Part shown: positions 1 to 64,000 of the stretch, one piece after another | Layout of the letters: each line of letters starts with the position of its first letter | Position numbering within the stretch: the stretch's first letter is position 1 | Assembly (NCBI GenBank): GCA_038087875.1 | Contig: CM075992.1 | Coordinates: 9,550,001-9,614,000, forward strand | DNA length: 64,000 nucleotides | From: Malacoraja senta | Taxonomy: Eukaryota | Reading direction: 5' to 3' | The notes under the pieces: generated by a model | What the model saw: the letters and a program-made list of their open reading frames with translations, nothing else | The model's database searches: none | What the model was told of the DNA's origin: nothing | Translations under genes and position numbers: made by a program

Positions 1-170
1 AAACCTGCACGTCTTTGGAATGTGGGAGGAAACCGAAGATCTCGGAGAAAACCCACGCTGGTCACGGGGAGAACGTACAAACTCCGTACAGACAGCGCCC
101 GTAGTCGGGATCGAACCCGGGTCTCTGGCGCTGTGAGGCAGCAGCTCTACCGCTGTGCCACCGTGCCACC
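1..170 (-). mobile_element. tRNA-derived V-SINE (HE1-like), 5' part
   Basis: Reverse complement reads GGCACGGTGGCACAGCGGTAGAGCTGCTGCCTCACAGCGCCAGAGACCCGGGTTCGATCCCG (A/B boxes), then the conserved GTTCTCCCCGTGAC..GGTTTCCTCCCACA core. About 20 copies in the window. Confidence 0.85.
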
Positions 171-414
171 CTGTATGGGGGAGGAATGTTAACCGGGGCA
201 CCTGCACAATTCTGGGCTCTTCCTGTGATGCCATGGGATCGATGAGGCTTTTTCCTGATATCCCATCAGATGCTCCAGTGGGGGAATGGAGAAACAGAAG
301 AGTTGGGATTCTACCAATACGCAAGTATTTAATTGCCACATACACCAGTAACAGAACATATAGAACACAGGACTGGGCTGTAGATGAGCAAGTAAGGAGG
401 AAGTGTTAAAAGAT

Positions 415-2470
415 CATTGTACACGAGAGGAGCACAGGAACAGGCCCTTCAGCCCACAAAGACTGGGCTGAAAATGATGCCAAGTTAAACTGGCCGTATC
501 TGGCCGTACGTAATCCAGATCCCTCTATTCCCATGTGCCCACTTAAAAGCCTCTTAAACGCCACTATTGTATTGGCCTCCACCGCTACCCTTGGAAGTAC
601 GCTCTGCACACCTCCATTAAACATTCCCCTTCTCACCTTGTAGCCATGCTCTCTCGTGTTGGACATTTCAACCCTCAGGGACAAAGCTTCTGACTGTCTA
701 CCCAATCTACGCCTCTCATAATTTTATATACTTTTTTCAAGCCTCCCCTCAACCTCTGGCATCCGGAGATAACAATCCGAGTCTATCCAACCTCTCCCTG
801 TCGCTGAAATGCTCCAATCTGGGCATCATTCTGGTAAACCTCCTCCGCACCGTCTCCAAAGCCCCCACATCGTTCCGGTAACGGGGTGACCAGAACTGCA
901 CGCAAGACTCCAAATGTGCCTGACAACAGTCCTATAGAACTGCATCATGAATTCCTGACTCTTATATTCATTGCCCCTAGAAATGAAGGCAAGCATAACA
1001 CTTTCCCACCTTCTTTACCACCTTATCTATATGTTGCCACCTTCAGTGAGCGATGAACATGGACTCCAAGATCCCCCTGCACATCAATGCTGTTAAGGGT
1101 CTTGCCATTAACTGTGTTCTCTCTCACCTTACATTCAAACTCACAAAGTGCATCACCTCACATTTGCTCTGGTTAAACTCCATCTGCCATTTCTTTGCCC
1201 ATTTCTGCAGCTGATCTATATCTCACCGTATCTTCTTCTGACAGCACCCTCACTCTCTGGAACTCCTCCAATTTTGGCGTTGACAGCAAATATACTCACC
1301 AACCCATCTATATTTACGTCTACAAGATGGAGGCACTGACTCCCATGGCTCTACTACAAACCCACTGACTCCCATGGCTATCTGGACTACACTTCCTGTA
1401 AGGACTCTATCCCCAACTCCCAATTCCTCCGTCTACGCCGCATCTGCTCCCAGGATGAGGTGTTCCAAACCAGGGCATCGGGGATGTCCTCATTCTTTAG
1501 GGAACGGGGGTTCCCCTCTTCTATTATAGATGAGGCTCTCACCAGGGTCTCCTCTATATCCCGCAGTTCCGCTCTCACTCCCCATCCCCCCACTCGTAAC
1601 AAGGACAGAGTCCCCCTTGTCCTCACCTTCCACTCTACTAGCCATCACATACAACAGATAATCCTCCGACATTTTCGCCATCTCCAACGGGATCCCACCA
1701 CTGGCCACATCTTCCCATCTCCTCCCCTTTCTGCTTTCCGCAGAGACCGTTCCCTCGGTAACTCCCTGGTCAATTTGTCCCTTCCCATCCAAACCACCCT
1801 CTCCCCGGGCACTTTCCCTTGCAACCGCAGGAAATGCTACACTTGTCGCTTTACCTCCCCCCATGACTCCATCCAAGGACCCAAGCAGTCTTTCCAGGTG
1901 CGGCAGAGGTTCACCTGCATCTCCTCCAACCTCATCTATTACATCCGCTGCTCCAGGTGTCAACTTCTCTACATCGGTGGGACCAAGCGTAGGCTTGGCG
2001 ATCGCTTCGCCCAACACCTCCGCTCAGTTCGCAACAACCAACCTGATCTCCCGGTGGCTCAGCACTTCAACTCCCCCTCCCATTCCGAATCCGACCTTTC
2101 TGTCCTGGGCCTCCTCCATTGCCAGAGTGAGGCCCAGCGCAAATTGGAGGAACAGCACCTCATATTTCGCTTGGGTAGTTTACACCCCAGCGGTATGAAC
2201 ATTGACTTCTCCAATTTCAGGTAGTCCTTGCTTTCTCCCTCCTTCCCCTCCCCTTCCCAGCTCTCCCACAGCCTACTGTCTCCGCCTCTTCCTTTCTTTT
2301 TCCCCGCCCCCCCCCGACATCAGTCTGAAGAAGGGTCTCGACCCGAAATGTTGCCTATTCCTTCTCTCCATAGATGCTGCCTCACCCGCTGAGTTCCTCC
2401 AGCATTTTTGTCTATCTTATATTTACGTCGAGGTCATGTATATATATCAGAAACAGCAGAGGTCCCAGCT
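415..2470 (-). mobile_element. Degenerate CR1-clade LINE 3' fragment, split by a Penelope insertion
   Basis: Reverse complement shows decayed CR1 ORF2 C-terminal motifs and the GGGCTGAAGGGCCTGTT tail. The LINE resumes after 2429. Confidence 0.7.
1321..2417 (+). mobile_element. Penelope-like element (Neptune-type), 5'-truncated: RT C-terminus, Zn-finger linker, GIY-YIG endonuclease and terminal repeat
   Basis: ORF 1460-2224 has CNRRKCYTC and NLIYYIRCSRCQLLYIGGTKRRLGDRFAQH...GMN (GIY-YIG). 12-bp TSD TATATTTACGTC at 1309-1320 and 2418-2429. Confidence 0.9.
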
Positions 2471-3204
2471 CCAATGGTCACTAGAATAATGGAATTCTCA
2501 GGTTTATAGACCTGTAATGTAATAACACACAGATGAATATTTAATAATCAATAATGCAATTAATTTATAAGCTGGGGTACTGGGTACTATCCGACTCGCC
2601 TCTACCCCATTGTGGACATTGGACTTTGTCTGTGGAACTGATGCGCTACAATGCTGAGAACCCTTTGATCTACCTATTGGACTGGAGTTTGGTTTCATTG
2701 TACTTATGTATAATATTATCTGATTTAATTGGATAACATGCAAGACAGAGCTTGACACTGTAACTTGGTACTCATGCCAATAATAAAGCTTAACCTAAAG
2801 TGGTTCAAAGCCACCAGGATTTTCATTCTCAGGCATTAGGATTCCTGAATAGGAACATGCCAGTATCTCACTAAACTGAGTAGGAGGGAATTGAAGATAG
2901 AGTGATACAGCGTGGAAACAGGCCCTTCAGCCCAACTTGCCCACACCGGCCAACATGTCCCAGCTACACTAGTCCCACCTGCCTGCGTTTGGCCCACATC
3001 CCTCCAAACCTGTCCTATCCATGTACCTGTCTAACTGTTTCTTAAACGTTGGGATAGTCCCAGCCTCAACTACGTCCGCTGGCAGCTCCGTTCCATACAC
3101 CCACCACCCTTTGTGTCAAAAAGTCACCCCTCAGATTCCTATTAAATCTTTTCTCCTTCACCTTGAACCTATGTTCTCTAGTCCTCGATTCCCCTACTCT
3201 GGGC

Positions 3205-3385
3205 AAGATGCTGGTTTAAATTGAAGGTAGACACAAAAGCTGGAGTAACTCAGCAGGTCAGACAGCATCTTTGGAGAAAAGGAATAGGTGACGCCTTGGG
3301 TCGGGTCATGTCTGAAGAAGGGTCTCGACCCGAAACATCACCTATTCCTTTTCTCCATAGATGCTGCCCTGAGTTACTCCAGCAC
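3205..3385. repeat. Inverted pair of Penelope terminal-repeat fragments
   Basis: GCTGGAGTAACTCAG...GGAATAGGTGAC is followed by its reverse complement CATCACCTATTCC...GAGTTACTCCAGC. Similar inverted pairs at about 18330-18525, 39310-39515, 48780-48975, 52805-53000 and 60010-60385. Confidence 0.75.
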
Positions 3386-3419
3386 TATATTTTACCGTAA
3401 ACTGAAATGTGAGCCGAAA

Positions 3420-3935
3420 GCACCACCACCCTTACCTGCACCCGTCACCCCCAACCCCAAACCACCACCCCTCACCCCAACCCAAACCACACTCCCACCC
3501 CTCACCCCCCACCCCTCACCTCCACCCCTCACCTCCACCCCTCAACCTCACCCCTCACCCCATTACCCACACCACCACCCCCACCCCCACCCCTCACCTC
3601 CACCCCTCAACCTCACCCCTCACCCCCATTACCCACACCACCACCCCCACCCCCACCCCCCACCCCTCACCTCCACCCCTCATCCCCACCCCTCACCCCC
3701 AACCCAAACCACACTCCGACCCCCACCCCTCACCTCCACCCCTCACCCCCAACCCAAACCACACTCCCACCCCTCACCCCCACCCATCACCCCCAACCCA
3801 AACCACACTCCCACCCCTCACCCCCACCCCTCACCTCCACCCCTCAACCCCACCCCTCATCCCCACCCCTCAACCCATTACCCACACCACCACCCCCACC
3901 CCTCACCCCCACCCCTCACCCCTACCACCACCCTC
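3420..3935. repeat. C/A-rich low-complexity tandem repeat (CCCCAC/CCTCAC/CCCAAA units)
   Basis: Directly visible degenerate hexamer array almost devoid of G on the + strand. Confidence 0.9.
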
Positions 3936-4096
3936 AGTGGAACCTAATTAGACAGTTTTGTACAGAGTCCTCTTCCTTCCTTAATATCCTTATTGGATGT
4001 GGAGATTTGGTAAATGCAGGAGACTTTCTAACCCAGAGTAGGGTAATCAACATCCAGAGGACCTAGGTGAGAGGGGCAAAATGTAAAAGAAAACCT

Positions 4097-5255
4097 GGTT
4101 CATCTGCTACCTCAAAGGTAGGAGTTTCTCGACTAACATAGGCAACTCATTCTCCTCCCCAGCTAATCTCTGCTGTGGGGTTCCACAAGGTTCCATCCTT
4201 GGCCCCATTCTCTTCTCCCTGTATATGCTCCCCTTAGGCCAAGTCATTGAAAGGCACGGCATTTCCTTCCATTGCTACGCAGACGATACACAACTCTATC
4301 TCCCCCTGAAGCCCCAAAAACAATCAAATCTGTTTAACCTTACCCACTGCCTCGAGGATATAAAGTGTTGGATGGCCCAGAACTTCCGCCAACTAAACGA
4401 GAGTAAGTCTGAGGTCATCCTTCTCGGCCCCTCGGACTCAATCAAAATGATAGCAGGCAGCCTTGGAAGCCTTACCCCACTACTCCAACCTCACGTCAAA
4501 AACCTTGGCGTGATATTTGACTCAGCACTGAGATTTGACAAACAAGTCAATGCCGTGGTAAAAGCTAGCTTCTTTCAGCTTCAGACGATAGCTAAAATAA
4601 AACAATTCCTCCAGTTTGATGGCCCGGGAAAGATCATCCACACATTCATCTCCTCCCGCCTAGATTACTGCAACTCCCTTTACACTGGCATCAGCCAATC
4701 TTCCCCGTCCCGCCTGCAACTGGTCCAAAACGCCGCAGCGAGACTCCTGACGGGCACCCGAAAAAGGGACCACATCACCCCGATCCTGGCCTCTCTCCAC
4801 TGGCTCCCTGTGCGGTTCCGTATACATTTCAAGATCCTCCTCCATGTTACAAAGCCCTCAATGGGCTAGCCCCCACCTACATAAAAAGTCTTCTCACCCA
4901 CCACTCCACCTCCAGGCCCCTCAGATCAGCCGACTTGGGGTTGCTGAATATCCCGCGGTCTAGGCATAAGCTCAGGGGCGACCGCGCCTTTGCGGTTGCA
5001 GCTCCTAGACTGTGGAACAGCATCCCCCTTCCCATCAGAACCGCCCCCTCCATCGACTCTTTTAAGTCAAGACTAAAGACTTATCTATACTCCCAAGCCT
5101 TTCCTGACGTCCTCTGAGTGAGGGCTACACGTATATATGTATGTAGTTTGTTTTGTTTGTGCTATTCTTATAACAAATGTAAAGCACTTTGGCCAACGAG
5201 AGTTATTTTTTAAATGTGCTATATAAATAAATGTGACTTGACTTGACTTGACTTG
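4097..5255 (+). mobile_element. L2-clade LINE 3' fragment (RT domain to 3' tail)
   Basis: GVPQGSILGPILFSLYMLPLG...HCYADDTQLYL...SRLDYCNSL...LQLVQNAAARLL...LHWLPV...GDRAF, with a frameshift near 4848. Ends in AATAAA + (GACTT)n. Inserted into a CR1 fragment. Confidence 0.9.
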
Positions 5256-5754
5256 AGGGGCAGCTTTGTCACACAGAGGGTGGTGGGTGTATGAGACGAG
5301 CTGCCAGAGGAGGATCGGTAGTTGAGGCAGGTACAATAACAGCATTTTAAAGATATTTGGAGAATGGATAGGAAAGATTTTGAGGGATATGGCACAAACA
5401 TGGGCCAATGGGACCAGCTTAAGTGGGGCATGTTGGTCGGCATGGATGAGCTGGGCTGAAGGGCCTGTTTTCATGCTGTATAGCTCTATGACTTCAATGG
5501 AGCTGTGCGGGCCAAGTATTTTACGTGGAGAGTGGTGGGGGGCAGGAAGGCTTTGACAGGGGTAATGATGGAGGCAGATATGATAGCAGTGATTAACAGA
5601 CTTGTAGATAATGGAAATGATGGAATTGCAAGGGATGGATTGATTTGGATCCTGTGTAAGCAGTCTAACTTGGCATCATGTTCGGCACAAAAATTGTGTG
5701 CTGAAGGACCCGTTCTTTCCACGTCTATGTTCTGTGACTAGATTCTGTGACTCT

Positions 5755-6048
5755 AGGCGACTCCGGGCTGTCAAAGCTGCGACAGCCAGACATAACAACA
5801 GTTTTTATCCACGAGAAGTTGCTCTACTCAACAGCCAAAAATCTGTAGCCTCCCTTTGATCTGGTATTTTGTTGGTTCACATGCTTGATCAATGGTGTTT
5901 TATCATTAATGTCTTATTATTATTCATGTTTAATGTTTTCTGAGTCATTCGTAACTATCACTGAAAGTCATGTTGTTACTTGTGGGCGGAGCGCCAAGGC
6001 AAATTCCTTGTATGTGAATACTTGGCCAATAAACTTACTTACTTACTT
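5755..6048 (+). mobile_element. Rex1/Babar-type LINE 3' end
   Basis: Encodes ..RLRAVKAATARHNNSFYP.. and ends CCAATAAA(CTTA)n. A near-identical copy lies at 46955-47247. Confidence 0.6.
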
Positions 6049-6344
6049 AGATATTTGCATTTAAGCAGAGTTCCACCCAGGTACAAGAGAACAAGATGTG
6101 CAAGAACACCAGTGATAGACACAAAGTAAAGAGGGTTGGGGGGAACTAGAGGTAGGAAGAGGTCAGCACAAATAAAGATGACCAAGGGAGGGTGGAGCCC
6201 ACAATGGTCTATTGTTGCCTGGGGAAGCAGTGATCTTCTTCTTCTTGCGAAAGAAACATAAACCAAAGTAATAGTTAGATCCCAAGCCGGGTGTTGAGCA
6301 GCCAGGTTGTTGTCTCTGAGTCAATAGACAATAGACAATAGGTG

Positions 6345-6398
6345 GGGGTGGAAGATTGCAACCTTCACGTGGTCCGCCTTGTTTCGACTAATGCAATC
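6345..6398 (+). ncRNA. Predicted minimal HDV/CPEB3-like self-cleaving ribozyme
   Basis: P1 GGGGUGG(6345-51)/CCGCCUU(6374-80); P2 GAUUGCA(6354-60)/UGCAAUC(6392-98); P3 ACC/GGU; L3 UUCACGU; GU after P1; vestigial P4; J4/2 CUAA with putative catalytic C6388. Confidence 0.75.
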
Positions 6399-6484
6399 AA
6401 CTCGACGTGCACAAACGGAAGATCAAATAGAACAAGTTGTCCAACAACTTTAGGCTGTGCACGCCACACAAAAGAAGAAGAAGA
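6345..6484 (+). mobile_element. ~140-bp non-autonomous retroposon with (GAA)n tail (likely Vingi-mobilised)
   Basis: TSD CAATAGGTG at 6336-6344 and 6485-6493. G-run 5' end and AAGAAGAAGAAGA tail. Confidence 0.8.
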
Positions 6485-7418
6485 CAATAGGTGCAGGAGT
6501 AGGCCATTCGGCCCTTCGAGCCAGCACCGCCATTCAATGTGATCATGGCTGATCATTCCCAATCAGTACCCCGTTCCTGCCTTCTCCCCATATCCCCTGA
6601 CTCTGCTATTTTTAAGAGCCCTATCCAGCTCTCTCTTGAAAGCATCCAGAGAACCTGCCTCCACCGCCCTCTGAGGCAGAGAATTCCACAGACTCACCAC
6701 TCTCTGTGAGAGTCAATGTCTGCCAGGCCCTGACACAGCTCCATTTGGCGGGTGGTAGAGCGGGGACCCAGAGATGACATGGCTGTCTGTCTGTTGTTGT
6801 GCTCTGCATTCACAGGCTGGGCTCTGGCGGAGCCCCCATCTCCACATGCTGACATTGAAACACCCAACTCCAGTACCAAGTCTGTTGAGCTTCACCCATG
6901 CTCCTCCAGGGAGCTCAGACCCTGGACAGCTTTTATCTGGTGAATAGATGTAGCTGTCCAGGGTCTGACATCCTCAGAGAAGAAGTGATAACGAAGGGAT
7001 ACAGCGATGCATCCAGCCAACAATGGACCATTGTGAGCTCCACCCTCCCGTGTTCATCTTTTACCGGCCCTGATTTGTTCTGGCCTTTTCCTACCTCTAG
7101 TTACCTCCCCCTCTCTATTTTCAGTCTGAAGAACAGTTCCGACCCGAATCGCCACCCATCCTTTTCCTCCAGAGATGCTGCCTGACCTGCTGAGTTACTC
7201 CAGCACTTTGTGTCTATCTTCAGTATAAACCAGCATCTGCAGTTCCTTCCTGGTCTGGTTTGGCAAATATTAGTGTACATACTCTGAAAGTATCCATTGT
7301 GTATTCAGTTCTGGGCACTTTTGGGCCAGAGATCTTGCCTCATGTCGGGAACACAAAGACCAATGAAAAGCTGATTTTATTGCTAACAAGATCTCCAAAA
7401 ATTTTAGAAATTTGCAGT

Positions 7419-7874
7419 CAATAGACAATAGACAATAGGTGCAGGAGTAGGCCATTTGGCCCTTCGAGCCAGCACCGCCATTCAATGTGATCATGGCTGA
7501 TCATCCCCAATCAGTACCCCGTTCCTGCCTTCTCCCCATATCCCCTGACTCCGCTATCTTTAAGAGCCCCATCTAACTCTCTCTTGAAAGCATCCAGAGA
7601 ACCGGCCTCCACTGCCCTCTGAGGCAGAGAATTCCACAGACTCACCACTCTCTGTGAGGAAAAGTATTTCCTTGGCTCCGTTCTAAATGGCTTACTCCTT
7701 ATTCTTAAACTGTGGCCCCTGGTTCTGGACTCCCCTAACATCGGGAACATGTTTCCTGCCTCTAGTGTGTCCAAGCCCTTAACAATCTTAAATGTTTCTA
7801 TGAGATCCCCTCTCATCCTTCTAAACTCCAGAATGTACAAGCCCAGCTGCTCCATTCTCTCAGCATATGACAGT
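7419..7874 (-). mobile_element. CR1/HER1-like LINE 3' fragment
   Basis: ORF 7511-7855 [44 protein letters not shown], with a 7-mer repeat tail. Confidence 0.9.
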
Positions 7875-8032
7875 CAGTTGCTAGGAATCTTGGCGTTGAG
7901 TATCAGTGGGATGTTCTGTCAGAGGGAGCCAGATGGTGATGTGGGGAACAAGATGGTTAACAGCAGTGGGCGAGTTGGGTCTCCCACCCTTCTAAATGGT
8001 CTCACAGGAACTTCTATATCCAGGAGTGTGGG

Positions 8033-9147
8033 ACAGCAGGCAGTGAAGAAAGCGAATGGCATGTTGGCCTTTATAACAAGAGGAGTTGAGTATAGGAGCA
8101 AAGAGGTCCTCCTGCAGTTGTACAGGGCCCTAGTGAGACCACACCTGGAGTATTGTGTGCAGTTTTGGTCCCCTAATTTGAGGAAGGACATTCTTGCTAT
8201 TGAGGGATTAGGAGCAGTAGTAGGCCCCTCTCAGCCATGACTGACCATGGGTGATGTATCCTGCTCGGATGCAAGCCTGGGCGATGTCATATGGAGGACA
8301 GGCTGTTGCCCATGCAGCACGTCCCCCCTCTCCACGTCGCTGATCGATCCAAAGGAACAGCAGGGCCGTTACAGTTTGGCACCAGCGCTGTCGCAGGAGC
8401 TGCCAGAGCGAGGTTGTAGACAACGACGAACTGCCTTAGGGGGCTCCGACTCCGGATTTTCTTGAAGTTTACTCCTGCAGCCTTTTCCATGACTGGATAT
8501 GGCCACAAGGCAGTGGAGGTTTTAAATCAGAGTTTTCCCTCTCCTAGATGGACTGCCTTCCCAGGCTGACGAGCCCCATCTGCCCGAGACTCGTGGGGGC
8601 GGGAGCGTCTACCTTCCCGTGCAGGTCTATAGCACCTGCCCACTGCCCAGATTGAGGGAGTGCAGCGTAGGTTTACAAGGTTAATTCCCGGGATGGCGGG
8701 ACTATCATATGCTGAGAGAATGGAGCAGCTGGGCTTGTACACTCTGGAGTTTAGAAGGATGAGGGGGGATCTTATTGAAACATATAAGATTATTGAGGGT
8801 TTGGACAGGCTAGAGGCAGGAAACATGTTCCCGATGTTGGGGGAGTCCAGAACCAGGGGCCACAGTTTAAGAATAAGGGGAAGCCATTTAGAACGGAGAC
8901 GAGGAAACATTTTTCTCGCAGAGAGTGGTGAGTCTGTGGAATTCTCTGCCTCAGAGGGTGGTGGAGGCCGGTTCTCTAGATACTTTCAAGAGAGAGCTAG
9001 ATAAGGCTCTTAAAAATAGCGGAGTCAGGGGATATGGGGAGAAGGCAGGAACGGGGTACTGATTGGGGATGATCAGATATGATCACATTGAATGGCGGTG
9101 CTGGCTCGAAGGGCCGAATGCCCCACTCCTGCACCTATTGTCTATTG
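8033..9147 (+). mobile_element. CR1/HER1-like LINE 3' fragment, split by an RTE-derived element
   Basis: [36 protein letters not shown] | [11 protein letters not shown].. continues across the 8208-8650 insertion. Confidence 0.9.
8208..8650 (-). mobile_element. Non-autonomous RTE-derived retroposon
   Basis: 9-bp TSD ATTGAGGGA (8199-8207, 8651-8659). The minus strand has GGGCTCGTCAGCC..GGCAG..CTAGGAGAGGGAAAACTCTGATTT, resembling RTE 5' UTRs, and a (CTA)n-like tail. Family assignment is from recall. Confidence 0.6.
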
Positions 9148-9379
9148 ACCCCCTGCCCTTAGTTTAATGTGTGGTCACAAAGGCTGTGCCTCTGACAGTA
9201 CAGCACTCCCTCGGTGTTGTATTGGTGAGCAGGTCTCGACGTCTATACACTCCTTTCAGCATTGTGGCTTCCACCCACAGGTTGCTGTCACCAGTCTATC
9301 CCCGGGCCACATACAATGTCGCAGGAAGGAACTCCAGATGCAGGATTACACCAAAGTTAGACTCAAAATGCTGGAGTAA

Positions 9380-10217
9380 AGGGCCTGTCCCACTTGGCTG
9401 TCTTTCGCGCACCATTTACGCGACCTGCTAGCGTGTGGGTAGCGCGGGGACGGGCGCATGGAGTGGTGTGGAGGAGTGTGGACTTTGTCCTGAACTAAAT
9501 CTTCGCGCACCACCGGCCTGTCGCGTAACTGACGGCCAAAGTGGGACAGGCCCAAGACCCTGGCGTGGCGCAACGTCTCACCTCCAACAGCAGCAGAAGC
9601 AGGCAAACGATCGCCGAGCTCGGCCTGGGGCTCACGGCCGTTGCGGTCTGGATCCGCCCCCACTCCTACTCCCAGAGCGGGGCCAAGAAGATTGAAGATG
9701 GACACAAAATGCTGGAGTAACTCAGCGGGACAGGCAGCATCTCTGGAGAGAAGCAATGGGTGATGTTTTTGGTCAAGACCCTTCTTTCGGACTGAAGAAG
9801 AGTCTCGACACGAAACATACAATACAATACAATACAATACCGTTTATTGTCATTTGAACCTCAAATGAAGTTCAAACAAAATTTGGTTTCTGCAGTCACA
9901 CAACAAGAAAAAGAACCAAGACACAACACCAACACAATTTACACAAACATCCATCACAGTGAATCTCCTCCTCACTGTGATGGCAGGCAAAGTCTTGTCT
10001 CTCCCCTGTTCTTCATTCTTCTCCCGATGTCACAGTCAAAGTCAATGACATCACCCATCCCTTCTCTCCAGAGATGCTGCCAGTCCTGCTGAGTTACTCC
10101 AGCATTTTGTGTCTATCTTCAAATGACGTCACCCGCTCCAGACGGCTGTGCGGGCGCATGATGACGCGGGCACGACCGGCCTGTCGCATAAGTGACGGCC
10201 CAAGTGGGACAGGCCCT
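9380..10217. mobile_element. PIF/Harbinger-type MITE with nested Penelope and Rex-type fragments
   Basis: TIR AGGGCCTGTCCCACTT / AAGTGGGACAGGCCCT; TAA TSD (9377-79, 10218-20) inside the Penelope motif CTGGAG-TAA-CTCAGC; extra internal TIR at about 9539-9553; nested inserts at about 9690-10120. Confidence 0.8.
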
Positions 10218-10557
10218 TAACTCAGCGGGTCAGGCAGCATCTCTGGGGAAAAGGAATAGGTGACGTTTCGGGGCGAGACCCTTCCTCAAAGCTTTTCACT
10301 GCACATGTGACAATAATTAGGTTAATATGATTTGGATAATACAGTAAAAAGCTTTGATTTGCTTGTTATCCAAACATACCATACATAGACTCAAATACCG
10401 TTCAAACTCAAATACAATATGTTGAACAGAGTGCAGAATATAGTTGTCAGCATTGTAGCGCATCAGTTCGACAGACAAAGTCCAATGTCCGCAATGGAGT
10501 AAAGGTGAATCGAACAGTACCCAGTACCCCAGTTTATTAATTCATTGTATTATTGAT

Positions 10558-11063
10558 TATTGAGGGAGTGCGGCGTAGGTTTACAAGGTTAATTCCCGGG
10601 ATGGCGGGACTGTCATATGCTGAGAGAATGGAGCAGCTGGGCTTGTACACTCTGGAGTTTAGAAGGATGAGAGGATATCTCATTGAAACATATAAGATTG
10701 TTAAGGGCTTGGACACGCTAGAGGCAGGAAACATGTTCCCGATGTTGGGGGAGTCCAGAACCAGGGGCCACACAGTTTAAGAATAAGGAGTAAGCCATTT
10801 AGAACGGAGACGAGGAACTTTTCTCACAGAGAGTTGTGCGTCTGAGGAATTCGCTGCCTCAGAGGGCGGTGGAGGCCGGTTCTCTGGATACTTTCAAGAG
10901 AGAGCTAGATAGGGCTCTTAAAAATAGTGGAGTCAGGGGATATGGGAAAAAGGCAGGAACGGGGTACTGATTGAGGATGATCAGCCGTGATCACATTGAA
11001 TGGCGGTGCTGGCTCGAAGGGCCGAATGGCCTACTCCTGCAACTATTGCCTATTGTCTATTGA
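10558..11063 (+). mobile_element. CR1/HER1-like LINE 3' fragment
   Basis: [36 protein letters not shown].. plus the conserved tail. Confidence 0.9.
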
Positions 11064-11107
11064 TTATTATCTATTTATCTGTGTGTTATTACATTACTGG
11101 CCTGTAA

Positions 11108-11371
<264 letters not shown>

Positions 11372-11384
11372 TAAGTTGGAGTGA

Positions 11385-11624
<240 letters not shown>

Positions 11625-11735
11625 TGAGTATCTCAGGGCAGGTTGGTGTTACAGCCGCAGAGCTCTGCTCCAGGGCCAAGGAGTGGGCATTTGCTGGCTT
11701 CAGAAGGGTCAACCACCTCGGTGGGTCTGGACGTA

Positions 11736-12728
11736 CATAGAAACATAGAAAATAGGTGCAGGAGGAGGCCATTCGGCCCTTCGAGCCAGCACCGCCATTC
11801 ATTGTGATTATGGCTGATCGTCACCAATCAATAACCGGTGCCTGCCTTCTCCCCATATCCCTTGATTCCACTAACCCCTAGAGCTCTATCTAACTCTCTC
11901 TTAAATCCATCCAGTGATTTGGCCTTCACTGCCCTCTGTGGCAGGGAATTCCACAAATTCACAACTCTCTGGGTGAAAAAGTTTTTTCTCACCTCAGTCT
12001 TAAATGGCCTCCCCTTTATTCTAAGACTGTGGCCCCTGGTTCTGGACTCGCCCAACATTGGGAACATTTTTCCTGCATCTAGCTTGTCCAGTCCTTTTAT
12101 AATTTTATATGTTTCTATAAGATTACCCCTCATCCTTCTAAACTCCAGTGAATACAAGCCTAGCCTTTTCAATCTTTCCTCATATGACAGTCCCGCCATC
12201 CCAGGGATCAATCTCGTGAACCCAATGCCTCAATCACAAACGTGTATGTGGCAAATTTCCTTCTGTTCAGGGCACTGGAAACCAGATGCACTTTGGTGAC
12301 CATCCGATTGGTTTTAGTTTAGAGATGCAGCATGGAGACAGGCCCTTCGGCCCACCGAGTCCATGCCGACCATCAATCACAGACTCGTTCTAATTTGAGG
12401 AAGGACATCCTTGTGATTGAGGCAGTGCAGCGTAGGTTCACGAGATTGATCCCTGAGACTGAGGTGAGAAAAAACGTTTTCACCCAGAGAGTTGTGAATT
12501 TATGGAGTTCCCTGCCACAGAGGGCAGTGGAGGCCAAATCACTGGATGGGTTTAAGAGAGAGTTAGATAGAGCTCTAGGGGCTAGTGGAGTCAAGCGATA
12601 TGGGGAGAAGGCAGGCACGGGGTACTGATTGGGGACGATCAGCCATGATCACAATGAATGGCGGTGCTGGCTCGAAGGGCCGAATGGCCTCCTCCTGCAC
12701 CCATTTTCTATGTTTCTATGTTCTATGT
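11736..12728. mobile_element. Two CR1/HER1-like 3' fragments (11736-12221 minus; 12389-12728 plus, internally deleted)
   Basis: ORFs 11828-12211(-) and 12332-12628(+) with RRFTRLIP / FFTQRVVNLWNSLP motifs and (TTTCTATG)n tails. Confidence 0.85.
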
Positions 12729-14109
12729 TATCCCACGTCTGCATGCACTCCCGACACACTTTACGGAGGGCCGATTAACCTACAAACCCGCACGTCTTTG
12801 GGATGTGGGAGGAAACCGGAGCTCCTGGAGGAAACCCACGTGGTCACAGGGAGAACTTGCAAACTATTCACACTGACAGAATCAGAGGTCAGGATCAAAC
12901 CCGGGTCTCTGTCGCTGTGAGGCAGCAGCACTACCCACTGCACCACCGTGCACTGGCTTATGCGGCAGCCATTAGTCATAGAGGTTTACAGCACAGATGC
13001 AGGCCCTTCAGCCCAGCCTGTCCATGCCGAATTGGACTAGCCCTATTTGCCAGCATTTGGCCCCGAGCCCTCAAAACCCTTGCTATCCATGTATCTGTCC
13101 AAATGTCTTAAACATTGCAATCGTATCCGCTTCTAGAGCTTCCTCTGGCAGCTCATTCAAATGATTAGTATGGGTGTCAGGGGTTATGGGGAGAAGGCAG
13201 GAGAATGGGATTAGGAGGGAGAGATAGATCAGCCAGGATTGAATGGCAGAGTAGACTTGATGGGCCGAATGGCCTAATTCTACTCCTATTCCTTATGACC
13301 TTCTGGATAGGGGCTATCCTCTGTGGGTGAAAAATGCCCCTGAGGTCCTTCTTAAATCTTTGCTGACTTGAACAATAAACAAAGTGCTGATGGAACAGTT
13401 TATTCCACGCTGTCCTTTGTAGCTTTGCCTCGACCCCTTGATCCTACTCTACATTCAGTAATGTCATGTCTGGCCCGGACTCGAGCACAGCTCCGCTCTC
13501 CTGCTCTCCTGCCCGGTCACCCAACCCTTGTGGCCCAAAGTTCACAAGTGATAGGAGCAGAATTAGGCCATTCAGCCCATCAAGTCTACTCCGCCATTCA
13601 ATCATGGCTGATCTATCTCTCCCTCCCATCCCCATTCTCCTGCCTTCTCCCCATAACCCCTGACACCAGTACTAATCAACAATCTATTTATCTCTGCCTT
13701 AAAAATATCCATTGACTTGGCCTCCACAGCCTTTTATGGCAATGAATTCCACAGATTCACCACCCTCTGACTAAAGAAATTCCTCCTCATCTCCTGCCAA
13801 AGGAACGTCCTTTTATTTTGAAGCTATGACCTCTGGTCCTAGACTCTCCCTCTAATGGAAACATCCTCTCCACATCCACTCCATCCCAGCCTTTGACTAT
13901 TCGGTAACAAAGACTTACCCAAGAGATAAGCTGGCCCCTGTGTACGACTCCAGCAAGCCCACTGCTCCACCACCTGGTTTGTATGGGCTTTGATCCCCAT
14001 TATACTGTATCTCACTCTTCTCCTTATCTCACTTTTTCCACCAATCCACTAATCAACCAGACAATAAATTGATTGTCAGATAGGTGGGGAAATGCATGAT
14101 GGATCCTGG

Positions 14110-14940
14110 GAGCAGCACGGTGGCGCAGCGGTAGAGTTGCTGCCTCACAGCGCCATGGGCCCGGGTTCCATCCCGACTACGGGTGCTGTCTGTACAGAGT
14201 TTGTACGTTCTCCCCGTGACTGCGTGGGTTTTTCCCGGGTGCTCTACTCCAAAGATGTACAGGTTTGAGGATTAATTGGCTTGGTAAGATTGTCCCTAGT
14301 GTGTGTAGGATAGCGTTAATGTGCGGGGATCACTGGTCGGTGCGGACTCAGTGGGTTTGTGTCTTAGTATAGGCAGCAAGGGAATTGTTTTATTGGTCCG
14401 AAGCATGGCCCCGACCCACAACATTGCCTATCTTGCTATTGAGGGAGTGCAGCGTAGGTTTACAAGGTTAATTCCCGGGATGGCGGGACTGTCATATGCT
14501 GAGAGAATGGAGCGGCTGGGCTTGTACACTCTGGAATTTAGAAGGATGAGAGGGAATCTTATTGAAACATATAAGATTATTAAGGGCTTGGACATGCTAG
14601 AGGCAGGAAACATGTTCCCGGTGTTCGGGGAGTCCGGAACCAGGGTCCACAGTTTAAGAATAAGGAGTAAGCCATTTAGAGCGGAGATCACGAAACACTT
14701 TTTCACGTAGAGAGTTGTGAGTCTGTGGAATTCTCTGCCTCAGAGGGTGGTGGAGGCCGGTTCTCTGGATACTTTCAAGAGAGAGCTGGATAGGGCTCTT
14801 AAAAATAGCGGAGTCAGGGGATATGGGGAGAAGGCAGTAACGGGGTACTGATTGGGGATGATCAGCCATGATCACATTGAATGGCGGTGCTGACTCGAAG
14901 GGCCGAATGGCCTACTCCTGCACCTATTGTCTATTGTCTA
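14110..14940 (+). mobile_element. V-SINE (14110-14355) followed by a CR1 3' fragment (14430-14940)
   Basis: tRNA-like head GCAGCACGGTGGCGCAGCGGTAGAG..GGTTCCATCCC; CR1 ORF2 motifs and tail. Confidence 0.85.
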
Positions 14941-15940
14941 TCTTTAGTTTAGCTTATTGTCATGTGTAGTTTTAAGATGAGAGGGGGAATGTTTGAAAGA
15001 GATGTATGGGGCAAGTATTTTACACAGGTGCCTGGAACATGCTGCTGGGGGTGGTGGAGGCATATACGATAGTTTAGTTTAGTTTATTGTCACGTGTACC
15101 GAGGTACAGTGAAAGGCCTTTGTTGCGTGCCAACCTGTCAGCAGAAAGTCTATACATGATTACAATCGAGCCGTCCACAGCGTACAGAAACGGGAAAAAG
15201 GGAATCATAGAAACTTAGAAACATAGAAAATAGATGCAGGAGGAGGCTATTCGGCCCTTCGAGCCAGCACCGCCATTCAATGTGATCATGGCTGATCACA
15301 ATGCAAGTACAGATAATCCGATAGACCGATTGATTGTAGTGGGATGGAGGCACCCACAGTGCACAAATACGGGATAAATGATAAATCTGTTCCCTCCACA
15401 CATGCTACCTCACCCCTGAGTTACTCCAGCACTTTCTGCTTAGCTTCTATTGGTGTCGGTACAGTTTATTATCGTCACATGTACAGAGATGCAGTGAAAG
15501 CTTTTCTCTGTGTACTATCCAGGTCTAGATCATGCCATACCTGTACAATCAACTTGTACATTAGTACAACAGGTAGTGCAAAAGGAAAAATAGCTGAGTG
15601 CACAATATAGTGTTATGGTGTCTAGTGTTACAGGTACAGGGAAAAGGTCCAGGGTGTGAGGTGAGGTAGGTTGGAAGATTTATGGGAGGACAGTTCAGTA
15701 GTCGGGTAACAGCGGGAAAGAAGCTGTTCCTGAATCCTGATTTCCCTGCTGTTATCAGACCACTGAATGGTCTTCCCATGAGCCAAGAGTGGGGTGGTGA
15801 TCTCCCAATCCTTCCTCATTGTGGCCCTTGGAGAAAAGATCTATTGTCCCTTCAGCCCGATGGGAGAGGGGAGTGGAGAGGAGGGAATGTATCTCCTAGA
15901 GGCCTCGGGATGGTGGAGTTGCTGCACTGCGGTGAGTCGT

Positions 15941-15955
15941 TCACCAGGTGGCGCC
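15941..15955 (+). promoter_or_regulatory. Candidate CTCF site in unique intronic DNA
   Basis: TCACCAGGTGGCGCC closely matches the CCASYAGRKGGCRS core. Motif match only. Confidence 0.35.
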
Positions 15956-17478
15956 ATCTACCCGTGTTTCGCAGCCCGATGGTAAAACCACATTTTGGGG
16001 CTGACAGATTGTGATGCCTGGAACCTTGAAGGACCTGGGAAGCCATTTGGCCTGGAGCCAGCCCCCTGTGCCAGTCAGCAAGATTGTGGCTTAACCTTTG
16101 CCTCAAACACCATTTTCCTGCATTGCTTCCATATCCTTGGATTCCTATAATGTCCAGAATTCTGTCGCTCACTGTCTTTTAGTGTAGTTTGCTCTAGAGC
16201 ACGGAAACAGGCCCTTCGGCCCACCCAGCCCATGCTGACCATCGATCGCCTGTTCATATTAGTTCTATGTTATTCCACTTTCACATCCACAAGAAGGGCA
16301 ATTTATAGAGGGCAAATTAACTTACAAACCCACATGTCTTTGGGATGTGGGGGGAAACCAGAGCACCCGGGGGAAACCCATGCGGTCACAGGGAGAACGT
16401 GCAAGCTCCACACAGGCAGCACCTGAGGTCAGGATCGAACCTGGGTCTCTGGCGCTGTAGGCAGCGGCTCTACACCCTACTCCACTGTGCCATCTTGAGC
16501 AAAATCAGAAAGTGTGTCTCCACAGACTCTTGGCTGAGAACTCCAAACTCTCATCACCCTTTAGATGAAGATATCCCTCCTCATTTCACTCCTAAATAGA
16601 GTCATTGATTCATAGAGTGATACACAGTGTGGAAACAGGCCCATCTTGCCCACACCGGCCAACATCTCCCAGCTACACTAGTCCCACCTGCCCGCGTTTG
16701 GTCCATATCCCTCCAAACCTGTCCTATCCATTTACCATGTACCAGTTTCTTAAAAGTTGGGGTAGTCCCAGCCTCAACTACCTCCTCTGGCAGCTTGTTC
16801 CATACACCCACCACCCTTTGTGTGAAAAAGTTACCCCTCAGATTCCTATTAAATCTTTTCCCCTTCACCTTGAACCCATGTCCTCTGGTCCTCGAATCCC
16901 CTGCTCTGGGCAAGAGACTCTGTGCATCTACCCGATCTATTCCTCTCATGATTTTATACATAGGTTACCCTGTGTTTTGAAATGGTGATTTCCGGAGATG
17001 GACACATCATATACTCATACAGCATGGAAACAGGCCCTTCGGCCCAACTTGCCCACACTGACCGAGACCCCCATCTAGTCCCACTAATATGGGCATTTCC
17101 CTCTAATCCTACCCTATCCATGCACCTGTCCAAATGTATTTTAAATGCTGTTATTGCACCATCAACTTCCTCCCCTGGCACCATGTTTCATACACTCACC
17201 ACCCTTTGTGTGAAGAAAGCTGTCCTCTTCAAGTTCCTATTGAATCTTTCCCCTCTTACATTAAACCTATGTCCACAGGTTCCTGATTCCCCTAGTCTGG
17301 GCATTTTGCCAATCTATTCACCAGGGAATATATCCTCTCAGCATCTGCCTTGTCAAGGCTGCTCAGTATTTTGTAAGTCCCAATGAACGAAAGGCCTAGC
17401 CCATTTGAGCACTCCTTTCTGATAGGACCTACCGAGGCAAGAACTGGTCAGGTGAACCTTTGCTGCACTCCCTCCATT

Positions 17479-18219
17479 CATAATCATAATCATACTTTAT
17501 TAGCCAAGTATGATTTGCAACATACGAGGAATTTGATTTGCCATAGTCATACCAATAAAAAGCAACAAGACACACAAAATGCATTTTAACATAAACATCC
17601 ACCACAGTGACTCCTCCACATTCCTCACTGTGATGGAAGGCGAAAACAAAGTTCAATCTCTTCCCTTGTTCTCCCGTGGTCGGGGGCCTCGAGCCTTCCG
17701 TTGATGGGGCGATCTTGGCTCCCGTAGCTGGCAGTCGGGTCCTATGTATTGGGGCGATCAAACTCCATCATCGAGGGGGGGGGGGAATCTCATCTCCCCC
17801 GCGCCGGGACTAGTTGAACCTTCTGCGACTTTGGAGCTTCCCAACTCGGTCTCTACCCGAGACTGCGAGCTCCGCGATGGTGAATTCCACGGGCAGCGGT
17901 TGGAGCCTCGATCCCAGGCAAGGGATTGCAGGCTCCGATGGCAAGTCCACGGCCCCTCAAAGTCAGTCCCGAGCAAGGCCTCCAGCTCCACGATGTTAGG
18001 CCGCAGAGCGACCGGATATACGATCCGGAAAACAATCGCATCTCCGGTAAGGTAAGAGATTGAAAACGTTTCCCCTGAACCCCTCCCCCACCCCCCACAT
18101 AAAATAAACCAGAGAACATCAACACAAACCTTCAAAACACACTAAAAATAAAAAATAAAAGACGACAAGACAGACAGACAGACGGTTGGCGAGGCTGCCA
18201 CCGTGCAGCGCCCCTGGTG
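17479..18219 (-). mobile_element. Non-coding retroposon with Rex/Babar-type 3' end and (TATGAT)n tail
   Basis: Minus strand ends GGCAAATCAAATTCCTCGTATG..TACTTGGCTAATAAAG(TATGAT)n, similar to the tail at about 5995-6048. GC-rich body shares motifs (CACAGTGA..CACTGTGATGG) with 9816-10045 and 36697-37110. Confidence 0.55.
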
Positions 18220-18885
18220 GTATATGTGCATGTCCTTGGGGATACAAATGTGCTGATTCACGGAAATCCAATCTTCTGCAAATTCTCCCGTACATTTTGA
18301 ATACATTTTTCAAGATGCAATTTAGTGTTTAAGAAGGAACTGCAGATGCTGGAAAAATCGAAGGTAGATAAAAATGCTGGGGAAACTCAGCGGGTGAGGC
18401 AGCATCTGTGGAGCGAAGGAAATAGGTGACGTTTCGGGTCGAGACCCTTCCTTCAGACGTCACCTATTCCTTCGCTCCATAGATGCTGCCTCACCCGCTG
18501 AGTTTCTCCAGCATTTTTATCTACCATAAAACATTTCATGGTATTAACTAATGACTGGATGGGGAATCAGGAACCAGAGGACATAGGTTTAAGGGGAGAG
18601 GGGAAAGATATCATAGGAACCTGAAGGGCAACTTCTTCCATCAGAGGGTGGTGGGTAGATGGAACGAGTTGCCAGAGGAGGTAGTTGAGGCTGGTATAAT
18701 AACAACATAAAAAAGATATTTGAACAGGTACATGGATAGGGAAGGTTTCGAGGGACCTGGGCCAAACCCAGGCAAGTAGAACTAGCTTAGATGGGCATGT
18801 TGGTTGGCTTGGACAAGTTGGGGCGCAGGTCCTGTTTTGTGCTGTACTACTCTATTTGCCTACATTTAGCCTATTCCCTCCAAAC

Positions 18886-19256
18886 CAGGGGTGGGGAACC
18901 TTTCATGTTGGAATGCCGCATTAAGTTAGCTGTAATCTAATAAGGCCGCATCCAAGAAAGTTCAATTATATACATTTCAAAATGTACATTATTTTGTTAA
19001 AATAGCCCTCGTGACTTACTAATGTTTTCACTGTGGCCGTCAGTCGGGGAGGATTATTTTGTTGAATCTTCTTTTACTCTTTGGTATTTTAAATACGTTC
19101 ATATTAAGATTAAAATAAAAATAATAAAAGACGAACAAAAACATATTAATAAAAATAAAAGGATTTGTTCTACAAAATTTGGATTCATTCAAAAGGCTGC
19201 ACTTAATGGCCTGGAAGGCCGCATGTGGCCTTAAGGCCGCAGGTTCCCCACCCCTG
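18886..19256. mobile_element. hAT (Charlie-like) MITE
   Basis: 16-bp TIR CAGGGGTGGGGAACCT / AGGTTCCCCACCCCTG; degenerate 8-bp TSD CTCCAAAC / GTCTAAAC; subterminal GGCCGCA repeats. Confidence 0.8.
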
Positions 19257-19865
19257 GTCTAAACCTTTCCTATCCATATATCAGTCCCAATGACTTTTTA
19301 CAAATCATAATTGTATTCTCCTATTACTTCCTCTGGCAGCTCTTTCCAGATATGGACTACCCCCTGAGTGTAAGATTTTCCCTCAGGTCCCTTTTAAATC
19401 TCACAACTCTTGTTTTTAAGCTTGTTTTACATTCCTCTCGCCTGAGAGAAAGACTGAGCGTTCACTTTATCCGTGCCCCTCTTGATCTTGTACACCTCAA
19501 TAAAGTCACCCCTCAGGCTCCTACGCTCTAAAGAAAACATTCCCAGGGTGTCCAACCTCTCCCTATAACTCAAGTCTGCGGGAAAAGTCCTGGTGAATCT
19601 CTTCTGCATCCTGCCGGGCCCTGGGACAACAGGAATGAGGATGATTTGGTTGTTCCAGGAACTGGCAAAAAACCCACTTCATGCTGTGCTGTGATAATTC
19701 CACGATCCTATTGACTGGGTGTCAGGGTGATGGGGAGAGTGGGGTTGAGAAATAGAGGTAGATCAGCCATGATTGAATGGCAGAGTTGACTTGATGGGCT
19801 GAATGGCCTAATTCTGCTCCTAGAACCATGAACTTATGACCTGCTCCTCTCTCTCTCTCTCTTAG

Positions 19866-19980
19866 ACAAAACTACAAGGACTACTCCATGGAATCCAGGA
19901 CTCTCTTCCGGATACACGCTGCTCTTTCCAAACTGAAAGCAGAGAAAGATGAGAATGGGCTGGAAGGAACTGCTCTCTAG
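19866..19980 (+). CDS. TTC39A: TTC39A-like, terminal coding exon
   Basis: (CT)n tract + TTAG acceptor (19865). In frame with the previous exon: (K)QNYKDYSMESRTLFRIHAALSKLKAEKDENGLEGTAL* (TTC39 motif NYK.YS.ESR..FRI.AA). Repeat-poor 3' UTR-like DNA follows to about 21000. Confidence 0.92.
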
Positions 19981-21179
19981 ACGTGAAGATGATGCAGTGC
20001 ATAAAACAACAAAGGACTTGGCGATTAAAACGGGGAAAGGGAGGGGCAGACGAGAGGAGCAGGGACATAGAATTAAACGGGCAGCTTCGCTCCAGAGAAC
20101 ACCAGGGATAAAAACGTTGGGGGAGCTGGAAGTTGTCCTGTGCCATTTTTGATTTGAGGAAAGAGCGCGGGGAGTGTAACCATGGGGATGGAGCGGCTGC
20201 CATTTTGTTTTCCACTGGACCTGAAGGGCATCGTGAATTCTCATTCCCAGGCGGGAAAGAGCTGGAATTTCTGGAGGGGGCTGGCCAAATCAAAGGAGGG
20301 GGGAAAAAAGCCCTGGAAACAGGGCACAAAACTAGCTTGTCCTTTCTTCAATTTCCTGGCAATACCAGGTAGCTGTGCCTTCTCCTGCCAGTTTATGGAG
20401 GCCTAGTTTAGGCCACTCGGGTTAGAAGTTTACTTACTAATACAAATGCATAATTTTAATGTTTTTGATGTCATTTGGAATGTTTCTAAATTTAGATTCT
20501 GTAGATAGACTGTGGAATATTGGGAGACTGGTTTGGCTAATTACACAAATTATTTTATATGCTGCCACTTAAGAGATTTTATATTTTACATTCAAATTGA
20601 GGTGTTATATTTCATTGTGGCTCAAATCGTTGCACGAACAATCGTTGATTGCTGCATTAGCTGGATGTGGCTGGTTAGTGGCTTAATATTGGCGTCAGAT
20701 CTGACCCACCCTGGAAGGTTTTGCTGAAAACCTTTGGAAAATTGTGGACTTTTCCAATATTCAGTGTTTAAACGAAGCCAGGAAAAACAGAAGTGCCTGG
20801 TACATCCGTTCCTTTGGCTGGCTTCGACTTTGCTTTTATGTGCTGTAATTTAAGAATTGTAAAGAGCGGATTCTGTAGGCAGACCTCAGCGATTACCAAA
20901 GCTTTCACACACGGTGGACATCCCAATCCTGGCCTTGTCTGATTCCAGTGTATAAATATCCATCAGGGGCTGAGATGGCGTTGCCTGCTCACATTGCCAC
21001 TCGATGGCCCAGTCTAGTTTAGTTTAGCTAAGAGATACAGCATGGAAACAGGCCCTTCGGCCCACCGAGTCCGTGCCGACCATCAATCCCCTTACACTAG
21101 CACTATCCTATACCTCAATAAGGTCACTGCTCAACCTCCTATGCTCCAAAGAAAATTATGGACAATTTACAATCTTTAC

Positions 21180-21653
21180 AATTCCTGGGATGTCAGGACT
21201 TTCATATGAAGAAAGACTGGATAGACTCGGCTTGTACTCGCTAGAATTTAGAAGATTGAGGGGGGATCTTATAGAAAACGTACAAAATTCTTAAGGGGTT
21301 GGACAGGCTAGATGCAGGAAGATTGTTCCCAATGTTGGGGAAGTCCAGAACAAGGGGTCACAGTTTAAGGATAAAGGGGAAATCTTTTAAGACTGAGATG
21401 AGAAAAACATTTTTTACACAGAGAGTGGTGAATCTCTGGAATTCTCTGCCACAGAATGTAGTTGAGGCCAGTTCATTGGCTATATTTAAGAGGGAGTTAG
21501 ATGTGGCCTTGTGGCTAATGGGATTAGGGGGTATGGAGAGAAAGCAGGTACAGGATACTGAGTTGGATGATCAGCCATGATCATATTGAATGGCGGTGCA
21601 GGCTCGAAGGGCCGAATGGCCTACTCCTGCACCTATTTTCTATGTTTCTATGT
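21180..21653 (+). mobile_element. CR1/HER1-like LINE 3' fragment
   Basis: [50 protein letters not shown] plus tail. Confidence 0.9.
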
Positions 21654-24600
21654 TTACCGAAGCCAATTAACCTACTATCCTGTACGTCTTTGGAATGTGG
21701 GAGGAAACCGGAGATCCCGGAGAAAACCCACGCGGTCACAGGGAGAACGTGGAAACTCCGTACAGGCAGCACCCGTAGTCATGATCGAACCGGAGTCTCT
21801 GACTGTAAGGCCTGGCAACAGCTCCCCATTCATCCCGGATGAACTGGGCAGGGCATGATCCCAAAGCTCATTGAGCAGGTCAGGAATTGAAGAAGGGTCC
21901 CGACCCGAAACGTCGCCTATTCCTTCTCTCCAGAGATCCTTCCTGTCCCTCTGAGTTACTCCAGCTTTTTGTGTCTACCTAGGAACTGCAAATGCTGGTT
22001 AACCAAAAAAAGACACAAAGTACTGGAGTAACTCACTGGGTCAGTGGCATCTCCCCATGACCATCAGGTCCTGTCCTGAAATGTCACCTATCACATAAAA
22101 AGATGCAAAGTGCTGGAGTAACTTAGCAGGTCAGGCAGCATCTCTGGGGAACACGGATAAGCGATATTTTGGTCGAGACCCTTCTTCAGACTACTTTGAA
22201 GAAATTCACCAGCTCCTTCATCTTTGTGTCCATTGTTTCACCTATCCCATTTTCTCCAGAGATGCTGCCTGACCCACTGAGTTACTCCCAGCTCTTCTAT
22301 GTGTTGAGAAGTCAGGAAGCCTGATTTCCTTTTAAACCAGCATCTGCAGTCCCTTCCTTTACATTTCCACTGAGTGATTCCTGGCTTGTCTTGAATTCTT
22401 ACCTCGACCAAGACCGGCCAACAGGAATCTGCTTTCCGAAGGTCATAACCCAATGTGCGACCGTCTGTCCATTAATAAGGATGTTAAGTCATCACTTGGT
22501 TATCAATGCAACTATCTGATTATCTCCCAAGATGGATCAGAGGAGGGACACCAATCTCCACCTCAACCAAAGCTCCACCAATATCCATTGACTTGGCCTC
22601 CAGTCTTCTGTGGCAATGAATGAGAGACATTTCATTGTGTCCATGTTCACAAGTCATAGCAGATGAATGAGGCCATTCGGCCCATCAAGTCTACTCCGCC
22701 ATTCAATCATGGCTGATCTATCTCTCCCTCCTAACCCCATTCGCCTGCCTTCCCCCCATAATTCCCGACACCGATACTAATCAAGAACCCATCAATTTCC
22801 ACCTTAGAAATATCCATTGACAACTTCCACAGCCTTCTATGGCAATGAAGTCCACAGATTCACCAATGTCTTGCCTTTCCCAAGTTGTTTCACGTCAAGG
22901 GCTTGCAACGTCAATTCCAACCAGGTCTACTCCCCTTGTTGAAACATGGGAGGACACACTGCCTCAGCCTCAGCTCAAGGCTGGAATGTACTGAGAAGCT
23001 GCACTTGGAGAAAAACCTGATTGAGCCTTCCATCTTTATTCTATTCCCACATCTCAGCAAGAATGCCCGTAGGACAATGCAAAATAATGCTGGCGTTAAT
23101 AGGTTAACATCTAGAGTGCACACAGTGCCAGAATCTGGGCTTGATCCTGACTACGCGTGCTGTCTGTGTGGTTTGCTTGTTCTCTCCGTAATCACCTGGA
23201 TTTCCTCCCTCTTCCCAAAGGCACGTGGGTTTATAGGTGAACTGGCCTCCTGTAAATTGATTGATGGTCGGCATGGACGCAGTGGGCCAAATGGCCTTTT
23301 TCCATGCTGTCTCTCTGAACTAAATGTCGTGAAACTAGTTTACACATATTTATGTCAATGCATAAGATTTGTTTCTGCTACCTTGAGGTGCTTAAGGTAA
23401 TTGTAGAGGAAAAATAAACACGGGATTAATGCTTGATGGTGGACTGAAGGGCCTGTTTCCATACTGTGTGGCTCAATCTGAAAGGAAGGCTGGGTCAGGG
23501 ACAAGGAAGTGCAGATGCTGGTTAATAGTAGCAAAGTAACCCAGTGGGTCAGGCAGCATCCCTGGAGAACATGGGTAGGTGGCTTATCACCGATTCAGAC
23601 TGAAGCACAGTCCCAACTAAAAACATCCCCATATCCTTGTTCTCCAGAGATGCTGTCTGACCTGCAGAGTTACTTCAGCACTCTGTGACGATCCTGGATC
23701 TTGGAGCAGGTTGGCAGGAAGAATAACTTCACCTGAGGAAAGGCGAGGAACATATCTCTCTTCTAGTTAAGGCTGAGGGGCCTGTTTTCCGCGCTGTATC
23801 TCTAAACTAAATTTAATCTTAATATCTGACCCTTCTCCACGAAGTGTCTGCTAGACAGTTTACCACAAAACTCTCACAGCTTCCACCCTCAAACTGAACT
23901 ATTTGAACCTACTCCTAGGAGTTGATGGTCTGTGTGCAAACGAACTGCAGATGCTGGTTTAAACCAAAGATAGACATAAAAAAGCTGGAGTAACGCAGCA
24001 TCTCTGGAGAGAAGGAATAGGTGACGTTTCGGATCGAGACCCTTCTTCAGACTGACCCGGTGAGTTACTCCAGCTTTTCGTGTCTAACTGGAGTTGATGA
24101 TCACTTGGTATTTCTGGGAGCTTGCTTTCACATGGGGAATGAAGCTGCCAGCAGCAACATGCTGCTACTGCGCAGAGAGCTGTTCCTTTGATGGAAAATT
24201 CAGCCAACTGTTAATGCACCCAACCTTTTACTGTCTCAGACATTTACTGCTTATTTCAGCACGGTTTAACCGGTCAAAATTCAGACTGATTCTGGATTTA
24301 CCAAAAGTTCCAATTTTAATATTTCCTCCTCTAAAGCACAGTGCTCCACCTCGCCCAAAGACCATGGAGAAGAGCTGTACCACTGGCTCAGCTATTCCAA
24401 CCTGGCGACTCTCATTTAAGGTAACTTGTTCAAGCTATGGAAAGCAAATCAGCACTGTTTCACCCTGGTTTTCAATTCAAGTAAAATATCTTCTCCAAGT
24501 GTGCTGGATTAGGTTAGGGCCTGCACCACAATGTTCTTGAATCATCATCGTGTCGATGCATTAAATGACTACAGATTATTCTTGCCTAGAAATTCATCCC

Positions 24601-25054
24601 AATTAGCACTAATATATATGGTATACTATCACGAGCAAGTTGTACCAAGGGACAAATTCATTCCATTGGACTTGATGGAATGAACATCAGAGGTTATGTT
24701 CCTAACTGGCTGAGGTTATCTGGTATGTTCAACTCTACGATGCTAACAGAATCACGGGATATGGGGATAAAGCAGGAACGGGGTACTGATTGTGGATGAT
24801 CAGCCGTGATCATATTGAATGGCGGTATGGGCTCAAAGGGCCGAATGGCCTACTCCTGCACCTACTTTCTATGTTTCAATGTGGAAGAGGAACACATTTT
24901 ACCTCTGACTCTTAGGAGTCCCCAGATGACTTAAAATGCGTCAAATAATCTTGTGGATGAGCTGCAAAGGTTTGCATTTACACGTGACTTAAGTACAGTG
25001 AGGCAAAAAGAATTGATTCAAATCATTTAATTTTAATTTATGTCAATTTAACTC

Positions 25055-25175
25055 AATAAAGTGAAAGTCTGGTCACAATGTTGTGCGTTTGTCTCTGTAG
25101 CTGTTACTACCAAGGATCACTGGTTCATTACATAAGCTGCACCATTAAGTTCTCATCTCTCATCTTGTCTTTATT
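25055..25175. terminator. Candidate convergent polyadenylation signals
   Basis: AATAAA on + at 25055-25060 followed by GT-rich 25080-25100; AATAAA on - at 25170-25175, about 380 nt past the GADD45GIP1 stop. Confidence 0.4.
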
Positions 25176-25556
25176 TCTGATGCCAACATGCCAGTGACCT
25201 AGATCAACACTGGGCCGTCTAAATCCACAGGACTTCCAGAGAAAAGCCACATACCTGCTTCCCCTCACTCCCCAATTAGCTCTTGGATTCATTAGGCAAG
25301 TTCTGAGACTGTGGGTCAGTTGTGCAACCTGTTACTCAAGGGAGACAGCTACCAGAAACCCTCTCTGGTTAATTGCCAATAAATATGGCCATCTGGTGCC
25401 AAGAGCAAATTAAGTTAAATTACAAATGCCCGGGGCCACCAGGATTGGAACGTCTCAGATACATGAAACCCTCTCATTTACTTATAGTGGTTCATGCAGA
25501 TTCATGGAAATGGGTTGCAGTTATTCCAGATCCTGGGTGGAGATGAGAACATGGTT

Positions 25557-25848
25557 TTAAGGTGTGGCTGCTGCCGTCACCGCTTCGCTCCCGCCCGCTT
25601 CCACGTTCTTCCGCCTCTTTATCAGCTTCAGTTTCTTCTTCTCCTCCTTCTCCAGCTCCTTCACCATATCCTGGAACTTGGCGTTGCGCGGGTCGATGCT
25701 GTAGCCAAATCGCTCGCGGGCTTCAGCCAGCAGCCGGTCGCGCCTGGCCTTCTCCTCCCTCTGCTTCACCTTGGCCTCCCGCTTCTCCCGCCTCCACTCT
25801 TCAACCATCTTCGGCATCTTGGCCATGTTTGCCGCAATCAGCTTTTGT
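25557..25848 (-). CDS. GADD45GIP1: GADD45GIP1 (CRIF1 / mitoribosomal mL64), last coding exon
   Basis: Pyrimidine tract + CAG acceptor (25849-25851). Encodes (R)QKLIAANMAKMPKMVEEWRREK..RRDRLLAEARERFGYSIDPRNAKFQDMVKELEKEEKKKLK..*, matching CRIF1 MAKMP.M..W / LAEA.E..GY.VDPR...FQ. Confidence 0.92.
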
Positions 25849-26233
25849 CTGGCGGGGGGGAAGGAGAGAGATGCGTGATCGCGACACTTCAATCAACCCA
25901 ACAACTTTCAGCACTCCTCTGTAAATCCATGTCTGCCCATAGCCCACCTCAGTATCACCCGTCCACCACAACCCACGAAGAATTACTTTTCTAATCCCCA
26001 TTATCAATCTCATCGTTGTCCTTTCCTTCTCTCCAGGGATGCTGCCTGCCTGTCCCACTGAGTTACTCCAGCTTTTTGTGTCTATCTTCATTGTCCTGTT
26101 CCCTCCCAGGCCTTAAAGCACCTCCATTCCAGCTTCGATCAGTTAAAAGATGCAGCCAGGAAACAGGCCCACCATCCATCGCCTGTTCACACTAGTTCTA
26201 TGTTTCCCACTTACTCATCCACTCCCAAGGGAT

Positions 26234-26860
26234 ATAGAAAATGGGTGCTGGAGGAGGCCATTCGGCCCTTCGAGCCAGCACCGCCATTCATTGCGATCAT
26301 GGCTGATCATCCCCTATCAATAACCTGTGCCTGCCTTCTACCCATATCCCTTGATTCCACTAGCCCCTAGAGCTCTATCTAACTCTCTCTTAAATCCATC
26401 CAGTGACTTGGCCTCCACTGCCCTCTGTGGCAGGGAATTCCATAAATTCACAACTCTCTGGGTGAAAAAGTTTTTTCTCACTTCAGTCTCAAATGGCCTC
26501 CCCTTTATTCTAAGACTGTGGCCCCTGGTTCTGGACTCGCCCAACATTGGGAACATTTTCCTGCATCTAGCTTGTCCAGTCCTTTTATAATTTTATATGT
26601 TTCTATAAGATTCCCCCCTCATCCTTCTAAACTCCAGTGAATACAAGCCTAGTCTTTTCAATCTTTCCTCATATGACAGTCCCGCCATCCCAGGGATCAA
26701 TCTCGTGAACCTACGCTGCACTGCCTCAATCACAAGGATGTCCTTCCTAAAATTAGGAGACCAAAACTGTACGCAATACTCCAGATATGGTCTTACCAGA
26801 GCCCTATACAACTGCAGAAGAACCTCTCTACTCCTATACTGAAATCCTCTTGTTATGAAG
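26234..26860 (-). mobile_element. CR1/HER1-like LINE 3' fragment
   Basis: [44 protein letters not shown].. plus tail. Confidence 0.9.
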
Positions 26861-27159
26861 GTCCAATTAACTGGTCCAATTAACTGACAAACCCGCATGT
26901 CTTTGGGATGTGGGAGCAAACACAGGCCCTTCGGCCCAATTCCTCCATGACGGGACCTGTTCCGAGCTGCCGTGGAATTGATGGGCTGAATGGCCTCTTG
27001 CGCTGTGAGGTGTGAGGGACTAAATATTGCAATGAGTAATGTGTCCGCGTTGTGCCTGGCTGGCCTGGAGTAGATGGGAGTGTGGATGCTCTGCATGGGA
27101 TGGTGATATTCTCTCAAAATTTAAAAAGCATCTGGATGAGCACTTGAAGCAGCAAAGTT

Positions 27160-27700
27160 TTAGACCTTAGAGATACAGTGCGGAAACAGGCCCTTTGACC
27201 CACCGAGGCCGCGCCGACCAGCGATCCCCGCACACCAACACATTCCTACAGACTAATGACAATTTACAATTTTAGCAAAGCCAATTAACCTACAAACCTG
27301 CACGTCTTTGGGAGTGTGGGAGGAAACCGGAGCACCCGGAGAAAACCCACGTGGTCACGGGGAGAGCAAACAAACTCTGCACAGACAGCACCCGTGGCCG
27401 GGATCGAACCCGAGACTCTGGCGCTGTACGGCAGCAACTCTACAGCTGTGCCGACCTATGGACTAGTTTAGTTTAGAGATACTGCGCGGAAACAGGCCCT
27501 TCGACCTACCGAATCCGCGCTGAGCAGAGATCACCCCGTACACTAGCACTATCCTACACATTAGGGGTGATTTACAGAAGCCAATCAACCTGCAAACCTG
27601 TGTGTCTTTGGAATTTGGGAAGAAACCGGAGCATCCAGTGAAAACCCACAGAGATAACATACAAACGCCGTACAGACAGCACCTGTACTCAGGATCGAAT
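27160..27700 (-). mobile_element. Two tandem V-SINE copies
   Basis: Each shows the SINE core and GGGCCTGTTTCCGC.CTGTATCTCTAA tail on the minus strand. Confidence 0.8.
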
Positions 27701-27877
27701 GTGATACATTAATGGTGGGGGGTGGGGTGGGACTGCCCCCACCAACGTAATGAGCTGAAATGGCTTCCTCCTGTAGCAGAAATATGATGCATGGGTGGAA
27801 AAGTTTACCAGCCTGTTACAATCCCAAGAGTAGCACGCAGCTCATCAATGCTAACCAAAACTCAGAGGGACACCCAG

Positions 27878-28298
27878 TGAGAGAATGGAGCGGCTGGGCT
27901 TGTACACTCTGGAATTTAGAAGGATTTGAGGGGATCTTATTGAAACATATAAAATTATTAAGGGCTTGGACACGCTAGAGGCAGGAAACACGTTCCCGAT
28001 GTTGGGGGAGTCCAGAACCAGGGGCCACAGTTTAAGAATAAGGGGTAGGCCAATTAGAACGGAGACGAGGAAACACTTTTTTGCACAGAGTTGTGAGTCT
28101 GTGGAATTCTTTGCCTCAGAGGGCGGTGGAGGCAGGTTCTCTGGATGCTTTCAAGAGAGAGCTAGATAGGGCTCTTAAAGAGAGCGGAGTCAGGGGATAT
28201 GGGGAGAAGGCAGGAACGGGGTACTGATTGGGGATGATCAGCCATGATCACATTGAATGGGCCGACTGGCCTGCTCCTGCACCTATTGTCTATTGTCT
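27878..28298 (+). mobile_element. CR1/HER1-like LINE 3' fragment
   Basis: Same family motifs and tail. Confidence 0.85.
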
Positions 28299-28910
28299 AC
28301 TCAACGTGGGCAGTATTAGAGCTTCCCAATACTGGACGTCATTCCTTTCACCCCCTCTTTCCCCTTCCATGCAGCCCCTCCCTCTAGCTACACACATTAT
28401 ACCAGTCCCATTTCACTTCTTTTCTCCTCATTCGACACCCTTTGATCTTCTTTTCACCTTTGGCCTTCATAATGTACTCCATCCATTCCGCCATTTTACA
28501 CCCCCACCCCTCCCCCCATCTCGCCTGTATCCACATATCACTAGCCAGACTTTTGCTTGCACCCCTACCTTTTCCAGCTGTTCTAATCCCACACTAGCCC
28601 TCTGCCAATACATCCCCCCCCCCCGCCCCCCCACCGGTCTGAAGAAGGGTCCGGATCCCAAATGTCATCTGTCCATTCTCTCCACAGATGCTGCATGACC
28701 CGCTGTACTCCTCTGGCACTGTGTGTTTTGCTGGAGTGATATTCAGTGGGTAGTGCTGGTATTTCAGAGATGTCAAATGAGTTAAATGTGCTTTGTGTTC
28801 CCCTAACATCCCCACACACTATCCCTACCCTCCACGACAGACAGAGCAGGTTAAGAACAAAGACTCCTTTCTTTCACAGACCTTTAGAATCAAACTGCTC
28901 ACATACTGCT

Positions 28911-29225
28911 TGGGCAGTCACGGTGGAGCAGCGGTAGAGTTGCTGCCTCACAACGCCGGAGACCCGGGTTCCTTCCTGACTACGGGTGCTGTCTGTACCG
29001 AGTTTGTACGTTCTCCCCGTGACCTGCGTGCGTTTTCTCCCAGATCTTCGGTTTCCTCCCACGCTCCAAAGACGTACAGGTTTGTAGGTTAATTGGCTTG
29101 GTAAATGTAAAAATTGTCCCTAGTGGGTGTGGGATAGTGTTAATGTGCGGGGATCGCTGGTCGGCGTGGGCTCGGTGGGCTGAAGGGCCTGTTTCCGAGC
29201 TGTATCTCTAAACTAAACTAAATTA
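28911..29225 (+). mobile_element. Full-length V-SINE (HE1-like)
   Basis: tRNA-like head, central core, CR1-like tail GGGCTGAAGGGCCTGTTTCC and (CTAAA)n. Confidence 0.9.
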
Positions 29226-29526
29226 AACAGGCCCTTCGGCCCACCTCGCCGACCAGCAATTACCTGTACACTAGTTCTATCCTACACACTGGGGACAATT
29301 TACAGAAGCCAATTAACCTACAAACCTGTACGTCTTTGGAATGTGGGAGGAAACTGGAGCACCCAGAGAAAAAACACGCGGTCACAGGGAGAACGTACAG
29401 ACAGCACGCAAAATCGGGATCGAAGATAGACACAAAAAGCTGGAGTAACTCAGCAGGTCAGGCAGCATCTCTGGAGAAAAGGGGTTGGTGACGTTTCGGG
29501 TCGGGTCTCTTCACCCTGGTGTCTGG

Positions 29527-29726
29527 NNNNNNNNNNNNNNNNNNNNNNNNNNNNNNNNNNNNNNNNNNNNNNNNNNNNNNNNNNNNNNNNNNNNNNNNNN
29601 NNNNNNNNNNNNNNNNNNNNNNNNNNNNNNNNNNNNNNNNNNNNNNNNNNNNNNNNNNNNNNNNNNNNNNNNNNNNNNNNNNNNNNNNNNNNNNNNNNNN
29701 NNNNNNNNNNNNNNNNNNNNNNNNNN
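29527..29726. other. Assembly gap (200 N, likely placeholder size)
   Basis: Run of N. Confidence 1.
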
Positions 29727-30035
29727 GAGATTAGATTACACACAAGTGGACTCTATTTACTAATTAGGTGACTTCTGAAGGCAATTGGTTGCACTGGATT
29801 TTATTTAGGGATATCAGAGTAAAGGGGGCTGAATACTTTTGCATGCGACACTTTTCAGTTTTTTTTTTTTTTTTAATTTGAAAACCATGTATCATTTTCC
29901 TTCCACTTCACAATTATGCGCCACTTTGTGTTGGTCTATCACATAAAATCCCAATAAAATACATTTACGTTTGTGGTTGTAACGTGACAAAATGTGGAAA
30001 AGTTCAAGGGGTATGAATACTTTTGCAAGCCACTG
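29727..30035. mobile_element. Tc1/mariner transposon end (IR/DR type), truncated by the gap
   Basis: Ends ..AAGGGGTATGAATACTTTTGCAAGCCACTG|TA (reverse complement CAGTGGCTTGCAAAAGTATTCA), with inner direct repeat AAGGGGGCTGAATACTTTTGCA at about 29822-29843. Confidence 0.85.
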
Positions 30036-30428
30036 TATATGCAGGAAGTGGAGAGATATGGATTATGTACCAGCTGATAAGAGTTGGTCTTGGTGGAGAA
30101 ACTCAGCGGGTGCAGCAGCATCTATGGAGCGAAGGAAATATGCAACATTTCGGGCCGAAACCCTCCTTCGATTTTCCAGCATCTGCAGTTCCTTCTTTAA
30201 CAGAGTTGGTCTTGGTGTTTGGCATGGACATTGTGGGCCGAAGGGCCTGTTCCTCTTCAATGTACAATGTACTGTTCAATGTCCTATGTCCTCTGTTCTA
30301 TTTTCCCTACTCTCATGCCCTAGTATGTCTTCCTTGCCTCCTCCCCAATCAATCCAGATTGATATTGACTCCCCGAGTCCAATGCTTTAGGAGTCATAGA
30401 TACAGGAACAGCTGTGCTGATTCACTTA

Positions 30429-30648
30429 AGGCCCTGTCCCACTTGGCTGTCATTTGCGCGTAATTTACGCGACATCATTTTAACCGTCACGACGAGCGCG
30501 TGGTGACACGCACGTGATGCGTGCATGGTGCGTGATGACACAGGCAGTGACGCTCGGCCGAGTGTGGCGTTGCAGGATTTTGTGATGTACAAAATCTTCG
30601 CTCGCCATCTATGTGACGCGCAAATGACAGCCAAGTGGGACAGGCACT
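30429..30648. mobile_element. PIF/Harbinger-type MITE
   Basis: TIR CCTGTCCCACTTGGCTGTCATTTGCG / CGCAAATGACAGCCAAGTGGGACAGG, TWA-like flanks, CpG-rich interior. Confidence 0.75.
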
Positions 30649-32177
30649 TATGGCCATGAAGTATCCATTTAAACTAATCCCCAATCATTAACACCATCTT
30701 TCCCCCTCTCAGGCTTGGTGAATCTAATGGACTGTTGTATTGTTTTAATGCCTGGGAGTGTAGTAGAGCAGCGGGATCTAGGAGTGCACGTGCAGAGTTC
30801 CATGAAAGTGGCAGCATAGTTTGTACGTTCTCCCTGTGACTGCGTGCATTTTCTCCGGGTGCTCCGGTTTCCTCCCACGCTCCAAAGATGTGCTGGTTTG
30901 TAGGTTAATTGGCTTCTGTAAATGACCCCTAGTGCATAGAATAGAACCAATGTAAGAGTTATCACTGGTCAGCGTTGACACAGAGGGGCAAAGAGGCTGT
31001 TCCAACACTGTATCTCTAAAAAAAAACTCTGTGTGAATGCGTTCTTTCTCAGATCATCTGCTAACCTCTTACCCATGCTCTAAACCTGAGCTCTCTGCTG
31101 TGGGGAGAAGGTTCTTAAGATCATAAGCAATTGGAGCAGAATTAGGCCATTCGGCCCATCAAGTCTACTCCGCCATTCAATCATGGCTGATCTATCTCTC
31201 CCTCCTAACCCCATTCTCCTGCCTTCTCCCCATAACCCCTGACACCCATACTAATCAAGAATCTATCTATCTCTGTCTTAAAAAATATCCATTGACTTGG
31301 CCTCCACAGCCGTCTGTGGCAAAGAATTCCACAGATTCACCACCATGCTTCCCTCCATCTACCCCATCAATGCCCCCGCAGAGTTTTGTATATCTCCATC
31401 AGGGCACACCTTCCTTCCCTTCTGTCTCCTCTGCTCCAAGGGAAACAAGACCAGCCTCTCATATCTCTACTCACCGTCCTGGAGAACAACCAAGGCCGCA
31501 CAAGGCTGGGTGGCAGTGTGAACTGTGAGGAGGATGCTATGAGAATGCAGGGTGACTTGGACAGGTTAGGTGAGTGGGCAGATGCATGGCAGATAAAGTT
31601 TAATGTGGATACATGTGAGGTTATCCACTTTGGTGGCAAAAACAAGAAGGCAGATTATTATCTCAATGTAGCAATGTTACAAACTTTTGAGATTTTAAAA
31701 CTTCGTCTGCAATTTATCCCACCAGATAAAGCATAAAAATAAGTTTAATTTGACACCTAATTCACTTTCATATCTTCAGTATTATAAAGGTTATGGCCAT
31801 TTTCAAACTCGGAAATTAGCATCTTGTTCCCTATTGCTTTTGCATTGACTTAACACAAAAGCTGTGATCGAGGACAGTCAAAAGCCCATAACTTTCTTAA
31901 AAATTAAGAGAACTGAATGAAATTTTCAGTTATTATAGATTGAAGCATTCTGAAACAAATATAAAACATCTTACTTGGATGACCTGAAATTAAAGCATAT
32001 AATTAGTTAATTACCTAAATGTAGTTAATTACAAAATTGACCGTTGCGACGGAAATAGTAATAAATACCCAGACTGCCTTGAAAATTCAAAAATGTGATA
32101 TTCACAAGATCAGAACTTTAATATTATTGTATTATATGCTGTAAGTCCATAACAGATAGGTCAATAAATTACAATTT

Positions 32178-32402
32178 CTAGCAATAGACCAGGTCTTTAT
32201 GGAGAAGATCAGTTGCTAGCTGGTACATTGGCATACCATAATCAGTAGCATCATCATACTCCTCAGATTGTAACCAATAAGCAACTCTGTACACCTTGTT
32301 TTTCCTCAACTTTTCAATTTTAGCATTGTAAACTACAAGTTTTTGCTCTTCAAACCTCGCATGACATGCCTTTCTGCCCACTACTTTCCCATTAAGAATG
32401 TC
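32178..32402 (-). pseudogene. Probable terminal-exon remnant of the DNA transposon's protein
   Basis: Open frame DILNGKVVGRKACHARFEEQKLVVYNAKIEKLRKNKVYRVAYWLQSEEYDDATDYGMPMYQLATDLLHKDLVYC* in AT-rich DNA, preceded by candidate AG acceptors. Confidence 0.45.
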
Positions 32403-33191
32403 CTGTAGATTCTATTTTTTTAAGAAAATGATATATTTTTTAAATAGCCTAAGTATCCAAATAACAATCTAATCCCATTCACACAAGAATTCACAATATA
32501 ACATGATTTTTAAATCTCACTGTCATGAATTTACATGCCAGATGGAAGGAATTTAATGTTTAATTCCCATAAATTAATCTAGAAACATCCACTCAATATA
32601 ATCAAAATTATTATTTTTTTGCACAATACATGGGACTAAAACTGATATTTAGTATAAAAATATTGACTATGGGTAGACAATAACACAAAACAGTAAGATT
32701 AAACGAGAACTTACCAGTTTGAAGTTTGATCTGTATTTTATGAGGAGTAACGATGAGGGATTATGTGAAGAACCCGTTCAGCACGCATGCGCGACATACT
32801 TCAAAGCAGCGGTGTGGAATCACAGGAAACACAATAATTGAAATAAACATAGTAAAGAAAAGGAGAACTAAGATACCAGTTGATCTCTATAATTGAGGGT
32901 GGGAGCGGAGGGCACGTAATCCCTCATCGTAACTCCTCATAAAATACAGATCAAACTTCAAACTGGTAAGTTCTCGTTTAATCTTACGATTTTACTTCGG
33001 AGTCACGTGAGTGACTACGTGAAGATTTTAAAGCTCTGTGATTTCAAACCGTGTAACAGTTCATACTTCACTCGCTGCCGAAGTCATTCAAGGGAGGAAG
33101 TATGTTATCGTAATCAACCATGAATCTGTTTGTAAATAATAATGGTATTTATTAAACATTAACAAAAGAAAAATGCTCCCCCGGCCTTAAA

Positions 33192-34178
33192 TTATATATT
33201 TGCAGATTCTAAAACTCTTTCTGCAAATAACACAGGTTCTGCTAGCGGCTTGTGGTAGAACGTTTGGAACGTTTTCTCCATGGACCACCCTGCTGTAGCC
33301 AGGATGTGGTCCAGTGGTACGTCCATCCTTTTAGCCGCCGATGTGGATGCTGTCCTGGTGGAGTGAGATGTATATACGTCAGTATCTACTCCAGCAGCTT
33401 CCAGTACCTGCTTGAGCGATCTTGAGATGGTTTGGCTCGACACCCGACCATGAGGTTTCTTGTGCCTGACCCATAAGGCTTTTTCTCTCCCTCGGGAATC
33501 TCTTGTTGTGTTGATGTAAGTGAGTAGGTGAGTCATGACACACAACTGTGGGTCAGGTGGGTATGCCCGGAAATCCATAACTAGGCCTGAAGTTCCAGGC
33601 CTGCTCTGCTTTACCAGCTCCTGAATGGTGAATGAGACCCGGTCTGGTGTTATAACCATGTTGTCCAGTCGCAGTAAGTGGAGGGACTGGACTCTTTGTG
33701 CTGAGACTAGTGCCATCAGCATGACCGTTTTCAGGGTTAGCTGTTCCAGGGTGAGAGACCTGGCTGGTGACCATCCCCTTAGGTATGTCAGGACCACACT
33801 GACATCCCAGATTTGGGTGTACCTAGGTCTAGGGGGGTTGGAGTTGAATATACCCCTCATGAGTTTGATCACCAGCGGGTGAGACCCTATGGCCTGTTGT
33901 CCTGGTACTTGTTTTAAGTAGGCTGACAGAGCACTTCTGGCAGTATTGATGGCGCTGTAGCTCAGTCCTTCATTATGGTGAATGCCAGTCAGGAACTCCA
34001 GTACATTGGTTATGGTTGTAGACGAGTATGTTGTCCCAGTAGTCGAGCAGTATCTTTCCCACTTCCTGATGCTCGATAGGTATTGTTTCCTGGTGGACAT
34101 ACGGTGGGACGCTGTCATCGTGTTGATGGTCATGTCAGACAATCCCAGGCCCAGCAGTGGTCTTTTCATAATCTGCAA
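33192..34178 (-). CDS. DIRS tyrosine recombinase (intact 328-aa ORF)
   Basis: N-terminal core-binding-like region (SAINTARSALS..HPLV), catalytic R (SAQRVQSL), HSTR, AGW and TFQTFY. Confidence 0.92.
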   Translation of the reverse strand: MQIMKRPLLGLGLSDMTINTMTASHRMSTRKQYLSSIRKWERYCSTTGTTYSSTTITNVLEFLTGIHHNEGLSYSAINTARSALSAYLKQVPGQQAIGSHPLVIKLMRGIFNSNPPRPRYTQIWDVSVVLTYLRGWSPARSLTLEQLTLKTVMLMALVSAQRVQSLHLLRLDNMVITPDRVSFTIQELVKQSRPGTSGLVMDFRAYPPDPQLCVMTHLLTYINTTRDSRGREKALWVRHKKPHGRVSSQTISRSLKQVLEAAGVDTDVYTSHSTRTASTSAAKRMDVPLDHILATAGWSMEKTFQTFYHKPLAEPVLFAERVLESANI

Positions 34179-36231
34179 CCCAGTAGGTTAATTTTGTCAT
34201 GGCATGGATGACTTATGCCTGATACCGGGTGAGTCAATAGGTCTGGGCTACTGGGAAAGGTCATAGGAGTTTTGATGACCATGTCGAGGACCACTGGGAA
34301 CCATGGCTGTGTAGGCCAGTCGGGTACTATCAAAATACCTGAAGCAGAGTCCATCTGTATTTTGCGTAGTACCCTACTGATGAGGCAGAAGGGGGGAAAA
34401 GCATAAAATAAATAGTTTCCCCAGTTCAGCGCGAATGCATCTATCGCTGCTGCCTCAGGGTCTGGTTCCCAAGCGACATACATTGGTACCTGGTGATTTA
34501 GTCTGGATGCAAAGAGATCGATATCTGGTGTGCCATATTGCTTTGTAATTTTAGCAAAAGCTCTAGGATTTAACATCCATTCGGTGTTATCATTGAATTT
34601 GCGTGACCTGGTGTCTGCCACTGTATTTAGCTTACCTGGTAGGTAAGTTGCTGTTAGCCAAATATGTCTATCGACACACCATTGCCAGATTGTGTTGACC
34701 AAATTGTCACATGATATCGATTTTATTCCACCCATATGGTTAATATAGGCCACCACCGTGGTATTATCAATTTGTAAACGAACATGCAAATGGTGCATAT
34801 TCGTAGAATATGCTTTTAAACCATAAAACGCACCCAACATTTCCAAATAATTTATGCCCAGTGTTTGTAGTAAAGATGATTCTAGGTTAGTCCATCTACC
34901 ACCTGTGCTGGATATGGTAGTAGTTGCTCCCCAGCCTTGAGCACTGGCATCTGTTAGTATAGTTAATGTTGGGTTATTGATGATGATAGGGCTGGAACTA
35001 TGCCAAATGTGCTCTATCCACCACTGTAACTCTGATATTGCTTCAATGGGTAATTTCATGGTTCGGTCAAAGTGACCTGCATGTCGTTTTAACGCCTGTA
35101 CTTTTGCCCATTGTAGGTTTTGATAGTGCAGGGGTCCAAATTGTGTAGCTGGAAATGCTGCTACCATTTTGCCAATTACTCTTGCCATTTGTCGGATGGT
35201 TGGTCGATTGTTAACCATTAAATCGTTACATGTCTGTGCCAATTCTGCTGCTTTATCTTTTGGCAACGTTACAGACATGTGGACTGAGTTAATTGTGAAT
35301 CCCAGATAGTCCATTGTTGTGGATGGCGTCAACTTAGAATTATCTGGATGCAAGACAAATCCCAGGGTTTCAAACAATTGTTTGGTAGCTAATACAGCTG
35401 ATTTCGCCAACTCCATGGTTTTGCTTACTATTAGAATATCATCAAGATATGCCATGACAATATGTCTCTGTTTTCTTAATGTTGCCAAGGCTGGTTTTAA
35501 TATCTTGGTAAATAGTCTTGGGGCTGATGTTAACCCATTAGGCAACGCATTAAACTGCCATAGTTGCCCCATCCAGGTAAATTTCAGGTATATGCGATGA
35601 CCCTTTTGAATGGGTACTGTATAGTAAGCATCTTTTAAATCAATGCTTGCCATAAAGTATCCTTTGGAAATCAGTAGTTTGGCAGTTACAAATGTACAGG
35701 CACTGATGTGGGAGTGCCTGAATTCCCTTGGCGAGACTGCTCCATTTTGAAATGTACATACTTAACAAAGGTATTTAGTGAGGTTAAATCAATGATGATG
35801 CGACATGCACCATCTTTTTTGTTTTTGGTACATATATTTGAGACAAATTCCAAAGGTTCATGTTTGGATTTCTCAATGATACCCTTTGTAAGTAACCTCA
35901 CCAGTTCTGCTTGACCCTCTAGTTTTTCTTTGACTGAGAGGGTAAATACCCTTTGGGGTACATGCTGAACTGGTGGCATATTTTCTTGAATGAACTCTAT
36001 ATTGTATCCCCGAATACTGTTAAGTATATAACTATCATTCGTGACAGACCTCCATGCTTCAATGAACAGGTGTAATCTCCCCCCTGTTAGTACAGTTCCC
36101 CCACTTTTTATATGCTGGTAGGAACCAGACCCACCTTCATCCATAGTTATGGGAGTGTTCCTTTCTTCAGTTTCTTCATCCGTCGTTGTACTGCTGGATG
36201 TACTGCTGGTTGGGGGTGGCGCATTTTCCAT
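34166..36231 (-). pseudogene. DIRS pol ORF: reverse transcriptase - RNase H - DNA adenine methyltransferase-like domain, frameshifted by a 44-bp insertion
   Basis: GGRL..F..AW, RIIIDL, SIDLKDAYY, LPNGL..APRLFTK, YLDD; RNase H TDAS..GWGA, INYLE, DNTTVVAYIN, AD.RSR; MT-like IDLFAS and YAFPPF. Insert at 35696-35739. Confidence 0.9.
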
Positions 36232-36248
36232 GGGGTCCGCTCTGGGCC

Positions 36249-37818
36249 CTAGCCTAAAAAAGTCTTTCGGGGATGGTTTGCGGTTCCCGAGCTTTCACCA
36301 GTCCCATAAGTTTGACGTCGACTGGTGGACGCGGTAAGGTACTGCCGTCTGGGCTGTGTGGGTCTGCTCGTTCCGGGGCCTGCCCTCATGAGGCCGAATG
36401 CTTTGGACTCTTCCTCCAGGTCTTTCACTTGTTTTGTCAAGTCCTTTCCAAATAACAGGATCTGTGGCTCTGAGGCCGGTGTTTTACACAGTCCTGCATA
36501 TTTGGGATTGAGGGCAGGTCTTATTATCTCCTTGCGGAGGTTGTTTATCTCATATTGAGTGTTGCACAGCAGAGCCAGAGTGTCTTGCTGGTTGGTGGTC
36601 ATATCCACCCCATCCACGGAACGAGCATAGGATGTTATCCCTGTCATCAGGAGCTTGAGGATACGCTGTAATTTTAGCTCCTGGTTCCGGATACTCAATA
36701 CAATACAATACAATTTATTTGTCTTTAGGACAAATTTGTCATTTGGACCCCGTTGAGGTCCAAACGAAATGTCGTTTCTGCAGCCATACATTACAAAACG
36801 AAGAAGACCCGAGACACAACACGATTTACACATACATCCATCACAGCGCTGTGATGGAACGCAAAAAATCGTATCTCTCCACTGCACTCCCCCCCCCCCC
36901 CTGATGTCAGAGTCAAAGTCAAAGCCCCCGGCGGGCGATGGTGATTATCCCGCGGCCATTAAAGCCACACCGGGTAATGCAAGGTCGCGCACCGGGTCTT
37001 GGTGTTAGAGCCCCGGCGCGCGCCCGCAAAGTCCGGCGGCCATTCCAAGCCGCGCGGGGGGATAAAGCCCCGCTCCAGGTGCTCTTCAACCCCGCAACTC
37101 GGGCGGGAGAACTCTGTCCAACATACCCCCAGATTTGGTTGTTAACGGCCGGTACGTTGAGTGAACTGCAGTTCTCCGGAGGCGAGTAGAGTTCTAGTGC
37201 CTCATTGACTACCTGTTCTTGTAGGGGTTTGAGGGACAGGTGGTTAATGCTGGCCGCCAGTTTTGGCTGCAACGGCCGTCCTGCTCGTGGTGTAGCCACG
37301 TAGCGATTCACCACACCCAGCAGCTCTTCCTGGTCCTGTACCCCAAGCGTACTCCCGATATCTTCGGCCAATGACCCCTGTTCCTGACCAGCCCAGCCCT
37401 GGTCGCCAATGCTGCCCTCGGCTGGGGGGGAAGCGATGGCCAGTGCATTGTAAGGCACTGGTGTGGGAGTGCCTGAGTTCCCTTGGCGAGACTGCTCCAG
37501 CTCCCGAAGCAAGTCTCGCTGGAGCATTTGCTCCATGAGCCTTTCCATGCGGCTACCTCTGCCGCTCTCAGGCGGAGAGTCCTCCTCATCCGAGTTATCA
37601 GATATCACCGGCCGGTCAGTTTTTCGTTTTGATTTACCTCCAGTCCGCTGTTGTTAGTCGGGCTGCGCTAGCGGTACTGGGCTTGGCTCGGTCTCAATGA
37701 TTGTGGACCGCAGCATGTGCGGTCCAGGTGCCGCCTCTCGCCCCCCACTGATGGGACACTCCCGTTCTGTTGGAGTCGAACGGGGGGCGGTCTTTTTCCC
37801 TTGCCGTGCTTTGCTCAT
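36249..37818 (-). pseudogene. DIRS ORF1 (gag-like), disrupted
   Basis: ATG at 37818, in-frame TAA near 37654, then ..LNVPAVNNQIWGYVGQS | IRNQELKLQR..LRKEIIRPALNPKY..LLFGKDL.. rejoining across the 36697-37110 insertion. Confidence 0.75.
36697..37110 (-). mobile_element. Rex/Babar-type 3' fragment with (TATTG)n tail, inserted in DIRS gag
   Basis: ACTC duplicated at 36693-96 and 37111-14; terminal hairpin TTTGGACC..GGTCCAAA; related copy at 9816-10045. Confidence 0.65.
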
Positions 37819-39839
37819 TTTTCCAGCTTCTTCAACCTGGAATTCACAAAGCAGAGCAAAGCTTCCTAAGTACGACCTCAGAGTAAGTACTTACGTGATG
37901 GTCCGCTTTTTTAAACTTGTAGCGGGAGCGCCTGTACTCCCGTTCGTCGCTGTTGCACTGCGTGAACGCTAAGGTCGCGCATGCGTGCTGGACGGGTTCT
38001 TCACGTAGTCACTCACGTGACTCCGAAGTAAAATATAGACGATTAGGTGTTCTTATGACATGATTGTCCAAAAATAAGAGCATTTAAATCATCTTGCGAG
38101 TGGGTTTTTCTGGAACACGATCGATTGGAACGTTGCATTTGCGGTGAATTTGAACCCCATTTTGGCAGGAAAAACACTGCCGGTTCGTATGGGGTCCAAA
38201 TCTCATTTTTGCATCGTAAAATTAGATTAAAGCCATCCCAAGAAGGAAGATTATATGTAAAATAAACAACTTACCCTTTGTTTTGTCCCGTTCTTGATAT
38301 CCGTCACGTTGTAGGCGTTGAGGGCGTTAGAAGTCGTGATTTAAAAAAAAATCGAGAACGGAAGTCCGATCGATTATGCTTCAGCAGCTAGCAGCCCGAG
38401 GAAATCCGCCTCCAACAGGTAGTAGAAAACTGGATTTTAATCCCGCCCCCCCCCCCCCCCAAAGGCGCCAAAGTCGTGCACACGGCCAGTGGCAGAACTG
38501 CAGCGCCGCTGAAGGTAAGTTTTGTAACATCGCTACTCAATGGTGTCAAGTTGGGAAAAGGGGAAGTACAACGGGATCTGGGGGTTCTTATTCATCAGTC
38601 ACTGAAAGTAAGCATGCAGGTACAGCAGGCAGTGAAGAAAGCGAATGGCATGTTGGCCTTCATAACAAGAGGAGTTGAGTATAGGAGCAAAGAGGTCCTC
38701 CTGCAGTTGTACGGGGCCCTAGTGAGACCACACCTGGAGTATTGTGTACAGTTTTGGTCTCCAAACTTGAGGAAGGACATTCTTGCTATTGAGGGAGTGC
38801 AATGTTGGTTCACGAGGTTAATACCCGGGATGGCGGGACTGTCATATGTTGATAGATTGGAGTGGCTGGGCTTGTACACTCTGGAATTTAGGATGAGAGG
38901 GGATCATATTGAAACATATAAGATTATTAAGAGTTTGGACACGCGAGAGGCAGGAAACATGTTCCCAATGTTGGGGGAGTCCAGAACCAGGAGCCATAGT
39001 TTAAGAATAAGTGGTAAGCCATTTAAAACGGAGATGAGGAAAAACGTTTTCACACAGAGAGTTGTGAGTGTGGAATTCTCTGCCTCAGAGGGCGGTGGAG
39101 GCTGGTTCTCTGGATGCTTTCAAGAGAGAGTTAGATCGAGCTCTTAGGGATTGCAGAGTTTAGGGATATGGAGAGAAGGCAGGAACGAGGTACTGATTGT
39201 GGATGATCAGCCATGATCACATTGAATGGCGGTGCTGGCTCGAAGGGCCGAACGGCCTACTCCTGCACCTCTTGTCTATTGTCGATTGTAAGTGTGTTAG
39301 GCATCAAACACTGATGTGGCGGAATTACTCAGCGGGTCAGACAGCATCTGTGGAGAAAAAGGATGGGTGACATTTCAGGTCGGGAAACGGAAGAAGGGTC
39401 CCAACCCAAAACGTCACCCATCCTTTCTCTCCAGAGATGCTGCCTGACCCGCTGAGTTACTCCAGCACTTTATGTCTATCTTCAACGTTGACCAGCATCT
39501 GCAGTTCCTTCCTACACACTAATTTAAGGGAAGTCAAATGTGACTGGGGTTGGCCTTATACAAGAACGTGAGTGTTCCTGTCTGAGTGTAGAGGCTTGAG
39601 CTGACATTCTGGCTTGCTTTTCGATCATTGGGTGAGAGGATGTCAGTTTGAGTTTATTATTGTCATGTGTGCCGTGGTACAGGGAAAAGTTTTTGTTGCG
39701 TGTTATCCAGTCAGCAGACATGAGATGTTGGATGAGATTTTAACCTGTGGTCTCAGGTTTAGTTTAGTTTAGAGATACAGCGTGGAAACAGGCCCATCCG
39801 CCAGTCGAGTCCGTACTGACCAGCATGGTAATGCTCTAA

Positions 39840-40248
39840 AGGACATGTCCCACATGGCCGTCATTTACGCACCATTTACGCGACCTCCAAGAATGTGGTC
39901 GTCGCGTTGTGATGCACGGGTGGTGTGTGGGTAGCATGGGACGGGCGCATGGAGAGGCGTGGAGGAGTGTGGAGTTGCGCTCGGTATCGCGCAGCGCTCC
40001 AGGATTCCGTGCTGCACGAAATCCTCGCGCGCTACCTGCGAGACGTATCGCGTACACACACTGGCGCATTGGCGTCGCACGCTGGGGCCCCGATATCTCA
40101 CGTGTATCGCGTGGTGATGCATGGTTACGTCACCGTGCGTAACCATGCATCGCGCGCACCAGACGGCATCGCGCGTAACGACGCGTCGACCTATTTTACA
40201 TATGACGCGTAAATGAGGCGCAAATGACGGCCAAGTGGGACAGGCCCT
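39840..40248. mobile_element. PIF/Harbinger-type MITE
   Basis: Degenerate TIR AGGACATGTCCCACATGGCCGTCATTT / AAATGACGGCCAAGTGGGACAGGCCCT, TAA/TTA flanks, related to 9380 and 30429. Confidence 0.75.
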
Positions 40249-40639
40249 TTAGGCAACAACTCTACCATTGCCCCACCGTGCAAAGGTGCAAGGATAAGAT
40301 TTTCACGGCACCATAGAGAAGAGAAGTGGAGTCGTTCCTGGTGTGCTGGCCACTGTTAATCCCCCAACTAACATCACACATGTTCACATCATGTCTATAT
40401 TGTTGTTATCTGTGAGACCTTGCTCTGTGAGTTTGAGTTTAGTTTATTGTCACGTGTACCGAGGTACAGTGAAAAGCTTTTGTTGTGTGTTGGCAATACA
40501 CTGAATCAATTTCAACATTCATAGAGTCATAGAGTCATACAATGTGGAAACAAGGTCTTCAGCCCAACTTGCCCATGCCACCCCACGCTGCCCCATCCAC
40601 ACTAGTCCCACCTGCCCACGTTTGGGCCATGTTTAGTTT

Positions 40640-40935
40640 AGTTTTTAGTTTAGTTTAGAGATACAGCGCGGAAACAGGCCCTTTCGGCCCACCGGGTCTG
40701 CGCCGACCAGCGATCCCCGCACATTAACACTATCCTATTACCCACTAGGGACATTTTTTTTAAAACATGTACCAAGCCAATTAACCTACAAACCGAAGAT
40801 CTCGGAGAAAACCCAAGCAGGTCACGGGGAGAATGTACAAACTCCGTACAGACAGCACCCGTAGTCAGGATCGAACCCTGGTCTCCGGCGCTGCATTTGC
40901 TGTAAGGCAGCAACTCTACCACTGCGCCACCATGC
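40640..40935 (-). mobile_element. V-SINE
   Basis: Head, partly deleted core and (CTAAA)n tail on the minus strand. Confidence 0.85.
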
Positions 40936-41579
40936 CGTATCTTTCTAAACCTTTCCAGTCTAAGTACCTATCCGGTGCAAAAGATGCTGCATAAACCAAA
41001 ATGCGATCCAATCATGAAAGGAACTATCTAAATTGATCGAAGAAGGGTCTCAACCCGAAACGTCACCGATTCCTTTCCTCCAGAGATGCTGCCTGTCCTG
41101 CTGAGTTACTCCAGCAATTTGTGTCTATTTTTGGTGTAAACCAGCATCTGCAGATCCTTCCTACAAATGTTATCAGTTTCACTGCAACATCTCCTCATGG
41201 TATGCTTACTTTGAAAAAGGTTCCCCTCCTCTGTCTGATGAGAGTTCTGCAAGTCTGAAGAAGGGTCTCGAACTGAATAGTCAACTATTCCTTTCCTTCA
41301 GAGATGCTGCCTGTCCCGCTGAGTTACTCCAGCTTTTTATGTCTATCTTCAGTGTAAACCATTATCTGCAGTTCCATCCTACACATGTACAAAATTAAAA
41401 CTGTTTTATTCATATATTTACACTAGTAGCATATTTTGTTGTGTTATTCTGCAGTGTACACTGTCTGGATTATAGTATGTGTACTAACAATTACAATGAA
41501 TGCAAATACTGTCAGGAGGCATATTAAATACATTTTTTATACAAATACTTAATTGCAACAAGCAATTAAGCCAATGTTA

Positions 41580-42090
41580 CATAGAAACGAAGAAAATAGG
41601 TGCAGGAGTAGGCCATTCGGCCCATCATGGCAGATCATCCAGAATCAGTACCCCGTTCCTGCTTTCTCCCCATATCCTTTGATTCCGTTAGTCCCAAGAG
41701 CTATATCTAACTCTCTCTTGAAAACATCCCTTGAATTGTCCTCCACTGCCTTCTGTGGCAGAGAATTCCACAGATTCACAACTGGGTGAAAAGGTTTTTC
41801 CTCATCTTAGTCCTAAAAGGCCTACCCCTTATTCTTAAACTGCGACCCCTGGCTCTGGACTCCCCCAACATCGGGAACATTTTTCCTGCATCTAGCCTGT
41901 CCAATCCCATTAAATGTATATCTTTCTATAAGATACCCTCTCATCCTTCTAAATTCCAGTTATCATAAGTCTAGTTGATCCATTCTTTCATCATAAGTCA
42001 GTCCCGCCATCCCGGGAATTAACATGGTGAACGAACCTACGCTGCACTCCCCTCGATAGCACGAATATCCTTCCTCAAATTAGTAGACCA
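41580..42090 (-). mobile_element. CR1/HER1-like LINE 3' fragment
   Basis: Family motifs on the minus strand. Confidence 0.85.
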
Positions 42091-42239
42091 ACTGATACTT
42101 CTAGAGAATGAGTCAACCCTATCTTAATAGTTGGGAAAAGCAGAGAGTAAACTCAATTACTGAACACAGATTCTCCACGTAGACTTAGCAAGAAATACAC
42201 TCAAAAAGCAAGCCGAAAGTGTGTCAGAAATTGGGATAT

Positions 42240-42565
42240 GTTGAGAGTCGTGAAGAGGTGTGCGTTTTCACATGTCTGGACTTTTTGCCTGATGGGAGAG
42301 GGGAGAAGAGGGAGTGGCCAGGATGTGACTGGTCCTTGATTATGCAGCTGGCCTTGCCAAGGCAGCGTGAGGTGTAGATGGAGTCAATGGAAGGGAGGTT
42401 GGTTTGTGTGATGGTCACAATTCATTGCAATTTCTTGCGGTCTTGGATGGTGCTTTTCCCAACCATGCTGCGATGCATCCGGATCAAATGCTTTCTAAGG
42501 CGTATCTGTAGGAGTTGGTGAGAGTTGTTGGGGACATGACAAACTTCCGAAGCCTTCTGAGGGAT
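42240..42565 (-). mobile_element. Rex1/Babar LINE ORF C-terminal fragment
   Basis: ..DRKKLQ..ITQTNLPSIDSIYTSRCLGKASCIIKDQSHPGHSLFSPLPSG.. A related + copy lies at 45545-45750. Confidence 0.75.
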
Positions 42566-42697
42566 GTTGATCACTGAACAATTCCTCCCAGATGAGTCAG
42601 CATCAATGCTGTGCACGAGTTCTCTCTTCGCTCGGTCAGTATTTGCATGAATCATTTCATGGATGAGCAATGGTTCACTGCAGCTGAAACCAAGGCT

Positions 42698-43005
42698 GTT
42701 TAGTTTAGTTTAGAGATACAGCGCGGAAACAGGCTCTTCAGCCCACCGAGTCCGCACCGACCAGCGATCCCTACACATTAACACTACCCTACACACACAA
42801 GAGACAATTTACATTTATACCAGGCCAATAAACCTACAAACCTGCACGTCATTGGAGTATGGGAGGAAACTAAAGATCTCGGAGAAAACCTGCGCAGGTC
42901 ACGGAGAGAAAGTACAAACTCCATAGAGACAGCACCCGTAGTCGGGATCAGAACCTGGGTCTCCGGCGCTGTGAGGCAGTAGCCTTAACACTGCGCCACC
43001 GTGCC
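42698..43005 (-). mobile_element. Full-length V-SINE
   Basis: Head, core and tail all recognisable. Confidence 0.85.
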
Positions 43006-44431
43006 ATCATTGTACCATGATGTCTCATCAAAGCTCCCGGTAATGTTGCTAATTGAAACAAAATCAGCGCTCTGCTCTGGCCTTCCATTTAAAATCAAGT
43101 TCATTTGAACCCATTCCCTCTCTCCGGAGATGCTACCTGCCCCGCTGAGTTACTCCAGCATTTTGTGTCTATCTTCCACTTCAACTACATCTAATGCAGA
43201 GTAAGGAACATTTATTACCATTGCTGCCATTCACATTACCTCTTTGTTATCTCACTTTATCATCCACACGACTATTTAGCAACAAAACAGTCTGAAGAAG
43301 GGTTTCGGCCCGAAACGTTGCCTATTTCCTTCGCTCCATAGATGCTGCTGCACCCGCTGAGTACCTCCAGCATTTTTGTGTACCAGTCTGAAGAAGGGTC
43401 TCGACTCGAAACATCGCCTCTTTCTTCTCTCCATAGATGCTGCCTCACCTGCTGAGTTCCTCCAGCATTTTTGTCTACATTCGATTTTTTTTCAGCATCT
43501 GCAGTTCTTTCTTAAATATTTAAGAGACATTTGGTCAAATACATGGATAGGAAAGATATGGATAAATTCCGGCAAATGGGACTAGTATCTTGTTCAGCAT
43601 GGATGAGAAGGGCCGAAGGGCCTGTTTCCATGCTGTATGACAGTATAGTATTCTAAGCCATGTAGTATCAAAACGAAAGAGGAAGCTACAGAGGCTATTG
43701 AAAGATTCAGTAGCTTTACTGGTAGGTTTAATTGTCTAAAACACAATAAATGTTTTGTTGCTTGGACATGGTGAGGTATCTAGTTGTCGGGTAGTGCAAT
43801 TGCATATCACTGGTGTTGCACTCAAGGGTTCGTGTGCGGGAGGAGGCTGGTTCAATACCAACTCAGAATTATGTGTGTTCGGGGTAAAATATTGCAATGC
43901 AATTTAAATTGAATTATAGAACCCGTACTGCGTATAAACAGTGCAGGAAAGAACTGCAGATGCTGGTTTAAATCGAAGATAGACACAAAGAGCTGCAGAT
44001 GCCAAATCCCAATAACTCAGCCGGACAGGCACCATCTCCGGAGAGAAGAAATGGGTGACGTTTCGGGTCGAGATCCATCATCAGTCTGAAGAGATGCTGC
44101 CTGTCCCGCTGAGTTACTCCAGCTTTTTATGTCTATATTCAGGAACTGCAGATGCTGGTTTACAAAAAAAAACACAAAATGCTGAGGTAACTCAGCAGGT
44201 CAGGCAGCATCTCTGGAGAATGTGGATATGTGACATTTCAGGTCAGGAGGTTTCTTCAGACTAAATTGAATTAAATGCTCTCTAAAGTGTTACAGTGCAG
44301 GAAAGATGGCATTTGTAGAACATAGTTCGTCAAATACCAATCTGAACATGTTGAGAATTTGTTCCAGTGTCGAGGTGTGAAACATTGTCCTGGATGCTGA
44401 GGAGAATGCCCTGCATTTATTCTGCACTTTG

Positions 44432-45270
44432 GTCAGCACGGTGGCGCAGCGGTAGAGTTGCTGCCTCATAGCTCCAGAGACCCAGGTTCGATCCTGACTA
44501 CAGGTGCTGTCTGTGTGGAGTCTCCACGTTCTCCCCATGACCTGCCTGGGTTTTCTCCGGGTGCTCGGGTTTCCCCACACATTCCAAAGACGTGCAGGCT
44601 TGCAGGTTAATTGGCTTCTGTAAATTGCATTTAGTGTGTAGTACAGAACTAGTGCACGGGTGATTGCTGGTCGGCACAGACACAGTGGGCCGAAGGGCCT
44701 GTTTCCACTCGGTATCTCGAAACTAAAATAAAATAAACATCAAGGAGTGTCATAAGAAGGGTAAGGTGAATAGGTGTGGGCACAGGGATATCTCAGCTGA
44801 AGGGCAGAAGGTCCTGAGGACATAAGGTCATGCGATAGGAGCAGAATTAGGCCATTTGGCTCATCATGACTACTCCACCATTCGATCATGGCTGATCTAT
44901 CTCTCCTAACCCCATTCTCCTGCCTTCTCCTCATAACCCCTGACACCCGTACTAACCAAGAATCTGTCAATCTCTGCCTTCAAAAATATCCATTGACTAG
45001 ACCTCCACAGCCTTCTGTGGCAAAGAATTCCACCGATTCACCACCCTCTGACTAAAGAAATTCCTCCTCATCTCCTTTCTAAAGGTACGTCCTTTAATTC
45101 TGAGGCTATGACCTCTGGTCCAAGACACTCCCACTAGTGGAAACATCCTCTCCACATCCACTCTATCCAGGCCTTTCACTATTCTGTGCGTTTCAATGAG
45201 GTACCCCCTCATCCTTCTAAACTCCAGCAAGTACAGGCCCAGTGCTGACAAATGCTCATCATATGCTAGA
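44432..45270. mobile_element. V-SINE (+, 44432-44735) and CR1 second-subfamily 3' fragment (-, 44830-45270)
   Basis: SINE consensus; ORF 44997-45362(-) [34 protein letters not shown]. Confidence 0.8.
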
Positions 45271-46455
45271 TGGTGGGACTTAGGGCAAATAAGTGATAAA
45301 TTGTGAGCTGAAGAGCGGCCAACTTTCTCCTGCATGTAAACTTCCTCCTTCCTACTTTCCATGCAGCTTTGGAGTCATTCACAAACTCAGATGTTCCCTT
45401 GTGTTGATGAAGTAATTTTTCTATGAATACTTAGGTTATTTTATAGCACGGTTTTAAAATCTTATGTCATGTTTTCTAAATATATCCATGCAGCTGGTGT
45501 GCAAAGATCTGTATTTTGAAGTGGGAGCAGCTCGTGATTTCTACAAACCAACCTCCCTTCCATTGACTCCATCTACACCTCACGCTGCCTCGGCAAGGCC
45601 AGCAGCATAATCAAGGACCAGTCTCACCCCGGCCACTCCCTCTTCTCCCCTCTCCCATCGGGCAAGAGGTAGAGAAGTGTGAAAACACACACCTCCAGAT
45701 TCAGGGACAGTTTCTTCCCAGCTGTTATCAGGCAACTGAACCATCCTATTATAGTTAGATTTAACTCTTACAGCTAACGGAATCAAGGGATATGGGGAGA
45801 AAGCAGGAACGGGGTACTGATTTTGGATGATCAGCTCGAAGTGCCTAATGGTCTACTCCTGCACCTATTTTCTATGTTTCTAAGTTTCTATCCTCTCAAC
45901 AACTAGAGAGTGGCCTTTAGTCTTTTTAGTTTAGTGATACAGCGCGGAAACAGGCCCTTCGGCCCATCGAGTCCGTGCCGACCACCAATCCCCGCACATT
46001 AACACACTAGGGACAATTTACACATACACCAAGCCAATTAACCTACACATACTGTACCTACACGTCCTGAACTACTATAAACTTCATTTGAGACCCTCTG
46101 GCCATCTTTAACTGGAATTTACTAGACATTATCTTGCATTAAACATTATTCCCTTTATCATGCATCTGTACACTGTGGACGGCTTGATTGTAATCTTGTA
46201 TTGTCTTTCTGCTAACTGGATAGAACGCAACAAAAAAGCTTTTCACTGTACATGTGACAATAAACTAAACTAAAGATAGACCCTCTCATGCACCCTGTTG
46301 CTTGTCTCCTGTGCCTGCCGTGTTCACACCTTCCTCTCGCGATCGGGTTCGTCTCTGTTCAGCAGAAGGCTACCTGCCCTCTTCTCAGGCTGGACAGTTC
46401 CTCAGGCCCATTTCACATCCAGAGAAAGGCTCACCAGCCTTGTATAGACCTGTGC

Positions 46456-47365
46456 AGAAAGGAACCGCAGATGCTGGTTTAAACCGAAGATAGACACAAA
46501 AAGCTGGAGTAACTCAGAGGGACAGGCAGCATCTCTGGAGGGAAGGAATAGGTGACGTTTCGGGTCGAGACCCTTCTTCAGACTGAAGGTCAGGGGAAAG
46601 GGAAACGAGAGATCTAGACGGTGATGTAGAGAGATATACTGTAGAATAAATGAATGAACGATATGCAATAAAATAATGATGACAAAGGGAACAGGCCATT
46701 GTTAGCTGCGGCTTAGGTGAAAATGAGTTACACACAATGAGACTCGACTTGGAACTAGTACAATGACTGGGGTGGGGGAGGGATGGAGACAGAGACGGAG
46801 ATGATGCAAGGGTTACTTGAAGTTAGAGAAATCAATATTCATACCCCTGGGTTGTAAGCTGCCCAAGTGGAATATGAGGTGTTGTTCCTCCAGATACGTC
46901 CCAAAATCACTGTCAATATCTGATTCAAACTCTTTGAATCACTTCCCTCTGGAAGGCGACTCCGGATTGTCAAAGCTGCCACAGCCAGACATAAAAACAG
47001 TTTTTATCCACGAGTAGTTGCTCTACTCAACAGCCAAAAATCTGTAGCCTCCTTTTAATCTGGTATTTTGTTGGTTCACATGCTTGATCAATGGTGTTTT
47101 ATCATTAATGTCTTATTATTATTAATATTTAGTGTTTTCTGAGTCATTCGTAACTGTCGCTGTGTGTCATGTTGTTACTTGTGGGCGGAGCACCAAGGCA
47201 AATTCCTTGTATGTGAATACTTGGCCAATAAACTTACTTACTTACTTATCTCTCGTTTCCCGTTCCCCTGAAGAAGGGTCAAGACCCAAGACGCCACCTA
47301 TACCTTTTCTCCAGAGATGCTGCCTATCCCGCTGAGTTACTCCAGCTTTCTGTGTATATCTTCAA
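46456..47365. mobile_element. Composite Penelope insertion (minus 3' fragment plus inverted terminal repeat) containing a Rex-type fragment
   Basis: Flanked by TATAGACCTGTGC at 46443-46455 and 47366-47378; GIY-YIG C-terminal remnant at about 46810-46890. Confidence 0.7.
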
Positions 47366-47584
47366 TATAGACCTGTGCCTGACCATGCCGCCTCCCACTA
47401 GACTGTGGAAAATACATCAGTGGTGCATCAAGCTGCAAGAAAGGGAAGTGGGATTTGCCATTCTCAGCTCTCTTGTGGCGTGGGGCCCACTTTGTGCTGA
47501 AAACACTTCTGTTCCTTTCTTCCCATGTCCGCTCTCTGTCCTTCGTTCCCCGACAGAGGCAGAGAGAAACACTGGGATAGACTG

Positions 47585-48118
47585 AATGTGGAGGAAGGAA
47601 GTGCAGGTGCTGGTTTACACTGAAGATAGACACAAAATGCTGGAGCAACTCAGCGGGTCAGGCGGCATCTCTGGAGAGAAGGAATGGGTGAAGTTTCTGG
47701 TCGAGACCCATCTTCAGGCTGAGCGTCAGAGGAGAGGGGGGCACAGAGATATGGAAGGGTAAGATGTGAAAACGACAGATCAAAGCAGACGTCGATCAAA
47801 GAAATGTGGAATGGTTCATTGTTGGCTGAGGGGAAGGTGACAAGGAGGCATGCAATCAGTAAAATTAATCAGAAAGGCAGTGAAACTAGTCGGAGAACTA
47901 GGGTGGGGGAGGGATGGAGAGAGAGGGAATGCAAGGGCTACTTGAAGTTAGAGAAGTCAATGTTCATACCACTGGGGTGTAAGCTGCCCAAGTGAAATAT
48001 GAGGTGCTGTTCTTCCAATTTGCGCTGGGCCTCACTCTGACAGTGGAGGAGGCCCAGGACAGAAAGGTCAGTGTGGGAATGGGAGGGGGAGTTAAAGTGT
48101 TTGGCAACCGGGAGATCT
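47585..48118 (-). mobile_element. Penelope-like 3' fragment
   Basis: Minus strand encodes ..PVAKHFNSPSHSHTDLSVLGLLHCQSEAQRKLEEQHLIFHLGSL.PSGMNIDFSNFK*, then the terminal repeat. Confidence 0.85.
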
Positions 48119-49149
48119 ATGCGATCAGAGCTACTGGGGAGAGGGGCAACTAATTGAGGTGATTATTCCTCACATGTTTCATTGGCGGAGAAACATTACT
48201 GATTATGTAAAAGGTGCAAGACAAATGAAACTCATACATTTAGAATTGTTCATCTTAAGTGCAGGACATTAGTAGGATGGCAATTAGGTACATGGACCAA
48301 CAAACCAGAGTCTTGGACAACTGATAGACTCACAGACCCATAGCATGGACACTGGCCCTTCAGCCCATCTTGTCTACGCTGACCAAGTTGGCATGTTGGG
48401 CTAGTCCACTTGGCACATGGATATGGGACCTTGAAATTATAATCATGTCATAGGAGCAGAATTAGGCCATTCGGCCCATCAAGTTTACTCTGTCATTCAA
48501 TCATGGCTGATCTATCTCTCCTAACCCCATTCTCCTGCCTTCTCCCCATAACCTCTGACGCCCGTACTAATCAAGAATCTATCTATCTCTGCCTTAAACA
48601 TATCCACTGACTTGGCCTTCACAGCCTTCACCTCCAAAGAATTCCACAGATTCACCACCCAATGATTAAATAAATTCCTCCTCATCTCCTTCCAATAGGA
48701 ACTTCTGAGGCTATGGCCTCAGGTCCTTGACTCTCCCATTAATGGAAACATCCTCTCCACGTCCATTCTACCCAAGCCGAGATAGACACAAAAAGCTGGA
48801 GTAACTCAGTGGGACAGGCAGCATCTCTGGAGAGAAGGAATAGGTGACGTTTCGGGGTTGAGACCCTTCTTCAGCCTCGACCCAAAACGCCACCTGTTCC
48901 TTCTCTCCAGAGATGCTGCCTCCAGCGTTTTTTGTCTATCTTCGGTTTAAACCAGCATCTGCAGTTCCTTCCTGCACACTATCCAAGGCTAGAGTGGATG
49001 TGGCGTTAATGCTGGCATTTTATCTGAAGCCAGCTCGACTGTAATGTTGGAGGAATGGGAGGTCAGACCAGATGAGGCGTCATGGAGGTGCATGGGGTTA
49101 AGGCTGCTCGTTCCAGGTCCATCCCTGTTCCTCAAGCCGATATTTATGT

Positions 49150-50345
49150 TTATGTTTAGAGATACAGTGCAGAAACAGCGCCCTTCAGCCCACCGAGTCT
49201 GCACCGACCAGCGATGCCCGCACATTAACACAAGCCTACACACACTAGGGACATTTTACACTGATACCAAGTATACAACTCCAAGCCAATTAACGTACAA
49301 ACCTGTACATCTTTGGAGTGTGGGAGGAAACCGAAGATCTCAGAGAAAACCCACGCAGGTCACAGGGAGAATGTACAAACTCTGTACAGACAGCACCCGT
49401 AGTCGGGATCGAACCCGAGTCTCCGGTGCTGCAAGCACTGTAAGGCAGCAACTCTACTGCTGCGCCACCGTGCCGCAACAGTGTAGAGAGTTTGCCCACT
49501 CTCACTGTGACCATGGGTTCCCCGGCTGCCTCCATGCCCTCCCGCACCCTACTCTGATCAGCTGGGCTAATGGACTGATGCAGTTTCATGCAGATAAGTG
49601 CAAGGTATCTTATATAGGGTAGTCAAACCAGGGAAGACCTTCACAGTGAATGGCTGGGCCCTGGGAGTGATGTAGAGCGGAGGGATCTAGGAGTACAGAG
49701 TTCCATGAAAGTGGCATCATAGTTTGTACGCTCTCCCCGTGACCTGCGTGGGTTTTCTCCGAGGTCTTCGGTTTCCTCCCACACACCAAAGACGTACAGG
49801 TTAGTAGGTTAATTGGCTTGGTAAATGTAAAAAATTGTCCCTAGTGGGTGTAGGATATTGTAGATGTGCGGGGATCGCTGGTCAGCACGGTCCCGGTGGG
49901 CCGAAGGGCCTGTTTCCGCGCTGTATCTCTAAGCTAAACTAACCTAAACTAAAAGGGTGGTAAGGAAGGCTTTTGGTACTTTGGTCTTCATCATTCAGAG
50001 CATTGAGTATAGAAGTTGGGACATTATGTTACAGTTTAGTTTAGTTTAGAGATACAGTGCGGAAACTGGCCCTCTGGCCCACAGAGTTCGTGCCGACCAA
50101 CGATCCCCGAAAACACTAACACTATCCTACACACACTCGGGACAATTTACTATAATACCAAGCCAATTAACCTGCAAACCTGAACGGTTTTGGAGTCTGA
50201 GAGGAAACGGGAGCCCCCAGAGAAAACCCACGCAGGTCACGGGGGGAACGTACAAACTCCGTACAGACAGCAACCGTATAGTCAGAATCGAACCTGGGTC
50301 TCTGGCACTGTGAGGCAGCAACTCTACCGCTGCGCCACCGTGTCA
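49150..50345. mobile_element. Cluster of three V-SINEs in and beside an old CR1 fragment
   Basis: SINEs at 49150-49472(-), 49721-49952(+) and 50034-50343(-); CR1 pieces at about 49560-49720, 49953-50033 and 50350-50900. Confidence 0.75.
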
Positions 50346-51844
50346 CCCTGTACCCTGTAGTGGTGAGACTACATGTGGAGTATCGTGTTCAGTTTTGGTC
50401 ACCTTGCTACAGCAAAGATGCTGTTACGTTGGAATGGTGCGGAGAAGATTTACAAGGACATTGCCAGGACTTGACATCCTGAGCTACAGGGCAAGTTAGG
50501 ACTATTGCTTGGAGCGCAGGAGGCTGAGGGATGATCTTACAGAGATGCATAAAATCATGAGGGGAATAGATAGAGTGAATGCACAGACTCTTTGACCCAG
50601 GGTAGGGGTATCAAGACCCAGAGGACATAGGTTTCAGCTATATAATAGAAACCCAAGGGACACAATATAATAGAAACCCAAGGGACAACTTTTGAGTCAG
50701 AGGGTGGTTGGTGTATGGAACAAGCTGCCAGAGCAGGTAGTTGAGGCAGGTAATAAAATGACATTTAAAAGACAATTGGAGAGGTACATCGGCAGGAAAG
50801 GTTTCAAGGGATACGGGGCAAGTGCGGGTGGCTAGGACCAGCTTAGATGGGTCGGCATGGTCGAGGGGCTGAAGGGCCTGTTTCCATGCTGAGTGAGTCT
50901 ATGATTCTAATTACAGCGAGCTGCATCGCTAATTGGTTTCTGTGCCCACTTTCTGAGCTGCTCTTCCTGTCAGCGTCCACAAGCTGCCTTTCATTGAGAC
51001 TGTTGGATCCAGTGACCACTGGAGCGCGGCTCAGGGTTTCCCCATTCTCAACACCTGCCCTCTGTGGTCTCGGCAGATCACGGGGCAGGTGGTAGCACAG
51101 GTGATGCCAGCGAACCTGTCTTCAGGGTGGCACAGTGGTGCAGCTGGTAGAACCGCAACCTCACAGCACAAGAGACCCTGATCCTGACCTTGGGTTCTGC
51201 CAGTATGGAGTTGGGCTGAAGGGCCTGTTTCCATGTGGTATGACACGATGATGCTGTATTAAGGTGGCGCAGCAGGTAGAGCTGCTGCCTGACAGCGCCA
51301 AGGACCCTGGTTTGATCCTGGCCTCAGGTGTTGTCTGTGTGTGGAGTTGTACATTCTCCCCGTGAACTGTGTGGGTTTTCTCCTGGTGCTCCGGTTTCCT
51401 CCCACATCCCAAAGACGTACAGGTTTGTAGGTTAATCGGCCCTCTGTAAATTGCCCCTGGTGTCTAGGGAGTGGATGAGAAAGTGGGATAACATAGAACT
51501 AGGGTGGGAACGGGCGATGGATGGTCGGCACGAATCAGTGGGCCGAAGGGCCTGTTTCCAAGCTGCGTCTCTAAACTTAGCCTCTGATCAAACCCTCAAG
51601 TCAGAATATCTGCCGTTCTTTTTGAATGATCACCCAAACTGTTCACACAACAGTCCAGTCCACATTACGCACACACTTCCTGCCTTTTCCACAGTTCTCG
51701 GTCCACTGACCCACAGAAACACATTGTTCAATCGCCCATGGACAGGTTTGGAAAAGTATGTGTCCATTCCGAAAGTAGAATAAAAATCCCGATAATAAAA
51801 TTTTAAAAAACACATTTCCAAATAAGTCTTTGGAGAGCTCAAAA

Positions 51845-52612
51845 TAAGACAAAAATGCTGGAGGAACTCAGCGGGTGAGGCAGCATCTAAGGAGCGAAGG
51901 AATAGGTGACGTTTCGGGTCAAGACCCTTCTTCAGACTGGTGTGGGGGTGGGGGAGGGGAGGAGGGAAGAAGAAAGGAAGAGGAGGAGACTGTGGGCTGT
52001 GGGAGAACTGGGAAGGGGAGGGGAAGGAGGGAGAAAGCAAGGACTATCTGAAATTGGAGAAGTCAATGTTCATACCGCTGAGGTGTAAACTACCCAAGCG
52101 AAATATGAGGTGCTGCTCCTCCAATTTGCGCTGGGCCTCACTCTGGCTATGGAGGAGGCCCAGGACAGAAAGGTCGGATTCGGAATGGGAGGGGGAGTTG
52201 AAGTGCTGAGCCACCGGGAGATCAGGTTGGTTATTGCGAACCGAGCGGAGGTGTTGGGCGAAGCGATCGCCAAGCCTGCGCTTGATCTCACCGATGTGAG
52301 CAGTTGACACCTGGAGCAGCGGATCCAATAGATGAGGTTGGAGGAGGTGCAGGTGAACTCCTGCCTCACCTGGAAAGACTGCTTGGGTCCTTGGATGGAG
52401 TCGAGGGGGGGGTGGGGGGTGGTAAAGCGACAAGTGTAGCATTTCCTGCGGTTGCAAGGAGAAGTACCAGGGGAGGGGGTGGTTTGGGTGGGAAGGGAGA
52501 AATTGACAAGAGAGTTATGGAGGGAGCGGTCTCTGCAGAAAGCCGACAGGGGAGGAGATGGGAAGATGTGGACAGTGGTGGGATCCTGGTGGATGTGGCG
52601 AAAATGTCGAAG
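51845..52612 (-). mobile_element. Penelope-like element (Neptune-type) 3' fragment, frameshifted
   Basis: Highly similar to 1660-2410; GIY-YIG C-terminus in ORF 52044-52457. Confidence 0.9.
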
Positions 52613-52629
52613 GAGAGCTCGGTGTGCAT

Positions 52630-53830
52630 GGGCGGCACTGTAGAGTTGCTGCCCTACGGCGCTTAGAGCACCAGAGACCCGGGTTCGATCCCCACTGCGG
52701 GTGCCGTCTGCCCAGAGTTTGTTCGTTCTCCCCGTGACCTGCCAGGGTTTTCTCCGAGATCTTCAGTTTCCTCCCACACTCCAAAGACGTACAGGTTTGT
52801 AGGTTGTGTAGGAAGGAACTGCAGATGCTGGTTTAAACCAAAGGTAGACACAAAATGCTGGAGTAACTCAGGCAGGACAGGCAGCATCTCTGGAGAGAAG
52901 GAATGGCCGTCTTCTGAAGAAGGGTCTCAACCCGAAACGACACCCATTCCTTCTCTCCCAAGATGCTGCCCGTCCCGCTGAGTTACTCCAGCATTTTGTG
53001 TTTCTCCCAGGTTTGTAGGTTAATTGGCGTGGTATAAATGTAACAAATCGCCCCTGGTGTGTGTAGGATGGTGTTAGTGTGCGGGGATTGCTGGTCGGTG
53101 CAGCCTCGATGGGCCGAAGAGACTCTTTCTCCGCTGTATCTCTAAACTAAACTAAACTACGATTTTTTTTTTGTTTTAAGGAAAAATAATTGCAATCCTA
53201 TTGATTAATGAACGCACTAGTGATGTACAGCTTAGAATCATGGCACAAAAAGTGTGATTAATGAAATCCACACACAGAAAGTATTTTTACAATATTACAG
53301 ATACATAACATTTTGAAACCATCTGTCACAGTTCTAGCATCAAATGGAGTTAGAGAGAGAGGACTGCCATATTCTGCTGGCTCATCCTGTGCTGGAACAA
53401 GAGCTTTAGAAGCCTTCTCCTAACCACAGATTTCTGTTTCTAAAAACAGTTTGTCTGAAAGTTAAATCAAGAGTGAATAATGTTGAATTATCACATGTAC
53501 CAGCAATTGAACAACTAAATTCTTACTTACTGCAGCGTAGCAGGCCCATCAATGCAGCACGGTCATGCAGCGGTAGAGTTGCTGCCTCACAGCGCCAGAG
53601 ACCCAGGTTCAATCCCGACTATGGAGTTTGTACGTTCTCCCCGTGATCCCGTGAGTTGTCTCCCACACTCCAATGACGTACAGGTTTGTAGGTTAATTGG
53701 CTTGGTATAAATGTAAATTGTCCCTAGTGTGTGTAGGGTAGCGTTAGTGTGTGGGGATCGCTGGTCGGTGCAGACTCAGTGGGACGAAGGGCCCGTTTCC
53801 ACCCTGTATCTCTAAACTAAAACTAAACAA
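52630..53830 (+). mobile_element. Two V-SINEs (52630-53160, split by a Penelope repeat pair; 53555-53830)
   Basis: SINE consensus; CAGGTTTGTAGGTT duplicated around the 52806-53007 insert. Confidence 0.8.
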
Positions 53831-54079
53831 AGGATACAATAACACACAGATAAATATATAATAATAATCATAATACAATAAATGAATATACACAATACTA
53901 GGGCACCACAATAGTACAAAACCAAAATTCATAAATTCATAAGCTGAATTAGGCCATTCGGCCCATCAAGTCTACTCCGCCATTCCATCATGGCTGATCT
54001 ATGTCTCCCCCTAACCCCATTCTCCTGCATTCTCCCAAAACTCCAGACACCCGTACTAATCAAGAATCTATCTATCTCT

Positions 54080-55610
54080 TTTTTTTTCTTTTTTTTAAAA
54101 ATTTTTATTTATTAGAAGTACATTACATTACAACCACATACATTAATACTCGTCATTTATATCTTCTTACAATTAATGTACTCCCTTTATTTATTTTTTT
54201 ACACTAGAAAAGGAAAAGATTGAAAGAAAGAAGAAAGTGAAGGAAAAAGTGCAAGTGTAGAAAAGTGTAGAAAATGTAACAACAAAAAAGGACGAAGACC
54301 CTATGAGAGCGAAATTAAAAACAAAAAGAAAAAGAGTTAAGAAATAGGCCCTAAGAAAAGAAAAGAGAAAGAGAAAAAAAGAGAAACAAATGTTTTTTTT
54401 TTTTTGAGCATCACGTAAATAGGACATACCAACTCTTCAACTATCATCCCCCCTTACCTGACCTCAATTTTTTATTTTTTTAAAGTACTTTTGCACCCTA
54501 TGTTTGTAATAATTCTATAAATGCAGACCACGTCAGGTGGAAGTGATCTGGTTTACCTGCTAGGAGGAGTCTTATCTCTTCTAGGTGTAATGTTTCAAAC
54601 ATATTTGAAATCCACATATTTATAGTTGGTATTGGAGCCTTCTTCCAAAATTTTAGAATTAGCTTTTTTCCAGTTATTAACCCATAGTCCATTAATTTCT
54701 TTTGAAACACATTTAGTTCTGGATCATCTTCCGTTATTCCGAAGATAATCCATTCTGCTTTGGGTATCAGTCTTGTTTTAAATAACTTTGTAAAGATTTC
54801 AAAAATTTCATTCCAAAATTTTTGAATTTTTGTACAGAAGACAAATGAGTGCGCTATAGTTGCTTCTTGGGATTGACATTTATCACAAATAGATGATACG
54901 TTTGGGAAAATTTTATGAATTTTAGTTTTCGAATAATATAATCTATGTAAAATTTTAAATTGTATTAAAGTGTGTCTTACATTTATCGAGCATTTATGCA
55001 CGTTTAATAAGTATTCATTCCAACTTTCCTTTGAAATTTTAATAGCTAACTCTTGTTCCCAGTCTCTTCTGATACCCTCCGTAGGTGGTATTTGTACATT
55101 TAAAATAATATTATACAAATATGATATTAAGTTTGCTGATTCCGCTTTTATCTGCATTGCCTCGTCCAATACATCTACTGGATTATTATAATGATCTTTT
55201 GTATATTTTTTCAAATAGTCGCATATTTGAAAATATTTAAAATATTGTTTATTTCCGAGTTTATATTTTATTTGTAATTGTTGAAATGAAAGTAATTTTC
55301 CAGTTTCATACAAGTCACCAAGCGTTTTAATTCCTAGTCTATCCCATTGTGTATAAGCTTTATCTATAATAGAAGGACTAAACGAAGGGTTATTGACTAT
55401 AGGTAATAAAAGTGATAAGTTTCTTAATTTTAAATTTTGTTTTATTTGTTTCCAAATACGGATTGTACTATGAATAATTGGGTTCTTATTATAATTTATG
55501 TTATTCAGTTTCATTGGAGAGAGGAGGATCGCTCCAATGTTTCTAGAGGAGCAATCCTCTTTCTCCATTACAATCCAGTCTACTTGCTGAGCGGAGTTAT
55601 CCATCAGTTG
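54080..55610 (-). mobile_element. L1-clade LINE 3' fragment (ORF2 C-terminus with CCHC zinc knuckle, 3' UTR, poly-A)
   Basis: Open frame to 54498 with QFKILHRLYY..CDKC....ATIAHSFVFC..FW; AATAAA + A-rich tail; ~22-bp TSD AATCA(A/T)GAATCTATCTATCTCT at 54058-54079 and 55611-55632 within a CR1 fragment. Confidence 0.9.
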
Positions 55611-56164
55611 AATCATGAATCTATCTATCTCTTCCTTAAAAATATCCACTGCCTCTACAGACTTCTGTGGCTAAGAATTCACCACCCTCTAACTAAAGAA
55701 ATTCCTCCTCGTCTTTCTAAAGGCACATCCATTTAATCTGAGGCTGTGGCCTCTGGTCCTAGACTCTCCCACTAGTGGAAACCCCCTCTCCACATCCACT
55801 CTATCCAGGCCTTTCACTATTCGGTATGTTTCAATGAGGTCACTCAATGAGAGCAACCAAAGACACAGTAGATGGAGGACCAGAGTTGGTGAGGTTAGTG
55901 TTGTGTGGTGTTTAAACGTTTGATGGTTGCTGGGAAGAAGATACTTAATATGTCAAATAGAAATTTCAACTGCACATTCCACAACACTTCAGTGATACTG
56001 GTCCACCACCGATTATCCGGCCTCCTTGGCTCCAGAGCCTTTCAGGATTATCCATTTTACCGGACCATAAAAGGTCATGGCCTCCGAGAGGAATTCAATG
56101 GTATTGGAACGTTCAGCCTAGGCCACCGGGGGCCTAGATACCGGCCCGCAAAATCGGCCTCGGA

Positions 56165-57192
56165 AACATAGAAACACAGAAAATAGGTGCAGGTGTAGGC
56201 CATTCGGCCCTTTGAGCCAGCACCGCCATTCAATATGATCATGGCTGATCATCCAAAATCAGTACCTCATTCCTGCTTTCTCCCCATTTCCCTTGATTCC
56301 ATTAGCCCGAAAAACTATATTTAACTCTCAATTGAATACATCTGGTGAATCGGCCTCCACTGCTTTCTGAGGCAGAGAATTCCACAGATTCCCAACTCTC
56401 TGGCTGAAAAGGTTTTCCCTCATCTCAGTCCAAAATGGCCTACCCCTTATTCTTAAACTGTGTGGCCCCTGGTTCTGGACACCCCCAACATTGGGAACCT
56501 TTTTACCTGCATCCAGCCTGTCCAATCACTTAAGAATTTTACATGTTTCTATAAGATCCCCTCTCATTCTTCTAAATTCCAGTGAATATAAGCCGAGTCG
56601 ACCCATTCTTCGGTTATGAGAATGGATCTGCTGCCTCCGGCCGGGCTGGAGTTCCAGAGCCCCGGTCACAGGGGGCAAATTCGACCCGCCAATCGGCCAC
56701 GGAAGTCCCGATGATGTCGAGATCGGACCCCTCACCCGGCGTGGGGAATTCTAGGGAGATTTCAACTGTGCTCTCATAGATTAAGTGGCACAGCGGTAGA
56801 GTTGCTGCCTCACGGCACCAGAAACCCGGGTTCAATCCTGACCATGGGTGCTGTCTGTACAGAGTTTGCACGTTCTCCCTGTAACGGCATGGGTTTTTCC
56901 CGGGTGCTCCAGTTTCCTCCCACACTCCAAAGACGTATTGGTCTGTAGGTTAATTGGCTTTGGTAAAAAAATAGTAAAATTGTAAAAAATCCCTAGTGTG
57001 TAGTGTGTGCTAGTGTAATGGGAGGTAGACAAAAATACTGGAGGAACTCAGCGGGTAAGGCAGCATCTATGGAGCGAAGGAATAGGTGGCGTTTCGGGTC
57101 GAGACTGAATGGGTGTGATGGGCATTGCTGGTTAGCATGGACTCGGTGGGCTGAAGGGCCTGTTCCCGCGCTGTATCTCTAAACTAAACTAA
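56165..57192. mobile_element. CR1 3' fragment (-, 56165-56610) and V-SINE (+, 56785-57192)
   Basis: Family motifs. Confidence 0.8.
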
Positions 57193-57751
57193 AACAGGTG
57201 CCGTACTGGTTGCTAGAAAATTGGTTGCTAGAAAATTGGATATGCCAGAGCGAAGCAAACTAATTGGCCAACCAGATAAGTATCTAACCAGAAGAGTGGA
57301 TGAAAGGCAGGGATTTGCACTGTGAATAGTTTCTCTGAGTATATCTTCCATTTTCCAAACGTTACTATTCCTGGATACTCTCTGAACCAGTACAGCGTCA
57401 ACAACTCTGCTAACCCAACAACAATACTTGATTGTCATCCCATCCACCGCCATTCCTTCTGCCAGCTGTGTGTTGCAGTTGTAATAAACGCCATCTACAT
57501 CCTGAAGACAGACACAAAGTGCCGGAGAAACTCAGCGGGGCAGGCAGCTTCTGTGCAGGAAAAGGCTGGGTGACTTTATGGGTCAGAACACTTCTTCATA
57601 CTGAGTTACTCCAGCACAAGTGGGCTAATTGGCCCCTGTAGATTGCCCCATGTGTGCAGGGGGTGTGTGGGATAACATAGAACTAGTGTGAGTAGATGAT
57701 CAATGTTTGCCGTGGACTCTGTGGCCGAAGGTCTTGTTTCCATGCTGTATC

Positions 57752-58550
57752 ACTAAACTGAACTGAACTGAACTCAACTCAACTAAACTAGACTAGACTA
57801 GACTTAACTAAACTAAACTAAACTAACTAAACTGAACTAAGCTACACTAAGTTAACTAAATTAAACCAAACCAAACTGAAAGAATGGAGCAACTGGGCTT
57901 GTATTCACTGGAATTTAGAAAGATGAGAGGAGATCTTATAGAAACATGTAAAATTATTAAGGGATTGGATACACTAGATGCAGGAAACGTGTTCCCGATG
58001 TTGGGGAAGTCCAGAACCAGGGGCTACAGTTTAAGAATAAGGGGTAGGTAGGCCATTTAGAACGGAGATGAGGAAAAACGTTTTCACCCAGAGAGTTGTG
58101 AATTTGTGGAATTCTCTGCCTCAGAAGGCAGTGGAGGCCAATTCATTGAATGCTTTCAAAAGAGAGTTAGATAGAGCTCTTAGAGCTAGTGGAATCAAGG
58201 GATATGGGGAGAAGGCAGAAACGGGGTACTGATTGTGGATGATCAGACATGATCATATTTAATGGCAGTGCTGGCTCGAAGGGCCGAATGGCCTACTTCT
58301 GCACCTATTTCTATATATCTATGTATCTTTGTAAACTAAACTAAACTAAACTAAACTAAACCAACCTAAACCAACCTAAACTAAACTAAACTAAACTAAA
58401 CTAAACTTAACTTAACTAATCTAAACTAAACTAATCTAAACTAAACTAAACTAAAGCAACCAAACTAAACTAAACTAAACTAAACTAAACTTAACTAATC
58501 TAAACTAAACTAACCAAACCAAACTAAACTAAACTAAACCAAACTAAACC
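57752..58550 (+). repeat. (CTAAA)n microsatellite (expanded SINE tail) split by a CR1 3' fragment (57880-58325)
   Basis: Pentamer arrays at 57752-57879 and 58333-58550 flank CR1 sequence. Confidence 0.9.
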
Positions 58551-59444
58551 CATGCAGCACAGGGAGAACATGCAAACTCCACACAAACAGCACCTGAGGT
58601 TGGGATCGAACCCGGGTCTCTGGATCTGTGAGACAGCAGCACTACCCGCTGCACCACTGTGTCACCCACAGACCCCTTCCTGCTTACTCCATCTAACCCC
58701 CTCAAGACACCTCACTTCACTCTCCCCTCTATTACTCAGTATATATTTACACTCAGTTACAAACAGCAGGGACGGGAACTACGTTTCCCGAGGGACCGTA
58801 CTGATATTTGATTAAAAAATGTCTGAGGCAAATACTTATGTAAATAACTGACTCAGAACGAATTCTAAACTCCTTCAAACCCCTGTTACTACAAACTCCT
58901 GTCTAACTTACTGTAAACAGCTAGAAACAATGCAATTATACCATATTTCTTCATGCAGGATGTGTTCATGAATTGAACTCAGACAGTAAACTATTGGTTC
59001 AATAAATTAAACAAAATAATGAAAATTTATACAAAATTGGAGGACTCTGGGCCAAGCTCAGGCAAATGGGACTAGCCCATTATGTCAACTCAGATAGCGT
59101 GGACAAGGTGGGCCGAGGGGCCTGTTTCCGTGCTGTAGAGTTCTAGTTCTTTAAGGTAGAGATAGATAGATTCTTGATTAGTATGGGTGTGAGGTTGAGG
59201 TTATGGGGAGAAGGCAGGAGAATGGGGTTAGGAGGGAGAGATAGATCAGCCAAGATTGAATGGCACAGTAGACTTGATGGGCCGAATGGCCTAATTCTAC
59301 TATTCCTTATGACTTACGTCTCTAAAAAATCTGCAAGTTTCTAAAATAAAACAGGAAATTATGTTTACAGTCAGGAGGTCAGGCACCATCTGGGCAAAAA
59401 GAGCAGAATTAACGTCAACACCTGTTTTATTTCAGTAAAGTATA

Positions 59445-59830
59445 ACATATGATGAGCGTTTGACGGCACTGGGCCTGTGCTCATTGGAGTTTAGAAGGAT
59501 GAGGGGACACTTACGAATAGTGAAAGGCCTGGATAGAGTGGATGTGGAGAGGATGTTTCCACTAGTGGGAGAGTCTAGGACCAGAGGATCATAGGCTCAG
59601 AATTAAAGGACGTTTCTTCAGGAAGGAGATGAGGAGGAATTTCTTTAGTCAGAGGGTGGTGAATCTGTGGGATTCATTGTCACAGAAGGCTGTGGAGGAT
59701 GTCCATTGATATTTTTAAGGCAGATAGGTAGATTCTTGATATGGGAAAGATAGATCAGCCTTGATTAAATGACGTAATAGACTTGATGGGCCGAATGGCC
59801 TAATTCTGCGCCTAGTACGTATGAACTAAT
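59445..59830 (+). mobile_element. CR1 second-subfamily 3' fragment
   Basis: [32 protein letters not shown].. plus tail. Confidence 0.8.
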
Positions 59831-60719
59831 GAACTTGAATTGATGCCAATCTATTTCTTGCCTTTTCTCTGGAAATAAAAACTTTCACACAACTATCACT
59901 TGCCTGGCTTTGTCCTTCCCCCGCCTCTCTCCCAGCTTTGTCTGACCTACTCTCATCATCAGTCTGAAGAGTCCCAACCTGAAACAGCGCCTATGCACGT
60001 CCTCCAGAGATGTGTAGGAAGGAACTGCAGATGCTGGTTTACACCAAAGATAGACACAAAATGCTGGAGTAACTCAGCGGGACAGGCAGCATCTCTGGAT
60101 AGAAGGGATGGGTGATGTTTGGGGTCGAGACCCTTCTTCAGACTGAAAGTGTTTTCCAGAGATGCTGCCTGACCTGCTGAGTTACTCCAGCACTTTGTGT
60201 CTTTCACTCAAGATTCCAGCATCTGCAGTTCCTTGTAGAAACTAAGAACTGCAGATGCTGGTTTGTGCCAATGATTGACACAAAGTGCCTGAAGAAGGGT
60301 CCCGACCCGAAACGTCACTCATTCCTTTCCTCCAGAGATGCTGCCTGACCAGCAGAGTTACTCCAGCACTTTGTGTCTATCTCCAGTTCCAGTTAATCTG
60401 AACATTGCCTGTGTCGGCTTTGTGTGTCCACCCTATTTCTGTTCTAATTTCAGTCAATTATACAATTTGAAATCATCCCAATGTCTTGCCCTTTTCCTTG
60501 GAAATTAAAATCGCTGCAATTGATGGGGAATTGCATTTGGAAATTAATCTGAAATCTGGGGAAGTTCGTGTGGAGAAATGGCCTTTCTCTTTTCACTTTC
60601 CATGGTGATCACGAAACAATAAAAGTCTATAAATATTAAAAACATGGAAACGCAGGCCAAACAATGTCTCAAGGACCCAAAGGGTTTTTTTTTCAAACAG
60701 AGACAGAGAAAAGCTTTGG

Positions 60720-61011
60720 GCGGCGAAGTTATTCCTATGAAATCGCTTCCTCTACTGTTTCAATGGAAGGGCCAATAGGGAAGGTTGGCCGGGTCTCGGT
60801 TGTGGCTTCCTTATCAGGGTTTGGCAGATTTCTCTGAGTGCTTATCCGCGCCTGCACCTTGCTAAGCTGCATCCTTCCCCGGCTTAAAAAGGAAATCTGC
60901 AGCAACAAGGCACTCGGGGAAAAAAAAAACTTTTTAAAAAGCCAAACGTCGACGAATGGAGGTGGCAGAAAATGGCTCCGTTCAGATGTCTGCGGCGCTC
61001 AGCGGGTAAGG
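60720..61011 (+). promoter_or_regulatory. Candidate promoter with short first coding exon (ATG 60956, donor GG|GTAAGG at 61005/61006)
   Basis: Repeat-poor, CpG-retaining DNA; CCAAT 60772-76; TGATAA on minus at 60811-16 next to CTTCC; peptide MEVAENGSVQMSAALSG up to a consensus donor. Confidence 0.35.
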
Positions 61012-63679
61012 CCAGCGTTACCTTTCATACCAGCGCTGATGGGGAAAGTGGTGGGACTCAGCCACGGTTTACATAGAGAGACAGCCTAGGCTGGCCAACC
61101 CACCAGACTGGGTGAAAACTGGAAGGGCGATTTTTAAAGTGACTAAAAAAGAAAAAGAAAAAGAAAATAGATCCTTAGTTGTGTATAAATCACGGCAAAA
61201 TATCCAGTTAAAAGCGAAAACAGAAAATGGGTTGAAAATACTGTTAAACTTCAGCATTTTGTGTCTATCTTCGTTCCATTCTGAAGGGCGATAATGTACC
61301 AAGGATTAAAGTGAGACAAGTCAATGTAATGGATGTGTGTTAGATAATTATTTGTTTTTGCGAATTGCTGTTGTGAGTTTTGGGGTGATATTAACACAAT
61401 TTATAATGTCAACAACCGCTACAATAATAAACAAATATTTGTGGGATTTGTTTAATTTACAATTTCTTCAGCATTTTAGTTTTGTGTTCTGAGCTAAATG
61501 GAAGCTATTGTTTAGCTGGCTTTTTGTGTGTTAGTTATAAACAGAACATAGCCATGCGTGACGGTGTGTTATTTTAAGCAGGGTGATTTGTTTTCTTCAG
61601 TACAAAATCGGTTTGCATCGGAATCGCCGGTTAGTTTCAGCGGGTGCGAGTCTGAATTGTTTGCAATCCTATTAGGGCTCGATTAAACTAAATTGGATCA
61701 ATTTCACAGATTTATCCGCGCAGTCGGTGGTCGTCATTTACCAGATCCGCCTGCTAAATGATTCTATAGCGATTATAATAACATTAAGAACGGAATTATG
61801 GAAATGATTTAAACAGCGTGAAGAGATGGGAGAGCTTCTGTTTTCGGATTCATCATGTTTGCTTTGAGAGCAGGGAATTGTGTGTTTTTTTAAAATAAAG
61901 CTGCCGATGAAATTCCCCGTTAAATAATTGATATTTTGATTATTACAGGTGTCAGGGGTTATGGGGAGAAGGCAGGAGAATGGGGTTGGGAGGATAAGAT
62001 TGAATGGCGGAGTAGACTCAATGGGCAGATTAGCCTCATTCTGCTCCTCGAATTTATGATCTGCTAAACATATTATTTTAAAGTTTCCAAACTCTGGGGG
62101 AGAGGATCGCCACAAATTCAGCGGGTCTGTGTAAACACTAGTTGTAGGAATTGTAGCAAAAGATGCACAGAGTGGCTATTACTAAAGAGGAATTGGAAAA
62201 CGTGTGAACGGGATGCAACGCTGACACTTTGCACAGAGTCCCGGAGAGAGTGGGAGTTCCCGAGGAGCTGGTGTAATTCTGGTTGGAAAGGGGTTAAATG
62301 TGCGGCTCCCAAGCCGGGTGCCGAGATGGGGGTTTCCCGCTGAGTTACTCCAGCATTTAGTGTCTATATTCGGTGTAAACCGGCATCTGCAGTTCCTTCC
62401 TACACATGCTGGTTATTGCTCCTATTAATCGAAAAGCAGAAACGCGGGGGTAAAAACTGAAACAGCTTTTAGAACATAGAACAGTCCAGCACAGGAACAG
62501 GCCCTTCGGCCCACAATGTCTGTGCCGACCACGATGGAAAAAACAACTCTCCTCTCGCTGCCTGCACATGATCCAAATCCCTCCATTCCCTGCATAACCG
62601 TGTATCTATCCTAAAGCCTCTTAAACACCACTATTGCATCTCCCTCCACCACCACCCCCGGCAGCATGTTCTAGGCGCCCACCACCCTCTGTGTAGAAAA
62701 ACTTGCCCGCACATCTCCTTTAAGCTTTACCCCCACCCCCCACTTTAAACCTCTGTCAGTCTGAAGAAGGGTTTCGACCCGAAACGTTGCCCATTTCCTT
62801 CGCTCCATAGATGCTGCCGCACCCGCGGAGTTTCTCCAGCATTTTTGTCCATCCTCTAATATTTGACGTTCTCGGCTTGGAAAAGGTTCATAAGTTCTAG
62901 GATTAGAATTAGGCCATTCGGCCCATCAAGACCACTCCACCATTCAAACATTGCTGATCTATCTCTCCCTCTCAATCCCATTCTCCTGCCTTCTCCCCAT
63001 AACCCCTGACACCCGTACTAATCAAGAATCTATCTATCTCTGCCTTAAATATATCCATTGACTTGGCTTCCACAGCCTTCTGTGGCAAATAATTCCACCG
63101 ACTAAATAAATTCCTCCTCATCTCCTTCCTAACGGCTCATCTGTCTGTCTGCCCTATGTATGCCTCTCATAATTGCATACAATTCTATCGGGTTTCCCGT
63201 CGATCTCCGACGCTTCAGAGAAAACAATTTAATTTTAAGAACCGCATTTTACCGATAAATTAATAAACCAAGCAAATTTCAACTTGTTGACCTAATGATT
63301 AGTTAATGTCAACAGTTGCAGTATTTAGTCTGAATATTGTTTTACTACATATGTAATGTCGCTACTGTATGGAATATTTAAAAATGCATGGTCTTGGTCA
63401 GAGTGCACGGAAACAGGCCTTTCCACCCGGCTCATTCATGCCAACCAGCATGCCCCATCTACATGCCCTTATACCTTAATTTTCCTAATAGAGAGATATA
63501 ACATCGTAATTTAGTTCTGTGTATAAAATCATGAGAGGAATAGATCGGGTAAACACACAGAATCTCGTGTTCGGAGTAGGGGAATCGAGGACCAGAGGAC
63601 ATGAAGGTGAGGGGAGGAGGAAAGGATGAATAGGAACCAGAGGGGTAACTTTTTTACACAGAGGTTGGTGGGTATATTA

Positions 63680-63965
63680 GGATTAAGGGAAAATCCTTTA
63701 GGACCGAGATGAGAAAAACATTTTTCACACAGAGAGTGGTGAATCTCTGGAACTCTCTGCCACAGAAGGTAGTTGAGGCCAGTTCATTGGCTATATTTAA
63801 GAGGGAGTTAGATGTGGCCCTTGTGGCTAAAGGGATCAGGGGGTATGGAGAGAAGGCAGCTACAGGATACTGAGTTGGATGATCAGCCATGATCATATTG
63901 AATGGCGGTGCAGGCTCGAAGGGCCGAATGGCCTACTCCTGCACCTATTTTCTATGTTTCTATAT
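63680..63965 (+). mobile_element. CR1/HER1-like 3' end nested in an older CR1 fragment
   Basis: Family tail; the older LINE resumes at about 63962 (TATGGAACAAGCTGCCAGAGG). Confidence 0.8.
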
Positions 63966-64000
63966 GGAACAAGCTGCCAGAGGAGGCCGTTGAGGCAGGG

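Follow-up and report, generated by a model that had tools for sequence, protein, structure and literature searches.

The window, a 64,000-nucleotide stretch of the Malacoraja senta genome, carries on its + strand a 140-base retroposon at 6345..6484, one of thousands of copies in that genome. It is flanked by a 12 bp target-site duplication (left copy 6333..6344, right copy 6482..6493, both +) and ends in a (GAA)n tail (6471..6481, +). An earlier note, made from the letters of this DNA, had described both: the tail was as claimed and is common to the element and its parent LINE, and the left duplication does end at 6344, but the duplication is longer than had been given. Because tail and target duplication overlap, the 3' limit is ambiguous up to 6484; the 12 bp duplication places the end probably at 6481, so that the short non-autonomous element, composed of the 5' end and the 3' end of a LINE of Vingi type (family B), would span 6345..6481 (+). 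The element was inserted into the microsatellite tail of a 3' fragment of another LINE (6323..6710, -, right limit approximate), which is putatively of CR1 type by its motifs. The neighbouring fragment at 6233..6322 (-), which the earlier note had called Vingi, is indeed a Vingi 3' fragment, but it belongs to a different family (A) and is not the element's partner.

The element lies in sense orientation in an intron of a TTC39-family gene, the gene being assigned at the family level. One exon lies left of the window (window -382..-263) and others lie to the right of the element, near 11270-11390, 11500-11630 and 19860-19980; the intronic, + strand position proposed earlier is thus supported by flanking exons. 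Elsewhere in the window, a further LINE has left its 3' end, with the tail (TTAC)n, at 5760-6050 (+); it is presumably Rex1/Babar-like by its motif. Tyrosine-recombinase-like, RT/RNase H-like and gag-like ORFs at 33192-36944 (-) look, again by their motifs, like a DIRS-type element. A minus-strand coding exon with many charged residues occupies 25488-25994, downstream of and opposite the TTC39-family gene.

By alignment, the element is an internally deleted Vingi-type LINE of family B that keeps the parent's 5' and 3' ends. Positions 6346..6431 (+; element positions 2-87, with an 8-nt insertion) align to the 5' UTR of the family B copies L248, L249 and L247. Positions 6437..6480 (+; element positions 93-136) align to the 3' end of L248 and L249 and comprise the last ORF codons, the stop (6451-6453), the 3' UTR and the start of the tail. 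Family B was found with a pattern for the element's 3' UTR lying behind coding sequence, and its ORF stops inside the shared segment; its 5' ends were found by a protein search with the endonuclease of the closest database relative (P0075). These 5' ends match element positions 2-72 at 90-94% and then run into an endonuclease ORF. L248 carries both element ends between one target duplication, and in the older short variants L045 and L200 less of the parent is missing where the two ends meet. The comparison with full-length Vingi ends that the earlier note had proposed ties both ends of the element to one LINE. Among the 4 long family B copies examined, none had an intact ORF. Family A was rejected as the parent: its head shares only the core with the element, and its 3' UTR only the last bases. 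It is a 3.2-kb LINE that begins with the fold of the element, though its stems differ and its P4 is long; a first candidate for this 5' end was discarded as an unrelated repeat upstream of a truncated copy.

A simple pattern search found no RNA polymerase III (Pol III) A or B box in the element, and its head is a LINE 5' UTR, which places it outside the strict definition of a SINE (small-RNA-derived head with A and B boxes). It is a bipartite LINE derivative, or SIDE, having both ends from an autonomous LINE and the middle deleted, with the marks of retrotransposition: target duplications of variable length and a simple-repeat tail like the parent's. Of the earlier description as a ribozyme-SINE lacking a Pol III head, the missing boxes stand, whereas the head is the parent's own 5' UTR and not an independent one. 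The 3' end shared with a Vingi-type LINE agrees with the proposed reliance on Vingi machinery and suggests that the family B protein would mobilise the element in trans.

Pfam searches of 7 proteins found APE and/or RT domains and no RNase H, and the parent has a single ORF of ~1000 aa with APE and RT, without RNase H, in ~3 kb. APE and RT without RNase H is the architecture given for Vingi in the available text of PMC13708176. In an RT tree with a midpoint root, the families and their homologues form one clade against three distant rows (100/100); the rows include no sequence named Vingi, and family G was omitted as too short. The name Vingi for these families is accordingly our putative assignment, from architecture. 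Open frames of 986-1014 aa are present in L251:633-3674 (-), L254:634-3657 (-) and L253:660-3617 (+), and by such frames families D and E appear to have been recently active. Amplification as part of a larger repeat is seen for an endonuclease-region fragment of family A (many copies; L173-L182 and other unplaced contigs), and family G has been similarly amplified.

The genome searched amounts to 1.94 Gb. A DNA search with the element gave 1,504 candidates, of which the 40 scored were 97-100% identical, and exact patterns for the ribozyme core and the 3' end occurred at least 4,719 and at least 5,201 times, respectively (both lower bounds; 0 in the reversed controls). Thirty heads taken in positional order comprised 28 short elements with a tail, one LINE start and one that was cut short. 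Of 101 distinct copies, 86 have target duplications; these measure 7-17 bp, with a mode of 12 bp (32/86). When copies were picked by their 3' 80 bases alone, 26 of 29 distinct ones aligned from position 1 and the remaining three from positions 3, 6 and 37; these 29 are the best-matching copies, and hence young. Among 83 copies, bases -8..-1 are mixed, G stands at +1 in 75, and G at -1 (20/83) is not in excess. The genome-wide copies thus start at G1 with target duplications, as expected from the earlier claim that the element's 5' boundary equals the predicted cut site. Assembled contigs of four sequencing runs contain the element, and many pieces begin at 6345 with dissimilar flanks; the run matches (23 rows, 12 studies) are all assembled contigs, which cannot show RNA ends or expression. 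A contig of run X15 holds a partial tandem of the short element.

The first 54 nt of the element (6345..6398, +) can be folded as an HDV-like double pseudoknot without P4, with the predicted cut 5' of G6345. The predicted parts are P1 (6345-6351/6374-6380), J1/2 (6352-6353), P2 (6354-6360/6392-6398), P3 (6361-6363/6371-6373), L3 (6364-6370), J1/4 (GU, 6381-6382), a 5-nt loop in place of P4 (6383-6387) and J4/2 (6388-6391), which contains the predicted catalytic C6388 (C44 of the element). Every HDV-fold part listed in the earlier note was found at its place. P1, P2, P3 and P1.1 follow one another in the nested double-pseudoknot order of HDV-like ribozymes, and, again as in that class, a G6345.U6380 pair stands at +1 in P1 and C6388 opens J4/2. 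P1.1 consists of one C-G pair plus U.U, as does that of the CPEB3 ribozyme (PMC9901934, available part). P1 has the 7 bp and the opening G.U pair previously described, but its composition in this copy has to be corrected to 4 Watson-Crick and 3 G.U pairs; in P1 of the parent LINE, only the pair at the cut site is a G.U and the other 6 are Watson-Crick. Most copies do not have U6379, which is present in 20/83 copies in a sample biased toward this copy and in 4/100 heads of a positional listing counted by hand. The parent head, that of family B, likewise lacks P4.

A pattern descriptor of the HDV fold, a search that had also been suggested, matched once in the 64-kb window, at the element head itself, and gave 0 matches on both strands of 30 Markov-simulated 64-kb sequences. 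An Rfam scan of 5000-8000 at E 10 returned 7 weak matches, none to a ribozyme and none over the element, and the head gave no match at the 35-bit cut-off of the Rfam CPEB3_ribozyme model (RF00622). The minimum-energy fold of the element is no stabler than shuffles (z 0.13), computed with a program that cannot form pseudoknots; in this fold the upstream flank can pair with G6345, in 0.9% of the ensemble. On the pseudoknot model, the element head likely self-cleaves just 5' of G6345.

The endonuclease search that gave the family B 5' ends also brought up further families. The same fold heads seven Vingi families in this genome (A-G) and two from metagenome contigs (L270 and L304). Across these nine families, 159/171 cells are paired. 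Changes on both sides are seen in 15 of 19 columns, those of P3 and of the P1.1 pair among them; a shuffled control gave 105 ± 4.6 paired cells, with a maximum of 124 in 20,000. Because the parser demands P3 pairing and chooses whichever P1/P2 registers pair best, it inflates the paired fraction, which is to be read as an upper view. With this bias, the stems of the homologous heads show compensating changes, as in HDV-like ribozymes. Parsing succeeded for 17/25 representative loci, the other 8 being decayed or truncated. P3 is formed by four different triplet pairs among the nine families, and the family F head (L260:514) is a natural compensating variant with U-A in place of C-G at P1.1 and a different end of L3. 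Independently of the parser, the first strand of P1 sits at the target-duplication boundary in families with unrelated stems.

The catalytic-position C is present in all nine family heads while the stems differ. In a decoy test on 160 loci, a second independent point, distinct matches numbered 12 with C in the catalytic place, 0 with A, 2 with G and 2 with T; three of the G and T matches are re-parses of the same heads and one is a decayed copy. Within the element, C44 is kept in 95/100 listed heads (hand count), and the following base, normally bulged, is G in 56, T in 25, A in 17 and C in 2 of 100. Selection on C44 among copies was not detected, as its losses (5/100) are no rarer than changes at other CpG sites. 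Viral contigs gave 29 pattern matches, with no relative among them. From metagenome contigs, 80 of 518 loci were kept, most of them without an intact 5' end; the strict descriptor gave 3 matches (one element) and a relaxed parse added L304.

Several further heads were noted. In the metagenome contig L278:336-666, a Vingi-type head seems, by eye, to keep the HDV fold with a long hairpin in L3. The full-length copies L251, L254 and L183 carry tandem partial repeats of the head at their 5' ends, a pattern that would fit an enzyme running off a sharp RNA end and starting again. A second short ribozyme-headed family (L377-L386 and L403; e.g. G000:C1:6207740-6208220, minus) measures 136-177 nt to the tail in 9 copies and has target duplications. 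Its head lacks P4 and differs in stem sequence, with a P1 that looks 6 bp long or bulged; a 5'-3' stem is present, and the 3' end resembles that of Vingi family E. No parent bearing this head was found.

In the element, bases just 3' of the ribozyme (6404..6413, +) can pair with the 3' UTR (6456..6465, +). This stem was first seen by eye. It was examined in silico in eight families by pairing a 24-base window just after the ribozyme with a 30-base window just before the tail, sizes that were set after a noisier trial with 45 nt, in which the cognate pair was best in its row for 3/6 families. Cognate 5'/3' pairs summed to -96.9 kcal/mol, against -65.0 kcal/mol when permuted, and only 5 of 40,320 permutations were as good; the cognate pair was best in its row for 5/8 families and in its column for 6/8. 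Taken singly, against 1000 shuffles each, the result was clear for D (1 shuffle as good) and E (0), marginal for A (38) and B (30), and not above shuffles for C (449), F (171), M1 (78) and M2 (197). The stem of the short element has 10 bp, nine of which are kept in most of 86 copies, and an A.C mismatch in the parent's stem is a G-C pair in 24 of the 86. These pairing energies suggest that ribozyme-adjacent bases can pair with the 3' UTR in most families. If the enzyme does recognise such a stem, a short derivative must keep both ends. Two-ended short derivatives were reported without a cause by Kojima (2018), and the available text names only RTE, Ingi, Vingi and R2 as yielding them and leaves the reason open (PMC5786205); the stem, if real, would offer a testable answer.

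We consider it quite probable that the element is a deleted Vingi copy whose HDV-type head likely self-cleaves and whose freed RNA is recopied by the parent enzyme. A host transcript would read through a copy of the element, which would not need a promoter of its own; the head would cut just before G1 (G6345), freeing a 140-base RNA; the bases after the ribozyme would clasp the 3' UTR, and the enzyme may recognise this clasp; and the family B protein would then start at the (GAA)n tail and copy the RNA into a new site. While origin, boundaries and fold are shown by the sequences, the steps of cutting, read-through and trans-mobilisation are proposed by analogy with R2 SIDEs and with L1Tc/NARTc, whose ribozymes are the precedents (PMC3414825 and PMC6765202, in the parts available).

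The family head could cleave while the copy described here is impaired by its flank and by the additional G.U pair next to the cut site, leaving the TTC39-family pre-mRNA unaffected. This is compatible with the reading preferred here, and we give it slightly less than an even chance. [quoted passage not shown] Against impairment, the U6379 change still leaves a wobble pair, and L002, inserted elsewhere between a target duplication of its own, holds 139 bases identical to this copy; a source carrying the U6379-type variant was thus apparently still copied.

The main rival to cleavage is that the HDV fold is a relic serving as an internal promoter, as 5' protection or as a protein site, that the P4-less form does not cut or cuts too slowly, and that the start at G1 is a transcription start. 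A uniform 5' end is equally expected from an internal promoter; the 77 nt at the start of L1Tc are described as internal promoter plus ribozyme (PMC8256844), and the R2 ribozyme fold is reported also to protect the 5' end (PMC13708176; both sources in part). The head is unusually reduced, with P4 absent and one Watson-Crick pair in P1.1, and the commonest subfamily has a weaker P1 than the parent. Yet the catalytic C is kept in nine family heads despite the change in stems, the 5' boundary equals the predicted cut site in families whose stems are unrelated, and P4-less HDV-like ribozymes from phages are active in vitro (PMC10879173, available part). The lack of excess G at -1, which a copied cap might give, points weakly the same way. 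We regard a non-cutting relic as improbable. That the element is a standard Pol III SINE, or that its fold arose by chance, to which the shortness, the many copies and the lack of an Rfam match might point, is barely credible, given that there is no A or B box pattern, that two LINE ends account for nearly the whole length, that the descriptor found nothing in simulated sequence and that covariation is seen.

The element resembles several known systems. Drosophila R2 SIDEs and R2/R1 SIDEs are likewise non-autonomous and deleted, with a 5' HDV-like ribozyme, a LINE 3' end and no Pol III head (Eickbush and Eickbush, 2012; PMC3414825). As described in the available text, these are ~530 nt long, whereas the element has ~140 nt, an APE-type Vingi parent, dispersed insertions, thousands of copies in a vertebrate, and a predicted ribozyme without P4. 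NARTc/RIME and L1Tc include short derivatives of an APE-type LINE that share the parent's 5' HDV-like ribozyme (PMC6765202, PMC8256844, PMC5786205; also PMC3185411, PMC3383444, PMC4035085), and Ingi is described as the sister clade of Vingi; the element differs in having a parent without RNase H and an animal host. Bipartite Vingi derivatives, with 5' and 3' ends joined by internal deletion, are on record (Kojima, 2018, PMC5786205; PMC4494074, parts available). In minimal (P4-less) and theta HDV-like ribozymes, a 54-nt fold with a short loop replacing P4 is found as in the element (Kienbeck, 2024, PMC10879173). The accessible part of that paper places nearly 99% of the minimal forms in gut phages and names no eukaryotic matches in a human, mouse and protist screen; the element's fold, by contrast, stands at the start of a retroelement in an animal, and its P1.1 has a single pair, as in CPEB3.

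Ribozyme-headed deleted retroelements (PMC3414825) and bipartite Vingi derivatives (PMC5786205, PMC4494074) are thus already known, as far as the available text of these papers goes. We found no report of a Vingi ribozyme, a Vingi 5'-3' stem, an animal P4-less HDV-like ribozyme or a CPEB3 donor in a literature search whose coverage did not extend to Repbase, Dfam, patents, supplements and some key papers, and a 2026 preprint on widespread ribozymes does not mention Vingi; the novelty of these four points is provisional. What matters here is not so much this copy as the clade-wide Vingi ribozyme, the P4-less form, the stem and the CPEB3 lead. If the reading is correct, Vingi would be one more LINE clade that carries ribozymes, and >4,700 sites of a vertebrate genome, many presumably intronic, would hold a minimal HDV-like ribozyme without P4. 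Vingi-1 UTRs are used in RNA-only gene-insertion tools (PMC13708176, available part), and the design of their templates would be affected by a self-trimming head and a 5'-3' stem.

The mammalian CPEB3 ribozyme (RF00622) has the same L3 and GU junction as the element. The element itself does not match the RF00622 model, but other Vingi-type heads in this genome reach up to 64 bits against it. The cut-off of 35 bits is passed by the heads of families D (40.7-64.2 bits), I, J, K and N2 and of L270, a complete element with a target duplication (55.6 bits). Genome-wide, 39 matches over the cut-off were obtained among 51 listed (59 scored); 27 of the 51 were examined in sequence, and endonuclease-coding sequence follows 10 of the first 20. 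By eye, L270 agrees with the RF00622 consensus at 35/38 positions up to J1/4 and at 10/11 of the last positions, and family J, taken as the majority of five decayed copies, at 57-58 of the 63 positions that remain when the L4 loop is set aside and the P4 stem is counted; one compensated pair makes up two of its differences.

Vingi is therefore the likely donor of the mammalian CPEB3 ribozyme, judging from these sequence matches. In the available text of Bendixsen (2021), that ribozyme is single-copy, conserved and described as absent outside mammals, its deeper ancestry being untraceable for want of an outgroup (PMC8233481); Vingi heads, if related, would supply non-mammalian relatives. The human genome contains Vingi traces, X12_LINE (PMC5753468). 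Taking all families jointly, we somewhat favour the view that the Vingi clade opens with an HDV-type ribozyme and a 3'-clasping strand, that this module suffices for a parasite of 130-170 bases, that P4 has been lost from it on at least two occasions in this genome, and that the CPEB3 'memory' ribozyme is a domesticated head.

The likeness could instead reflect convergence in a constrained fold, or a third element that was donor to both, which we consider doubtful. R2 and HDV share 21/27 core bases without clear descent (PMC8256844, in part), and the closest match, family J, was not tied to an ORF in the 5 copies examined, four of them extended by 1 kb. However, the identity to CPEB3 sits in the stems, where compensating changes are tolerated by the CPEB3 ribozyme (PMC9901934, available part) and which vary freely among Vingi heads. 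The first strands of P1, P2 and P3 in L270, a complete Vingi-type element, are identical to the RF00622 consensus at 17/17 positions (by eye; chance from column frequencies 3e-8), whereas the nine Vingi heads share 4-13 of those 17 among themselves. In the RT tree, L270 is the sister of D (99/97), and families A, B, C, E, F, G, H and L304 share the fold yet stay below the Rfam CPEB3 cut-off.

The family J copies (L387, L390, L394, L396 and L400) are old and decayed and match RF00622 in all four stems; they share only ~40 bases after the ribozyme, and so may represent a very short element or 5' fragments. CPEB3-like heads are also present in family K (L388, L389, L395, L401) and family I (L391, L397, L398, L402), and since L402 runs into an endonuclease-like frame, family I would be the 5' end of a LINE.
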